Translations under genes and position numbers: made by a program
IMG/VR virus record: IMGVR_UViG_3300029251_000026
Origin: a virus
Direction: 5' to 3' (one strand)
Length of the DNA stretch: 45,391 nucleotides
Shown: in pieces, positions 1-45,391 of the stretch
Layout: each line of letters begins with the position of its first letter
Numbering within the stretch: position 1 is the stretch's first letter
The notes under the pieces: generated by a model
The model's database searches: none
What the model saw: the letters and a program-made list of their open reading frames with translations, nothing else
Told to the model about the DNA's origin: nothing

Positions 1-99
1 GGCTGAGACAACCACCTCTATCCATGACGCAAACGCGGATATGCGGGCAGCTGATGCAATGTATGACCGTCTGCACCCGGAGACGGCGCAGGCGCTTCC
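1..99. repeat. Terminal 99-bp direct repeat, identical to 45293-45391; assembly overlap of a circular or circularly permuted molecule
   Basis: The first 99 nt (ggctgagacaaccacc...ggcgcttcc) recur verbatim as the last 99 nt. The reading frame is continuous across the join. Confidence 0.9.
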
Positions 100-3000
100 G
101 ACGGCACAGTGGCTTGCACTGCCGGAGGGCAATACGAGAACGGCGAACACGATGTATGCGGGTGAACAGGGCACGGCGTACAATCAGCGTGCGTTTAACC
201 AGATCCGGACACCGGACGTAATGTATGTTGACAGAAACGGCGGTGTGTCCGGTGAAATGAATGCGTTCCCGAACGTGTTCTACGCTTCGGAAAACGGACA
301 GGTGTCGGACAGACTGACGCCGCGCATGTATCTGCCGGAGGGCAGACAGACGAAGACGCGGTTCGGTGACCGTGTGACCGGCACGGAGACAATTCCGCAG
401 TATTCGGTTGATGAAGCGGGCAAAACGAACGGCGGACTTACCGGCAATGAAATGCAGTGGGCAAAACTGCTGCAGGACAGCGCAAACAAAACAGGCGTTT
501 CGGTGCAGCAGTATGTAGATGAGATTGTCGGCGATACGTTCGACAGATACAATGAAGCGCTGCAGGCGGCGGAACAGTACGTCAAGGACTACAAACCGCA
601 AGGCGTTTCGGTCATTCGGAACGAGGACGGCACAGGCGTTCGTGCAAGCAATAACGAACAGTGGTATTTGGATTTTTACAGCAAGAACGGCAGAAAGCCG
701 AAGAAATCCGAGGCGGCGCAGATTGCGGCGGAAATGGTGAACCGCGATATCCGGAACGGCGGCGGCTCTTGGATTGGCGCTGACCTTGCAACCGATATCA
801 AGACCGCACTGGAAATCCAGCGCGCAGGAAACACGCTGGGGAATGACGTGCTTTCGGCTGAGATTGTAGGCGGTAATCTGGTTATTCAGCGCGGCGAACA
901 CGGATATACCAAGGATATTCGAGACACCAATGCGGCACGAAACGGTATTGTGTCTCCGGTACAGCAGGGAACACCGCAGGCACCGCTGAATACGGGAACC
1001 GGACATGGCATGTCCGGTGCGGCGCAGACGCAGAGCGCACCGACGCTTGCAGACGTGCGAAAGGCGCAGAACGACATTATGCCGAAGTTGACCCGTGCGG
1101 GGGCGGGGACGGCGCAGGCGGGCGTTCAGACCGCGCCGCCGGAAATCACACAGCCGATGCAGGAAAATGTACAGACGGCGGCACAGCAGGCGGACATTAA
1201 CCCCAAGCTGACGAAAGCGACACCGGAAAGCTCGGTAGGTGCGGCGGAGACCGGATTTGACCCATACTCGAAGATGGTGAATGACTATGGTGCTATCCCG
1301 GAGGGCGAGAACCCGGCAAGAGTAGTTGATGTGCCGCAGAGTACCAATGGGGAGGATAGGGTAAGCAATGTGGCGCGAACCATTATGGAGAGCGGCATTA
1401 CACCGGACAACCTCATTCCGGCACTGGAAAACCACGTCGCGGAAGGTCTGTTTTCGCATGATGTGAAGTCGCTGAAAAAAACACTCAGCGGTGCGACGAA
1501 AACCATTCAGAAGAAGGGATGGCAGGGCGCGTTTGACCAGTGGGAGGAAGTGACGGACGGCCGCAGAGCCGTTACGGACGATGATATTGCACTCGGTCAG
1601 ATGATGTACACGGCGGCGGTTGAAGCGGGTGACACGCAGACGGCAATGAAGCTCGCGGGTGATCTTGCAGTACAGGGTACGGCACTCGGACGCGGCGTAA
1701 ATGCGTTTAAGCTGCTCAAAAAGACCACGCCGGAAGGTCAGCTTTACTACTTGCAGAAGGCTGTACAGAAGATTCAGCAGGAGTATCAGTCGCGGTTTGA
1801 CAAGCAGGCGAACAAGGCGGCTAAGAAACAGGGCGTTCCGGCAGCGGAAGTCGCAGACCAGTACGGACTTAAACTGAATGAGGACTTAGCGAAAGAGTTT
1901 TTGCAGGCAGAGACCGATGAAGCGCGTGCAGAAATCACTGACAAGATTTACAATGACGTTGCGCAGCAGATTCCTAAGACGGCAGGCGACATGCTGAACG
2001 CATGGCGCTACTTTGCGATGCTGGGTAATCCGCGCACGCATATCCGCAACATTATGGGCAACGTAGCCTCTGCGGCGGCGCTCGATACCAGTCATAAGGT
2101 TTCGGCAGTAGGTCAGAAGTTTTTGCCGAAGGAAAAGCGAACCCGTGCGCTGCATACGAGCAAGGCGGCAAAGCAGTTTGCCAAGGCGGACTATGCAAAC
2201 GTCGAGACGGAACTCAGCGGCAATGCCTACAAAACCGAGATGAGCGAAATCAAGCAGCGGCAGAAGCTGTTTCCGAAGCTGCTGCAAAAGGTGATGGACG
2301 CGAACACATGGGCACTTGACGCGGAAGATCAGGTTTTTAAGAAGAAATCCTACATTGACAGCATGGGCAACTTCCTGACGGCGCGCGGCTGGGACGTGAA
2401 CAATCTGACGGAAGCACAGCTGAACGAGGCGCGTCAGCACGCGATTCAGGACGCGAAGATTGCAACGTTTCAGGATGCGTCGGCGCTGGCAGACACGCTC
2501 AGCCGACTGGAAAAGAAGAACAAGGCAACAGAAGTTATTATCGGCTCGCTTGTGCCGTTCAAGCGCACGCCAATCAACGTTGCAAAACGCTCGTTTGAGC
2601 TGTCACCGGTCGGTCTGCTGAAAGCAATCACTTATGACGCGGTGCAGGTCAAGAAGGGCAATATGGACGCAACGAAGATGATCGACCATATCGGACAGGG
2701 TCTCACCGGTTCGGGAGTTGCGGCGCTCGGCGCGTTCCTTGCAGCGCAAGGTTTGTTCTCGGCAGGCTCGAGCGACGACGACAAGGAAGCAAACTTTGAT
2801 GCGGGCATGGGTCAGCAGGAGTATGCAATCAACGTCGGCGGCAAGTCGTATACCATTGACTGGGCGTCTCCAACTGTTGTACCGCTTGCGATGGGCGGCG
2901 AACTGTATGAAGCACTGCACCAGAAGTACGACGACGAGGAAACCGCGTTCAATCAGGCAATGGCAACGGTCAGCCGTATGTTTGACCCGATGCTCAATAT

Positions 3001-4903
3001 GACGATGCTGTCCGGCATTGGCTCGACGATTTCGAGCGCAGCATACAACAAGAGCAATCCGCTGTTTGGCATTGCAAGCAACGTTGCAACCAACTTTGGC
3101 GGTCAGTTTGTGCCGACGTTGTTTGGTCAGATTTCGCGCACGATCGACAATACACGCAGAACGACTTATGCGGACAAGAACAGTCCTGTTCCGTCGAGCT
3201 TGCAGAAATTTTTACAGCGGCAGCAGAACAAAGTTTCTGGCGTGTTCCAGATTCCATTTTTGCAAAAATACCAGACACCTGCATACACGGATGTATGGGG
3301 GCGCGAACAGAAAAACGGACCGGACAATGTGTTCGCACGCGCGGCGTACAACTTCTTCTCGCCGGGCTATCTGGCGGATGCAAAGGGCACACAGGCAGAA
3401 AAGGCGCTCAAAGAGCTGTATCAGGCAACCGGCGACAACTCTGTATTGCCAAGCAAGCCGCAGAAGTATTACAAGGCCGAGGACGGCACGAAGAAGTTCC
3501 TCTCTGCGTCTGAATATTCCAAGCTGACAAGCGAGGGCGGCAAAATCTCGCTCGATGCAATCGATAAGCTGACAAAATCCGAGGCGTACAATCAAATGTC
3601 GAACGATGAGAGAATCGAAGCGGTTGCGGATATTTACAAGTATGCTAAGGCGATTGCGGCAAACAAGGTATACAAGAAGGAACTGGACGGCACGACGAAG
3701 ATTGTCAGCGAAAGCGGCATTGAGCCGGGTTTGTACTACGCCTACAAGGAGATGGAGGACAGCCTGAACAACGATATGGAGGGCTGGGAAGCACGAGACC
3801 AGACGTTTAACTCCATCAAGAGCGACAAGTCGCTTTCTGAGCAGGAGAAGAACAGCCTGTATCACACGCTGCTTATCAAGGGTACATCTGACAGCCAGTG
3901 GGAGAAGTACCAGAAAATCAGCGGCAAGGTGACGGCTGAGGAATATGTGGACGCGATGATTCAGAAGCAGGCGATCACCAAGGAAGGTGAGGATATCGAG
4001 AAGGGACGCGCTTCTTTGGAGGCTACGGAGTTTTCGTATTACCTCGATTCCAAGGGGTATACCGGTGAAAAGCGGCAGGCGCTGGAAGATACGTTCAAGT
4101 TCTATTCGATGGTTAAGGCTGACCCTGCAAACTATACGTTTGATATGATTCGTGAGAACGGCGGCACAAAGGAAAAAGCCGCTATCGGAGAAGTGGAAAG
4201 CGCCGGTATCAGCGCAGCGCAGTACGCACAGATTAAGTCTGCGGCAAGCGGTGTTACCTATGAAAAGGGCAAATCTGGTGCGAAACTGGCGGCAGTTGCA
4301 AAGGTTGTCAGCCAGAACACGGCGAACTACAATGAGTATGCGGCAGTTATGCATGCGCTCGGCTACAAAAAGATTGACGGACATTACACCAGTGGCGGCA
4401 AACTGCCGGAAGAAAGCGGTTTGAACACCGGTATCAATGTAAACCGTTCATCGGCTTCGCAGAAAACCAGCAGCGCGGGATTTGTTAATCCGACTACGGC
4501 AAGCAACTCTGTTGTAACCAGCGGATACGGCGGCAGAAACGCACCGAAAACCTCCGTCGGATACGGCAGTTCCAACCATGACGGTATTGATATTGGCGGC
4601 ACAGGCGGCAATCTGAACGGTCAGGCGGCGGACAGTATCGGCGGCGGTAAGGTTACTGAGGTTGGCTACGATGAGAACGGCTACGGCAACTATGTTGTAG
4701 TAGATCACGGCAACGGCTATACCTCGCTGTACGGTCACTTGCAGAAGGCTACGGTTAAGCAGGGAGACACGGTAAGCGCAGGTCAGCAGGTCGGCGTGAT
4801 CGGCTCCACCGGCAGCAGTTCCGCTCCACACCTGCACCTGAGAGTGCATAAGAACGGACAGAGCATTGACCCGAGAACGGTTATTCCGGGGTATGGCGGA
4901 TAA
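2..4903 (+). CDS. Giant virion-associated (ejection/polyvalent-type) protein, C-terminal 1,634 codons, with a C-terminal M23 (LytM) peptidase domain; 5' part lies at 43458-45391
   Basis: The frame is open from position 2, with no stop before the track start at 41. It is in phase with the ORF that runs off the window end. M23 motifs are HDGIDIGG (H codon at 4577) and SSAPHLHLRVH. Terminator follows. Confidence 0.8.
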   Translation, partial: AETTTSIHDANADMRAADAMYDRLHPETAQALPTAQWLALPEGNTRTANTMYAGEQGTAYNQRAFNQIRTPDVMYVDRNGGVSGEMNAFPNVFYASENGQVSDRLTPRMYLPEGRQTKTRFGDRVTGTETIPQYSVDEAGKTNGGLTGNEMQWAKLLQDSANKTGVSVQQYVDEIVGDTFDRYNEALQAAEQYVKDYKPQGVSVIRNEDGTGVRASNNEQWYLDFYSKNGRKPKKSEAAQIAAEMVNRDIRNGGGSWIGADLATDIKTALEIQRAGNTLGNDVLSAEIVGGNLVIQRGEHGYTKDIRDTNAARNGIVSPVQQGTPQAPLNTGTGHGMSGAAQTQSAPTLADVRKAQNDIMPKLTRAGAGTAQAGVQTAPPEITQPMQENVQTAAQQADINPKLTKATPESSVGAAETGFDPYSKMVNDYGAIPEGENPARVVDVPQSTNGEDRVSNVARTIMESGITPDNLIPALENHVAEGLFSHDVKSLKKTLSGATKTIQKKGWQGAFDQWEEVTDGRRAVTDDDIALGQMMYTAAVEAGDTQTAMKLAGDLAVQGTALGRGVNAFKLLKKTTPEGQLYYLQKAVQKIQQEYQSRFDKQANKAAKKQGVPAAEVADQYGLKLNEDLAKEFLQAETDEARAEITDKIYNDVAQQIPKTAGDMLNAWRYFAMLGNPRTHIRNIMGNVASAAALDTSHKVSAVGQKFLPKEKRTRALHTSKAAKQFAKADYANVETELSGNAYKTEMSEIKQRQKLFPKLLQKVMDANTWALDAEDQVFKKKSYIDSMGNFLTARGWDVNNLTEAQLNEARQHAIQDAKIATFQDASALADTLSRLEKKNKATEVIIGSLVPFKRTPINVAKRSFELSPVGLLKAITYDAVQVKKGNMDATKMIDHIGQGLTGSGVAALGAFLAAQGLFSAGSSDDDKEANFDAGMGQQEYAINVGGKSYTIDWASPTVVPLAMGGELYEALHQKYDDEETAFNQAMATVSRMFDPMLNMTMLSGIGSTISSAAYNKSNPLFGIASNVATNFGGQFVPTLFGQISRTIDNTRRTTYADKNSPVPSSLQKFLQRQQNKVSGVFQIPFLQKYQTPAYTDVWGREQKNGPDNVFARAAYNFFSPGYLADAKGTQAEKALKELYQATGDNSVLPSKPQKYYKAEDGTKKFLSASEYSKLTSEGGKISLDAIDKLTKSEAYNQMSNDERIEAVADIYKYAKAIAANKVYKKELDGTTKIVSESGIEPGLYYAYKEMEDSLNNDMEGWEARDQTFNSIKSDKSLSEQEKNSLYHTLLIKGTSDSQWEKYQKISGKVTAEEYVDAMIQKQAITKEGEDIEKGRASLEATEFSYYLDSKGYTGEKRQALEDTFKFYSMVKADPANYTFDMIRENGGTKEKAAIGEVESAGISAAQYAQIKSAASGVTYEKGKSGAKLAAVAKVVSQNTANYNEYAAVMHALGYKKIDGHYTSGGKLPEESGLNTGINVNRSSASQKTSSAGFVNPTTASNSVVTSGYGGRNAPKTSVGYGSSNHDGIDIGGTGGNLNGQAADSIGGGKVTEVGYDENGYGNYVVVDHGNGYTSLYGHLQKATVKQGDTVSAGQQVGVIGSTGSSSAPHLHLRVHKNGQSIDPRTVIPGYGG

Positions 4904-4906
4904 GAG

Positions 4907-4936
4907 AAGGGAGGGCGCGAAGCCCTCCCTTTTTTC
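4907..4936 (+). terminator. Rho-independent terminator after the giant ORF
   Basis: Perfect 10-bp stem aagggagggc / gccctccctt with loop gcgaa, followed by a T-run. Confidence 0.8.
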
Positions 4937-4942
4937 TCTTTT

Positions 4943-4965
4943 GTGTGTCATTTAATGTGTCACCT
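4943..4965. repeat. 23-bp direct repeat copy 1 (two TGTGTCA heptamers 12 bp apart); candidate integrase arm-type site
   Basis: gtgtgtcatttaatgtgtcacct matches 5205-5227 at 21 of 23 positions. Confidence 0.7.
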
Positions 4966-5072
4966 GTGATTTTTGATGCATAAATCGTTAGATATAGCTG
5001 AGATTTTTCGGAATTACAAATTGAAGCAACTGCAATATGCTATGATTTTACCCTTGCATATAAAACCGAATA

Positions 5073-5118
5073 AAATTCCTCGTCAAACTCTGAATTTGGC
5101 GAGGAATTTCTGTTTTTT
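5073..5118 (+). terminator. Hairpin plus T-run in the AT-rich int-proximal spacer
   Basis: aaattcctcg (5073-5082) pairs with cgaggaattt (5100-5109) and is followed by ctgtttttt. Confidence 0.45.
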
Positions 5119-5204
5119 CGAATTTATTCAAGGTATGAAACAAAACGGGGGATTGCGACGATTACCTCATAAATGTGTTTGAAGGGGGTTTTGCGTGGTG
5201 TTGG

Positions 5205-5227
5205 GTGTGTCACTTGATGTGTCACCT
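5205..5227. repeat. 23-bp direct repeat copy 2; overlaps the integrase stop codon
   Basis: gtgtgtcacttgatgtgtcacct matches 4943-4965 at 21 of 23 positions. Confidence 0.7.
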
Positions 5228-6301
5228 AATAGACGCGATTTTCCCGCTATCGCGCGCTTGCTGAAATTCCGCAATACGATCGGCGGCAGACGCAAATGCC
5301 TCGTCAGAGAGGTGCGTATAAATTCGCGCGGTCATAGCGATGCTTTTGTGCCCCATGAGTTCTTTTGCTACATTGATAGGTACGCCTGCGGTTTGCAAAT
5401 CGGTTGCAAAAGTGTGACGCATACAGTATGGAGTGAGGTCTTCGGCTACTTTAGATGTCTCTGGTATAATAGTTTTGCGGAAAGTCTTTGCACCCATGTC
5501 AATATCAAGAGCACGCTTAAAAGTCTGCCACATGTGATACATGGAAGATATGCTATATGGAGCGCCAGTTATCGGCTGAGTAAAGATATATCCTGTGCCT
5601 CCGGTGAGATACGGACGCAATGCAGGATTGATAGGGACGGAACGATCGCCGTAGTCGGTCTTTGCTGAATGCAGGATTATTCTGTTTTCGCTCAAACGCA
5701 CATCTTCCCATTTGGCTTTGCGAGTTTCAACCGGACGCGCACCAGTGTAAAGCATAAACAAAACCCAAAAACCGGCGCGATGTGTTTTGCAGACGTTGAG
5801 TATATGTTTCCGCTCATCTGCGGTAATGGCTCTGTGTGTACCTCTTTCTGCTGTTGGCATAGTGATTCCCTCGGAAGGGTCAAATGTGAGTATGCGCTCT
5901 ATACGAGCCTGCTTAAACGCAGCTCTAATGAATGTGATTAGTTTGGTTGCGAGGGAAAAGGACTTTCCGGCAACCTCGTTCATAATACGCTGTAAATGCG
6001 CTGACTTAACATCGCACAGCCGCATATTCCCGATGACCGGAGAGATATAATTTTTTTGCATGCCAACCATGTTTCGATATGTGCTATTTGCTACCGTGGT
6101 CTTTTTGTAGGTCTCCAGATAATCTGTAAACCACTTATCAACTGTGGTATTTTCGTTAATAATGTCGATACCCTGTTCAAGACGGCGTTTCTTCTCCTCC
6201 ACCTTTCGCCACAAATCGCGTTGCGTCTTTGCACGGACATTGTAGCGCTTGCCCGCAAACGAGAATGATTCACGATAATATCCATCTTTGTTTTTATTCA
6301 T
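5222..6301 (-). CDS. int: Tyrosine recombinase (phage integrase)
   Basis: 359 aa. C-terminal catalytic signature is CMRHTFATDL ... GHKSIAMTARIYTH (H-x-x-R and the Tyr nucleophile). AGGAGG RBS upstream. Confidence 0.9.
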   Translation of the reverse strand: MNKNKDGYYRESFSFAGKRYNVRAKTQRDLWRKVEEKKRRLEQGIDIINENTTVDKWFTDYLETYKKTTVANSTYRNMVGMQKNYISPVIGNMRLCDVKSAHLQRIMNEVAGKSFSLATKLITFIRAAFKQARIERILTFDPSEGITMPTAERGTHRAITADERKHILNVCKTHRAGFWVLFMLYTGARPVETRKAKWEDVRLSENRIILHSAKTDYGDRSVPINPALRPYLTGGTGYIFTQPITGAPYSISSMYHMWQTFKRALDIDMGAKTFRKTIIPETSKVAEDLTPYCMRHTFATDLQTAGVPINVAKELMGHKSIAMTARIYTHLSDEAFASAADRIAEFQQARDSGKIASIR

Positions 6302-6411
6302 GTTGAAAAACCTCCTATTTTGTCGTATAATAAGAGGGTAGATTCCGTTCCAAAGTTTCTACCCTCATTTCCCGCTTCGGTGTTGGCGCACTGGAGCGGG
6401 ATTTTTTTGTT

Positions 6412-6828
6412 TCAAAAACGTTTTTTCAGATAACCGCAGGTCGGTACCCAGATCAGGTACAGTACAAGCAGCCGGATGAACACGGAACCGAAGCTAAAGT
6501 AATCCGGCAGTGTTGCATAGTCTGCGCATGCGGTTGCAATGTGCGTTATGGTGCTTGCTATAATCACATCACGCGCACAGTTGGCGCAGCGCGGGCTTTT
6601 CCGGAATAAGTTCACGGCTAAACGAGTGCCCATAACGGCTGATACGATGCCGCAGATAATGTAGGTGTAGCAGTATATCGGTTCAGAGTGAAACATAGTG
6701 GATGCCGAACCGGCCTTGAACAGCGACAACCCCTGTATAGCTGAGTATGGAGAAAACAGGTTCAAGATTGCGCCGAGCGGCACGACAACACGCAGGATGT
6801 TAAACCAGATCATGCCTTGTGGTTTCAT
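6412..6828 (-). CDS. Small polytopic membrane protein (lysogeny-module accessory gene)
   Basis: 138 aa with about 4 hydrophobic segments. It sits between int and the repressor on the lysogenic strand. Confidence 0.6.
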   Translation of the reverse strand: MKPQGMIWFNILRVVVPLGAILNLFSPYSAIQGLSLFKAGSASTMFHSEPIYCYTYIICGIVSAVMGTRLAVNLFRKSPRCANCARDVIIASTITHIATACADYATLPDYFSFGSVFIRLLVLYLIWVPTCGYLKKRF

Positions 6829-6832
6829 AATT

Positions 6833-7399
6833 TCACTTCCTTACTGTGGCGTCAGCTTCTTCGACGATGCCGTATGTGTCGCAAGCGTCGCTCCATCCAT
6901 CGGCATAAGCGCTTTGCATTGCGTCCTGTGCGTCATTATACAGGCTGTCCATATCGTCCTCGGAGTAGAGGTTGAAATGGGACTTTACTTCGTCGAGGTG
7001 GCTTTCGACGTAGTTGTAAACAAATTCCTGAACGGTGTCTTCTGGAAAATAATCATCAATATCCGTTCCAACTTGCTTGATAAACGCCTGCTGATCGGCT
7101 TCTTCTCGGCTGTCAGCAGTACTTGTGTAATACCAGGCACCGACGGCAACAGCGATAATCACACACCAGATAACACAGCGTTTAGCATCTTTTTGAAACT
7201 GGTCTTGGATGAAGCACCAAACAGCGGTAATAATCGCTATAATACCCCAGAACTTTATGGATATAATAAGCGCTACTTTCCATCCCTCTTTGAATACGAA
7301 CCAGTTGAATAAAACGGTCAGTCCGAAGACAACGATATAAACAACCAGTAGAAAAGCAACCAGAGGCTTCGTAAGACCGTTCTTCTCTTTGTCGTTCAC
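6833..7399 (-). CDS. Membrane-anchored protein with an acidic soluble C-terminal domain (accessory gene)
   Basis: 188 aa. The N-terminal half has 3 hydrophobic helices. It lies 4 nt upstream of the 6412-6828 gene. Confidence 0.6.
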   Translation of the reverse strand: MNDKEKNGLTKPLVAFLLVVYIVVFGLTVLFNWFVFKEGWKVALIISIKFWGIIAIITAVWCFIQDQFQKDAKRCVIWCVIIAVAVGAWYYTSTADSREEADQQAFIKQVGTDIDDYFPEDTVQEFVYNYVESHLDEVKSHFNLYSEDDMDSLYNDAQDAMQSAYADGWSDACDTYGIVEEADATVRK

Positions 7400-7449
7400 C
7401 TTGCACCCTTCCTTTACTTATGGTAAAATATGCGTGCAAGGCTTCCCTT

Positions 7450-7497
7450 GTATAAATGCCCGTTTGGTGGTCGCGTCACCGGCGGGCGTTTTTTATT
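7450..7497. terminator. GC-rich hairpin flanked by A-run/T-run; possible bidirectional terminator
   Basis: gcccg...ggtg gtcgcgt cacc...cgggc is followed by gtttttta on the + strand. An A-run precedes it when read on the - strand. Confidence 0.35.
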
Positions 7498-7540
7498 TGT
7501 CCGGTTTATTGGACTTTTTTTGTGATCGTCGAATTCATGG

Positions 7541-7569
7541 TTGCATATCGAACAAATGTTCGATATAAT
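7541..7569 (+). promoter_or_regulatory. Sigma-A type promoter TTGCAT-17-TATAAT with an embedded LexA (Cheo) box
   Basis: ttgcat 7541-7546 and tataat 7564-7569. The perfect inverted repeat atatCGAACAAATGTTCGatat (7545-7566) matches the Firmicutes LexA consensus GAAC-N4-GTTC. Confidence 0.7.
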
Positions 7570-7662
7570 TATGTCATAAAAAGACGAACGATTGCTGTTG
7601 ATATTCCCATTATAAGGTAATATCATAGGAGTATACAACAGGAAAGGCAGGAACCAAACATC

Positions 7663-7842
7663 ATGGACAACATCGACCGTTTTACCGCAATGCTCAATTC
7701 ATGCGCTAACCCGTTGCGCGTTTATAACGCTTTAAGAACGATTGCCGAAACGCCATTCGAGCAATCCAATGATGTGCGCAAGAAACGCGAGATCATCGTC
7801 GGAAAGGTTGCCGGACTGGTCGAGCAATCCGAGAGCCTTTAA
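7663..7842 (+). CDS. 59-aa ORF downstream of the SOS-box promoter; candidate antirepressor, overlapping the 3' end of the repressor gene antisense
   Basis: ATG at 7663 and TAA at 7840-7842. Translation is MDNIDRFTAMLNSCANPLRVYNALRTIAETPFEQSNDVRKKREIIVGKVAGLVEQSESL. The RBS is weak (agga 10 nt upstream). The ORF is below the 60-aa track cutoff. Confidence 0.4.
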   Translation: MDNIDRFTAMLNSCANPLRVYNALRTIAETPFEQSNDVRKKREIIVGKVAGLVEQSESL

Positions 7843-8124
7843 CAACTCAATGGACATCTCTCTTGTAATTTCCCCTGTTTCGGCTTCGGCCGGAGCGGGG
7901 GATTTTTCTGTTTCTGCTGATTGGTCATCTTCTATGCCGAGCAGGTAGTCAGTAGTGACATTGAATTTCTCTGCTATAGATATCAGATATCCGGAACCAG
8001 CTTCACGTTCACCGTTTTCGTATTTGGTGATTGTGGCATAAGGCTTGCCTAATTCTTCTGCAAGCCGTTTCCGTGTGTAACCGTTACGTTCTCGAACTTC
8101 TACAAGCCTTTCGGGTATTCCCAT
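7732..8124 (-). CDS. XRE-family HTH repressor (CI-like), no S24 autocleavage domain
   Basis: 130 aa. N-terminal HTH is RNGYTRKRLAEELGKPYATITKYENGEREAG...TTDYLLG. AAGGAGGTG RBS. Divergent from the cro-like gene. Confidence 0.85.
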   Translation of the reverse strand: MGIPERLVEVRERNGYTRKRLAEELGKPYATITKYENGEREAGSGYLISIAEKFNVTTDYLLGIEDDQSAETEKSPAPAEAETGEITREMSIELLKALGLLDQSGNLSDDDLAFLAHIIGLLEWRFGNRS

Positions 8125-8149
8125 TGTTGCACCTCCTTACTATGGTTCT

Positions 8150-8178
8150 ATTATATATCTGCTCTGTTTGCGTGTCAA
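8150..8178 (-). promoter_or_regulatory. Consensus promoter for the repressor gene (TTGACA-17-TATAAT on the minus strand)
   Basis: The plus strand reads attata (8150-8155) and tgtcaa (8173-8178), with a 17-bp spacer. Confidence 0.7.
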
Positions 8179-8187
8179 CAAAAAAAT

Positions 8188-8276
8188 ACCCAAATTGGGT
8201 AAAAAATCTTTGCTTAACTGTTGACATTAACCCGTAATGGGTGTATAGTATAGACAGTGATTAACCCGTTTCGGGT
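8188..8276. promoter_or_regulatory. Three ACCC-N5-GGGT operator-like palindromes in the repressor/cro intergenic region
   Basis: tACCCaaattGGGTa (8187-8201, perfect), ACCCgtaatGGGT (8230-8242, inside the cro promoter spacer) and ACCCgtttcGGGT (8264-8276). Confidence 0.6.
8221..8249 (+). promoter_or_regulatory. Early lytic promoter TTGACA-17-TATAGT
   Basis: ttgaca 8221-8226 and tatagt 8244-8249. Followed by the RBS aaatggaggtg and the cro-like ATG at 8295. Confidence 0.65.
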
Positions 8277-8294
8277 AAATGGAGGTGAAAAAGT

Positions 8295-8507
8295 ATGTTT
8301 CCGAATATTGATGCGGAACGAGGTCGCAACAATTTGAGCAAGGCGGCTTTAGCTCGTGAGCTTGGCGTTTCGTACAGCACGTTCAAGTCCTGGATGGCTG
8401 GCAAGACGGATATTCCGTCTTCTAAGATCATCGAAATGACACGGCTGTTTGGCGTCACTGCGGATTATCTGCTCGGCATTGACCGACACGACAACGAGAG
8501 CGCATAA
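8295..8507 (+). CDS. Cro-like XRE-family HTH regulator
   Basis: 70 aa. HTH is LSKAALARELGVSYSTFKSWMAGKTDIP...TADYLLG. Confidence 0.8.
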   Translation: MFPNIDAERGRNNLSKAALARELGVSYSTFKSWMAGKTDIPSSKIIEMTRLFGVTADYLLGIDRHDNESA

Positions 8508-8593
8508 GTCGAAATGGCGCTGCTTATTGTGTGTGCGATGCTGCGTTGTGGCAACGACGATGCTGAGAGATAACACATCATCAACGCACTAAG

Positions 8594-8646
8594 CAACAGA
8601 CCGATAACACACCGATAACACACAAAGCAACACACCGATAACACAC
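8594..8646 (+). repeat. CA-rich iteron-like block: 3 x CCGATAACACA
   Basis: Copies at 8601-8611, 8612-8622 and 8635-8645. caacagacc is shared with the downstream block. Confidence 0.7.
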
Positions 8647-8662
8647 GAGAGGAGGGCTGAAA

Positions 8663-8902
8663 ATGGAGGAACGGACATACAAAGCTCTGCGGCAGGAGGT
8701 CAAAAACGACCTTGAACAGCTCTTTCCGGGAACCGTACTTTTAACGCTTGAACAGGCGGCTAAAGTATACGGATTTCGGGATAAACGGGCGGCAAAGAAG
8801 ATTATTGGTGCACCGATGGTGCCCGGTGAGAGACGGGTAGTTTACTATTTGGGAGACGTTGCAAGTGACATTGCAAAGCGTCGCATCGGCAATGTTAGAT
8901 AA
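8663..8902 (+). CDS. 79-aa putative DNA-binding protein (excisionase/MerR-like HTH suspected)
   Basis: GAGGAGGG RBS. The segment LTLEQAAKVYGF...GERRVVYYLGDVASDIAKRR resembles HTH_17/Xis-type layouts. This rests on pattern memory only. Confidence 0.5.
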   Translation: MEERTYKALRQEVKNDLEQLFPGTVLLTLEQAAKVYGFRDKRAAKKIIGAPMVPGERRVVYYLGDVASDIAKRRIGNVR

Positions 8903-8985
8903 CACTCTAACAACAGACCATCAACATACAGATAACACACAATCAACAAACCGATAACACACCGATAACAAACCATCAACAAACC
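8896..8985 (+). repeat. CA-rich iteron-like block: 4 x GATAACA(C) interleaved with 3 x ATCAACA
   Basis: GATAACAC at 8898, 8931 and 8953. GATAACA at 8964. ATCAACA at about 8920, 8942 and 8974. Confidence 0.7.
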
Positions 8986-9023
8986 GAGGCATAAGAAAGA
9001 AAGTAACAAAGAAAGAAAATAAG

Positions 9024-9116
9024 TATATATATATTCTCCCTACGGTCGAATATATATTAATTTAACTTTCTAAGAAAAAAAGAAAAGAATAACCCTCTCA
9101 CTACGTTCGAGGGTTA
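9024..9116 (+). other. AT-rich spacer with two hairpins sharing a 15-nt core TCTCNCTACGNTCGA
   Basis: Hairpin 1 is atatatattc-tccctacggtc-gaatatatat (about 9026-9056). Hairpin 2 is aaccctc-tcactacgttc-gagggtt (9091-9115). Confidence 0.5.
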
Positions 9117-9145
9117 CAAGAAACCGCGAAAGGGGATTGAAACCA

Positions 9146-9355
9146 ATGACCTACAAACGCTACGGATGGCTTGCGGGAATGAGCTTTCTCGGAACGCTGA
9201 TATCCGGCGGTATGACCGAGAACGGAAGAATCGACTTGTTCTCCGGATCCGCTATCATGCTGGCGCTGCTGGCTGTCGGATTTGTAGCCGCAAGGGCAAG
9301 CGTGTTGCTTGCGGCCTATGAACACCGGCAGAGATATCGCGGTCGTTATCGCTGA
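9146..9355 (+). CDS. Small membrane protein, hypothetical
   Basis: ATG 9 nt after aaagggga. Two hydrophobic segments. Confidence 0.5.
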   Translation: MTYKRYGWLAGMSFLGTLISGGMTENGRIDLFSGSAIMLALLAVGFVAARASVLLAAYEHRQRYRGRYR

Positions 9356-9371
9356 GGGGAGAAAACAGGAT

Positions 9372-9515
9372 ATGACGGAAGCAAGACGCAAGACGCTGAA
9401 AGTCAAAGACATGCAGCGCCGGGTTATCGGCAAGGCGATGCACGCTGCTAAGTACGGCTTGCAGATGCGCGAGAGCGCAAAGACGATCAGCATGAGAACG
9501 GAGGAACGAAAATGA
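9372..9515 (+). CDS. Hypothetical small basic protein (47 aa)
   Basis: ATG after gagggga. Its stop overlaps the next start (ATGA). Confidence 0.4.
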   Translation: MTEARRKTLKVKDMQRRVIGKAMHAAKYGLQMRESAKTISMRTEERK

Positions 9516-9766
9516 CAAAGCACGAATATTTCCGACAGTTTAGCTTGCCGGACTGGGACAAGCGAGAAGTCCCGCAGGGGTTAGGCTGGTACTTCACCCA
9601 GTACAACCCGGAAACCTGCGAGGGCGAGGGATGGTTCGGCACCGAGGACAAGCCGGAGTATTCCTTCGAGGACAAAATCTTCGAGGGCGATGACGGCGAG
9701 CCGGTTCTCATGAGCCGTACTTGCGGCATCGGTGATGGTTGTTTCTGGACGGAGTGGAGGCGATAA
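9512..9766 (+). CDS. Hypothetical protein
   Basis: GGAGGA RBS and an ATGA overlap with the upstream ORF. Confidence 0.55.
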   Translation: MTKHEYFRQFSLPDWDKREVPQGLGWYFTQYNPETCEGEGWFGTEDKPEYSFEDKIFEGDDGEPVLMSRTCGIGDGCFWTEWRR

Positions 9767-9767
9767 C

Positions 9768-10049
9768 ATGATTGTGAAAATCAATGGTACGCCGATTGAC
9801 ACGGCGCGGGTGCTGCGGTTTGCACCGCGGAAGAAGGACGGCTTAGATTTCAGGGACAACGAGGTTTGTTCACTGGATGAGCTGAAACGGATTCAGCAGC
9901 GCATCACGGTGCACGCTGAGTGCATGGAGCGCGTCTGGACAGTAGATCGCATGGGATGGCGGTTCCTGCTCCTGCGGGATGCTTATGGCAATGTGTTCCC
10001 ACAGTGTTTCGCACCGCTCAGCGGTGAGCTGGAATACCTGCAGGAATGA
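9768..10049 (+). CDS. Hypothetical protein
   Basis: ATG after ggagtggagg, immediately following the upstream stop. Confidence 0.55.
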   Translation: MIVKINGTPIDTARVLRFAPRKKDGLDFRDNEVCSLDELKRIQQRITVHAECMERVWTVDRMGWRFLLLRDAYGNVFPQCFAPLSGELEYLQE

Positions 10050-10140
10050 GAAAAGCCGCTGACGGGTGGTAGGATACCCAATCAGCGGCATGCAAAAACA
10101 TTACACGGTGATTATAGCACCGGAGAGGAGAAAAAGCAAG

Positions 10141-10392
10141 ATGTTGAAGGAAACACTGCACAAGCTGTTGGACCTCAGTTTGGAGGAAAAGCCGGAAGAC
10201 AAGATTACCGAGGTAACGATCAGTAACACGACCTGCTTGGTATGGATCATGAGCAAAAGAAACGGAACGTATCAGGTAGACCGCCGCTTTTACCGCCACA
10301 AGAGCACCGAAGAAAATGTGTGGTATGAGGGACTGGAAGAAGTCCCCGAAGCCGAGGTTATCCGGGCGATGGAGGCGGTAAACAATGCGTGA
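10141..10392 (+). CDS. Hypothetical protein
   Basis: ATG after ggagaggag. The track ORF 10066-10392 was trimmed to the RBS-supported start. Confidence 0.5.
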   Translation: MLKETLHKLLDLSLEEKPEDKITEVTISNTTCLVWIMSKRNGTYQVDRRFYRHKSTEENVWYEGLEEVPEAEVIRAMEAVNNA

Positions 10393-10603
10393 CGCGCTGA
10401 CCGGCTGCCCCGAGCGGGCGCTTGAGCCGCCGGAGCGGAAAGACCAGGAGCGGAGGAACAGGTTGCAGGATATGCGGGAAGCCGAAACTGCTATTGGCCT
10501 GTATCTGGAGGATTATAAACACCTGTTCAGCATCGAGATTAAGAACTTCTTGCTTGATTTACGAATTGCTGTGCAGGACTTTGAACAGGAGGACGAACCA
10601 TGA
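10385..10603 (+). CDS. Hypothetical protein
   Basis: ATG after ggaggcgg. Overlaps the neighbouring genes by 8 nt and 4 nt. Confidence 0.5.
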   Translation: MRDALTGCPERALEPPERKDQERRNRLQDMREAETAIGLYLEDYKHLFSIEIKNFLLDLRIAVQDFEQEDEP

Positions 10604-11088
10604 ATTTATACGAATTGACGCAGGAATTTGCGACTGCAATGCAGGCTATCACGGTAGACCCGGAGACCGGCGAAGTCAGCGGCTTTGAGGCTGTAGACGG
10701 TCTGGATGCGGCGTTTGAGGACAAGGCCGAAGCGTATGCCGTCACCATCAAGAACCTTGACGCAGAGATTAAGGCGCTCAAGAACGAGCGGGACAATCTC
10801 AAGGCGCGAGAGGATGCGACCAAGAAGCGCATGGAGTACATGAAGCAGCACCTTGCGGACAGTATGCTTGCTGTAGGCAAAGACAAGATCAGCACGGCCA
10901 AGGCGGCGCTGTCGTTCCGCAAGAGTATGCAGGTGAACATTACGAGCGACGTAATGGTTCCGGACGACCTGTGCAAGGTGGTTATCGACCGCAAGCCAGA
11001 CAAGACGGCAATCGGCAAGCTGCTGAAATCCGGTGAGGCCGTACCGGGCGCGGAGCTGGTAGAAAACATGAATTTGCAGGTGAAGTGA
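10600..11088 (+). CDS. Siphovirus Gp157-like protein (recombination-module accessory)
   Basis: 162 aa. The N-terminus MNLYELTQEF and the coiled-coil middle are typical of the Gp157 family. It sits directly upstream of an SSAP gene. Confidence 0.65.
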   Translation: MNLYELTQEFATAMQAITVDPETGEVSGFEAVDGLDAAFEDKAEAYAVTIKNLDAEIKALKNERDNLKAREDATKKRMEYMKQHLADSMLAVGKDKISTAKAALSFRKSMQVNITSDVMVPDDLCKVVIDRKPDKTAIGKLLKSGEAVPGAELVENMNLQVK

Positions 11089-11089
11089 T

Positions 11090-11824
11090 ATGAACATCAG
11101 GTTGCTTAATGCAGACGAGATCGAGTGCCGCGTAGCGCAGGTGTCAAAGTCTCAGCATGGCGTATCGTGTTCGTTGCTACTCTACAAGGACGCACGTTGC
11201 GATATGTCCATTCTGGACGAGGTGTACGGTCAGACAAACTGGAAGCGCGAACACGTTATCATCGACGGTCGGCTTTACTGCAATGTCTCTGTCTGGGATG
11301 CAGAAAAAGGACAATGGGTTGTAAAGCAGGACGTAGGAACGGAAAGCAATACCGAGAAGGAGAAGGGACAGGCAAGCGATAGCTTTAAGCGGGCGTGCAC
11401 CAACTGGGGTATTGGCCGAGAACTGTACACGGCTCCTAAGATTTGGGTTCGGCTCAGGGATAAAGAGTATTCCGAGCAAAACGGCAGAATCAAGTGCAAG
11501 CAGTCGTTCCGCGTGCGCAGTATCCAGTATGACAAGCGCAGGATTTCCGGCCTTGTGATTGAGGATGAAAATGGAGAAGCACGGTTTGAACTTGTCCCGC
11601 CGCCGGTCGAACTGACCGAAGTCCAGAAGAAAGCAAAACACGTAAAGCAGCTGCTTTATGATATCAGCGGCAAAGATGTGGATACATCGTCTAAACTGTG
11701 GCGTGAGCAGTACCAGAAGGACGAAAACGACATTGTAAAGATGAATGCTGCGATTTTGGAGCTTGAACCGAAGTGGAACGCGATCAAGGCAGAACAGCAC
11801 AAGGCGGTGCAGAATGACGCATGA
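11090..11824 (+). CDS. Rad52/Sak-like single-strand annealing protein
   Basis: 244 aa. Motifs are YKDARCDMSILDEVYGQTNW and DSFKRACTNWGIGRELY, typical of Rad52-family phage recombinases. Confidence 0.7.
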   Translation: MNIRLLNADEIECRVAQVSKSQHGVSCSLLLYKDARCDMSILDEVYGQTNWKREHVIIDGRLYCNVSVWDAEKGQWVVKQDVGTESNTEKEKGQASDSFKRACTNWGIGRELYTAPKIWVRLRDKEYSEQNGRIKCKQSFRVRSIQYDKRRISGLVIEDENGEARFELVPPPVELTEVQKKAKHVKQLLYDISGKDVDTSSKLWREQYQKDENDIVKMNAAILELEPKWNAIKAEQHKAVQNDA

Positions 11825-12350
11825 ATTCGACCGTGCACAGGTAGTGCATAACGATCTCGGCAACTGGTTGTGTTTGCATATCAAGAACGCGCCTATGGCG
11901 CGGGTGGAGTGCGAACAGATGAAAGAGGGCAAGACCTATATCGCCGAGATCAAGAAGAAGTACGACAAACGCTCAGGGCGGGCAAACGCTTATGCGTGGG
12001 CTTGCATGGGAAAACTGGCTGCAAAGCTGGGAATCAAGCGGGAGGAAGTGTACCGGCAGTACATCCCCGAAATCGGGGACAATTATCGACTTGTGCCGTA
12101 TGTGAACGGTCAGCAGAGAGACTTTATCGCTGACCTGTGGAGCAAGCAAGGCCTCGGATGGGTAACGCAGGATTGCAATGGCGGTTATCTGATGTGCTTC
12201 TACGGGTCGAGCACTTACAACACCTTACAGATGGGTCGGCTTATCAATCTGATCGTGCAGGACTGCAAGGAGCAGGGTATTGAAACCGAACCGGAGAGTA
12301 CGGTGATTGGTTGGCTGAGTAAATGGAAGCCGGAGGAGCGCGGGGTATGA
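11814..12350 (+). CDS. NinB-like protein (putative recombination-associated), low certainty
   Basis: Start ATG at 11814. KRSGRANAYAWACMGKLA ... YGSSTYNTLQMGRLINLIVQDCKEQGI resembles the RSxxQNxxxW...STSxM pattern of NinB. From memory only. Confidence 0.4.
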   Translation: MTHEFDRAQVVHNDLGNWLCLHIKNAPMARVECEQMKEGKTYIAEIKKKYDKRSGRANAYAWACMGKLAAKLGIKREEVYRQYIPEIGDNYRLVPYVNGQQRDFIADLWSKQGLGWVTQDCNGGYLMCFYGSSTYNTLQMGRLINLIVQDCKEQGIETEPESTVIGWLSKWKPEERGV

Positions 12351-12514
12351 AGTGGAGAAACTACAAGAGATTTGCAAGAAACCCCGGCGAATTTTCGCAC
12401 AAATACGAGTGCTGGGCTTATAACCACAGAGGTTGGGCAAAGATGAAAAAAGCAAATCGCCGGACGGCAAAGCGCAGACTGGAACGCGCGGCGAGAAAGG
12501 ACATGGAGGAATGA
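12347..12514 (+). CDS. Hypothetical small basic protein
   Basis: ATGA-coupled at both ends. 55 aa, Lys/Arg-rich. Confidence 0.4.
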   Translation: MKWRNYKRFARNPGEFSHKYECWAYNHRGWAKMKKANRRTAKRRLERAARKDMEE

Positions 12515-12816
12515 GACGGCAGACCAAGTTTACCGGCATCAGTCCGGCGGTATGGCGCGAATGCTGGGAGAGGGACGGCGGCATTTGCCGTCACTGCGGG
12601 AAAGGCGGTGTTCTGCAAGCGTGCCATTTTGTATCGAGAGCACGCGGAGGCATGGGTATTACGACAAACCTTGTGATGCTGTGCCCGGACTGTCACCGAG
12701 AAATGGATCAGGGCGACGGCAAGGAAATCAAGCGGGAAATGCGGGAGTACCTGCAAAGCCTCTACCCACTGTGGGATGAGAAAAACCAGAAGTATACCAA
12801 GGAGACAGGGAGATGA
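12511..12816 (+). CDS. HNH-type endonuclease (small, Cys-rich)
   Basis: CRHCG...ACHFVSRARGG...NLVMLCPDCH. ATG at 12511 follows ggagga. Confidence 0.65.
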   Translation: MRRQTKFTGISPAVWRECWERDGGICRHCGKGGVLQACHFVSRARGGMGITTNLVMLCPDCHREMDQGDGKEIKREMREYLQSLYPLWDEKNQKYTKETGR

Positions 12817-13385
12817 AAGTTGATTTAGAAAAATATCGGGAATACATCGAGACCCGAATTGCAGAAGGCGCGAGCTTGCGAATGCTTGAGGACGAGATCG
12901 GAATTGAACGAAAAAAGCTCTCAAGAGAGATGAAAAAAGCAGGCATGCGTGTTCCCACGAGAATTGAGAGCGTGAAGTTTCTGTGGAAAAATCATAAACA
13001 TCCGAACATCGGGAAAACGGGGAGCTTGTGTCCGTCATATGGACGCAAGATGTCAGACGAAACCAAACAGAAGCTGAGAGATGCGATGTCCGGGGATAAA
13101 AATTATCACTGGTCAGGAGGAAGGAAGAAACATTCGGGCGGATACATTCTCATATATCGGCCGGACAGCCATTTGGCGGATAAACATGGTTTTGTTCTGG
13201 AACACAGACTTGTTGCTGAGCAGAAATACGGAAGAAAGCTAAAATCTTCTGATATTGTGCATCACATTGACGGAAATAAAACAAACAACAATCCGGAAAA
13301 CATTGCTGTACTGACAAGGGCAGAGCATGCAAAACTTCACAACAATTTGAAAAATTACAACAAATGGAGGAATACAAGTGCTTAA
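12813..13385 (+). CDS. HNH homing endonuclease with NUMOD-like motif
   Basis: GKTGSLCPSYGRKMSDETKQKL (NUMOD3-like) and HRLVAEQKYGRKLKSSDIVHHIDGNKTNNNPENIAVLTRAEH (HNH_3-like). Confidence 0.75.
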   Translation: MKVDLEKYREYIETRIAEGASLRMLEDEIGIERKKLSREMKKAGMRVPTRIESVKFLWKNHKHPNIGKTGSLCPSYGRKMSDETKQKLRDAMSGDKNYHWSGGRKKHSGGYILIYRPDSHLADKHGFVLEHRLVAEQKYGRKLKSSDIVHHIDGNKTNNNPENIAVLTRAEHAKLHNNLKNYNKWRNTSA

Positions 13386-13755
13386 CAAGATTATTTTACA
13401 AGGCAGATTGACTGATGATCTCGAATTGCGGCACACGCAGTCGGGTACTGCTGTGTCAGGCGGAACGCTCGCAGTACAACGCAGCCGAAAGAATAACAAC
13501 GGGGAATATCAGAGCGACTTTTGCTCTATCGTATTGTGGGGCAAGCTGGCAGAGCACGCAAGCACATGGTTCCACAAGGGCGATATGTGCATTGTTTCCG
13601 GCCGTTTGGAAAGTCGCGACTGGCAGGACAAGAACGGCAATAAGCGCCGCTCGTGGGAAGTGCAGTGCGAAAGCATCGACTTTTGCGGAGGCAAGCCGAA
13701 GGAGAACAGCGATTTTGCGGATATGCCGGAGGAAGATTCGGACGTTCCGTTCTGA
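13378..13755 (+). CDS. ssb: Single-stranded DNA-binding protein
   Basis: MLNKIILQGRLTDDLELRHTQSG... OB-fold pattern with an acidic tail EEDSDVPF. GTG start. Confidence 0.85.
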   Translation: MLNKIILQGRLTDDLELRHTQSGTAVSGGTLAVQRSRKNNNGEYQSDFCSIVLWGKLAEHASTWFHKGDMCIVSGRLESRDWQDKNGNKRRSWEVQCESIDFCGGKPKENSDFADMPEEDSDVPF

Positions 13756-13766
13756 GGTGATGGGGA

Positions 13767-14486
13767 ATGAACGGGCACATAAAACTGCACCGTGCGCTTA
13801 CGGAGTGGGGATGGTATACAGACCTCCCCACCTGCAAGCTATGGCTGCACGTCCTGCTGAGAGCCAATTACAAGACTTGCGAGTGGCAGGGTATAGAAAT
13901 ACCGCGTGGTGCGTTTGCAACAAGTTATGCGGCACTCTCGGCGGAAAGTGGGCTGTCTGTGCAGCAGGTACGGACGGCGCTCGGTAAACTGAAAAAGACC
14001 GGCGAAATCACGGTGGAAACCAATCGGCACTATACAGTTATCACGGTTAGCAAGTACGACGAGTACCAGAACACCGAACGCGACGAAGTGACGACACCGG
14101 CAAAATGTTCGCCGAAGATTAAAGCGCCAAAGCCGGAAAAGCCAAAAGAGCCGGACTGGACGGAACGGTTTAACGAACCGGTACGCTCGGCGGTCGAGGA
14201 TTGGCTCAGATACAAAGCTGAACGCAGGGAAGGGTACAAGCCGACTGGACTGAAATCTTTGCTGACAGAGATCGAGAACCGCGTAAAGCAGCGCGGCGAA
14301 CAGGCTGTGGTCGAAGTTATCCGGTTGAGTATGGCGAGCAACTGGAAAGGCATCATCTGGGACAAAATCGAAGACAAGCCGAAGAAAACCAAAACGGATG
14401 CGCCGATGTTTAACGGTGCGCCCGCCGCCAGTGACTGGGAAAATGAGTGGGCGGCACGAGTGAAAGCCAGCAGAGGTGAAAGATGA
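13767..14486 (+). CDS. Replication initiation / replisome organizer-like protein (N-terminal winged-helix)
   Basis: 239 aa. The N-terminus IKLHRALTEWGWYTDLPTCKLWLHVLLRANY...SYAALSAESGLSVQQVRTALGKLKKTGEI is typical of phage replisome organizers. Confidence 0.55.
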   Translation: MNGHIKLHRALTEWGWYTDLPTCKLWLHVLLRANYKTCEWQGIEIPRGAFATSYAALSAESGLSVQQVRTALGKLKKTGEITVETNRHYTVITVSKYDEYQNTERDEVTTPAKCSPKIKAPKPEKPKEPDWTERFNEPVRSAVEDWLRYKAERREGYKPTGLKSLLTEIENRVKQRGEQAVVEVIRLSMASNWKGIIWDKIEDKPKKTKTDAPMFNGAPAASDWENEWAARVKASRGER

Positions 14487-14863
14487 AATTTGTAATCAAA
14501 GGCCCGCTGCCGGGACTGAATGAGCTGATCGAGGCGGAACGGCGCAACCGGTACTTGGGCGCACAACTCAAGAAGAAGTGCGAAACCGTTGTGATGCACG
14601 CGGCACGGCAACTCGGCAACGTGGAGTTTGAAGAACCGGTGTACATGATCTATCGCTGGTACGAAAAGGACCGGAGACGCGACAAGGATAACATTTGCGC
14701 GTTCGGCAGAAAGGTTATTCAGGATGCGTTGGTGAAAGCACGGTTCCTTAAGAATGACGGATGGAAGAATATCCGAGGATTTGAAGATCACTTTGAGGTG
14801 GATGCGAAGAATCCGAGGATTGTGGTTGAGATTTTGGGAGCGGATGAGGATGAAACAGGTTAA
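14483..14863 (+). CDS. rusA: RusA-family Holliday junction resolvase
   Basis: 126 aa. GLNELI...RRRDKDNICAFGRKVIQDALVKARFLKNDGW matches the RusA catalytic Asp pattern. Confidence 0.75.
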   Translation: MKFVIKGPLPGLNELIEAERRNRYLGAQLKKKCETVVMHAARQLGNVEFEEPVYMIYRWYEKDRRRDKDNICAFGRKVIQDALVKARFLKNDGWKNIRGFEDHFEVDAKNPRIVVEILGADEDETG

Positions 14864-15668
14864 ATGCGAGTTGTTCTGCGATAATTTCCAGAACTACAAG
14901 CGTTACGGGATTCCGAAAGCGCAGCTTGTGATTGCGGATATTCCGTATAACATCGGCGCGGACGCATACGGAAGCAATCCAATGTGGTATGTCGGCGGCG
15001 ACAACAAGAACGGAGAAAGCGCAAAGGCGAAAAGCAGCTTTTTCCGCACGGACGGCTATTTCAAGATTGCCGAGTATATGCACTTCTGCAACCGGCTTTT
15101 GAAGAAAGAACCAAAGGAACGCAACGCTGCACCGGCGATGATCGTATTCTGCGCGTTTGACCAGATGCAGACGGTGATGGAGTATGGCAGACGGTACGGG
15201 TTCAAGAACAGCTACCCGCTGTTTTTTACGAAGCCGTATTCCGCACAGGTGCTTAAAGCGAATATGCGCATTGTGGGCGCAACCGAATTTGCGGTTGTAC
15301 TGTATCGCGACAAGCTGCCGAAGTTTAACAACGGCAGGCAGTACGACGAGGATGGCAAGGTCATTCGCGGAAGCGGAAAGATGGTGTTTGACCATATCGA
15401 CTGGGAACGGGACGGCAGAGAGATTCCCAAGCTGCACCCGACGCAGAAGCCAGTGAAGGTACTGAAAAAGCTGATTGAGATTTTCACAGACCCGGGCGAT
15501 GTGGTGATTGACCCATGCGCCGGAAGCGGTTCGACACTCAGAGCAGCGCGGGAGCTGGGAAGAAACAGCTATGGGTTTGAACTGGATAAGCAGTTTTACC
15601 GGCTTGCCAAAGATGAAATGCTGAAAGAACCGGAAACGGTACAGATTGGGTTGGAAGGTGTGGTATGA
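14850..15668 (+). CDS. DNA methyltransferase (N6A/N4C beta-class)
   Basis: Motif IV-like ADIPYNIG, HPTQKP and the AdoMet motif VIDPCAGSGST. The start could be 14844 or 14850. Confidence 0.8.
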   Translation: MKQVKCELFCDNFQNYKRYGIPKAQLVIADIPYNIGADAYGSNPMWYVGGDNKNGESAKAKSSFFRTDGYFKIAEYMHFCNRLLKKEPKERNAAPAMIVFCAFDQMQTVMEYGRRYGFKNSYPLFFTKPYSAQVLKANMRIVGATEFAVVLYRDKLPKFNNGRQYDEDGKVIRGSGKMVFDHIDWERDGREIPKLHPTQKPVKVLKKLIEIFTDPGDVVIDPCAGSGSTLRAARELGRNSYGFELDKQFYRLAKDEMLKEPETVQIGLEGVV

Positions 15669-15776
15669 AAACCTGCAAAACCTGCAAGTGGTACGAGCCG
15701 TTTTGCGGTGTGCTGCAATGGCGACAGTGAGCACCGGGCGGATTTTGTGGACACGGAAAGCGGATGCGAGGAATGA
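15665..15776 (+). pseudogene. Cys-rich mini-gene split between two frames at a T4 run
   Basis: The first frame (ATG 15665) gives MKTCKTCKWYEPFCGVLQWRQ*. A second frame gives ...AVCCNGDSEHRADFVDTESGCEE* (stop 15774-15776). Removing one T at 15701-15704 joins them into a 36-aa ORF. Confidence 0.4.
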
Positions 15777-15787
15777 GAGGAAAACGA

Positions 15788-15976
15788 ATGCGGCTAAAGT
15801 GTTGGTACGGCATCCACGAGCCGAGCGGAGAAAGCATTATTCCGGCGGTTGATGAGTGCTGGCTGAAAAAGTGCAAGTATTGCAATCGGTATATTCTGCA
15901 CGGCGTAGGCTGCTCGGTTGATGTTTCCAAAAGGAAAGCAATGAAGCTGAGAGACGAGATTTGCCGAGAGTTATGA
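15788..15976 (+). CDS. Hypothetical Cys-containing protein
   Basis: ATG 7 nt after gagagga. 62 aa. Confidence 0.45.
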   Translation: MRLKCWYGIHEPSGESIIPAVDECWLKKCKYCNRYILHGVGCSVDVSKRKAMKLRDEICREL

Positions 15977-16001
15977 GAATTGAGATTAGGGAGGGTTAGG
16001 A

Positions 16002-16487
16002 ATGGTTGAATACATAAAACGGAAAGAAGCAATTCTTACCGTTAAAGGCTACGCAAAGCATGCTATCGACAAGGGCAGGAAATGCCTTGATGCAGAAGAC
16101 GATACCATCCATATGTGCGATGAGATTGACCGCCTGCTCGCTGTCGATGTTATTCCAAGACCGCGCTGGATTCCGATAGCGGAACACCTACCGGAGCCAG
16201 AAACCGAAGTTATGATTGTCTGCAATGACAATGGTCGTAGATTTATCGCAACGGCAATCCACGAAAACGGAAAGCAGCTCTCGGAAGAAAGCTGCTGGGT
16301 TTGGACTGATATTTGGGAGTACGGTCGCTATGACGAAGAACATGACGATTATTTCGTCCCGGAGGGCTGGTGGGAGAGCCGCTGCTTCACGCCAGACGAT
16401 GTTTACAACTGCATGGTAGACTGCGAAGTAACTCACTGGATGCCTATGCCGGAGTTGCCAGAGGAGAAAACCAATGGCAATAAGTAA
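16002..16487 (+). CDS. DUF551-like domain protein
   Basis: WIPIAEHLPEPETEVMIV...VTHWMPMPELPEE is the characteristic DUF551 pattern. Confidence 0.65.
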   Translation: MVEYIKRKEAILTVKGYAKHAIDKGRKCLDAEDDTIHMCDEIDRLLAVDVIPRPRWIPIAEHLPEPETEVMIVCNDNGRRFIATAIHENGKQLSEESCWVWTDIWEYGRYDEEHDDYFVPEGWWESRCFTPDDVYNCMVDCEVTHWMPMPELPEEKTNGNK

Positions 16488-16857
16488 GAAAACCCGCGAA
16501 GAAGTATACCGCAAATACGACGGACACTGTGCTTATTGCGGCAGAGAGATTGCATACAAAGATATGCAAGTAGATCATTTTCTCCCACGGAGGGCATGGA
16601 GAATTGAAGATGCGGGGACAGATGATATTTCGAATCTCATGCCGTCCTGTCGAATGTGCAATCATTACAAGCGAGCCAATACGCTGGAAACATTCCGGCG
16701 CTACATCGCGGAAATTCCGAAAAAGCTGCGCGAAAATTACATCTATAAGGTTGGCGTAGTTTACGGGAATGTGATCGAGAATGAAAAGCCGATTGAGTTT
16801 TACTTTGAGAAGCAGAAAAGTGCAACTCGTTTGGGAAAGGGGTGCGAAAATGACTGA
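16474..16857 (+). CDS. HNH endonuclease
   Basis: CAYCG...VDHFLPRR...NLMPSCRMCNHYK. Confidence 0.75.
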   Translation: MAISKKTREEVYRKYDGHCAYCGREIAYKDMQVDHFLPRRAWRIEDAGTDDISNLMPSCRMCNHYKRANTLETFRRYIAEIPKKLRENYIYKVGVVYGNVIENEKPIEFYFEKQKSATRLGKGCEND

Positions 16858-17137
16858 ATATATTGAGCGTGAAGCGGCGGAAGATGCAGTCGGAGAAGCG
16901 TACCTAAAGGGGCTTAATCCGCTTTGGGAGTTGCGCGACGTTCCTGCCGCCGACGTTGCGCCGGTGGTGCATGGGCGGTGGGATGATTCCGGGAGATATA
17001 CGTTCCCGAGTGGTAACGCAGCTGTCAGGTGCACCAACTGCGGCTGCGCACTGACAGAGAGTGAGTATCACCTGAACAACTGGAATTACTGCCCTGTATG
17101 CGGGGCCAAGATGGACGGAGGTACAGACAATGATTGA
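16850..17137 (+). CDS. Hypothetical zinc-ribbon protein, paralog A1 of 17308-17613
   Basis: MTEYIEREAA...VPAADVAPVVHGRW...CTNCG...YCPVCGAKMDGGTDND. Confidence 0.6.
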   Translation: MTEYIEREAAEDAVGEAYLKGLNPLWELRDVPAADVAPVVHGRWDDSGRYTFPSGNAAVRCTNCGCALTESEYHLNNWNYCPVCGAKMDGGTDND

Positions 17138-17315
17138 ACTTAAATCTTGTCCTTTCTGTGGTGGAGAAGCGAGGTTGTTCGTAAATGACGGCGTAAGAGT
17201 GCTTTGTGCTAAATGTCACGCTTCTTCAAAAATTTTGGTGGACAGTGAATGCTACAAAACCAGTGCTGTTGAAAAAGTGATTGAAGAGTGGAACAGGAGA
17301 ACAGACAATGGCTGA
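17130..17315 (+). CDS. Lar-family (restriction alleviation-like) zinc-ribbon protein, copy 1
   Basis: MIELKSCPFCGGEARL...WNRRTDNG matches the Lar-family N-terminus LKPCPFCGG. Confidence 0.65.
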   Translation: MIELKSCPFCGGEARLFVNDGVRVLCAKCHASSKILVDSECYKTSAVEKVIEEWNRRTDNG

Positions 17316-17613
17316 GTATATTGAGAAGCACAAAGCAGTCAATCTTTTGACCGCTTTAGAGAACGAATTCCAGCAGTTTAAGCCGTTCAAAGGTTTTGAA
17401 CACGCAATGTATCGTAAATTGTGCGAAACAGAAATCGCTATCGGGAAATTACCTGCTGCCGATGTTGCGCCGGCGGTGCGCGCTCACTGGATTGAGCAAG
17501 ACGGAATGCAAATTTGTTCCAACTGTGGTGAAGAGCATACATGGGATGATTTCCGTGCTGCGTATTGTGATTGCTGCGGCGCGAAGATGGATGGGAGTGC
17601 AGACAATGGTTGA
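17308..17613 (+). CDS. Hypothetical zinc-ribbon protein, paralog A2 of 16850-17137
   Basis: MAEYIEKHKA...LPAADVAPAVRAHW...CSNCG...YCDCCGAKMDGSADNG. Confidence 0.6.
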   Translation: MAEYIEKHKAVNLLTALENEFQQFKPFKGFEHAMYRKLCETEIAIGKLPAADVAPAVRAHWIEQDGMQICSNCGEEHTWDDFRAAYCDCCGAKMDGSADNG

Positions 17614-17854
17614 ACTGAAACCCTGTCCATTCTGCGGGGGAAAAGCGACTGTTCAAGGTAAGCACACCGAAATATACGACGTTTGGGCGAACCACCCCGT
17701 TTTGTGTGCTAAGTATCGTGTTGGCTGTGAAAAGTGTGGAATTTATTTCTGGCAGTTGCACGAAATCCAATTGACAGATGGCCAACCCGCTGTTATTAAA
17801 AACGGATATGACGAAGCTGCCGAAGCATGGAACAGGAGAGCGGACAATGCGTGA
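17606..17854 (+). CDS. Lar-family zinc-ribbon protein, copy 2
   Basis: MVELKPCPFCGGKATV...AWNRRADNA. Confidence 0.65.
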   Translation: MVELKPCPFCGGKATVQGKHTEIYDVWANHPVLCAKYRVGCEKCGIYFWQLHEIQLTDGQPAVIKNGYDEAAEAWNRRADNA

Positions 17855-18026
17855 AATCACCAAAGCCGACATGGACAAGCCGATTGAACCGAAAATGGCG
17901 CGTGACGCTGTTACAGCGGTGCGCGATATAGCTGCGTATTTAACGGTGGGTGAGTGGTGCTTGATTATGGCAGGCGTGAAGAAAGCCGTTGAGAGAATGA
18001 CACAGGAGGAAGACGATGAAGTTTAA
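17847..18026 (+). CDS. Hypothetical protein
   Basis: Its ATG lies inside the conserved junction ggacaATGcgTGA. 59 aa. Confidence 0.45.
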   Translation: MREITKADMDKPIEPKMARDAVTAVRDIAAYLTVGEWCLIMAGVKKAVERMTQEEDDEV

Positions 18027-18558
18027 GAAGGGAAACAAGGTGTACAACCTCGCGGAAGCAATTTTTGAGTATTGCAAGACCGCTGAATGCTCTTTTTGCT
18101 CTATATGCGATGCCGTGAAATATACTTGCGGTAACGAAGCAAAAGACCTTGCTGATTTGATGGGCTTTGAAGTAATCGACGAGCCGACTATCGGAGAGAT
18201 TGTAGCAAAGCACAGTGAGGACGATACGCCCACCATTGCCGAGACGGCCGCAAAGCGCAGGCTGACCCGTGCGGACATCCTGCACGCGGCGGAGAAGTGC
18301 GTATGCGGACAGCGCGAGACGGACTACGGCACACCGGAGGATAACTTTAAGACGATCGCAGAACTTTGGAAAACATACCTCAGGCGCGCGTGCATGGATG
18401 AGGCGGGCGGTGTGTATATCGACGCGAACGACGCTGCCATGATGATGGCGCTACTCAAGATTGCACGCATTGCAGCAGGCGGCGGAAAGGCTGACAGTTG
18501 GATTGATCTTGCAGGCTATGCGGCCTGCGGGGCGGAATGTGAGGGAGTAACGGAATGA
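18016..18558 (+). CDS. Conserved phage protein, DUF6378-like C-terminal domain
   Basis: RETDYGTPEDNFKTIAELWKTYL...DAAMMMALLKIARI...KADSWIDLAGYAACGAE. The family is recalled from memory. Confidence 0.5.
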   Translation: MKFKKGNKVYNLAEAIFEYCKTAECSFCSICDAVKYTCGNEAKDLADLMGFEVIDEPTIGEIVAKHSEDDTPTIAETAAKRRLTRADILHAAEKCVCGQRETDYGTPEDNFKTIAELWKTYLRRACMDEAGGVYIDANDAAMMMALLKIARIAAGGGKADSWIDLAGYAACGAECEGVTE

Positions 18559-18621
18559 AGTACAGAAAGAAACCGCGATGGTATCTGAACCGGCTGATTC
18601 GAGAGATGGAGGTGACGGAAA

Positions 18622-18837
18622 GTGAGTAAATGCGAAATTTGCGGCTCAAAGCTGAAACAGGGCACTGGTAACGCAATCTGCATTACTGTATGCAGCTCGA
18701 TCAACCATTCGACGAGTATTTCCAATTTGTCGTACTGCGACGAATGTTTTAAGCGCGTTGTGTATAAGCCGCTGCGAGAACTGGATGACAAGGCGCGGAT
18801 GAATATTGTGTTTGATGGAATCGAGGAGGCAGAATAA
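18622..18837 (+). CDS. Hypothetical zinc-ribbon-like protein
   Basis: GTG start 7 nt after ggaggtg. CEICG...YCDEC. Confidence 0.5.
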   Translation: MSKCEICGSKLKQGTGNAICITVCSSINHSTSISNLSYCDECFKRVVYKPLRELDDKARMNIVFDGIEEAE

Positions 18838-19112
18838 TGAAATACCGCAAAAAGCCTGTTGTGATTGAAGCTGTCCGGTGGACGGGCAAGAACCGAGAGG
18901 AAATCCGTACTTTCTGCTCTCGCGATGCGCTTTTTACTCCTGCCCGGCAAGACACGGAAGGACGTACCACGAAGTGGAGTTTACTCATCGACAGCCTTGA
19001 GGGCATAATGTACGCTGAAACCGGCGACTACATCATCAAGGGCGTAAACGGCGAGTTTTACCCCTGCAAGCCGGATGTGTTCGCAAAGACGTATGAAGAG
19101 GTGGAAGAATGA
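18837..19112 (+). CDS. Conserved phage protein (MKYRKKPVVIEAVRW family)
   Basis: GAGGAGG RBS. MKYRKKPVVIEAVRWTG...GDYIIKGVNGEFYPCKPDVFAKTYEEV is a widespread phage family of unknown function. Confidence 0.6.
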   Translation: MKYRKKPVVIEAVRWTGKNREEIRTFCSRDALFTPARQDTEGRTTKWSLLIDSLEGIMYAETGDYIIKGVNGEFYPCKPDVFAKTYEEVEE

Positions 19113-19435
19113 CCATCTCTGAAATCGCCGCTCAGATGGGCGTTACACCGGAAACGCTGGTGCAGGAGGTTATTGCGCGGGAATCGGTCAAGTTTCAATG
19201 GCTTGTAATTTTGGGCGCACTGGCGATAGGTTTATCAATTTTTATCCTCTTGGCTTGTGTCATATGCAACAGCGAAGGGGTACCGGTGTTTGGTTTATAC
19301 ACTGCCTGCGGATTGATTTTTGTCGGTGTGATGTTGCTCACGAACGTGATCGGCTTGATTGCATGGAAAACCGCGCCGGAAACCACGGCGAACCAGTATA
19401 TTGTAGAACATTATGGAGGTGTACAGAATGATTGA
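19109..19435 (+). CDS. Membrane protein, hypothetical
   Basis: Two long hydrophobic helices. ATGA-coupled. Confidence 0.55.
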   Translation: MTISEIAAQMGVTPETLVQEVIARESVKFQWLVILGALAIGLSIFILLACVICNSEGVPVFGLYTACGLIFVGVMLLTNVIGLIAWKTAPETTANQYIVEHYGGVQND

Positions 19436-19793
19436 CCTGCACAAGCTGGACAAGTTTCGGCTGAAAGACAGGGAACGTGAGTTATATGGCTGCACCGGCG
19501 ACAGCGGGAACGGTGTTTTTAAGGTGTATGTTGGCGGCAAGTCGTTCCGAGTGATCGCAAGCAACGGCATGGGATGGGAGCACGTCAGCGTTTCGCCCGG
19601 CTCTGCACAGCGCAAGTGCTGCCCGACGTGGGACGAGATGTGCGCTATTAAGGATATGTTTTTCGGCGAGGACGAGCGCGTTATGCAATTCCACCCGCCT
19701 AAGTCGGAGTACATCAATAACCATCCGTACTGCCTGCACCTGTGGAGACCGGTAGATACGGAGATTCCGCACCCGCCGATGATTTGTGTTTGA
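19428..19793 (+). CDS. Conserved phage protein with GWEHVSVS motif (DUF7694-like)
   Basis: ATG after ggaggtg. NGVFKV...VIASNGMGWEHVSVS...PTWDEM...HPYCLHLWRP. Confidence 0.55.
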   Translation: MIDLHKLDKFRLKDRERELYGCTGDSGNGVFKVYVGGKSFRVIASNGMGWEHVSVSPGSAQRKCCPTWDEMCAIKDMFFGEDERVMQFHPPKSEYINNHPYCLHLWRPVDTEIPHPPMICV

Positions 19794-19802
19794 GGTGATA
19801 CG

Positions 19803-19922
19803 GTGGATTTTGAAGAAATTGCGTTCCGCGTATTGATCGGAATGTTGTTGGTATTTACAGGCTGCACGTTAGCAGCACTGGCGATTATGCTGCTTAGAGC
19901 AGCGTTAGGAGGATTTGCATGA
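19803..19922 (+). CDS. 39-aa single-pass membrane peptide, hypothetical
   Basis: GTG start 5 nt after gaggtg. MDFEEIAFRVLIGMLLVFTGCTLAALAIMLLRAALGGFA. Below the track cutoff. Confidence 0.35.
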   Translation: MDFEEIAFRVLIGMLLVFTGCTLAALAIMLLRAALGGFA

Positions 19923-20095
19923 CGGCTAAGTACATCAAGATGGGCGTGGAGGAATGGTACACCGAGGTTTACAAGTGTATATCTTGCAGTGCGGATACGA
20001 TGATGACGATGAACGAAAGGTATCGACAGCCGCGATTCTGCGCAAATTGCGGAGCGGCGTTTACGCAGGAGGAAAACGATGAACGCAGTGAGTGA
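19919..20095 (+). CDS. 58-aa zinc-ribbon protein, hypothetical
   Basis: ATGA-coupled. CISCS...FCANCG. Below the track cutoff. Confidence 0.4.
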   Translation: MTAKYIKMGVEEWYTEVYKCISCSADTMMTMNERYRQPRFCANCGAAFTQEENDERSE

Positions 20096-20393
20096 AGATG
20101 TTGAAAAACTCGTGGAAAAGGAGCTGGAAGCTGCAAATGAGCGATTCCCACAGTTCCACTCGGAGCACGAGGGTTGGGCGGTAATGCAGGAGGAAGCCGA
20201 GGAACTGCAAGAAGAATGCGCCAGTATCGAGATGGCGATGGAGCAGCTCTGGCACCGAATCCGTGACGGTATCCCAACGTCGCTGCAGGTGGCACTGGTT
20301 GGGCAGTACGCCGAAGCTGCGGCTTGCGAGGCTATACAGGTGGCGGCGATGGCGAGAAAGTACCTTGATATGTTGGAGCGGATGGACGAGTGA
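20079..20393 (+). CDS. Hypothetical acidic helical protein
   Basis: ATG after ggaggaaaac. 104 aa. Confidence 0.5.
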   Translation: MNAVSEDVEKLVEKELEAANERFPQFHSEHEGWAVMQEEAEELQEECASIEMAMEQLWHRIRDGIPTSLQVALVGQYAEAAACEAIQVAAMARKYLDMLERMDE

Positions 20394-20462
20394 AGCGATA
20401 CAGCACGGAGATGCGGCAGTATCTGGACGAGATACGGCGGTATGAAAATTGGAGGTACGGGA

Positions 20463-20732
20463 ATGTCGAAGAAAAAGAAAGTCAACCCATACCGAATACC
20501 GGCGACGCAGGGTGACATAGAAAAAGCCAAACGAGACGCAACGAACACGGCGGTTGCGTCTACATGGGCAATTATGTTTAGCGTTCTACGGGATAAAGAA
20601 GGGTACGACTATGACCGATTACGGCGGATATGGGACGAAACAAACTACCTCGCAGACAGCATCGCCCGAAAATACGTTAAAATCGACGATCTGATTGAAG
20701 AACTGCGGGAGAATGGAATAGCATTAGCATGA
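20463..20732 (+). CDS. Hypothetical protein
   Basis: ATG 7 nt after ggagg. The track ORF was trimmed from 20442. Confidence 0.5.
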   Translation: MSKKKKVNPYRIPATQGDIEKAKRDATNTAVASTWAIMFSVLRDKEGYDYDRLRRIWDETNYLADSIARKYVKIDDLIEELRENGIALA

Positions 20733-20944
20733 AAAAGAAAAGCGAATGCGCTGGGTGCGCATACTGGCGGGTACTGGGTACAAGCCAAGGGTCTAAGCTA
20801 TGGGCGTGTCATTATTTGATCGACACGGGGAAATCGCGCGGATGTGAACCGGGTGTGGGTTGCGTCCGCAAGGCGGCGAGAATCAGCCGCCGCAGGCGAT
20901 ATACACAGCATGGTGTGGAGGAGGTAGTGGCACACGACGACTAA
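20729..20944 (+). CDS. Hypothetical Cys-rich protein
   Basis: ATGA-coupled. CAGCAYW...CHY...C...C pattern. Confidence 0.45.
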   Translation: MKKKSECAGCAYWRVLGTSQGSKLWACHYLIDTGKSRGCEPGVGCVRKAARISRRRRYTQHGVEEVVAHDD

Positions 20945-21347
20945 AGAATGGCTCAGACGAGGGATTGATCTGGAAAAATCAATCTCTGCACTGGAAGAAG
21001 CACGAGTAAGGGCGTGGACGCGGGCGACAAGCGCAACAGCGACGATCAAGGACACGCCGGGCGGCGGCGGTGACGTGACCGCAAACAAGGCGGATGCGTA
21101 TCTTGCCCTGTCCGAGAAGATACAGCGAGAGCAGGAACGGCTTGCACTGATTAAGGCCGAGATTATCAGCACAACGGCTAAGGTACAGGATGCGGCGCTG
21201 CGGGCGCTGCTGATCGAACATTACGTGAACGGTAGAACGTGGAGAGAGACCGCCGAAAAGATACACTACAACGAGGATCATGTGCGCGGACGGATGCACG
21301 TTCGCGCCCTGCGGGAAGTGGAGAAGTTATTAACAGATTGTGCATGA
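20934..21347 (+). CDS. ArpU/RinA/DUF1492-like late transcriptional regulator; apparent ACG start (conservative GTG start at 21075)
   Basis: The frame is open from 20928. TTKEWLRRGIDLEKSISALEEARVRAWTRATSATATIKDTPGGGG...LLIEHYVNGRTWRETAEKIHYNEDHVRGRMHVRALREVEKLL fits the full-length family layout. GGAGGAGG lies at 20917-20924. There is no ATG/GTG/TTG before 21075. Confidence 0.5.
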   Translation, partial: TTTKEWLRRGIDLEKSISALEEARVRAWTRATSATATIKDTPGGGGDVTANKADAYLALSEKIQREQERLALIKAEIISTTAKVQDAALRALLIEHYVNGRTWRETAEKIHYNEDHVRGRMHVRALREVEKLLTDCA

Positions 21348-21361
21348 ATCTGTGGAAAACT

Positions 21362-21395
21362 TACCACACTATACCACAAAAACTGGTGTTATAAT
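21362..21395 (+). promoter_or_regulatory. Extended -10 promoter (TGtTATAAT) with tandem TACCACA heptamers in place of a -35
   Basis: tgttataat 21387-21395. taccaca at 21362-21368 and 21372-21378, 10 bp apart. Confidence 0.5.
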
Positions 21396-21476
21396 AGTAT
21401 TGTGATAAAAGCTCGTAAGAGCAGAATCACGGAGTTTCGTTCCTCCGCTTTCAGCCCGCCGAAAGGCGGGCACACG

Positions 21477-21504
21477 CCCGGAAGCCTGCGTGAGGGCTGA
21501 CGGG
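21477..21504 (+). repeat. ncRNA hairpin module M1
   Basis: CCCG gaa GCC tgcgtgag GGC tga CGGG. Confidence 0.7.
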
Positions 21505-21570
21505 TGACAAGCCTTTCTGTTTAACCCCAAATACCTACTTAAAGCGGTGGGGAGACCTGCCGCTGACCTG

Positions 21571-21598
21571 CTCCAAAGTCTGCATGAGGGCAGAGGAG
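21571..21598 (+). repeat. ncRNA hairpin module M2
   Basis: CTCC aaa GTC tgcatgag GGC aga GGAG. Confidence 0.7.
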
Positions 21599-21678
21599 CA
21601 AAACGCCTTTCGCGGAACGAAGGCATTGATTATCCTTTCTATTCTTTCGGCGTGTCTTTTGCGCGGCACGCCGATATG

Positions 21679-21706
21679 CTCCAAAGCCTGCATGAGGGTG
21701 ACGGAG
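21679..21706 (+). repeat. ncRNA hairpin module M3
   Basis: CTCC aaa GCC tgcatgag GGT gac GGAG. Confidence 0.7.
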
Positions 21707-21773
21707 TAATAACATATACGCTAAAATTGAGAATGTGTTGCGGTGTCTGCGGGCAACAGTCAACGCAAACATG

Positions 21774-21801
21774 CCCGGATGGCTGCGTGAGGCCGGACGG
21801 G
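21774..21801 (+). repeat. ncRNA hairpin module M4
   Basis: CCCG gat GGC tgcgtgag GCC gga CGGG. Confidence 0.7.
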
Positions 21802-21886
21802 TAACGTATGGAATCTTTTTAGCCAAGGGCAACGTGGCGGAATTTTGGCAAGCCTTGCATGGTGGACAACGTGCAAGGCAATCTGT

Positions 21887-21912
21887 TCCCGAAGCTGCAT
21901 GAGGCAGAGGGA
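21887..21912 (+). repeat. ncRNA hairpin module M5
   Basis: TCCC gaa GC tgcatgag GC aga GGGA. Confidence 0.65.
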
Positions 21913-22510
21913 GCAAAACGCCTCCAACGAGGACGATGATATTCGGACAGCTCGGAAAGACGAGCACTGTTTCCGAACAATGCTGGACTGCTGCAACAGT
22001 TCGGCAGAGTTTCGCGGGTGCTTGCAGGCACGCCGCAACCGGGGTCGCTCCCCGCTGTAACCTAATAAGGGAATCAGCCGGATTACAGACCGATAGCAAC
22101 TGCGACACGACGGAGAGCAACGCCGAACAGCCCATAATGAGAGGGAGAGTGCTGACCGGATAAGCACTCACACGGACTTAGTGAGCCGAGAAGCAAAACC
22201 ACCGGTACAAAGTTACAAAGCCGATACGGCGCTTCGGGCGGCTAAGTACACGCCGCGAAAGAGCACCAGCTGCTTATCTCTTGTAAGCATACCTAATCAT
22301 CAGGACGGAAACACAAGTAAACTTGCGAAAGTGAGGTTATTACCTTTCTGGATTTCATACAACCGTTCTGGACAGCGGCGCAAGCCTCGGTAAAAGCCCG
22401 ACGTACAGACGCGACGATAGCGCCCATACCTCCCTGTGGAGGTATACCGGTTTGCATAGTTGCTGAAAGCAGGTGCGAGTCCTGCAAAACCGAAACAGTC
22501 GTATAATGGG

Positions 22511-22548
22511 AAACCCCGCTCACCTTATGGCTTTGGTGAGCGGGGTTT
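22511..22548. terminator. Bidirectional terminator (end of the ncRNA and end of the minus-strand cassette)
   Basis: Perfect 14-bp stem aaaccccgctcacc / ggtgagcggggttt with a 10-nt loop. T-rich on the + side and tttccc on the - side. Confidence 0.7.
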
Positions 22549-22554
22549 GTCATG

Positions 22555-23544
22555 CTATTTAATTCTGTGGCCGAGACGGATTTCTTCTTCGGTCCAGCCG
22601 GCTTTACGGCGGAAGTAGTCTCTGCTCAACTCGGCTACATGCTTTTTACGGCAAGCAGGACAGTATTTAGACCGCGCGCCGCCGGTGAAATGCTCTCCGC
22701 ACATCATGCAGATGTGCGGTATTTTGGCGTGCGCCGCCGAAATGGCTTTACCTGCGCCTATGTGCAGGTTTCTTTCGCAACCGCATGATTTTACCTCGGA
22801 CGAGTAAAAGTACACTTGAGAGCGGTCAATCACGCGGCCACACTTTTTGCAGCGTGCGCGGAAACGGGTTTCTCCGTCCTCATTGCGATAGCGCTCTACG
22901 ATCTCAAATGGTCCGTCGGCTTGCAACAGCGGCGGGAGAACATAGCCGACAGCATGTGCTTCCACGATCTTGGGAAAGGGAACGAACTTCGGCGGGGCGG
23001 CGGTTATACCGCGCTTGCTGTCCGTCTTGCGCTGGCTCTCCTGTTTGGCTTTCTGGCGGCAGGCATCGGAACAGTAATACTTTTCCGGGCTGTCTGGCGG
23101 AATTTCAGCGCCGCAGACCTTACAAAATCGGTCGGTGTGGCGGATGCGCTCCTTGCGGTAGTCCTCCATATAGGCGCGGCCCTGGGCGTTATCGGCGGCT
23201 TTGACCGCCTCGGCGGCGCAGTCCGGACAATAGCGCTGGCGTGCTGACTTGACGATATACGGCTTGCCGCATACCTCGCACAAGTCGGTGGAGCCAAGAG
23301 GGCGCACGGTGCCTTTCTCGCGTTGACGGCGGTTTGCTTCGCGCTGGCGCTCGGCGCGGCAGTCCGGGCAGTACCACGCACGCGGACCACCATCAAACAC
23401 CTTGCCGCACTGGCGGCAGGTGCGCGGGCGCATGGTGGACTTAATGCTTTTTGCGGCGCAATCCGGGCACTTTACCTGATCATCGTACTGCGGCAGGAAA
23501 ACCCCACCGCAGGAGATGCATTTTCTGGGTGCTCTTGTTGGCAT
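22555..23544 (-). CDS. Multi-zinc-ribbon protein (six CxxCG...YCPxC-type repeats), function unknown
   Basis: 329 aa. CISCG..KCPDC, CRQCG..YCPDC, CEVCG..YCPDC, CKVCG..YCSDAC, CKKCG..SCGC, CMMCG..YCPAC. GGGAGG RBS. Confidence 0.7.
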   Translation of the reverse strand: MPTRAPRKCISCGGVFLPQYDDQVKCPDCAAKSIKSTMRPRTCRQCGKVFDGGPRAWYCPDCRAERQREANRRQREKGTVRPLGSTDLCEVCGKPYIVKSARQRYCPDCAAEAVKAADNAQGRAYMEDYRKERIRHTDRFCKVCGAEIPPDSPEKYYCSDACRQKAKQESQRKTDSKRGITAAPPKFVPFPKIVEAHAVGYVLPPLLQADGPFEIVERYRNEDGETRFRARCKKCGRVIDRSQVYFYSSEVKSCGCERNLHIGAGKAISAAHAKIPHICMMCGEHFTGGARSKYCPACRKKHVAELSRDYFRRKAGWTEEEIRLGHRIK

Positions 23545-23556
23545 GGCATTGCCTCC

Positions 23557-23892
23557 CTATGCGATGATGGAGATAACAACAGGATCGGAAATAATAACCT
23601 CACCTGCGTCCTCGCCGTACTCGTAAGAGTTACCCGCGATAACGGCGATGTGGCGACCGAAATAGTCACCGTTATAGCGCGCGGAATCATCCAGCGCGTT
23701 TACCTTGATACCGCATAATCCGTTGAGTTCCTCGCCGGTGTCCTCGCCGTTGTCCCAGATGTGGGAAACGTGGTCGATCTCACCGAGCGCGAAGGGCTCT
23801 TCCTGCTTGCGGACTGCGATGCATGCGTAATCAAAATCATATTCTTCCGCGACTGCGGCGATACGGTCGCGCTGCTCTTTGGTAAGGGTCAT
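23557..23892 (-). CDS. Small strongly acidic protein, hypothetical
   Basis: 111 aa with 23 Asp/Glu and 8 Lys/Arg. AGGAGG RBS and its own promoter. Confidence 0.6.
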   Translation of the reverse strand: MTLTKEQRDRIAAVAEEYDFDYACIAVRKQEEPFALGEIDHVSHIWDNGEDTGEELNGLCGIKVNALDDSARYNGDYFGRHIAVIAGNSYEYGEDAGEVIISDPVVISIIA

Positions 23893-23915
23893 TGTTGTTA
23901 CCTCCTGTTATGTAT

Positions 23916-23944
23916 ATTGTACCGCTGATTCGGTGCGGTGACAA
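23916..23944 (-). promoter_or_regulatory. Internal minus-strand promoter TTGTCA-17-TACAAT
   Basis: The plus strand reads attgta (23916-23921) and tgacaa (23939-23944), with a 17-bp spacer. An A-rich tract lies upstream. Confidence 0.5.
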
Positions 23945-24018
23945 GCGTTTTTTATATCTTCCGCCGCGGGTGCGTGAGCCGGGCGGGAGAATGAGAGGGG
24001 GTGGTGAGGCTCCCATGC

Positions 24019-24288
24019 TTAACGCGTCCAGGTGGATGTGATGGAAATGATCTCGTCGTCGGTTACGTCCTCGGTGCTGTTGGTGCTGAATGTGATCTCA
24101 AGCGGCGTGTGGCGCGGTGCGATGTAGTCATCGGTGATCCACTCGTCGCCGTCCTCGGTGACGATGGTAACAATGGGCGCGTCCTGCGTGCCGGTCGGGT
24201 AGTCGATGCGGTACACCTCGCCGGATATGGTGCGGGTGGCCGGTACGATCTGCAGCAGGGCGGCGATAATGGCGATTAGCTTAGTCAT
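24019..24288 (-). CDS. Small acidic protein with N-terminal hydrophobic (signal/anchor-like) segment
   Basis: 89 aa. MTKLIAIIAALLQIVPA... followed by Asp/Glu/Thr-rich sequence. Confidence 0.55.
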   Translation of the reverse strand: MTKLIAIIAALLQIVPATRTISGEVYRIDYPTGTQDAPIVTIVTEDGDEWITDDYIAPRHTPLEITFSTNSTEDVTDDEIISITSTWTR

Positions 24289-24335
24289 GATGGTTTTCCT
24301 TTCTGCCCTCGTGACCTCCGGGGCGGGTGGTTGGG

Positions 24336-24536
24336 TTAGTGCTGTGCGTCGTAAGTGGCGAGGGCGTTTGCAAGTCCAGCTTCAAAGCGTCTTTCGTTCT
24401 CTTCGGTGGTCTTGTTCATGTCGTTCTCAAAGCCGCAGCACGCCTTGTAAAGCGGGCAGCTTTCACAGTGGGCGAATGCGTACTTGTTGCAGAACTCAGT
24501 GCAGATGTGGCGCTCGATCTCGTAGGTGTAAGTCAT
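24336..24536 (-). CDS. Small Cys-rich protein, hypothetical
   Basis: 66 aa. CTEFC...CESCPLYKACCGF. GGAGGG RBS. Confidence 0.55.
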   Translation of the reverse strand: MTYTYEIERHICTEFCNKYAFAHCESCPLYKACCGFENDMNKTTEENERRFEAGLANALATYDAQH

Positions 24537-24539
24537 GGT

Positions 24540-24767
24540 TTAACCCTCCATCCAGATGTTATAAAGCTGCTCGGCCGTGAAGTCCTTGTAGTAGCCGATG
24601 CGCATTGTGTGTTCTTCTTCTTCCTCTACCCATGTGATGTAGAGGTTGTTCTCGGTGGTCTCGGCACTTACAAAGTAGCCGTTTACATCATAGTCGATCT
24701 TGGCGTTGTCGTACCAGCGGGTGATGCAGTGCTTTAAGTAGCTGCTGAGATTGGTCGTTGCGTTCAT
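24540..24767 (-). CDS. Small acidic protein, hypothetical
   Basis: RBS aaaggaag lies 8 nt upstream of the ATG at 24767. The track ORF extends to 24827 without RBS support. Confidence 0.5.
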   Translation of the reverse strand: MNATTNLSSYLKHCITRWYDNAKIDYDVNGYFVSAETTENNLYITWVEEEEEHTMRIGYYKDFTAEQLYNIWMEG

Positions 24768-24821
24768 ATTGATTACTTCCTTTCGGTGTTTGGTGTTTTC
24801 CTTTGTTGTGATTACAGTATA

Positions 24822-24907
24822 TATCATTGCTCAATGATAAACAATAGGCAAAGTGAACATAATTGAGCAATGATATTTAGTGGAATTGTATAATTGAGCA
24901 ATGATAA
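24822..24907. promoter_or_regulatory. Triplicated operator ATTGAGCAATGATA in the divergent control region
   Basis: tatcattgctcaatgata (24822-24839, quasi-palindrome, inverted copy). ataattgagcaatgata at 24859-24875 and 24890-24906, 31 bp apart. Confidence 0.65.
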
Positions 24908-24941
24908 CGGCTGTGGTACACTATAACAGGGAGGTGATACC

Positions 24942-25124
24942 ATGGCAGTTGACCCAAACGCACGAACACGGGCGAGTAATAAGTATAACGCGAAAGCATA
25001 CGATCGGCTTAATATCGTAGTACCCAAAGGAGAACGCGAACGCATTAAGGAGTATGCAGCCAGCAAGGGCGAGAGCCTGAACAGCTACGTCTATAAGCTG
25101 ATAACGGCAGACATGGACAAGTAA
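24942..25124 (+). CDS. Ribbon-helix-helix (Arc/CopG-like) DNA-binding protein
   Basis: 60 aa. NAKAYDRLNIVVPKGERERIKEYAASKGESLNSYVYKLI is a beta-strand plus two-helix RHH pattern. GGGAGGTG RBS and its own terminator. Confidence 0.6.
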   Translation: MAVDPNARTRASNKYNAKAYDRLNIVVPKGERERIKEYAASKGESLNSYVYKLITADMDK

Positions 25125-25140
25125 CATATTGTAAGCAGAC

Positions 25141-25176
25141 AAAAGCCGCTCCAAGCAACCGGGGCGGCTTTTTTGT
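25141..25176 (+). terminator. Rho-independent terminator after the RHH gene
   Basis: aaaagccgctcc...ggggcggctttttt. Confidence 0.7.
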
Positions 25177-25203
25177 GTCTATATATAAGTAAGGGGTGAC
25201 ATT

Positions 25204-25587
25204 ATGGACAAGCTGACCGCAAAGCAGCGGGCATGGATTGATTACTACAAGCAAGGCAAGACAGCTACAGAGGCGGCACGGCTTGCCGGTTACAAGGGAA
25301 ATAATCACCACACGATAGGCGCACAAAACTTAGCAAAACTAAGCAAATACGTATCAGACCGCGACGAGCTGTTAGACCGTGCCCGTGTGGCGGATATGGC
25401 GGAGATTAACGCATTTTGGAGCGACATCATGAGAGATGATACAGCGGACATCAAGGACCGTCTGAAAGCCTCTGAGCTGCGCGCACGGAGTATCGGCGCA
25501 TTTATCGAGCGTCGGGAAATCGTAGGAGCGCAGACGATCACGGTAAAGCTGCTGGACGATGATGAGGAAATGAAAGATACAGAGTAA
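25204..25587 (+). CDS. terS: Terminase small subunit
   Basis: 127 aa. LTAKQRAWIDYYKQGKTATEAARLAGYKG...AQNL is the typical Terminase_2/P27-type N-terminal HTH. Confidence 0.75.
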   Translation: MDKLTAKQRAWIDYYKQGKTATEAARLAGYKGNNHHTIGAQNLAKLSKYVSDRDELLDRARVADMAEINAFWSDIMRDDTADIKDRLKASELRARSIGAFIERREIVGAQTITVKLLDDDEEMKDTE

Positions 25588-25588
25588 C

Positions 25589-25632
25589 GGCTTGCAGCCG
25601 CTTTCGGGCGGTGCAGGCTTATTTTTTTACCC
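25589..25632 (+). terminator. Hairpin plus T-run between terS and terL
   Basis: gcttgcagccgc-tttcgg-gcggtgcaggc followed by ttattttttt. Confidence 0.5.
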
Positions 25633-25783
25633 TGTTTTGCAAGTTCGGTTTTCATGCCTTGCAAAATAAGGCATTTTCGCGCGGATGGATACCGATTTTT
25701 CCGGGGTTTATACTTCGGAACGGGACGGAAAGCAGCGCGAATTATGCAAAACGTAACTTTTGTTCAATTCGGGAGGTGAGCAG

Positions 25784-27280
25784 GTGCAAGTAAATATCCC
25801 CAAGCGGGCATTCAATGCGGCTTACCTGCCGCTGCTCTCGGATGATGAGCACCGTTACATTGTACTGTTCGGCGGCGCGGGCTCTGGAAAAAGCGTGTTC
25901 GCGGCGCAACGGCTGACCGTGCGCATGATGAGCAAGCCGCTGTGTAACGTGCTTGTAGTGCGCAATGTAGGCGATACAAACCGAACGAGCACGTTTGCGC
26001 TGATGCAGCAGGTAATTAACAGTTGGGGCTTGCAAAGCCTGTTCGACGTTACCGACCTAAAAATTGTGTGCCGGCTGACCGGAAACGCCTGCATTTTCAA
26101 GGGGCTGGATGACTCGGAGAAGATCAAATCTGTTACCTTCCCGAATGGCGAGCTGACCGACATCTGGATAGAGGAGGCAAGCGAGATTTCGGAAGCCGAC
26201 TTTAATCAGCTTGATATCCGTCTGCGAGGCAAGAGGATACACGGACAGATTACGCTTTCGTTTAACCCGATTAACGTGCTGCACTGGCTAAAAAAGCGGT
26301 TCTTTGACCGCAAGGACGAGCGGGCGGTGACGCTCAAAACCACCTACAAGGATAACGCATGGCTTGACGAGGACTACAAGCGGACGCTTGAGGGGTACAA
26401 GGACAGCGACCCGTACTATTACCAGGTGTATTGCCTCGGGCAGTGGGGCGTTATCGGCAAGACGATCTTCGACGCGGCCAAGGTAAACGGCAGGCTGGCA
26501 GAGCTTCCGCCGGCAGAGCGGCGCGGGTACTTCGTGTACTCCACAACGTTTGATGCCCTGGCGAATCAAGTCAGGATAGACGACAAGAGCATTAAGTGGG
26601 TGGACGCTGACGACGGCTATATCTCCATCTATCAGGACAGGCGCGAGGGCGTGCCGTATGTGATCGGCGGGGATACGTCCGGCGAGGGCTCAGACTGGTT
26701 TGTCGGTCAGGTGCTCGACAACACCAACGGGCGGCAGGTCTGCACGCTTAGACACCAGTTTGACGAGGATGTATACGCTGCACAGATGTATTGTCTCGGT
26801 ATCTACTACAATACCGCGCTGATTGCGATAGAGGCCAATTACAGCAGCTACCCCATCAAGGAGCTGCAACGGCTGCGGTATCCGCGGCAGTATGTCCGGC
26901 AGACCGAGGACAACTACACCCACAGACCCCGCGACAGCTACGGCTTCAAAACCACAAGCGTCACCCGTCCGGTTATTATTGCCGGACTGGTTGAGGTGGT
27001 GCGCGAGAGTGTAGAGCTGCTGAACGATGCGGACACGCTGGGCGAAATGCTGACGTTTGTCCGCAACGAGAAGGGCAGAGCAGAGGCGGAACAGGGCGCA
27101 CACGATGACTGCGTTATGGCGCTGGCTATCGCCTACTATGCACGCACACAGCAGAGCTGCACCGAGGACAAGCCACGAGGCAAGCGGGCGAAGTGGACGG
27201 ATGATATGTACGAGGATTACTACAACGCCGACAAGAGCGGACAGGAGTATCTATTGTCTAAATGGGGCAACCCGTTTTGA
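25784..27280 (+). CDS. terL: Terminase large subunit (PBSX/Terminase_3-like)
   Basis: GTG start 5 nt after gggaggtga. Walker A is LFGGAGSGKS. The nuclease half ends ...GAHDDCVMALAIAYY. Confidence 0.9.
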   Translation: MQVNIPKRAFNAAYLPLLSDDEHRYIVLFGGAGSGKSVFAAQRLTVRMMSKPLCNVLVVRNVGDTNRTSTFALMQQVINSWGLQSLFDVTDLKIVCRLTGNACIFKGLDDSEKIKSVTFPNGELTDIWIEEASEISEADFNQLDIRLRGKRIHGQITLSFNPINVLHWLKKRFFDRKDERAVTLKTTYKDNAWLDEDYKRTLEGYKDSDPYYYQVYCLGQWGVIGKTIFDAAKVNGRLAELPPAERRGYFVYSTTFDALANQVRIDDKSIKWVDADDGYISIYQDRREGVPYVIGGDTSGEGSDWFVGQVLDNTNGRQVCTLRHQFDEDVYAAQMYCLGIYYNTALIAIEANYSSYPIKELQRLRYPRQYVRQTEDNYTHRPRDSYGFKTTSVTRPVIIAGLVEVVRESVELLNDADTLGEMLTFVRNEKGRAEAEQGAHDDCVMALAIAYYARTQQSCTEDKPRGKRAKWTDDMYEDYYNADKSGQEYLLSKWGNPF

Positions 27281-27295
27281 AAATGAGGTGATAAA

Positions 27296-29236
27296 ATGCA
27301 AAATCCGTTTGATAAAACGGGCAAGAGCGACGAGGCGATTTTGAAGAAGTGGCAGGACAGGCTGAGCAAGGCGAGGAGCCGGTATCAGGACGAGCTTAAT
27401 CTGATGGTCGAGCGGGAAGAAATCTACCGGGGAACACACAAGATCGACAAGGTGCACGGCAAGAACCAGAAAACGCAAGATGCAGTAGTGGCGCGGAACG
27501 TGGTTGCGGAAATCATCGAGGCGGAAGTATCGAGCGATATTCCAACGCCCAAGGTTACGCCGCGGCACGAGGAGGACGAGCAGCTCGCAAAGACGATTGA
27601 GGATTACATCCGAAACGAGCTTGACAGATTACCCTTTGAGCGGCTGAACGATCAGGACGAGCGAACCACGCCGACGCACGGCGGCGATTTGTTCCTTGTG
27701 GAATGGGACAACACCAAGCGGACGCACACCACGCGCGGCGCGCTGAGTGTTACGCTGCTGCATCCGAAACAGTTTATTCCGCAGCCGGGCGTTTACAGTA
27801 TCCCGGAGATGGATTACTTCTTCATTCAGCTGGCACAGTCGAAAGAGTACATCAAGAAGAAGTACAACAAGGACGTTTCCGACGAGGACGAGGAACAGCC
27901 GGACGCACGCGGCTTTGAGCAGGGCACGGCGGACGATCTCGTTACCGAGAACATCGGATATTTCCGCAACGCTGACGGCGGCATTGGGCGCGTGGCGTGG
28001 TGCAATGACGTACTGCTGGAGTACATGGAGGACTATCAGGCGCGGCGCATTAAGACTTGCAGCAAGTGCGGCGCGGATATGCAGGGGGATACCTGCCCGT
28101 ACTGCGGGAGCAAGAGCGGCGAACAGAAAACCGTCAAGGACTTCGCGCGGACGGATGAAAACGGCATCCCGATGACGAAGATCGTGGATAAAGTGCAGCT
28201 TGACGAGATGGGCAACCCAACCGTTACACAGCACGAGGAAAACGACATGATTCCGTACTACAAGCCGGACGTGTATCCGGTAGTGCTGCGGCGCAATGTA
28301 AGCGTTGTCGGCAAGCTGTTAGGCTCGTCTGACGTGGACATGATACGGGATCAGCAGATGCTCATCAACAAGCTCGACAGCTCCATTTCTCAAAAGCTGC
28401 TGGGCGGCGGCTCGGTCATCACCCTGCCGAGAGGCAAGCAGATACGGCGCACGGATGAGAATTTCAAAGTGCTTGAAGTCGAGGGCCCGGAAGAAAAGGC
28501 AGTGCTCGATGTGCTTACCTTGCAGCCGGATATTTCCCGCGATATGGCGTTCGAGGACAGCACCTACACGGCAATGCGCAACCTGATCGGCATTACGGAT
28601 TCGTTCCAGGGACGCAAGGACAGCACGGCAACGAGCGGCACGGCAAAGCAGTTTGCAGCGGCGCAGACCGCCGGACGACTGGAAAGCCGCAAGGTCATGA
28701 AGAACGCCGCCTATGCGGATTTGTTCGAGGTTATGTTCAAGTTCCTGCTGGCGTACTCGGACGAGCCGCGGCCGATGGTTTACAAGGATACCAACGGCAC
28801 GCAGATGTACGGCACGTTTAACAAGATGGACTTTCTCAAAGTGGACGAGGCAGGAGAACCGTACTGGAACGATGAATTTCTGTTCAGCGTCGACCAGACC
28901 GCGCCGCTTGCGGGCAACCGTGAAAACCTCTGGCAGGAGGCGAGAATGAACCTCGAAAACGGCTGCTTTGGCGACCCGGCCGATATGCAGAGCCTATTGA
29001 CGTTCTGGACGATCATGGAGGGACTGCACTACCCGCTGGCAAGCGAGGCAAAACAGCAGCTTTCCGAGCGACTGGAACAGCAGCAACAGATGATGGCACA
29101 GCAGCAGGCAATGATGCAGCCGATGGCAACAAATGCAGACGGCATTCCCGATATTACGCAGTCCGGCTACGTCAGCCCGGAGACAATGCCCGCATATCAG
29201 GAGGGAGGCGGCAGTTATGGTATGTCCGGTATGTAA
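27296..29236 (+). CDS. Portal protein (with an internal zinc-ribbon insertion)
   Basis: 646 aa immediately after terL. Gln/Met-rich C-terminus. CSKCGADMQGDTCPYCG at 28058-28108. Confidence 0.7.
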   Translation: MQNPFDKTGKSDEAILKKWQDRLSKARSRYQDELNLMVEREEIYRGTHKIDKVHGKNQKTQDAVVARNVVAEIIEAEVSSDIPTPKVTPRHEEDEQLAKTIEDYIRNELDRLPFERLNDQDERTTPTHGGDLFLVEWDNTKRTHTTRGALSVTLLHPKQFIPQPGVYSIPEMDYFFIQLAQSKEYIKKKYNKDVSDEDEEQPDARGFEQGTADDLVTENIGYFRNADGGIGRVAWCNDVLLEYMEDYQARRIKTCSKCGADMQGDTCPYCGSKSGEQKTVKDFARTDENGIPMTKIVDKVQLDEMGNPTVTQHEENDMIPYYKPDVYPVVLRRNVSVVGKLLGSSDVDMIRDQQMLINKLDSSISQKLLGGGSVITLPRGKQIRRTDENFKVLEVEGPEEKAVLDVLTLQPDISRDMAFEDSTYTAMRNLIGITDSFQGRKDSTATSGTAKQFAAAQTAGRLESRKVMKNAAYADLFEVMFKFLLAYSDEPRPMVYKDTNGTQMYGTFNKMDFLKVDEAGEPYWNDEFLFSVDQTAPLAGNRENLWQEARMNLENGCFGDPADMQSLLTFWTIMEGLHYPLASEAKQQLSERLEQQQQMMAQQQAMMQPMATNADGIPDITQSGYVSPETMPAYQEGGGSYGMSGM

Positions 29237-29336
29237 AATCGACACCAAGACCGACACTGTAGACGGTAAGCTCGTGCTTATCTGCAAAAATCCGCAGTGT
29301 TCAAACTATAAGCAGGTAGTAAAGGAGGTGAAATAG
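29217..29336 (+). CDS. 39-aa zinc-ribbon peptide, hypothetical
   Basis: ATG 8 nt after ggagggagg. MVCPVCKIDTKTDTVDGKLVLICKNPQCSNYKQVVKEVK. Confidence 0.4.
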   Translation: MVCPVCKIDTKTDTVDGKLVLICKNPQCSNYKQVVKEVK

Positions 29337-29337
29337 C

Positions 29338-29481
29338 ATGGCAAATAAGAGCGGTTATGCCGGTAAGATCAAGAACACCGGCAGCATGGAGGTTAAGGCA
29401 GTTTTCGCCCAGACTTCCGGCAAGAAGCCTGTCGTTAAGACCGGCGGCGATCTGCGTTCTTCCAAGAAGAGCGGCAAGTAA
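29338..29481 (+). CDS. 47-aa Lys/Gly-rich basic protein, hypothetical
   Basis: Strong RBS aaggaggtg. MANKSGYAGKIKNTGSMEVKAVFAQTSGKKPVVKTGGDLRSSKKSGK. Terminator follows. Confidence 0.5.
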   Translation: MANKSGYAGKIKNTGSMEVKAVFAQTSGKKPVVKTGGDLRSSKKSGK

Positions 29482-29499
29482 AGGGCAAATGAATAGCGG

Positions 29500-29525
29500 A
29501 ACCGTCCGAAAGGGCGGTTTTTTTA
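29500..29525 (+). terminator. Rho-independent terminator
   Basis: aaccgtcc-gaaa-gggcggtt followed by ttttttt. Confidence 0.65.
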
Positions 29526-29574
29526 TGCCCAAAATCGCACGGAACAGCGTAAAAATCCAGAAAGGAACAACCAA

Positions 29575-30390
29575 ATGGAAGAAATTATGGAAACCGAAGT
29601 GGAAACCACCGAGGCAGGCGTAAACGAGCAGGAAACCGCCGAAACTGCGTCCATCGGACCCGAGGAAACAGGCGAAAACGAGCAGCAGACCGCCGAAGCT
29701 GCACCCGAGGGAGTACAGAGTGCGGAAGATAACGCACGGTTTGCCGCTGCACGACGCAGAGCAGAAGCGCAGTTTAACGAGCGCATTCAGCAGGAGCGCC
29801 AGGCGGCAAAGGACGAGATGGTACGGCAGATGTACGAGGGTCAGCTCGACCCGTACACCAACAAGCCGATCACCTCGGAAGCTGATTTGCAGGCGTATCA
29901 GCAGGCCTATCAGCGCGACCAGATGCAGCAGGCAGGAATCGACCCGTCCATGCTCGATCAGATGATCGCAAACAACCCCACTGTACGGCAGGCACAGGAA
30001 GTGCTTGACCGTGTGCAGATGGAGGAGGGCGAGCGGCAGATGAACGAGGCAATCAAGGAGATTTCCCACCTTGACCCGTCCATCACCGACGTTGCTGCAC
30101 TGGCAAACCACCCGAACGCACCCGTTTTTAACGAGTACGTAAACCGCGGCTATTCGCTCGTTGACGCGTTCCGCCTTGCAAACTTTGACCAGCTGACCGG
30201 AAAGCGCGCAGCAGCGGCAAAGCAGCAGGCAATGAACAACGTAAACGGCAAAAGTCATCTGACCACCACAGCAGGCAATGCGGGCGGTGACGATATTGTA
30301 ATCGACCCGCAGGAAATGCAGATGATGAAGCACGCATTTCCGAATCTTACCCACGCACAGCTTGTGGCAAAGTTCAAAAAATACAAGTAA
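29575..30390 (+). CDS. Scaffolding protein
   Basis: 271 aa with an acidic N-terminus and a Gln/Glu-rich helical body. It lies between the portal and capsid genes. Confidence 0.65.
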   Translation: MEEIMETEVETTEAGVNEQETAETASIGPEETGENEQQTAEAAPEGVQSAEDNARFAAARRRAEAQFNERIQQERQAAKDEMVRQMYEGQLDPYTNKPITSEADLQAYQQAYQRDQMQQAGIDPSMLDQMIANNPTVRQAQEVLDRVQMEEGERQMNEAIKEISHLDPSITDVAALANHPNAPVFNEYVNRGYSLVDAFRLANFDQLTGKRAAAAKQQAMNNVNGKSHLTTTAGNAGGDDIVIDPQEMQMMKHAFPNLTHAQLVAKFKKYK

Positions 30391-30404
30391 AAGGAGATTT
30401 TTTC

Positions 30405-30803
30405 ATGTTTAAGATCGCATATCGCCGCGTTGCTGATGTGTCCCCGTTCGTTTACCTTCCCGGCGCGGACGGCCTGACCCTCGGCATGGCGGCTACTCTG
30501 ACTTCCGGCGCTCTGGCAAAGGGCACCGCTTCCGTCAAGCCGACCCACATTATCATGGGCCCCAAGCGCGAGGACGGCAATTACCCGGCTATCGAGGTGA
30601 ATGACAACATCGTGTTTGAGACCACTTCGACCGCTACCGTTGCGCAGACCGTTGTCGGCTCGGCTGTCACTCTGGCGGCTGATGCGCTGACCGTTACCGC
30701 AACCGCTACCAAGGGCGTTTTCAAGGTGCTGACCACCGATGGCGCTACCACCAACTCGACCGTTACCGGCGTGTTCGTTGAGCCGGCAGCGGTTGCCGCC
30801 TAA
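30405..30803 (+). CDS. Putative head decoration/accessory capsid protein
   Basis: 132 aa, Ala/Thr/Val-rich with beta-type composition. It lies between the scaffold and major capsid genes. Confidence 0.4.
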   Translation: MFKIAYRRVADVSPFVYLPGADGLTLGMAATLTSGALAKGTASVKPTHIIMGPKREDGNYPAIEVNDNIVFETTSTATVAQTVVGSAVTLAADALTVTATATKGVFKVLTTDGATTNSTVTGVFVEPAAVAA

Positions 30804-30827
30804 AAAAGAGAGGAGACAAGATAATTT

Positions 30828-31844
30828 ATGGCAGGCATTACTTTTTCTGAGGGTTCCGGCGTTGCGGATTCCTTCTTCGGCAAATCGCAGGCTCCCATCA
30901 AGGCAATTATCGAAGACCGCGTAGAGAGCTTTCAGGAGCAGAGCATGATCGACAAGGTATTCTATATGGATACCACCACCAACTACGCGGAGAAGTACAC
31001 CTCTGCAACTGCGCTCGGTGATTTTCAGGACGTTGGCGAGAACGGCGCGTATCCGCTGACCTCTGTGCAGGAGGGCTACAGCAAGATCATCGAGCCGACT
31101 ACGTGGAAGAGCCGCTTTGAGGTAACCCGCGAGCTGATCGAGGACAGCAAGTTCAATCTGGCTGAATCCCGTGCACGCAAGTTCGGTGCTTCGTACAACC
31201 GTACCCGCGAGAAGTACGCGGCGGACATGATCGCGGGCGGCGTCGGCACTTCGATCACCTTCGGCGGCAAGAAGTACGACACCACCTCCGCAGACGGCGT
31301 TTCCCTGTTCTCCAACGCGCACGGCTCGGCTACCAAGGGCTACAAGAACCAGTCCAACCGCTTCAAGTACACGGCCGGCACGGACAAGTACACCGAAATT
31401 CTGGACGCTGCACAGGAGCAGATGCAGGATATCCGCGACGATGACGGCAACCTGCTGAACATCAAGCCGGATACCATCATCATCCCGAACTCCGGCAAGC
31501 TCAAGCGCGCTCTGTTCGCGGCGATCGGCTCGGAACTCGACCCGAACAGCAACAACAACGCGTTCAACTTCCAGCTCGGTCTGTGGAACGTTCTGGTATG
31601 GAACTATCTGCCGAAGACCATCGGCGGCAAGGAGTATTTCATGCTGCTCGATTCCGACTACAACAAGGACGCTATGTGCATGCCGTGGCTCGACCGCGTA
31701 TCGCTGGCTGTCCGTTCCTCTGTGGACGAGAACACCGACGCGAACTACTGGTCCGGCCGTGCACGTTTCGGTGCAGGCTTCAACGACTGGCGTGCAATCT
31801 CCATCGTGGGCGACGCGATGACAAACGGCACTGCGCTGCTGTAA
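30828..31844 (+). CDS. Major capsid protein
   Basis: 338 aa. Strong RBS, position after the scaffold gene, and a strong terminator downstream. Confidence 0.75.
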   Translation: MAGITFSEGSGVADSFFGKSQAPIKAIIEDRVESFQEQSMIDKVFYMDTTTNYAEKYTSATALGDFQDVGENGAYPLTSVQEGYSKIIEPTTWKSRFEVTRELIEDSKFNLAESRARKFGASYNRTREKYAADMIAGGVGTSITFGGKKYDTTSADGVSLFSNAHGSATKGYKNQSNRFKYTAGTDKYTEILDAAQEQMQDIRDDDGNLLNIKPDTIIIPNSGKLKRALFAAIGSELDPNSNNNAFNFQLGLWNVLVWNYLPKTIGGKEYFMLLDSDYNKDAMCMPWLDRVSLAVRSSVDENTDANYWSGRARFGAGFNDWRAISIVGDAMTNGTALL

Positions 31845-31848
31845 ACAG

Positions 31849-31879
31849 AGGGGAGGGGGCAACCCCTCCTTTCCCTTTT
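31849..31879 (+). terminator. Rho-independent terminator after the capsid gene
   Basis: ggagggg-gcaa-cccctcc followed by tttccctttt. Confidence 0.7.
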
Positions 31880-31892
31880 AAGGAGTGATTTT

Positions 31893-32513
31893 ATGACGTG
31901 GGAGCAGATGCAAAAGGCTGCACTCGATAAGATTTTCTCACGCCTGAACTACGGCACAGAGGTTTCACTGACTTCGCCTGATGTGGCGGACTATGTGCGG
32001 GCAATGCCGCACGCGGCATGGTTTGCAATGGTAGACCTTGCCGAGGTCATGCCGATCTACAAATCCGTTGAGATTGAACTGCCGGACGATGATGCAGAAG
32101 GCTATCGGCTGTTTCATATCCGCGAGCTTGCACCGGATTTCATGCGGTTCTGCCCGGATAGACTGACGATCATGGGCGCGAACAACACGTTTATGCGCGT
32201 GAACGACTATCAGTTTGACGGCATGGACACGCTGTTTGTCCCGGCGGAGTACGTCGGTACACTTGTGATCTGGTACGAGGCATACCCGGAGAACATCGAC
32301 GAGAGCACGCCCGGCGACACGACGTTTTCTCTGCCGGAGGAAGCGCAGCGGGCGATTCCGCTTTATATCGCGGCGGAGGTGTTCAAGGAAGATGATATTT
32401 CCATGGCGACGCAGTATCTGAACGAATACGAGAACGTCAAGCAGATGCTTGCAAGCAGGAGACAGCAGACCGCAAGCGGCGGCGCGTGGCGCTCGGTTAC
32501 GGGGTGGGTGTAA
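31893..32513 (+). CDS. Putative head-tail adaptor/connector protein
   Basis: 206 aa. First gene after the capsid terminator. Confidence 0.4.
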   Translation: MTWEQMQKAALDKIFSRLNYGTEVSLTSPDVADYVRAMPHAAWFAMVDLAEVMPIYKSVEIELPDDDAEGYRLFHIRELAPDFMRFCPDRLTIMGANNTFMRVNDYQFDGMDTLFVPAEYVGTLVIWYEAYPENIDESTPGDTTFSLPEEAQRAIPLYIAAEVFKEDDISMATQYLNEYENVKQMLASRRQQTASGGAWRSVTGWV

Positions 32514-34400
32514 ATGGCAACTTACAAGATTCCCGATTCCCCGAAAAGGTACAAAACCGAGTATTCCAAGTTCAAGGGCGTTGACCTGTCGAGCAATCCG
32601 ACACAGGTTGACTCAACACGCGGCGCTTCCGGCACGGTAAACCTGATTTCGGACAGCGGCGGCTTTCCAGAAAAGCGCAAGGGATGGCGCGTACTGCTGA
32701 ATGTCGAAAAGCCGGTAAACGGTCTGTATCGCGGCATTATCAAGGGCAAAGAATACTTTCTTGTGCATGGCGGCACACGGCTGTACAAGTGGACGGAAAG
32801 CGCCTTAACAGAGCTGAAAAGCGGACTGACCAACAAGCAGGGCACCTCGTTTACGCTGAACGATAAAATGTACGTGCTGACGGGCGGCGAGTACCTTGTG
32901 TTCGACGGCGAGACCGCCAAGGACGCGACAGCGGACGCTTACGTCCCGACTACCACCATCGCCAACCAGCCGACGGGCGGCGGCACGAGCTTTGAGGATG
33001 TAAATCTTCTGAGCGACAAGCGCAAGAACGAGTTCTGCGCGGACGGCTCGGCTACCGTGTATCAGCTCGATACCACGGACGTACAGAGCATTTCAGAGGT
33101 CAAGGTGGATGGTGCGGTCTGGGACGCGAGCCGCTACAGCCTGAACGGGAGTAAGGGACAGGTGACGTTTACCTCAGCGCCTCCAAAACCGGCTATCACG
33201 GGCAAGGACAACGTGACGATCACATTTGTAAAGCACGTGGACGGTTACGCGGACAAAATCAAAAAGTGCACCATCGCGGCAATCTACGGCGGCAAGTCGC
33301 AGGACAGGGTGTTCCTTGCAGGCAACCCGGACGAGCAGGACAAGGACTGGCGGTGTGAAAGCAACAATCCTCTGTATTTTTCCGACCTCTCCTATACCAA
33401 GGTGGGCGCGGACGGCGCGGCAATCGTCGGCTATACGGCAATCTCGGACAGTCAGGCAATCGTCAAGTCGGATGACCGCTCGGAGACCACGATCTATTTC
33501 CGAGGGTATAACATCGACAGCACGACGAACAAGGTACAGTTTCCGGTACGCAGAGCCGCATCCGGTGCCGGCGCAGTGGCAAAGCACGCATTCGCGTATC
33601 TGCCGGAAGAACCGGTATTCCTCTCTCGAACCGGAGTGTTCGCGCTGACGAGCAGCAATATCACGGCCTTGCAGGTGGCAAGAAACCGCTCCTACTACGT
33701 GGACGCGGCGCTGACCAAGGAAACACATCTGGAAAACGCCTGCGCGGTAGTCTGGAACGGCTACTATGTGTTGTCTGTGAACAACCATGCCTACGTACTC
33801 GACACCAACCAGAATGTAGCGTACAAGCCGCAGTCCTACGGCGATTACGTTTACGAGTGCTACTACTGGGACAACTTCCCGGCGGTGCGCATGATGGAAA
33901 GCAGGGGAAGCCTGTATTTCGGAACGAGCGACGGCAAAATCTGCAAGCTGAACACGGACATTGACGCCATGCAGGCGTATTCGGACGGCGGCACGCTCGG
34001 TGAGGATGGCAGAATTATCGGCGGTACGGCAATCTCCGCAGAGTGGCACACCAAGGCGGACGATGACGGCGATTTCATGACGTACAAGACCATGGTAAAG
34101 CGCGGCAGCGGCGTTATGATGAAGCCTTATACCCGTTCCTCGGTCAAGGTGTTCGCGCGGACGGAACGCGACTTCGGACGGCAGATACGCGAGGGTATCG
34201 CGGATATTTTCAACTGGGAAGATATTGATTTCAGCCGCTTCACGTTCAACACGAACGACGCGCCGCAGGTGCTTCCGTTCAACAGCAAGGTCAAGAAGTA
34301 CAAGACTCTGCAACTTATCATGCAGAACAACGCACTGAACGAGGCGTTCGGCGTGTTCGGCATTATCAAGAGATACACCATCGGAACTATGGTGAGGTGA
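32514..34400 (+). CDS. Putative tail (nozzle/tubular-type) structural protein
   Basis: 628 aa, beta-rich, between the adaptor and fibre genes. Confidence 0.45.
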   Translation: MATYKIPDSPKRYKTEYSKFKGVDLSSNPTQVDSTRGASGTVNLISDSGGFPEKRKGWRVLLNVEKPVNGLYRGIIKGKEYFLVHGGTRLYKWTESALTELKSGLTNKQGTSFTLNDKMYVLTGGEYLVFDGETAKDATADAYVPTTTIANQPTGGGTSFEDVNLLSDKRKNEFCADGSATVYQLDTTDVQSISEVKVDGAVWDASRYSLNGSKGQVTFTSAPPKPAITGKDNVTITFVKHVDGYADKIKKCTIAAIYGGKSQDRVFLAGNPDEQDKDWRCESNNPLYFSDLSYTKVGADGAAIVGYTAISDSQAIVKSDDRSETTIYFRGYNIDSTTNKVQFPVRRAASGAGAVAKHAFAYLPEEPVFLSRTGVFALTSSNITALQVARNRSYYVDAALTKETHLENACAVVWNGYYVLSVNNHAYVLDTNQNVAYKPQSYGDYVYECYYWDNFPAVRMMESRGSLYFGTSDGKICKLNTDIDAMQAYSDGGTLGEDGRIIGGTAISAEWHTKADDDGDFMTYKTMVKRGSGVMMKPYTRSSVKVFARTERDFGRQIREGIADIFNWEDIDFSRFTFNTNDAPQVLPFNSKVKKYKTLQLIMQNNALNEAFGVFGIIKRYTIGTMVR

Positions 34401-34404
34401 TGAA

Positions 34405-36462
34405 ATGGCAATCGAAAAGATTTCAGACAGCGAGGTAAACTCGAACGGCGTTGTTTCTGCGCCTGATACACTGCGAGGCAGTACGGCGGAGAACAAGGCA
34501 ATGTTCGATAAGTTCCCGAGGCTGATTACCGCGAAAACAAATGAACTGGTAGACGAAACCAACCGCCTGACGATGGAGGACGGGAAGGCAGTGAAAAGCC
34601 CGGACGGCACGGTGAAAAACGTGCGGCTGAATGCGGACAACGTAATCGAAACCTCGCAGGACGGCACAAGCTGGCAGGCAACAGGTTCGAGCGGTCACGT
34701 TATCCTCGACGCAGGCGGCAATGTGCTGCCGCAGAGGGGCAGGATGCAGTTCGCCGAGGGCTCAGCAGAGGACAAGGACGGCGTAACCGTCGTTCACGGC
34801 ATCGTTGGCCCTCAGGGCGAAAAGGGCAACAAGGGAGACCAGGGTGAAAGGGGCGAGCAGGGCCTCAGAGGTGAACGCGGTCCGCAGGGCGAGATTGGCC
34901 CGAGAGGTCCGCAGGGCATTCAGGGTGAACAGGGCGCACAGGGCATTCGCGGTGCACAGGGCGCACAGGGTCCGCAGGGCGCACAGGGCGAAAAGGGCGC
35001 AGATGGCAAGGACGGCAAGGCGTTATACATCGAGGACGTTTACAGCACCCTCGCCGCACTGCGAAACGCTATTCCGAACGGCAACGACAAGATGTATCAG
35101 GTCGAGGAGAACCGCGAGTGCTACATCTGGAGCGAAAACTCGCTTGACTGGGTGAGCGTCGGCAAGGTGGAAGGTCCAGTGGGTCCGCAGGGCGTGCAGG
35201 GCATTCAGGGCCCCACGGGACCGCAGGGCATTCAGGGCGTGCAGGGCATTCAGGGCGTTCCCGGCAATGACGGCAAAGATGCGTATGAGGCGGCACTCGA
35301 CGGCGGCTATCAGGGCACGGAAACGCAGTTTAATGCGGCGCTTGCACAGATGAATGGCTTCGCGCTTGCAGAGGAGGTTGTCCCCAAGACCCGCAAGATC
35401 AACGACCTTGACCTCTCTGCTGACCGCACGCTGACGGGCGAGAACATCGCGGTCTCCACCGCGGACTCCACTCCGATTTCTGGTGCGGTAAAATACCGCA
35501 CAAACCCGAACCTGCTTGACAACTGGTTCTTCGGGAGACCGGTGAACCAGAGAGGCGGGTACTATTTACCGCAGGGCGCGATAATTTACAGTGACAGCTC
35601 ACTGTCGGAAAGCAACAAAATTGGTCCTGCGGCTTACGCCTGCATGGCTGTCGAGAAAACAAGCACTTATGTCAAAGTGCAGGACGCAAAAGCATCCAGT
35701 TCCTATTACTATGCAGCAGTAAACGCCGCCATCCCCGGCTACTGCGGGGATAGGTATACGGTGGATAGGTGGCATCTCACCTCAGACGGCGTTTTGACTG
35801 TTGAAGATGAGGGCATTCGTTTGACGTCCGGAGCGCTCTTCGAACCTTTTGAATATGAACTTTCCTCGCTCTTGAAGGGAAAAACAGTTACTTATTCTTT
35901 CTTTTTTGCAGACAACACGTTAGTCACCAAAAGTGCTGTAATTCCGTCTACATGGGGAAATTGGGACGGTTTAATTGAGATTGGCGATATACAGCTCATA
36001 GGACTAGAAAGCGGCAAGAGAATTTGGGCGCGATATTCGAGCACGACTACGGCTATCGCTGCCAAGCTCGAGCTTGGCTCCACCCAAACCCTTGCACACA
36101 AGGAAGGTGACAAGTGGGTTCTGAACGAAATCCCTGATTTCGGGGAGCAGCTGAGGAGATGTCAAATGTATTATCTCGGCGATACTCAGAGGGACGGATA
36201 TGGAAAATCTACAAGTAACAACGAAATATACGTTGTTGTTCCGTCGCCTGCAACGATGCGTGCTAAACCTGTAATCGCATCATCTTCAAAATGGGGAAAC
36301 CTTATTTCTGGCGATGGAGAAATAACTGGCATTTCTTCGATTGAGGTTGCTGCGTTAATGGACAATTTAGTGATTCTGAGGGTTGTAACCAACCCAACTA
36401 TTAGCACAAACAAGGCGTTTATAATGTCTGATACCCGATTCGCCCTTTCCGCCGACCTATAA
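34405..36462 (+). CDS. Collagen-repeat tail fibre / receptor-binding protein
   Basis: 24 G-X-Y triplets at 34807-35022 and 12 at 35173-35280. Non-repetitive C-terminal domain. Confidence 0.8.
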   Translation: MAIEKISDSEVNSNGVVSAPDTLRGSTAENKAMFDKFPRLITAKTNELVDETNRLTMEDGKAVKSPDGTVKNVRLNADNVIETSQDGTSWQATGSSGHVILDAGGNVLPQRGRMQFAEGSAEDKDGVTVVHGIVGPQGEKGNKGDQGERGEQGLRGERGPQGEIGPRGPQGIQGEQGAQGIRGAQGAQGPQGAQGEKGADGKDGKALYIEDVYSTLAALRNAIPNGNDKMYQVEENRECYIWSENSLDWVSVGKVEGPVGPQGVQGIQGPTGPQGIQGVQGIQGVPGNDGKDAYEAALDGGYQGTETQFNAALAQMNGFALAEEVVPKTRKINDLDLSADRTLTGENIAVSTADSTPISGAVKYRTNPNLLDNWFFGRPVNQRGGYYLPQGAIIYSDSSLSESNKIGPAAYACMAVEKTSTYVKVQDAKASSSYYYAAVNAAIPGYCGDRYTVDRWHLTSDGVLTVEDEGIRLTSGALFEPFEYELSSLLKGKTVTYSFFFADNTLVTKSAVIPSTWGNWDGLIEIGDIQLIGLESGKRIWARYSSTTTAIAAKLELGSTQTLAHKEGDKWVLNEIPDFGEQLRRCQMYYLGDTQRDGYGKSTSNNEIYVVVPSPATMRAKPVIASSSKWGNLISGDGEITGISSIEVAALMDNLVILRVVTNPTISTNKAFIMSDTRFALSADL

Positions 36463-36476
36463 GGAGGTGACACACC

Positions 36477-36833
36477 ATGCAAACCCCAAAATCCCGTGTA
36501 TACGTCCAGACAGACAGTGAAAGCCGTGTTTTGCGGCTCGAAGGAGAGTATTCCCTCCCGGCAGATCTTACCGGATGGACGAAAATCGATGAAGGCTATG
36601 GCGATAGATTTTCGCTCGCGCAGAGCCATTATCTCGATAAGCCGCTCTACGACGGCGCGATTCTGCGTTATAAGCTCGTAGATGGCAAGGTGGTCGAACG
36701 CACTGCCGAGGAAATCGAGGCGGACAAGGCGGCGTTACCTAAACCCGAGCCAACCGCAGAGGACGACACAAACGCTATGATGGTAGACCACGAATACAGG
36801 TTAACCCTGCTTGAACTGGGTCTCAACGAATGA
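36477..36833 (+). CDS. XkdW-like protein (fibre-associated)
   Basis: 118 aa. The C-terminal DHEYRLTLLELGL and the position before an XkdX-like gene match the PBSX xkdW-xkdX arrangement. Confidence 0.45.
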   Translation: MQTPKSRVYVQTDSESRVLRLEGEYSLPADLTGWTKIDEGYGDRFSLAQSHYLDKPLYDGAILRYKLVDGKVVERTAEEIEADKAALPKPEPTAEDDTNAMMVDHEYRLTLLELGLNE

Positions 36834-36847
36834 AAGGAGCAAACACA

Positions 36848-36991
36848 ATGTTATTTCGTACTTTGAAGCGCATGATCGAGAAGAACCATACCGACGGCCT
36901 TGCAGACAAGATCGACATCTTTTTTGCAGCAGGCAAGCTCACCGAAAGCGAGTACAACACGCTGACCGAAATGCTCAAGCAGGAGGCGTAA
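36848..36991 (+). CDS. XkdX-like small protein
   Basis: 47 aa. ...IDIFFAAGKLTESEYNTLTEML is the typical XkdX-family C-terminus. Confidence 0.55.
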   Translation: MLFRTLKRMIEKNHTDGLADKIDIFFAAGKLTESEYNTLTEMLKQEA

Positions 36992-36992
36992 C

Positions 36993-37169
36993 ATGAAGGG
37001 CGCAGAAAACACCGCTGCACCGAACATGATCGTCGATGAGTTTTTTCCGAAGGACATCAGACAGCGTGAGGACTTTGCAGAAATCCGCGAGGCGGTGCGC
37101 AAATACAGGATTACGGAGCTGTATCTCACGCAGAAGTACAACAGAAAGCAGGTGGGGTATGTCGGCTGA
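36993..37169 (+). CDS. Hypothetical protein (58 aa)
   Basis: The ATG directly follows the upstream stop. Overlaps the next gene by 11 nt. Confidence 0.35.
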   Translation: MKGAENTAAPNMIVDEFFPKDIRQREDFAEIREAVRKYRITELYLTQKYNRKQVGYVG

Positions 37170-37419
37170 AGTTTTTACAGCGGCGATCAGTCTGATTGGT
37201 ACACTCGTGGGAACGCTCGGCGGCATTGCGCTGTCGAGCAAGCTCACGAACTACCGCATTGAGCAGTTGGAGAAGAAGGTGGAGAAGCACAACAACCTCA
37301 TCAGCCGGACATATGAACTCGAAAAGGAGTTCAGCGTACTGGATGAGCGCGTTAGAGTTGCCAACCACCGCATTGAAGATTTGGAAAAGGAGGATATGGA
37401 GCATGAACATGAACATTAA
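37159..37419 (+). CDS. Holin-associated membrane/coiled-coil protein (XhlA-like role)
   Basis: 86 aa with an N-terminal TM (FTAAISLIGTLVGTLGGIAL) followed by a coiled coil. Precedes the holin. Confidence 0.45.
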   Translation: MSAEVFTAAISLIGTLVGTLGGIALSSKLTNYRIEQLEKKVEKHNNLISRTYELEKEFSVLDERVRVANHRIEDLEKEDMEHEHEH

Positions 37420-37672
37420 AGTGCGCGTAAAGAACCCTTGGTTCTGGGTGGGCGTTGTAAGCGTTGCCATTACCGCGATCGGTGTTGACCCGCAGACGTT
37501 TACGAGTTGGGCGGCTGTGTGGGACGGCATTGTTTCGGTGCTGTCTAATCCGGTGCAGCTTTGCACCATGTGCCTTGCGGTGCTGGCGGTGTTCATCGAC
37601 CCGACGACGGCGGGCGTGACGGACAGCGCGGCGGCGCTGACTTATGTGAAACCGAAAAAGGAGGATAAATAA
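37403..37672 (+). CDS. Holin (phi LC3 / LL-H-like)
   Basis: 89 aa. MNMNIKVRVKNPWFWVGVVSVAITAIG... plus a second TM and the DPTTAGVTDS motif. Confidence 0.75.
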   Translation: MNMNIKVRVKNPWFWVGVVSVAITAIGVDPQTFTSWAAVWDGIVSVLSNPVQLCTMCLAVLAVFIDPTTAGVTDSAAALTYVKPKKEDK

Positions 37673-37673
37673 A

Positions 37674-37997
37674 GTGAAGAAAGCTATGTTATCTCAGCCG
37701 ATGGCCGGCAAGACGGATGAAGAAATTGTTGCAACGCGTGAACGTGCTATCAAAGCACTGACAGAACGCGGCTTTGAGATTATCAACACCCTGTTTACGG
37801 ACGAGTGGTACAGCAAAGAGAGCATGGCGGAGCGCGGTGTAGTGCAAATCCCGCTGTGTTTCCTTGCAAAGTCACTCGAAAACATGAGCCTGTGCCACGC
37901 TGCGTACTTCTGCAAAGGGTGGGAGAACGCACGCGGCTGCAAACTGGAACACGAGGCAGCAAAAGCCTACGGTATCGAGATTATTTACGAGGAGTGA
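37674..37997 (+). CDS. DUF4406-like (nucleoside deoxyribosyltransferase-fold) protein
   Basis: GTG start. LSQPMAGKTDEEI...CHAAYFCKGWENARGCKLEHEAAKAYGIEI. Confidence 0.5.
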   Translation: MKKAMLSQPMAGKTDEEIVATRERAIKALTERGFEIINTLFTDEWYSKESMAERGVVQIPLCFLAKSLENMSLCHAAYFCKGWENARGCKLEHEAAKAYGIEIIYEE

Positions 37998-38002
37998 TTG
38001 GA

Positions 38003-38740
38003 TTGAAAATCACTTTTAAAGGCTGCAACCCGAGCAACTATCAGAAGGGACGTTCGTTCCCGATCAACTGGATTTGCTTACACTTTACGTCCAACAACGG
38101 CGATACGGCACAGAACAATGCAGACTTTTTTGCAAGAGAAAGCGGACTGCGTGCCAGTGCACACTACTTTGTAGACCCGAACGGCGTTGTGCAGAGCGTA
38201 AAGGACAGCGACACGGCATGGCATTGCGGCAGGGAGCGCGGCGGCAGTTACTACAACGACTGCCGGAACGCTAATTCTATTGGAATTGAAATGTGCAGCG
38301 TCATCCGTAATGGCGTGTACGTTATCCCGGAAGAGACCATGAAGCGTGCAGCAAAGCTGACACGGGAGCTGATGGCAAAGTACCATATTCCGGTATCGCG
38401 CGTGTGCCGTCACTATGATGTGACGAGGAAAAATTGTCCCGAACCGTGGGTACGCAATCCACAGTTGTGGCAGAAATTCAAAACCATGCTGACAGAGAAA
38501 GAGGTTGAAGATATGACGGAAGCACAGACCCGCGCAATCGCAAAGCAGGAGATCAGCAAAGCGGAAAGCGCAAAGAAAGTATACAACAGCGTTGCCGAAT
38601 GCCCGGCGTGGGCGAAAGACACCGTGCAGAAGCTGGTGAACAAGGGCTTTTTGCGGGGCGACGATAAGGGCAAGCTAGCACTGAGCACTGACCTGCTGCG
38701 CCTGCTGGTTATCAACGACAGAGCACATTTGTACGACTAA
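38003..38740 (+). CDS. Endolysin: N-acetylmuramoyl-L-alanine amidase (Amidase_2) with C-terminal wall-binding-like domain
   Basis: TTG start 8 nt after gaggag. ICLHFTSNNG...ASAHYFVD...DTAWHCG...NSIGIEMC. The C-terminal PAWAKDTVQKLVNKGFLRGDDKGKL is SLH-like. Confidence 0.85.
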   Translation: MKITFKGCNPSNYQKGRSFPINWICLHFTSNNGDTAQNNADFFARESGLRASAHYFVDPNGVVQSVKDSDTAWHCGRERGGSYYNDCRNANSIGIEMCSVIRNGVYVIPEETMKRAAKLTRELMAKYHIPVSRVCRHYDVTRKNCPEPWVRNPQLWQKFKTMLTEKEVEDMTEAQTRAIAKQEISKAESAKKVYNSVAECPAWAKDTVQKLVNKGFLRGDDKGKLALSTDLLRLLVINDRAHLYD

Positions 38741-38794
38741 GAGAAAAAACGAGGGGAAAGATATGCGGTGACACCATAACAAGGGGATAACCGC

Positions 38795-38995
38795 ATGAAA
38801 TTAACGGAGTTTACAAGACCGGAGGTGGAATACCTCCGGCAGGAATGCAACTTTACAGACGAGGAACGCGCCGTGTTCGACATGAGGACATCGGCGCGTT
38901 CTATCGTTGAGATTGGACTTACACTGCATATGAGCGAAAGCACCGTGTACCGCAAGCTAAACTGCATCAAACGTAAAATATTGCGAGTTTTATGA
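38795..38995 (+). CDS. Sigma-70 region-4 / LuxR-type HTH small regulator
   Basis: 66 aa. FTDEERAVFDMRTSARSIVEIGLTLHMSESTVYRKLNCIKRKI. Confidence 0.6.
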   Translation: MKLTEFTRPEVEYLRQECNFTDEERAVFDMRTSARSIVEIGLTLHMSESTVYRKLNCIKRKILRVL

Positions 38996-39048
38996 CAGGT
39001 TCGGGACGGCGAAAAGCCTTATACTGAAAGTATAAGGAGTGAACGCCT

Positions 39049-39219
39049 ATGAGTTACGAACAACGTCTTGAGTTGCTGGGCTACGACCCTGTTTGCGCTC
39101 GGCGCGTTGCAGAGGACTACCGCGAAGCAGGCAACACGGAGTATCTGGAGGAATATCTTGCATACAAAGAGGCTGCGCGCAAGTCCATCAGTGAACACGT
39201 TACGGAGGTGCTGGGCTAA
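39049..39219 (+). CDS. Hypothetical protein (56 aa)
   Basis: RBS taaggag. TAATG-coupled to the next gene. Confidence 0.4.
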   Translation: MSYEQRLELLGYDPVCARRVAEDYREAGNTEYLEEYLAYKEAARKSISEHVTEVLG

Positions 39220-39608
39220 TGGCATATGGAGCACCTTACGGATACGGCGGTTATACGCCGCAGTATCCGTCGCAGCAGTACCCGCAGCAGCAGGTTCAGC
39301 AACCCGTACAGTCGCCGCAGCACCTTGTCAGGCCTGTTGCAAGCGTGGAAGAAGCGCGTGCCGTACAGACCGATTTCACGGGCGCATTGACTATTATGCC
39401 GGACACGGCACACGGCGCGATCTACACCAAACAATTAAACCTGCAAACCGGCTGCGCGGACTTTGCTTTGTACCGCAGAGTGCAGGAGCCGGAAATAAAT
39501 AAACCCTTGGAAACGGAAAAGTTCGTTCCGAGAAGTGAGTTTGACGAGCTGAAAGCACGGTTTAACACGCTCTGCGACCAGTTGGGAGGGACGAAGCATG
39601 ATGAATAA
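39219..39608 (+). CDS. Hypothetical protein with Tyr/Gln/Pro-rich N-terminus
   Basis: 129 aa. MAYGAPYGYGGYTPQYPSQQYPQQQVQQPVQSPQ... Confidence 0.5.
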   Translation: MAYGAPYGYGGYTPQYPSQQYPQQQVQQPVQSPQHLVRPVASVEEARAVQTDFTGALTIMPDTAHGAIYTKQLNLQTGCADFALYRRVQEPEINKPLETEKFVPRSEFDELKARFNTLCDQLGGTKHDE

Positions 39609-39825
39609 CCCGATGATGCAGGTTTTGCAGCTGATGCAGCACGGCGGAAACCCGACGGCGCTTTTGCAGCAGATGACGGGCAATAATCCGATTGTCGGTC
39701 AGCTGATGCAGAGTATGCAGGGCAAGAGTCCGGACGCGCTGCGGCAGATGGCGATGAACATTGCCAAAGAGCGGGGAATCGACCTCGACCAGTTTGCACA
39801 GCAGTTCGGCATGAAGATCAAGTAA
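39598..39825 (+). CDS. Hypothetical Met/Gln-rich protein
   Basis: 75 aa. Overlaps the upstream gene by 11 nt. Confidence 0.5.
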   Translation: MMNNPMMQVLQLMQHGGNPTALLQQMTGNNPIVGQLMQSMQGKSPDALRQMAMNIAKERGIDLDQFAQQFGMKIK

Positions 39826-39966
39826 ATACGAAACTGTAAAAAAACAGACGATTTTTTACGGTTCCCTTTTCAGTTACGGAATCTTGAAGAAAAATCCGGC
39901 ATGAATTTGTCATGTTCGGAATACGCGCGGTTCCGTTCAAATATATACTGAAAAGGAGATTTTCAA

Positions 39967-40764
39967 ATGGATAACGATTTTGCAACCGGCTACGCTCTCG
40001 GTTCTGACAACAACGGCGGCGGCAATGACGGTATGTGGGGCGGCAACGGTTCCTGGATTTTCGCTTTCCTCATCATTGCACTGATTTTCGGCGGCAACGG
40101 CTGGGGCTGGGGCAACAACGGCGGCAACGGTGCAGGCTATCAGGGCGCGGTTACTCGCTCTGACCTGTGCAGCGAGTTCAATTTCAACAACCTTTCCCGT
40201 TCCGTTCTCGGCATTCAGGACGGATTGTGCAACGGCTTTTACAGCATGAACAACGGTATGCTGACCGGCTTCAATACGCTCGGCAGCGCGGTTTCTAACG
40301 GCTTCCACGGCGTGGACAATTCGGTTTGCCAGCTCGGCTATCAGAACGCCCAGCTTATCAACGGCGTAAACACCAACATGAACAACGGCTTTAACGGCGT
40401 GACCGCGGGCCTGACCGCACTGGGTACGCAGATGGCAAGCTGCTGCTGCGACACGCAGCGTCAGATCGAGCGCGGTTTCTGCGAGACCAACTACAACGCG
40501 GCTACCAATGCGCGTGACATTATCCAGACTGCGCACAACGACACCGACCGCATTATTGCACGCCTTGACCAGATGGAGAACACCCGTCAGGCGGAGAAGA
40601 TCGCGGCGCTTCAGAACGAGAACCAGACCTTGAAGTTCGCGGCTTCTCAGGAGGCGCAGAACAACTACCTTGTAAACGCTCTGCGTCCGGCTCCGGTACC
40701 GGCGTTCCCGGTTCCGGCACCTTACCAGTTTTCCGGCTGCGGCTGCAACACCTGCGGCTGCTGA
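39967..40764 (+). CDS. Gly/Asn-rich membrane-anchored protein with Cys-rich C-terminus, function unknown
   Basis: RBS aaaaggag. One TM (WIFAFLIIALIF), GNG repeats, a CCC triplet, a coiled coil, and the C-terminal FSGCGCNTCGC. Confidence 0.6.
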   Translation: MDNDFATGYALGSDNNGGGNDGMWGGNGSWIFAFLIIALIFGGNGWGWGNNGGNGAGYQGAVTRSDLCSEFNFNNLSRSVLGIQDGLCNGFYSMNNGMLTGFNTLGSAVSNGFHGVDNSVCQLGYQNAQLINGVNTNMNNGFNGVTAGLTALGTQMASCCCDTQRQIERGFCETNYNAATNARDIIQTAHNDTDRIIARLDQMENTRQAEKIAALQNENQTLKFAASQEAQNNYLVNALRPAPVPAFPVPAPYQFSGCGCNTCGC

Positions 40765-40820
40765 GATACGATATTCAGGAGGGGGAGCAATCCCCCTGCC
40801 TTTGACAGGAGGGAATAGTT

Positions 40821-41207
40821 ATGGCTTGCAAGCCTGTACAAAAACTGTGTCCGAACCTGCGTATCTCACAGGCGGTCACTTACACAAGCGGCGTGCTGAC
40901 GGTGAACATTCCGGCGGGGGACTACCAGAACGGCTGCGTTTACGGAATAGTAATCGCGCAAAACATTCCGTCAACAACGATCATCGGCGCGCCGGTGGTA
41001 ATCACCATCGGGGACGGAACGGTAACGTATCCGCTGCTGAAATGCAACGGTGCTCAGGCGACAGTGTTTAATCTGGATACCCGCCACAAGTACCTTTGCC
41101 GGGTGGTCACTTCGGCAAACGGAGGCAGTTTCCGTATGCTCGGTAATTCCTGCTGCTCTCACTCTAACGCGCTGCGGTCCATCAACGGAACTGCACCGAC
41201 AACGTAA
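40821..41207 (+). CDS. Cys-containing beta-rich small protein, function unknown
   Basis: 128 aa. RBS ggaggga. Confidence 0.5.
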   Translation: MACKPVQKLCPNLRISQAVTYTSGVLTVNIPAGDYQNGCVYGIVIAQNIPSTTIIGAPVVITIGDGTVTYPLLKCNGAQATVFNLDTRHKYLCRVVTSANGGSFRMLGNSCCSHSNALRSINGTAPTT

Positions 41208-41219
41208 GGGGGTGACGGC

Positions 41220-41954
41220 ATGAAAAGAGGTACTATGATGCTGCTGATGCAGCGAAACCGCAGAAGCGACTTTACACCGGAGGAATGGAGAAACCGCAAG
41301 GCGTATCCGGAAAGCCGTGATCATTACGGCGTGCGTTATGAAATGCCGCGTAACCGTTATATCGAGCCTTACGGTTATGATGAGCCGCAGAGCTACTACG
41401 ACGAACGATTCCACGGCGGCAGAGAACCGGAGATGCGCGGTTATACGCGCTATTCCAACGGCAGATTTGCCCCGCACAGCAGCGCGGAATATCCCGAGTA
41501 TGACGAGATGCCGACATACCATGAAGAGGGTATGCGCCCGATTGGGTTTCGTGATGAACCTATGCGTATGGGGGATACTTCGTATGTAGGGGACAAGACA
41601 CACGGCAGCGACAAACAGCTCGGCTATGCACGCGGCAGCGGCGCGAAGCTCAACCGTGAAATGGCGGAACGCTGGGTGCGCGGCATGAAGAACGCCGACG
41701 GCTCGACCGGCGCACACTGGACACTGGACCAGACCACGGAATTGATGCAGCGGCGCGGAATAAACTGCAATCCGGTGAAATTCTGGGTTGCGATGAACGC
41801 AGTGTACAGCGACCTCAGCGAGGTTGCAGAGCGCCACGGCGTAGGCAATGATGAATTTTACGCGGACATGGCAAAGTCGTTTTGGCTGTGTGACAAGGAT
41901 GCAGTGGAAGACAAACTGGCGGCATACTACGAGAATGTTGTAAAACACAACTAA
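41220..41954 (+). CDS. Hypothetical protein (Tyr/Arg/Glu-rich N-terminal half, conserved-looking C-terminal domain)
   Basis: RBS aaggggg. The C-terminal half carries MKNADGSTGAHWTLDQT...FWVAMNAVYSD. Confidence 0.55.
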   Translation: MKRGTMMLLMQRNRRSDFTPEEWRNRKAYPESRDHYGVRYEMPRNRYIEPYGYDEPQSYYDERFHGGREPEMRGYTRYSNGRFAPHSSAEYPEYDEMPTYHEEGMRPIGFRDEPMRMGDTSYVGDKTHGSDKQLGYARGSGAKLNREMAERWVRGMKNADGSTGAHWTLDQTTELMQRRGINCNPVKFWVAMNAVYSDLSEVAERHGVGNDEFYADMAKSFWLCDKDAVEDKLAAYYENVVKHN

Positions 41955-41959
41955 ACACA

Positions 41960-41990
41960 AAAAGCAGGTGGAAACACCTGCTTTTATTTT
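41960..41990 (+). terminator. Rho-independent terminator
   Basis: aaaagcaggtg-gaaa-cacctgctttt followed by atttt. Confidence 0.75.
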
Positions 41991-42009
41991 ACGAAAAGGA
42001 GAGAAGTAT

Positions 42010-43410
42010 ATGGCGAAAAGTGCGTGGGGCGCAATCGGAAAGGCACTGGGAACAGGCATTAAGAACACCATTGCGGCAAACACAAAGAAGAACAACACGA
42101 GCAGCTCTTCTTCGAGCTCGTCGAATCGCGGCAGCAGCAGTTCTTCCGGCGGCTCGTCAAACAACACGACGGGCAGCACAGCAAGCAGCGCAGCCGCTAC
42201 GCCGGACTGGCTGAAACAGGCGCAGGCAAACTCGCAGGCGTGGCACACGGCAGATGCAGCAACGAAAAAAACGCTGCAGGAGAAGAACAAGGCACTGTAC
42301 AGCAGTCACGGCTACACCTATGACGGCAAGACGGGCACATGGAGCGCACCGACTGCGGGCAGTAAATCGGCTGCGGCAGCCGGAAACCTGATCGGCGGAC
42401 TGGCTAATATCGGCCTGAACGCTTACAATCAGCTCAAAAACCAGAACAACAATCACAGTTCGATTCCGAGTGCGGACTACAAGAATACCGACCTCGGCAA
42501 CACGTTCTGGCAGTCGGTAAACGGCGGCTCGACTGACATTGACTATTTGCAGTCTATTGCGGATGCACGACAGAAAAAAGCACAGGCAAATGCTAATCTG
42601 AATCAGTATGTGGACGATCAGAACCAGCTTGCCATGCAGGCATATATCAATCAGCTGCGGCAGACTCAGAAATATGCAGATCAGTACAACCAGTATTACG
42701 AGGATGCGATCTCCAAGCAGCAGGATGCGTACACACAGGCGGCGGAACAGGCAGCGGCGCAGTACCGACAGCTGATGCCGACGATGAACCAGAGCTATGA
42801 TGATGCAGCACGGCAGGCATATATCAACTACCGAACCGCACAGCGCGATCTCCCCGGACAGCTTGCGGCGGCGGGCATTTCCGGTCAGGGTGCGGCGGAA
42901 AGCTCGATGGTTCAGCAGAACAACGCCTACAATGCGGCGTATAACCAGAACGAGCAGGCGCGTGCGAACGCCCTCGCCAATCTGGAAAATCAGGCGGCAA
43001 ACGCCTACAATACGACGGCCAATCAGGGCTTGCAGAGCGTTGCAGAACTGATGGCGCAGCAGGCGAATGCACAGCAGAACATCCTTGCACAGCAGGAGCA
43101 GATGCGACAGAACGCAATTGGCAATCTGTTCAACTATAACAACGCAATGGGCTATTCTGGCGGCATGCCGACGCTTGACGCACAGCAGACGCTTGCAAAC
43201 ATTGCGTACAACAAACGAGCACAGGATATGCAGCAGTCGCAGTATGACCAGTCGTTTAAGAACGATCAGCAGAATGCTATGCGTGATTACTACCTCAAAC
43301 TCTGGGAGGGTATGGGCAATCGCGGTGCAACGGCACAGATTGCAGCAGTGCTCGGCATTCCTACCGGAGCGGTTTACGGTCAGGGTACCTACAACTCGAA
43401 TTACTACTAA
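42010..43410 (+). CDS. Ser-tract and Gln/Asn-rich protein (candidate internal virion/ejection protein)
   Basis: ATG after aaaaggagag. 466 aa with poly-Ser and a Q/N/A-rich body. Shares an ANSxAWH...DAAxK...GxTYxGxTG motif with the giant ORF. Confidence 0.6.
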   Translation: MAKSAWGAIGKALGTGIKNTIAANTKKNNTSSSSSSSSNRGSSSSSGGSSNNTTGSTASSAAATPDWLKQAQANSQAWHTADAATKKTLQEKNKALYSSHGYTYDGKTGTWSAPTAGSKSAAAAGNLIGGLANIGLNAYNQLKNQNNNHSSIPSADYKNTDLGNTFWQSVNGGSTDIDYLQSIADARQKKAQANANLNQYVDDQNQLAMQAYINQLRQTQKYADQYNQYYEDAISKQQDAYTQAAEQAAAQYRQLMPTMNQSYDDAARQAYINYRTAQRDLPGQLAAAGISGQGAAESSMVQQNNAYNAAYNQNEQARANALANLENQAANAYNTTANQGLQSVAELMAQQANAQQNILAQQEQMRQNAIGNLFNYNNAMGYSGGMPTLDAQQTLANIAYNKRAQDMQQSQYDQSFKNDQQNAMRDYYLKLWEGMGNRGATAQIAAVLGIPTGAVYGQGTYNSNYY

Positions 43411-43417
43411 ACAATAC

Positions 43418-43445
43418 GGGGGCGGCTTAACCGCCCCTTCTTTTA
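43418..43445 (+). terminator. Rho-independent terminator
   Basis: ggggcgg-cttaa-ccgcccc followed by ttctttta. Confidence 0.65.
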
Positions 43446-43457
43446 TGGAGGCGTACA

Positions 43458-45391
43458 ATGGCATTAAGCAAGGGCCGCAGAGAGCAGCTTGAACAGGCAA
43501 AGAAAAACGCTAAGATCAAAGCAAAACAGAAGCAGAACAAGGCACTGATTCAGCAGTACAATGCGACGCACAAGAACGCACCGAAGCAGACGATCTCCGC
43601 TAAGGGCGGAAGCCGAAATACACGACAGAGCACAGGAACGACCAGAAGCACGGTAAGCAAAACGCGGATGAACAGCTCGCTGGGCAGCTCATTCGGCGGC
43701 TCAAAAAACGGAGGTGCCAAGACCACCACAGACCGCCGCGCAAGCGCAGCACGCAAGGCGGATGCGGAGAGACGGCAGAGCACGACGCTGAGACAGGGCA
43801 GTAGTTACCTTACCGGCGGCAGTACCAGAAAGGCTACGCCTTATGCTGCGGCACAGCAGGTGTACACGCCGTTGCGGTCAAACGATAGACGCGCACGGGC
43901 TGGCAGAACGGCAGATGCAAACCGCACGATCAATGCACGAAATCAGATGGCAACGACGAAAACCGGCACCGGAAAGACGTGGAATGAGAAGGAAGAACGG
44001 CAGAAAGCGATTGATACGCTGAATGCCAACTCCATGGCGTGGCACAACACGTCGGATGCAGCAGAAAAGACACGCCTGCACGCGACTAACGACCGTATCC
44101 GCAAGAAGTTCGGCATGACGTACAATGGCGATACCGGCGCGACGTATCTGCCAAAAGCCAGTGGCGGAAAGACCAATGTTTCCAAGCCGGTGGTTGAGAC
44201 GGCGAGAAATGCAGCGTTTGGGCAGAACTATCAGACACAGGAGCAGAGACAGTCACGGTATGACGAACTGAACAACGAGATTGACCGGATGCAGAAGCAG
44301 TATCCGTATCTGATCGCTATGGACATGAAAAACCGCAATGCAGGAGAAAAGCTGGCTGCGGTGCCGTGGCTGATTTCTCATCCGAAACTGGCGGCTGCCG
44401 GTATCAACGGCGATGACCAGTACAGCAAGATGAGCACGACGAACAAAAAACAGGCGGACGCGATGTATCAGCTGTACAAGCGGCTGAACGATGAAGCGGA
44501 TGCGATCAGCAAGCAAAGTGCGGGCAAGGCGTGGGGAAGCGGCGTTGCAAATGCAGCACTCAATGCAGCGGGTGCGGTAGAAAACGGAGCACGCTATGCC
44601 ACCTCTGCGGCTGAAAACGCACTGAGCGGCGCGCTGAAACTGGCAGGCAAGCAGGATGCGGGCCAGTTCTGGGAAGATGTTGCAAAGAATACGGTAAACA
44701 CCAGCTTCGCGGATTCTGCAATGCAGAAGGTGAACGACTGGGCACAGCCTGTCGGTTCGGCAAAGAAATCGCAGGAGCTTGCAGGCTCCGGTGCGCGTAT
44801 GCTGCCGGGCATGACGCTGGGTGCGGCAACCGGTACGGCAAGCAAGGTTTCCTCTCTGCTGGATAAAGCACCTCTTGCGAATGCAAGTTTAGCGGCAATC
44901 TTTGGCGATTCGGCGGCGAGCGGTGCACGCGAAGCGCTGAACGATGGCGCAAGTCTCAATCAGGCGCTTGCTTACGGTGCGGGCAGCGGTTTAACCGAGG
45001 TCGGCACGGAGAAGATGTTCGGCGGTATTCCCGGACTGAACGAGGGCGCAATCAACACCGGAGGCGGCGTGCTTGGTCGCGCACTTGATATTCTCGGTGA
45101 GGGCGTAGAGGAAGCGGCAAGCACGTTGGTAAATCCGTACCTCAAGCGTGCAACCTATGACAAGAACGCACAGAACGCAACGGCGCAGGAGCTTTGGGAC
45201 AGTGCGAAGGGCGGCATTGCATTGGCAGGCGTTATGCAGGGCGCAAGCGGCCTTGCGGGACGAATGGCAAACCGGAGATACGGTACTGCACCGGCTGAGA
45301 CAACCACCTCTATCCATGACGCAAACGCGGATATGCGGGCAGCTGATGCAATGTATGACCGTCTGCACCCGGAGACGGCGCAGGCGCTTCC
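43458..45391 (+). CDS. Giant virion-associated protein, N-terminal part (continues through the terminal repeat into 2-4903)
   Basis: ATG at 43458 lies 6 nt after ggagg. The frame stays open to the window end. 45293 corresponds to position 1, which keeps the phase (45333 corresponds to 41). Confidence 0.7.
   Translation, partial: MALSKGRREQLEQAKKNAKIKAKQKQNKALIQQYNATHKNAPKQTISAKGGSRNTRQSTGTTRSTVSKTRMNSSLGSSFGGSKNGGAKTTTDRRASAARKADAERRQSTTLRQGSSYLTGGSTRKATPYAAAQQVYTPLRSNDRRARAGRTADANRTINARNQMATTKTGTGKTWNEKEERQKAIDTLNANSMAWHNTSDAAEKTRLHATNDRIRKKFGMTYNGDTGATYLPKASGGKTNVSKPVVETARNAAFGQNYQTQEQRQSRYDELNNEIDRMQKQYPYLIAMDMKNRNAGEKLAAVPWLISHPKLAAAGINGDDQYSKMSTTNKKQADAMYQLYKRLNDEADAISKQSAGKAWGSGVANAALNAAGAVENGARYATSAAENALSGALKLAGKQDAGQFWEDVAKNTVNTSFADSAMQKVNDWAQPVGSAKKSQELAGSGARMLPGMTLGAATGTASKVSSLLDKAPLANASLAAIFGDSAASGAREALNDGASLNQALAYGAGSGLTEVGTEKMFGGIPGLNEGAINTGGGVLGRALDILGEGVEEAASTLVNPYLKRATYDKNAQNATAQELWDSAKGGIALAGVMQGASGLAGRMANRRYGTAPAETTTSIHDANADMRAADAMYDRLHPETAQAL
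45293..45391. repeat. Terminal 99-bp direct repeat, identical to 1-99
   Basis: Verbatim identity with the window start. Confidence 0.9.

Follow-up and report, generated by a model that had tools for sequence, protein, structure and literature searches.

A large, highly folded non-coding RNA with a variable module array and a tRNA-like 3' end behind the late activator gene of human-gut phages

The 1.2-kb gap behind the late-gene activator gene of this phage is a genuine, highly folded non-coding RNA that was absent from catalogues until now and forms a new family. The gap (21348–22554 of the window, i.e. of the whole 45,391-nt stretch of DNA analysed) is non-coding and carries, on its + strand, a conserved promoter, a densely paired RNA of ~1.15 kb and a terminator with a 14-bp stem. 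The transcript, predicted to run from ~21402 to ~22548 (promoter to terminator), is laid out from 5' to 3' as a leader hairpin, two to five tandem modules, a closed core of ~530 nt, a tRNA-like minihelix and an intrinsic terminator, and its dominant feature is the variable-number module array with its YGCRYGAG hairpin loop. Our leading proposal, to which we give a probability of roughly 40%, is that the RNA may act in cis on late transcription, from the 5' leader of the late unit, by an antitermination akin to that of put and conAn. The features on which the argument draws are the following:

20991–21347, + strand: late transcriptional activator gene, LtrB/DUF1492-like, with a sigma-70 region-4-type HTH; weak sigma70_r4 and Phage_antitermQ matches, relatives with DUF1492
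21362–21378, + strand: two direct TACCACA heptamers in 10-bp phase (about -40 to -24), putative Ltr activator binding site
21387–21395, + strand: extended -10 promoter TGtTATAAT, without a -35; inferred start ~21402
21402–21446, + strand: 5' leader, a GUGAU...AUCAC hairpin around GCUC-GUAA-GAGC, then GGAG...CUCC
21454–21506, + strand: module 1, P1 GCCCGCC-GAAA-GGCGGGC (21454–71) and conserved hairpin 21475–21506 (P2 CGCCCG/CGGGUG, purine-rich internal loop, P3 GCC/GGC, loop UGCGUGAG)
21543–21600, + strand: module 2, P1 21543–64 and conserved hairpin 21569–21600 (P2 UGCUCC/GGAGCA, loop UGCAUGAG)
21649–21708, + strand: module 3, P1 21649–72 and hairpin 21677–21708 (P2 UGCUCC/GGAGUA, with a G·U pair, loop UGCAUGAG)
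21738–21803, + strand: module 4, P1 21738–68 and hairpin 21772–21803 (P2 UGCCCG/CGGGUA, P3 GGC/GCC, loop UGCGUGAG)
21852–21915, + strand: module 5, P1 GCCUUGCA...UGCAAGGC (21852–79) and hairpin 21884–21915 (P2 UGUUCCC/GGGAGCA, loop UGCAUGAG)
21950–21965, + strand: hairpin GCUCG-GAAAGA-CGAGC, helix 27 (UA 23/CG 21; CG 24/UA 21)
21967–22498, + strand: ~530-nt 3' core domain, invariant closing helix CUGUUUC/GAAACAG, helices 28–49
22377–22401, + strand: GNRA hairpin GGC-GCAA-GCC, then hairpin UCGG-UAAAAGC-CCGA (helices 44 and 45)
22426–22445, + strand: hairpin AUACCUCC-CUGU-GGAGGUAU, helix 47
22448–22492, + strand: tRNA-like minihelix, an acceptor-like helix, linker and T-arm, with covariation
22511–22548, common to both converging units: intrinsic terminator, perfect 14-bp G+C-rich stem (helix 50), shared with the converging minus-strand cassette
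25141–25172, + strand: second strong terminator (12 pairs), between a 60-aa RHH gene and terS (25204–25587)

That the gap lacks coding capacity had been claimed from the sequence alone, and the comparison with relatives upholds this. The nine ORFs tested inside 21369–22553 gave no Pfam match at E<=0.1, save one at chance level, and variable sites showed no 3-nt periodicity across 44 homologs (27/23/29 in the array and 59/60/55 in the 3' half). Relatives differ by the insertion or deletion of whole modules, of ~94–112 nt each, and by indels that are not multiples of three. A protein-coding gene was therefore rejected, there being no conserved ORF, no periodicity and no family match among the tested ORFs to set against these frame-breaking changes.

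The pairing of the RNA is conserved well beyond chance. Of the 259 predicted base pairs, 99.6% of the aligned pair cells are paired, and both-sided changes occurred at 23 pairs, compared with 11.2 +/- 1.6 in shuffles (0/500) and with 1–8 in slid controls. The aligned pairs include 1369 G·U cells versus 16 A·C cells, an excess that identifies the + strand as the RNA strand. The consensus fold energy is -321.6 kcal/mol for the + strand versus -245.1 kcal/mol for the - strand, with fold z-scores of -5.5 (array) and -2.8 (3' domain) versus -3.1 and -1.2, respectively. The large, ornate + strand RNA gene put forward in the sequence-only reading, with an activator-type promoter and a terminator of its own, is supported by covariation, by strand-specific G·U pairs, by the conservation of promoter and terminator, and by an architecture kept in divergent homologs.

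The leader contains an invariant GTGATAAAA, which also resembles a -10; its pair 74/81 is CG in 36 sequences and UA in 9, and its counterpart in the divergent homolog L290 is GCCCC/GGGGC. The array starts ~50 nt past the inferred start and consists, in the window, of five tandem two-hairpin modules of 53–66 nt, with a spacing of 94–112 nt; the copy number ranges from two to five among relatives. Each module associates a variable P1 hairpin with a conserved one, built of P2, a purine-rich internal loop, P3 and the YGCRYGAG loop. The conserved hairpin is 97.7% paired versus 83.5% in shuffles, with a covariation score of 0.515 versus 0.246, and 14 such hairpins from six lineages adopt the same fold with different stems. 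Module 4, the most variable copy among relatives, follows in its P3 the path GGC/GCC to GGC/GUC to GAC/GUC, and pair 561/572 of module 5 is GC in 37 sequences and AU in 5. The repeats are mutually only 63–78% alike, and the array gains and drops modules through unequal crossing-over. Two of the short helices previously picked out by eye, cccgcc-GAAA-ggcggg (21455–70) and gccttgca/tgcaaggc (21852–79), proved real and conserved. As for the loop, divergent homologs carry UGCACGAG (L242) or CGCACGAG (L257 and L291), which weakens two roles considered for it, as a start codon displayed to tRNA-fMet and as a self-complementary kissing loop (UGCA/CAUG). Pairing of the loop with a phage-genome target was rejected: its complement, CTCAYGCA, shows no enrichment there and has one chance match on the + strand.

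The core holds many covarying helices and GNRA loops, and covariance model R1, derived from its 3' part, recovers L242, L257, L290 and L291. Helix 44 varies as GC 26/UA 12/CG 7 and CG 23/AU 15/GC 7, with GCAA, GAAA and GAGA as loops, and helix 45 as UA 33/CG 12. The hairpin at 22426–45, listed earlier as atacctcc-CTGT-ggaggtat, is real, with compensation in L060 and L242; its counterparts are AUACCGC-GAAA-GCGGUAU (L242) and AUACCCC-GAAA-GGGGUAU (L290). The nested helix described at 21942–21977 held only for its inner part: gctcg-GAAAGA-cgagc shows compensatory doubles in 21 sequences (and corresponds to GCCCG/CGGGC in L290), whereas the outer ttcgga/tccgaa pairing was discarded, as most homologs have TTCTGA without compensation.

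In the minihelix, the acceptor-like helix CGGUUUG/AAAACCG (22448–54 with 22486–92) is followed by a 14-nt linker with a conserved CAUAG and by the T-arm GCAGG-UGCGAGU-CCUGC (22469–85), which adjoins the 3' acceptor strand. This geometry, a 7-bp acceptor, a 5-bp T-stem and a 7-nt T-loop, is kept with covariation in six lineages, the acceptor covarying at every position with two to five pair types each (nine sequences). In L298, the T-arm is canonical (GCCGG-UUCGAUU-CCGGC) and a match to a tmRNA T-arm fragment was obtained. ARAGORN called no tRNA or tmRNA, and the minihelix is without an encoded CCA, D arm, anticodon arm or tag ORF, 12–26 nt replacing the arms. The five-copy dispersed repeat array, the long-range closing helix of the core and this minihelix had all been overlooked in the sequence-only reading.

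The locus is found in more than 130 related human-gut phage contigs, across which promoter and terminator are conserved, and in one Subdoligranulum variabile MAG; Subdoligranulum and its relatives, the hosts, are commensals that abound in the human gut. In L290, L291 and L298, all divergent, the stem sequences differ and every element is retained. The L298 locus runs from the activator through the RNA, an 8-bp terminator, the SD-ATG of the first late gene and a small HTH-type protein in the terS position to TerL, all in the sense direction; the terminator lies ~10 nt before the SD, and the RNA sits directly in the 5' leader. L290 and L291 share this synteny, and the locus always has the late promoter on one side and the late genes on the other, in sense orientation. 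The RNA goes with the regulator module rather than with the terminase, none of the relatives collected through TerL (40–81% identity) having it. Among regulator relatives, those in L294–L297 are directly followed by further ORFs, without a large RNA. A blastn search of INPHARED phages gave no match, and a looser three-copy loop pattern retrieved only unrelated repeats from IMG/VR (pentapeptide and coiled-coil genes, satellite-like repeats); in the genome-collection scan 24 of 25 matches were unrelated, and in the metagenome scan eight of 63 were one unrelated gene.

No known family accounts for the RNA, as had been anticipated. Rfam 15 cmscan returned no match for the whole window at the gathering score and none for 21200–22700 even at E<=10. 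The specific comparison proposed beforehand, with GOLLD, ROOL, HEARO, OLE and raiA, was negative for the window and also for L290 and L291 (thresholds E<=10 and E<=1). The suggested resemblance to GOLLD and ROOL therefore stands for size and context and fails for membership, since no covariance model matched. The RNA of L298 embeds, in the spacer before module 2, a DUF3800-VIII motif (RF03075; 62.2 bits for a gathering score of 40.2); there is no such match in the window RNA, and the ORFs that were scanned against Pfam yielded no DUF3800 domain.

The activator frame is open from 20928 and contains no ATG; a TTG at 20991 gives a protein of 118 aa. Its own Pfam matches, to sigma70_r4 and antitermQ, are all sub-threshold. 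Among the 1057 regulator relatives found, PF07374 (DUF1492) was matched by 14 of 40 HMMER relatives (best E 2e-6), which points to a grouping of the activator with the DUF1492/Ltr activators (the Ltr families being RinA, ArpU, LtrA, LtrB and LtrC) and not with Q. A lambdoid Q (the Q families considered were PF06530, PF03589 and PF06323) was rejected: PF06530 scored 18.5–21.7 bits, below the cutoff of 26, though the layout fits, and Foldseek and PDB sequence searches gave no match, the AF2 model being poor (pLDDT 67.6).

The direct repeats to which Ltr proteins bind come right behind the gene of the protein itself (PMC3753634), and such repeats lie just there at 21362–78: the TACCACA copies occupy 21362–68 and 21372–78, the first starting 15 nt past the activator stop codon. 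These heptamers had been read as an activator-type site; both are present, and the tandem site occurs once in the 45,391-nt window. When relatives are compared, three repeat types pair with three types of recognition helix in the regulator, so that the repeats appear to match the specificity type of the adjacent LtrB/DUF1492-like activator and are its putative site. As regulator type and repeat type lie ~40 bp apart, their match could be plain linkage. The extended -10 noticed at 21387–21395 also withstands comparison: TGGTG.TATAAT is invariant across 45 aligned sequences, and the promoter is present too in L290, L291 and L242. It should drive the ~1.15-kb non-coding transcript.

At the other end, the perfect-stem terminator reported at 22511–48 is conserved in relatives; it is bidirectional, because it abuts the stop codon (22555) of the converging minus-strand gene. 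Its homologs in L290 and L291 have long stems (~16–20 bp by our reading) and a clear + strand U-tract. Beyond it, in the window, comes a 2.3-kb antisense cassette, and the terminator at 25141–72 is kept in relatives of all three regulator types; one or two intrinsic terminators separate the RNA from terS/terL. Promoter-like elements and three operator-like boxes at 24.83–24.91 kb could drive terS separately; as Ltr targets these boxes were rejected, being unchanged across regulator types.

An Ltr activator suffices for the whole late cluster, acting from a single promoter right behind its gene (PMC3753634); as the sole recognisable site of the present activator is at the RNA promoter, the RNA would be the 5' leader of the late unit. 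A correction to the sequence-only reading is that the RNA would be no free-standing gene but would lie at the 5' end of an LtrB-dependent late unit, and for this reason a cis-regulatory role is at least as likely as a GOLLD-like role in trans. In the mechanism that we envisage, an Ltr activator bound to the direct repeats would start transcription at the extended -10 promoter, and RNA polymerase would become termination-resistant once the put-like two-hairpin modules, with or without a factor, are bound to the elongation complex. This could carry late transcription past the leader terminator and, in the window lineage, also through the antisense cassette and the terS-proximal terminator; the tRNA-like end might be a processing or stability signal. 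The DUF1492 members of the regulator family, the unique tandem site with its three repeat types, the all-sense gene order of L298 (shared by L290 and L291), the strong terminator directly ahead of terS, and put and conAn2 as precedents (PMC9378689, PMC8191782) all favour this proposal. Several observations go against it. No known antiterminator RNA comes near the present one in size or elaboration, and put-like action needs neither a closed core nor a tRNA-like end. Terminator stems of at least 14 bp, such as those of the window, L290 and L291 lineages, resist conAn antitermination (PMC10325885). The strong conservation of the RNA despite the 2.3-kb antisense cassette past its terminator suggests a function independent of read-through, the elements at 24.83–24.91 kb offer terS another promoter, the match of repeat and regulator types may reflect linkage, and the regulator relatives in L294–L297 do without the RNA.

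The main rival is a stand-alone, trans-acting scaffold RNA, which would be transcribed late, controlled by Ltr, and stop at a terminator of its own; we regard this as possible, if less probable than action in cis. Its identical-loop hairpins would be multivalent sponge or scaffold sites for a phage or host protein or RNA, and the core with its tRNA-like end would fold into a stable, compact particle that might oligomerise as ROOL and GOLLD do, these two being phage-borne precedents for large RNAs (PMC12286853). Such a role fits a discrete unit that has a promoter of its own and a terminator with a very long stem and is kept even where the antisense cassette parts it from the late genes; it also fits the large closed core with GNRA loops, T-loop and long-range helices, and a hairpin copy number that varies from two to five as in sponge RNAs. 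Against it, the phage genome shows no enrichment of the loop complement, the loop palindromes vary, as L242, L257 and L291 show, and the locus is always in sense between late promoter and late genes, directly in the 5' leader in L298. The minihelix could instead define the RNA by processing. If it were recognised by RNase P and the enzymes that mature tRNA 3' ends, a large, stable RNA would be set free together with a small tRNA-like one, in the manner of MALAT1/mascRNA, or the non-coding leader would be parted from the late mRNA, with the modules as folding or stability elements. The covarying geometry kept in six lineages, the canonical UUCGAUU loop of L298 and the reported processing of Ltr-phage late transcripts (PMC3753634) speak for this, yet it seems unlikely to us, given the missing CCA and ARAGORN call, the 12–26 nt in place of the D and anticodon arms, the frequency of T-loops as purely structural modules and the conserved YGCRYGAG loops that it leaves unexplained. 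An equally speculative combination is that host tRNA enzymes (RNase P, the CCA-adding enzyme, perhaps a synthetase or EF-Tu) might recognise the minihelix and process, stabilise or charge a >1-kb RNA whose modules would reprogram RNA polymerase for the late operon. Finally, dispersed direct repeats between the last early gene and terS bring to mind a DNA-level element (cos/pac, terminase-binding repeats or an iteron origin), the cos/pac sites of Gram-positive siphophages being often found there, or else a degenerate CRISPR-like or toxin-antitoxin array. Both are highly improbable: compensatory changes pass through G·U and never A·C, GNRA loops make sense on the + strand only, and stems differ wholly between lineages with pairing kept. 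A CRISPR array or type III toxin-antitoxin RNA was rejected, the repeats being far from identical and 94–112 nt apart with structured spacers, and no Cas or toxin domain being found among the ORFs scanned against Pfam.

If real and functional, the family would join the very few bacterial or phage RNAs above 0.7 kb with a conserved architecture and, unlike GOLLD, ROOL and OLE, would have a clear regulatory address, past an Ltr late activator and ahead of the packaging genes. We know of no described antitermination step in Ltr-controlled phages of Gram-positive bacteria, and the placement of the RNA leads to a testable hypothesis, namely that late-operon terminators are read through in an RNA-dependent manner. 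The modular array is an unusual design feature, and so is the tRNA-like 3' end; should the minihelix indeed be recognised by tRNA enzymes and the modules reprogram RNA polymerase, the RNA would represent a late-gene switch of a new, RNA-based class, belonging to phages of Gram-positive gut bacteria, and a phage counterpart of eukaryotic and viral RNAs with tRNA-like ends. With DUF3800-VIII being a sub-element in L298, further orphan prophage motifs may likewise turn out to be pieces of larger late-leader RNAs.

Among known systems, GOLLD and ROOL are similar in size (0.6–1.2 kb), in their many covarying helices, in prophage context and in having no known function; the window RNA differs by its internal variable-number module array and its late-operon leader position. 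DUF3800-VIII, DUF3800-I, drum, skipping-rope and FuFi-1 are likewise orphan, prophage-associated structured motifs ending in intrinsic terminators, but the DUF3800-VIII motif is 64 nt long and the present RNA ~0.7–1.15 kb. The sponge RNAs CsrB/RsmZ also have repeated hairpins with an identical loop motif in variable number, their loop being GGA rather than YGCRYGAG; here the spacers are structured and a large non-repetitive core is attached. Like the tmRNA tRNA-like domain, MALAT1 mascRNA and plant-virus 3' TLS, the RNA is a far larger molecule ending in a coaxial acceptor/T-arm minihelix (7 bp, 5 bp and a 7-nt loop), although one without CCA, D or anticodon arm, tag ORF or ARAGORN call. The lambda PR'-tR' 6S leader with Q resembles the locus in several respects: a regulator gene is its direct upstream neighbour, the -10 is strong, the first stretch to be transcribed holds a -10-like element, and the late genes are preceded by a terminator. 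The present regulator groups with DUF1492/Ltr and not Q, and the leader here is six times longer with a conserved structure. In the bipartite conAn systems (ConAn1 protein and conAn2 RNA) of Gram-positive conjugative elements, a small regulatory protein gene with a long structured RNA right behind it (conAn2, 260–600 nt, beside a small protein gene in Gram-positive mobile elements; PMC8191782) heads a long terminator-containing operon that long-stem terminators limit; conAn1 and conAn2 are co-transcribed. The window RNA is two to four times the size of conAn2, and a separate promoter lies between it and the protein gene, which encodes a putative Ltr-type activator (DUF1492/sigma70_r4 group). 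HK022 put, lastly, is an RNA-only processive antiterminator of ~70 nt whose two stem-loops come just past the promoter and whose action reaches beyond 10 kb downstream (PMC9378689); it suppresses termination and, in cis, contacts the beta' zinc-binding domain of RNAP. The modules, at 53–66 nt, are of put-type size and layout, with two adjacent, promoter-proximal stem-loops (~55–70 nt in both systems) and terminators between the element and the genes to be expressed; put is a single element per operon in a lambdoid coliphage, whereas gut Clostridia phages here have two to five modules, a 530-nt core and a tRNA-like end, and the likeness is one of layout.

No credible ORF is found over the 1.2 kb between the regulator stop codon (21347) and the converging minus-strand stop codon (22555). 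The ORFs called mechanically in this gap overlap one another on both strands, a Pfam search with nine of them gave no match at E<=0.1 save one at chance level, codon periodicity is absent (variable sites are even over the three codon phases in a 44-homolog alignment) and indels between relatives comprise whole units of about 94-112 nt. The Pfam result, the flat codon phases and the unit-sized indels support the sequence-only reading, which had taken the gap to be non-coding. The extended -10 promoter, the two TACCACA heptamers and the 14-bp terminator that it described are present in place, as are four of its five helices, the exception being the outer ttcgga/tccgaa helix, which is lost in most homologs. 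The locus and its surroundings are laid out as follows:

21387-95, + strand: promoter
21402-46, + strand: leader hairpins
21454-21506, 21543-21600, 21649-21708, 21738-21803 and 21852-21915, + strand: modules 1-5
about 21920-21934 and 21950-65, + strand: two hairpins after the modules
21967-22498, + strand: core domain, ~530 nt
22448-54 with 22486-92, + strand: acceptor-like helix CGGUUUG/AAAACCG
in the same minihelix, + strand: T-stem GCAGG/CCUGC with the 7-nt loop UGCGAGU
22511-48: terminator with a 14-bp stem
25204: terS
25760: TerL

A repeat search revealed five copies of a ~41-nt element absent from the earlier description (at 21467, 21561, 21669, 21764 and 21876, spaced by 94-112 nt). Each copy folds into a hairpin with a 6-7-bp stem (P2), a 3x3 purine-rich internal loop, a 3-bp stem (P3) and the loop UGCRUGAG, while a second hairpin (P1), unrelated in sequence, stands before it and completes a two-stem-loop module of 53-66 nt. 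The P2 stems vary with pairing kept (in order, CGCCCG/CGGGUG, UGCUCC/GGAGCA, UGCUCC/GGAGUA, UGCCCG/CGGGUA and UGUUCCC/GGGAGCA), and P3 passes through G·U intermediates, from GGC/GCC via GGC/GUC to GAC/GUC. Module hairpin cells are paired in 97.7% of cases vs 83.5% in shuffles, with a covariation score of 0.515 vs 0.246. Fourteen module hairpins from six lineages share one fold with unrelated stems, their outermost loop bases pairing (U·G or C-G) to leave a hexaloop GCRYGA. Relatives carry 2-5 modules (2, 3, 4 and 5 in 4, 6, 21 and 43 of 74 distinct arrays, respectively), and the arrays break within the conserved cores, a sign of unequal crossing-over. Note that CUGUUUAAC in the tail of module 1 (21516-21524) is similar to GCUCUUUAAC, the core of boxA in rrn/nut antitermination sites; a related motif, CCUUUCU, recurs at 21632-21643.

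The structure of the whole RNA was predicted with RNAalifold on a 45-sequence alignment (A2), which gave 259 pairs in 50 helices. Paired cells reached 99.6% vs 98.2% in shuffles (0/500 as high), 23 pairs were changed on both sides vs 11.2 +/- 1.6 in shuffles (0/500) and 1-8 in slid controls, and the covariation score was 0.081 vs 0.054 and 0.014-0.027, respectively, counts that include inherited changes since most sequences are closely related. Compensatory changes comprise GCUCG/CGAGC to GUCCG/CGGAC (each in about half of the sequences), UCGG/CCGA to CCGG/CCGG, and GGC-GCAA-GCC to CGG-GAAA-CCG to UGA-GAGA-UCA, all versions having a GNRA loop. A plausible core-closing helix, CUGUUUC/GAAACAG, is invariant and without covariation. 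The + strand structure contains 1369 G·U cells and 16 A·C cells; consensus energy is -321.6 kcal/mol on the + strand vs -245.1 on the - strand, and single-sequence fold z-scores are -5.5 and -2.8 vs -3.1 and -1.2. The covariation above shuffles and slid controls and the excess of G·U over A·C confirm the structured + strand RNA proposed earlier, an interpretation that the present analysis supports and extends.

Divergent homologs served as an independent check on covariation. A three-copy loop pattern retrieved 65 loci from IMG/VR (63 real), a 3'-part pattern 13 additional contigs, a metagenome scan 55 real contigs from human gut, and a genome collection a single MAG, that of Subdoligranulum variabile, a pointer to the host; identity over the RNA is 79-98%. 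Far more divergent copies were reached with HMMER via regulator relatives: L291 and L292 have three modules (97.7 bits with R1, a covariance model of the 3' part of the core), and L290 (57.7 bits, E 1e-14), L298 and L299 have two. The RNA is absent from phages related via TerL alone (40-81% identity), and thus travels with the regulator module. After the regulator relatives of L294-L297, the large RNA is absent and further ORFs follow directly (a terminase gene in L294).

Two local rearrangements were observed. In L026, L011, L052 and L257, ~190 nt of mid-core (homolog of ~22150-22340) are swapped for unrelated sequence that retains the islands GAGAGG, ACGGAC, GAGCCG, GAGGU..ACCUCUCU and GAUUUCAUAC and hairpins at unchanged places, and thus looks like a module swap within the RNA. 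In L038 and L054, the 10-nt terminator loop (homolog of 22525-22534) is inverted, AAAGCCATAA vs TTATGGCTTT, with stems otherwise identical: the palindromic hairpin has been flipped.

The 3' end of the core contains a tRNA-like minihelix, whose T-stem adjoins the 3' acceptor strand in tRNA fashion. Pairing at the six Watson-Crick acceptor positions is kept across nine sequences with one exception, each position showing 2-4 pair types. The L298 minihelix has a canonical T-arm (GCCGG-UUCGAUU-CCGGC), touched by the Rfam tmRNA model, and the acceptor GGGGACA/UGUCCCC. Unlike in tRNA, the CCA, D arm and anticodon arm are all absent, and ARAGORN called no tRNA or tmRNA.

The structured RNA lies at the head of a transcription unit that is probably Ltr-controlled. 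The upstream regulator has a sigma-70 region-4-type HTH, all matches being sub-threshold; its wider family counts 1057 representatives, and 14/40 relatives match DUF1492, the LtrB family of late activators. Quiles-Puchalt et al. (PMC3753634) showed that Ltr proteins bind to direct repeats situated just past their own gene, and that no other phage factor is required for a single promoter to drive the entire late cluster. Here, the direct repeats begin 15 nt past the regulator stop codon, and the tandem site occurs nowhere else in the window. The repeats come in three types (TACCACA; [G/A]CTACA; AATACA/AATACT) that are matched to three recognition-helix variants of the regulator, a pattern that linkage could also explain. 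Ahead of the ORF-lister start, the regulator frame stays open for another 147 nt (20928-21075), a stretch that matches the family N-terminus (TKEWLRRG...); it lacks an ATG, and a TTG at 20991 would yield the 118-aa database form, family members having ~137 aa. Just 5' lies a 71-aa Cys-rich ORF (20729-20944) without family match, whose arginine-rich C-terminal tail (RKAARISRRRRY) resembles RNA-binding arginine-rich motifs.

The window is a temperate siphophage (integrase, Gp157, Rad52-like protein, HNH nucleases, methylase). The RNA terminator is followed by a variable minus-strand cassette, missing or replaced in many relatives, then by three operator-like boxes, a 60-aa RHH-like gene, a strong + strand terminator (25141-72) and terS. 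The cassette (22555-23950) encodes a 329-aa multi-zinc-ribbon protein (DZR_2) and an adjoining 111-aa ORF, absent or replaced in e.g. L114, L002 and L006, a patchiness that marks a mosaic 'moron' cassette. The boxes, ATTG(A/C)(G/T)CAATGATA (24829-24908), overlap the -10-like elements CATAAT and TATAAT 5' of the RHH-like ORF (~24942-25125) and have the same sequence whichever of the three regulator types a relative carries. Behind the L298 RNA stands an ordinary 8-bp terminator, with the SD and ATG that open the first late gene no more than ~10 nt further on.

The RNA always has the same orientation as the late genes, from which one or two intrinsic terminators separate it. By analogy with HK022 put, to which we liken the two-hairpin modules, and with the conAn2 RNA of Gram-positive conjugative elements, we propose, at a probability of roughly 40%, that the RNA would act in cis on RNA polymerase during elongation, the put-like modules conferring read-through of terminators. 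Terminator-like + strand hairpins between late-region ORFs (41960-41985, 43418-43438) would, if functional, likewise need read-through. Three points favour instead the main rival, somewhat less probable in our view, in which the RNA would act in trans as a scaffold or sponge like GOLLD and ROOL: the size and complexity of the RNA go well beyond the needs of put-like action, its conservation persists despite the intervening antisense cassette, and the terminator stems measure 14 to ~20 bp, a class that resists conAn antitermination (PMC10325885). A processing role for the tRNA-like end, improbable in our view, would be compatible with action in cis or in trans. Explanations at the DNA level are contradicted by the strand-specific covariation.

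Rfam 15 gave nothing for the whole window at gathering scores, nor for 21200-22700 with the limit relaxed to E<=10, in agreement with the earlier failure to assign a family; membership in GOLLD, ROOL, HEARO, OLE or raiA, whose models had been singled out for comparison, is thereby ruled out. Full-text literature searches found no account of this RNA. In L298, a full DUF3800-VIII motif makes up the spacer before module 2 (2732-2797), scoring 62.2 bits against a gathering score of 40.2. It belongs to the orphan motifs of prophages with 3' terminators that Weinberg et al. 2017 described; the gene next to it has no DUF3800 match. Such orphan DUF3800-type motifs may be pieces of larger RNAs. The RNA is a new family of a broadly known kind, the large structured phage ncRNAs or leader RNAs, distinguished by its variable-number module array, its tRNA-like 3' end and its place directly after a probable Ltr late activator.

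Follow-up and report, generated by a model that had tools for sequence, protein, structure and literature searches.

HK022 put, Bacillus EAR and conAn2 are structured 5′ leaders of long operons in mobile elements. They lie 5′ of intrinsic terminators, and conserved hairpins and loops are their active parts. Known RNA antiterminators are single-copy elements of 70–600 nt. The conAn2 RNA of Gram-positive conjugative elements is 260–600 nt long and works with a small protein encoded alongside it (PMC8191782); in the conAn system, stems of at least ~14 bp withstand antitermination (PMC10325885). In phage lambda, nascent-RNA hairpins are the loading sites of the N-nut system, and the late region with Q has the order late regulator, promoter (PR′), terminated leader RNA (6S RNA, ending at tR′) and late genes. 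GOLLD and ROOL are very large structured non-coding RNAs of temperate phages of Gram-positive bacteria; they are rich in hairpins and tetraloops and assemble into RNA-only multimers (PMC12286853). CsrB, RsmZ and CrcZ carry one conserved loop motif on variable stems, with copy numbers that differ between relatives.

The RNA described here was found in a 45,391-nt stretch of viral DNA (IMG/VR record IMGVR_UViG_3300029251_000026; the whole stretch analyzed is called the window). It resembles put, EAR and conAn2 in being a structured 5′ leader with conserved hairpins and loops, but it is 2–15 times longer, carries one hairpin type in a tandem array of variable copy number, and is closed by a long-stem terminator with antisense genes beyond it. 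It has no sequence or Rfam model similarity to put or EAR. The gene order is that of the lambda late region, although the leader exceeds 6S RNA sixfold in length, the fold of the regulator is that of sigma region 4 with no Q protein among its structural matches, and no boxA/boxB-like motif is present. With GOLLD and ROOL it shares large size, a predicted temperate-phage setting and abundant hairpins and tetraloops. However, their covariance models do not match it, the window contains no tRNA gene, and the RNA differs from them in its variable-copy module array, its strict linkage to a late regulator and putative promoter, and its narrow distribution. Like CsrB, RsmZ and CrcZ it displays one loop on variable stems in differing copy number; unlike them, its units are ~100 nt apart, each with a second hairpin, and it is phage-encoded at a putative late promoter.

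Results

Five hairpin modules display a conserved loop

The window contains five copies of a hairpin of ~40 nt, exclusively on the plus strand. The coordinates and sequences reported in the first-pass annotation were exact for all five (M1 21477–21504, M2 21571–21598, M3 21679–21706, M4 21774–21801, M5 21887–21912), as were the start-to-start spacings of 94, 108, 95 and 113 nt and the occurrence of GCAAAACGCC directly 3′ of both M2 and M5. The motif CTGCRTGAGG occurs five times in the window, always on the plus strand and within 420 nt, where 0.24 copies were expected. None of 100 shuffles gave five copies, and this clustering is far beyond anything attributable to chance. A covariance model of the module matched the same five sites and no others in the window (E ≤ 1e-12). 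The matches span 21471–21510 (M1, loop UGCGUGAG, 50.5 bits, E 1.2e-12), 21565–21604 (M2, loop UGCAUGAG, 57.9 bits), 21673–21712 (M3, same loop as M2, 53.4 bits), 21768–21807 (M4, same loop as M1, 55.1 bits) and 21880–21919 (M5, same loop as M2, 51.3 bits). A sixth TGCGTGAG, at position 23971, was rejected as a module because the covariance model had no match there. Additional plus-strand hairpins precede three of the modules, namely a predicted GCGGUGGG-GAGA-CCUGCCGC 5′ of M2, a predicted GGCGUG...CACGCC 5′ of M3, and inverted repeat I5, GCCUUGCA...UGCAAGGC (21852–21879), 5′ of M5.

Pairing was evaluated on 63 different module sequences, taken from the window and from homologous loci. Standard pairs occupied 95.8% of the pair cells, compared with 79% in shuffles and 29–54% when the 3′ partners were slid, and changes on both sides were seen in three of the eight pairs. 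The inner helix of M4, GGC/GCC in the window, is GAC/GUC in relatives, and that of M5 changes from GC/GC to AC/GU. G-U pairs are frequent in the modules, and the helices therefore stay paired on the plus strand only. The modules and their pairings are thus kept in homologous loci, and covariation of the modules together with the absence of codon periodicity (see below) supports the initial suggestion of selection on RNA structure, over coding sequence or double-stranded DNA. The outer helix is paired as first described, but its length is 5–6 bp rather than 4 bp since a flanking G-C or G-U pair is part of it.

Two features that had been considered fixed were found to vary among relatives. The supposedly invariant loop UGCRUGAG is YGCRYGAG in relatives, with AU at positions 4 and 5 in 202 of 323 loops, GU in 70, AC in 40 and GC in 11; one relative has the variant CGCAUGAG. 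One lineage bears the same loop on a different, continuous stem, which agrees with the view of the loop as a conserved, displayed element. The notion of a fixed five-copy platform found no support, as modules number 2–5 in close (W-type) relatives, 2–4 in a second lineage (G2) and one in the most distant relative. The differences among close relatives arise by deletions between modules. The first module lies 85–110 nt from the putative start in all six lineages, preceded by a GC-rich hairpin and a spacer of the AYAY type, and what all lineages retain is the module with its YGCRYGAG loop. No conserved pseudoknot partners of the loops of at least 6 nt were found within the RNA, and CTCRYGCA targets elsewhere in the phage were at chance level.

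Two other classes of repeats were rejected. ToxI-like antitoxin RNAs of type III toxin-antitoxin systems consist of head-to-tail, near-identical repeats of ~34–45 nt beside an endoribonuclease toxin gene; here the 41-nt repeats are 63–78% identical and 94–113 nt apart, and no toxin-like gene is adjacent. A CRISPR array or solitary CRISPR repeats do not account for repeats that differ by compensatory changes, nor for intervening stretches that are ~95% conserved among relatives and fold into hairpins of their own.

The modules are the front part of a folded non-coding RNA

The five hairpins are the repeated front part of a folded non-coding RNA of ~1.15 kb. The unit extends from a promoter-like element to a terminator (about 21402–22553), and the array makes up about its first third to 40%. 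Fold stability was greater on the plus strand (z = −6.6) than on the minus strand (z = −3.3). The 5′ end consists of a nested hairpin, GUGAU-aaaa-GCUC-GUAA-GAGC-aga-AUCAC (21402–21430), a pyrimidine-rich tract with UUCCUCC (21431–21453) and a GC-rich hairpin, GCCCGCC-GAAA-GGCGGGC (21454–21471). Compensatory variants were observed across lineages in both the nested hairpin (GCUC/GAGC, GCCC/GGGC, GCAC/GUGC and GCUCC/GGAGC; GUGAU/AUCAC and GUGG/CCAC) and the GC-rich hairpin (GCCCGCC/GGCGGGC and CCCCUGC/GCGGGGG).

The array is followed by a structured 3′ domain (21920–22505), defined with RNAalifold and tables of stem variants. Its plus-strand hairpins include GCUCG-GAAAGA-CGAGC (21950–21965), the GNRA-capped GGC-GCAA-GCC (22377–22386), UCGG-UAAAAGC-CCGA (22387–22401), AUACCUCC-CUGU-GGAGGUAU (22426–22445) and the T-loop-like GCAGG-UGCGAGU-CCUGC (22469–22485). 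RNAalifold predicted 96 pairs in this domain, with compensatory changes in 24. For the three helices in 22377–22424, 95.6% of the cells were paired (80% in shuffles, 13–45% when slid) and six of the 12 pairs had changed on both sides. The segment at ~22100–22330 is lineage-specific and missing from the second lineage. A long-stem intrinsic terminator, AAACCCCGCUCACC-(10 nt)-GGUGAGCGGGGUUUGU (22506–22553, plus strand), closes the unit; it corresponds to inverted repeat I1, whose 19-nt arms are 89% complementary, and has a stem of 14–19 bp. Being bidirectional, this terminator closes the minus-strand gene at 22555–23544 as well. Other lineages have a different terminator with compensated stems at the corresponding site, and the sequence homology of relatives stops directly past the terminator. 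Together, these data show that the RNA unit is folded on the plus strand, with covariation throughout.

Comparison among relatives revealed no conserved reading frame in the RNA unit. Variability at the three codon positions was 0.044/0.052/0.040 for the minus-strand ORF and 0.032/0.033/0.020 for the plus-strand ORF, without three-base periodicity, and the lengths and frames of ORFs over the unit vary among relatives. Coding on either strand was rejected in view of the missing periodicity, the unstable ORFs and module spacings of 94, 95 and 113 nt that break the frame. The original proposal of a structural RNA depended on the region being untranslated, and the lack of codon periodicity and of a stable ORF on either strand is in keeping with it. 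The loop can be read as L-H/R-E-G in one plus-strand frame, which we regard as coincidence. Assemblies currently mis-annotate the region of the RNA as a hypothetical minus-strand protein.

Searches against Rfam 15 returned no match at gathering score in the whole window, none with E ≤ 10 in 21200–22700 and none with E ≤ 0.1 in five homologous loci. Relative to Rfam 15 the RNA appears to be previously uncatalogued; the 10,006 viral structured RNAs of PMC10690425 lie outside this comparison. The lack of an Rfam match also weighs against an analogy to phi29 pRNA that had been drawn at first. The packaging motor here is not one without a small terminase, as the phage encodes Terminase_2 (TerS), Terminase_3 (TerL) and a portal protein, and a variable antisense island parts the array from terS. 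Moreover, the CACG loop cores of G2 and L331 lack complementarity both to themselves and to CAUG, at variance with loop pairing of the pRNA type.

The RNA follows a probable late regulator and a putative late promoter

The gene upstream of the RNA (20937–21347, plus strand) was examined with profiles and an AlphaFold2 model, which point to a sigma-region-4-like protein related to DUF1492/LtrB. An ORF beginning at a canonical start codon spans 21075–21347; a conserved N-terminal helix (TKEWLRRG...) is encoded from ~20937, where the window has no ATG, GTG or TTG start. The protein matches phrog_36, 'transcriptional regulator' (E 1e-10). It or its homologues gave sub-threshold Pfam matches to Phage_antitermQ, DUF1492 and Sigma70_r4_2. 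The window's regulator and its close homologues stay below the cut-offs (17.1 vs 21.5 bits for DUF1492; 18.7 vs 25.7 bits for Sigma70_r4_2), and PF07374 and PF04545 are present in more distant homologues. The C-terminal ~60 amino acids of the model (pLDDT 87) fit sigma region 4 with an rmsd of 1.3–1.7 Å. Profiles, model and homologues agree that the gene probably encodes an Ltr-type late regulator. A Q-type antiterminator was rejected, as the fold matches sigma region 4 only and Phage_antitermQ falls below the cut-off.

Ltr-type regulators reportedly bind repeats right after their own gene, 5′ of a single late promoter that they drive (PMC3753634). The putative late promoter in the window (21363–21395, plus strand) consists of direct repeats of ACCACA (21363–21368 and 21373–21378) followed by an extended −10 element, TGTTATAAT (21387–21395), with no −35 consensus. 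The promoter motif TGTTATAATAGTATTGTG and the repeat block each occur once in the window, and in most lineages with modules an equivalent TGnTAnAAT followed by RGTATY comes after the stop codon of the regulator gene. Layout and the Ltr precedent suggest the assignment as a late promoter. The RNA would start at this putative extended −10 promoter, ~50 nt past the regulator gene, and we infer that the Ltr-type late promoter of the phage makes this RNA as its first product.

Distribution of the RNA and its surroundings

Homologues of the RNA were found in more than 200 phage contigs, which comprise five related lineages and one distant single-module relative. The array is located downstream of the regulator in 79 of 80 regulator-anchored phage loci. 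The RNA unit is better conserved than the flanking genes; in L330 it is 92.7% identical to that in the window, compared with 62% for the neighboring regulator coding sequence. In the most distant relative, L329, the single module sits in a ~220-nt gap between the regulator stop codon and same-strand late-type genes. That leader has no 3′ domain, looks like a plain 5′ UTR, and contains a putative terminator that is non-canonical, with its U-rich run beginning ~10 nt past the stem. In two relatives without modules (L334 and L335) a canonical terminator closes the equivalent leader ~15 nt ahead of the first late gene, and late leaders of this kind thus seem in general to involve terminator passage. 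The distribution is narrow, confined to a few related gut-phage lineages. Contigs of human-gut phages carry the RNA in abundance. Querying INPHARED phages by blastn with the 1.3-kb region gave no match. Scanning genome contigs for CTGCRYGAGG...CTGCRYGAGG, a pattern that is too degenerate, yielded 120 loci that were all due to chance, mostly from high-GC genomes. Among viral sequences, a scan for an L329-type promoter followed by a module had no match, and one for two CACG-type loops recovered only the known G2 lineage and chance matches.

Domain matches and comparison of relatives delimit a variable antisense accessory island (22555–24827, minus strand) that lies outside the RNA and contains the gene of a multi-zinc-ribbon protein of 329 aa together with four small ORFs. 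The stretch 22562–23953 is missing or replaced in relatives; in three of them (L047, L036 and L100) position 22561 is joined straight to 23965. Across relatives, at least six different sequences come after the RNA terminator. The island genes had no PADLOC match, and the 'AcrVA2-like' 329-aa gene of L331 proved unrelated to the 329-aa gene of the window. An Arc-like repressor gene (24942–25124, plus strand; phrog_13890 and Arc-like matches) with its own predicted extended −10 promoter is located between the island and terS. The strong terminator 3′ of this gene (25141–25172, plus strand; 12-bp stem, T6 run) ends 31 nt ahead of the terS start codon at 25204, and terS must therefore be transcribed through it. 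The promoter of the Arc-like gene, rather than read-through from the late promoter, could serve terS. Internal terminators in the late operon were no more common than in shuffles (29 vs 24.5).

Discussion

Our preferred explanation, offered tentatively, is that the RNA is a cis-acting late leader in which the hairpins either serve a factor as loading sites or act upon RNA polymerase, such that late transcription crosses two terminators and the antisense island to reach terS. The RNA would act on the transcription complex that produces it. Its displayed loops would load a protein factor or touch RNA polymerase directly, as in lambda nut, HK022 put and conAn2, and the polymerase would become resistant to termination. 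Transcription from the late promoter could then pass the terminator of the RNA, the island and the pre-terS terminator into the packaging and structural genes. Additional copies of the module would raise the chance of loading, and from unmodified complexes the 1.15-kb RNA would be set free as a stable by-product, as happens with lambda 6S RNA at tR′. The promoter, the start site and the read-through in this scheme are all deduced from sequence. The layout is that of an antiterminator, with a promoter-like element upstream (21387–21395) and terminators downstream (22506–22553 and 25141–25172). The sigma-region-4-like, Ltr-type character of the regulator and the uniqueness of the promoter motif and repeat block in the window also favor a late leader, as does the position of the single L329 module in the leader of same-strand late-type genes. 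On the other hand, the 14–19-bp stem of the RNA terminator falls in the range that resists the conAn system and hence looks more like a designed transcript end, and in the long-RNA lineages the island after the RNA means that read-through would collide with convergent transcription. Antitermination also leaves the variable copy number and the ornate ~600-nt 3′ domain unexplained. We consider it doubtful that the RNA itself is a largely autonomous antiterminator of more than 1 kb, in which one to five tunable hairpins reprogram RNA polymerase and the promoter drives the packaging genes across the island.

We rate a protein sponge acting in trans almost as probable as a cis-acting leader; antitermination and a decoy were both among the initial suggestions, and the evidence agrees with either. 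The RNA might stand alone, with its one to five hairpins sequestering or scaffolding a host or phage RNA-binding protein in the manner of CsrB, RsmZ and CrcZ. The 1.15-kb transcript would possibly be the final product, to which the 3′ domain gives stability or a second activity. Several observations fit such an RNA. In every long-RNA lineage it is a discrete unit with a promoter-like element and a long-stem bidirectional terminator, it is better conserved than its neighbors, and its loop is maintained on covarying stems as well as on another stem architecture. Repeated hairpins with one loop and variable copy number (2–5 W-type, 2–4 G2) are shared with sponges of the CsrB/RsmZ type, and 2–5 copies among near-identical phages are expected of additive binding sites. 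As the rest of the RNA offers the loops no conserved partner, they are free to bind something else, and GNRA loops together with a T-loop-like hairpin typify RNAs that fold autonomously. Against trans action, we can name no candidate partner protein for the loops. The GGA/ANGGA motif for CsrA or RsmE is absent from the YGCRYGAG consensus of 323 loops, there is no CA-rich element, and we know of no protein-binding site that resembles the loop. The single module of L329 in an apparently plain 5′ UTR without a 3′ domain is also difficult to reconcile with a stand-alone RNA, and the fixed distance of 85–110 nt to the first module in six lineages better suits a co-transcriptional role.

We give little credence to a third explanation, in which the modules are endoribonuclease sites or protective 5′ structures that make or stabilize late mRNA ends. 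The units do recur regularly, each a hairpin followed by a module, and late transcripts of Ltr-controlled phages are reportedly processed and have several 5′ ends (PMC3753634). However, a strong terminator and the antisense island separate the array from the late genes, and a conserved 3′ domain of 600 nt would be left without explanation. Self-assembly in the manner of GOLLD and ROOL, with palindromic CAUG and CGCG cores kissing within or between molecules to build a multimeric particle, appears improbable as well. The CRYG core is self-complementary in 213 of 323 loops, CGUG can pair with itself via wobble, and in its size, its place in prophages and its many GNRA loops the RNA resembles those RNA-only multimers (PMC12286853). 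Nevertheless, the mostly CACG cores of G2 and L331 cannot pair in this way, a range of one to five modules sits badly with a fixed symmetric architecture, and Rfam similarity to GOLLD or ROOL is absent. Finally, a DNA-level element (a pac/cos packaging site, iterons or repeats bound by a protein) or a coding region is highly improbable despite the location of the array upstream of terS, the minus-strand ORF that gene callers place here in relatives and the synonymous Y at loop position 5 in the L-H/R-E-G frame, since terS is 3.3 kb away behind variable cassettes, the helices, owing to their G-U pairs, stay paired on just one strand, compensatory changes and GNRA loops are traits of RNA, and periodicity, stable ORF lengths and frames, and frame-keeping spacings are all missing.

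To our knowledge, few bacterial or phage non-coding RNAs of ~1 kb show covariation throughout. GOLLD, ROOL and OLE each uncovered unexpected biology. The RNA described here has a clear genetic address, at a putative late promoter beside a probable Ltr-type regulator, and its natural variation from one to five modules amounts to an existing allelic series. Trans action would suggest an RNA-binding target not yet known in gut Bacillota. If it controls late transcription, it would constitute a new class of RNA-based antitermination and would explain how accessory islands are tolerated between the late promoter and terS. Were the RNA itself to act as antiterminator, late operons of Gram-positive phages would have their first example of RNA-based processive antitermination, one far larger than any known so far.

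Conserved hairpin modules with compensatory changes

The positions and sequences of the five hairpins described in the first-pass annotation (modules M1–M5, about 21471–21919, + strand) were confirmed. Five copies of the motif CTGCRTGAGG were found in the 45-kb window, always on the + strand (21486–21904), with 0.24 copies expected by chance, and a direct-repeat search returned a 41-nt unit with 63–78% identity between copies and spacings of 94, 108, 95 and 112 nt. A covariance model of the module found exactly five copies in the window and rejected TGCGTGAG at 23971. Compared with shuffled sequence, folding of 21400–21960 gave z = −6.6 for the + strand and z = −3.3 for the − strand. Since many G-U pairs would become C-A on the other strand, it is the + strand that folds.

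For pair counting, 63 distinct modules were aligned in loop register and scored for a 5-bp outer helix, a 3x3 internal loop, a 3-bp inner helix and an 8-nt loop. Standard pairs filled 95.8% of the cells, compared to 79.3% in shuffles and 29–54% when the 3′ partners were slid, and three pairs changed on both sides (U-A/C-G; C-G/G-C/A-U; G-C/C-G/U-G/A-U). These statistics bear out the earlier suggestion of selection on RNA structure. The loop is indeed conserved, but it is not the invariant UGCRUGAG first described; the consensus across relatives is YGCRYGAG. One copy in a second lineage (G2) presents the same loop on a continuous stem without the internal loop, indicating that the loop is the conserved element and the stem its scaffolding.

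Homologous loci and variable copy number

A two-motif pattern scan of IMG/VR yielded at least 120 loci, and about 85 of the 120 listed are true homologues of 21300–22561. Anchoring on the protein encoded directly upstream, an Ltr-type (sigma-region-4-like) regulator (20937–21347, +), added 80 loci, of which 79 carry the array and one is cut by the contig end. Diverged members were added by a profile search for this protein followed by contig look-ups; further IMG/VR scans revealed no additional lineages. The module is kept in all of these lineages. The window's own lineage has an RNA of about 1.15 kb with two to five modules, and G2 (regulator 50% identical to that of the window) one of about 0.9 kb with two to four. 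The lineages of loci L330, L331 and L332, with regulators 64%, 57% and 65% identical, have RNAs of about 1.16, 1.0 and 0.77 kb with five, four and two modules, respectively, and the L329 lineage (43%) has only a short leader with one module. Sample names point to human-gut metagenomes. The best phage matches of the PBSX-type large terminase are Thermoanaerobacterium and Clostridium phages (41–49% identity).

Anywhere from two to five modules are found in relatives with 90–98% overall identity, the numbers differing through deletions with ends inside modules; hybrid modules are visible in two loci (L117 and L040). The fixed platform of five proposed initially is thus not conserved, which speaks against a rigid five-fold architecture and favors sites that are additive or redundant. 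In L040, a deletion fuses M4 to the sixth TGCGTGAG (23961–23990), so this short repeat can act as a recombination point; the hairpin that holds this copy is GC-rich and lies just outside minus-strand gene 24019–24288.

A long non-coding RNA with a structured 3′ domain

Downstream of the array is a 3′ domain of roughly 600 nt, for which RNAalifold predicted 96 pairs; 24 of these show compensatory changes. Three helices in 22377–22424 were paired in 95.6% of cells (80% in shuffles, 13–45% when slid), and 6 of their 12 pairs changed on both sides. A GNRA-capped hairpin, GGC-GCAA-GCC, appears elsewhere as UGA-GAGA-UCA, CGG-GAAA-CCG and GGA-GGAA-UCC. Covariation was also found in the hairpins GCUCG-GAAAGA-CGAGC and AUACCUCC-CUGU-GGAGGUAU, and in the stem of GCAGG-UGCGAGU-CCUGC (22469–22485). 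The 7-nt loop of the latter (UGCRANY across lineages) resembles a T-loop, and its first four bases, UGCR, are common to the module loops. The unit is closed by a hairpin with a long stem and a U run behind it (22506–22553). In the other lineages this position is taken by a different terminator, whose stems are compensated. Homology among relatives stops immediately beyond the terminator, where at least six unlike sequences occur.

A protein-coding region was rejected because three-base periodicity is absent and ORF lengths and frames shift between relatives. Among about 60 relatives, variability by codon position was 0.044/0.052/0.040 for the long minus-strand ORF and 0.032/0.033/0.020 for the + strand ORF, versus 0.075/0.073/0.137 at the coding end of the regulator. 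The array is the least variable part of the neighborhood, and the L330 RNA is 92.7% identical to that of the window versus only 62% for the neighboring coding sequence of the regulator. The minus-strand ORF running antisense through the RNA (21539–22171, 210 aa here) is called a hypothetical protein in public assemblies (L243, L244, L246 and L248); lacking a coding signature, it is probably a mis-annotation arising from the base composition of the RNA.

Linkage to a late regulator and a putative late promoter

The regulator matches phrog_36 ("transcriptional regulator"), and it and its homologues show sub-threshold similarity to Phage_antitermQ, DUF1492 and Sigma70_r4_2; more distant homologues carry DUF1492 and Sigma70_r4. 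In the predicted structure (pLDDT 87) the C-terminal domain superposes on sigma region 4 at 1.3–1.7 Å, and no Q protein was among the structural matches. Its conserved N-terminal helix (TKEWLRRG...) is encoded in frame (20930–21075) without an ATG, GTG or TTG start: at the position of the ATG in other lineages the window reads ACG, with an in-frame stop just upstream, and the ORF of close relatives extends to 164–167 aa. Directly upstream lies a 71-aa cysteine-rich protein (CxxC...C...H...C...C; 20729–20944) with an arginine-rich tail, RKAARISRRRRY, which is a possible RNA-binding partner. It is found in every long-RNA lineage and was not detected in L329 or L334–L336.

Two ACCACA repeats 10 bp apart lie about 15 nt after the regulator stop codon on the + strand, followed by an extended −10 element, TGTTATAAT (21387–21395), without a −35 consensus. 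The repeat block and the −10 element are each unique in the window, and most lineages with modules carry an equivalent TGnTAnAAT and, after it, RGTATY. The late-promoter motif has just one further near-match in the window, TGGTATAATAGTTTTGCG (5462–5479, three mismatches), which is antisense within the integrase gene. DUF1492 and sigma70_r4 proteins at the same genome position are the late transcriptional regulators LtrB and LtrA, which bind repeats just after their own gene and are enough to express all of the late cluster from a single promoter (PMC3753634). Based on this likeness, we infer that 21387–21395 serves as late promoter and that late transcripts begin with the RNA. Long-RNA lineages share the order of 5′ elements, with compensated stems: a nested 5′ hairpin, a pyrimidine-rich tract, a GC-rich hairpin, an AYAY-type spacer and the first module. 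In six lineages the loop of this first module is 85–110 nt away from the putative start.

Possible functions

We tentatively favor a cis-acting antitermination leader, a possible rather than probable reading in which the RNA would make the transcription complex resistant to terminators, resembling lambda nut, HK022 put and conAn2 (PMC8191782). The layout points this way. The Ltr-type promoter is unique, the distance between the start and a module is fixed, terminators precede the late genes, and terS lacks the space for a promoter in front of it. The L329 single module sits in a gap of about 220 nt that leads directly into late-type genes on the same strand. In the module-less L334 and L335, the equivalent leader closes with a canonical terminator and the first late gene begins about 15 nt further on, suggesting that passing a terminator may be general for late leaders under Ltr-type control. 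These leaders (2930–3125 and 2930–3115, about 200 nt) follow more distant DUF1492-type regulators and comprise a pyrimidine-rich tract, a GC-rich hairpin and the terminator, with an HNH gene immediately behind.

In the window, however, the genes next after the RNA are antisense, and its own terminator has a 14–19-bp stem, a kind that resists conAn-mediated antitermination (PMC10325885). The antisense genes form a 2.3-kb minus-strand island (22555–24827) that is absent, shorter or replaced in relatives. It is flanked on both sides by bidirectional terminators and carries four small ORFs and the gene for a multi-zinc-ribbon protein of 329 aa, none of which matched PADLOC; L047, L079, L331 and L332 have other cargo or almost none. 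The 329-aa protein of L331, annotated as AcrVA2-like, is unrelated to that of the window. In 24830–25172, an Arc-like 60-aa gene (24942–25124) follows, preceded by three copies of an operator-like repeat, ATTGAGCAATGATA, and by its own extended −10 promoter-like element, TGTATAAT. A strong terminator (12-bp stem, T6 run) after this gene ends just 31 nt before the terS start codon (25204), and terS might be transcribed from the promoter of the Arc-like gene rather than from the late one.

A cis-acting leader also leaves both the variable copy number and the large 3′ domain unexplained. A stand-alone RNA that would act in trans as a multivalent sponge or scaffold is a rival reading of nearly equal probability. 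Kissing-loop assembly through the module loops is weakened, as the CACG loop cores found in lineages G2 and L331 can pair neither mutually nor with CAUG; no conserved complementary partner of the loops was found within the RNA, nor an excess of complementary targets elsewhere in the phage. The analogy to phi29 pRNA offered at first fails on defining features, as do a DNA packaging site, a CRISPR-like array and a ToxI-like antitoxin.

Relation to known RNAs

Rfam 15 gave no match at gathering score over the whole window, at E ≤ 10 in 21200–22700, or at E ≤ 0.1 in five homologous loci; no tRNA or tmRNA gene was found in the window, nor a description of the RNA in the literature. Fragments of it may be among the 10,006 unnamed candidate structured RNAs that were catalogued from IMG/VR in 2023 (PMC10690425). 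We class the RNA as a new family within a known kind, the large structured phage RNAs or leader RNAs. It is unusual in its size, in its variable tandem array built from a single hairpin type, and in being strictly linked to the late regulator and promoter.
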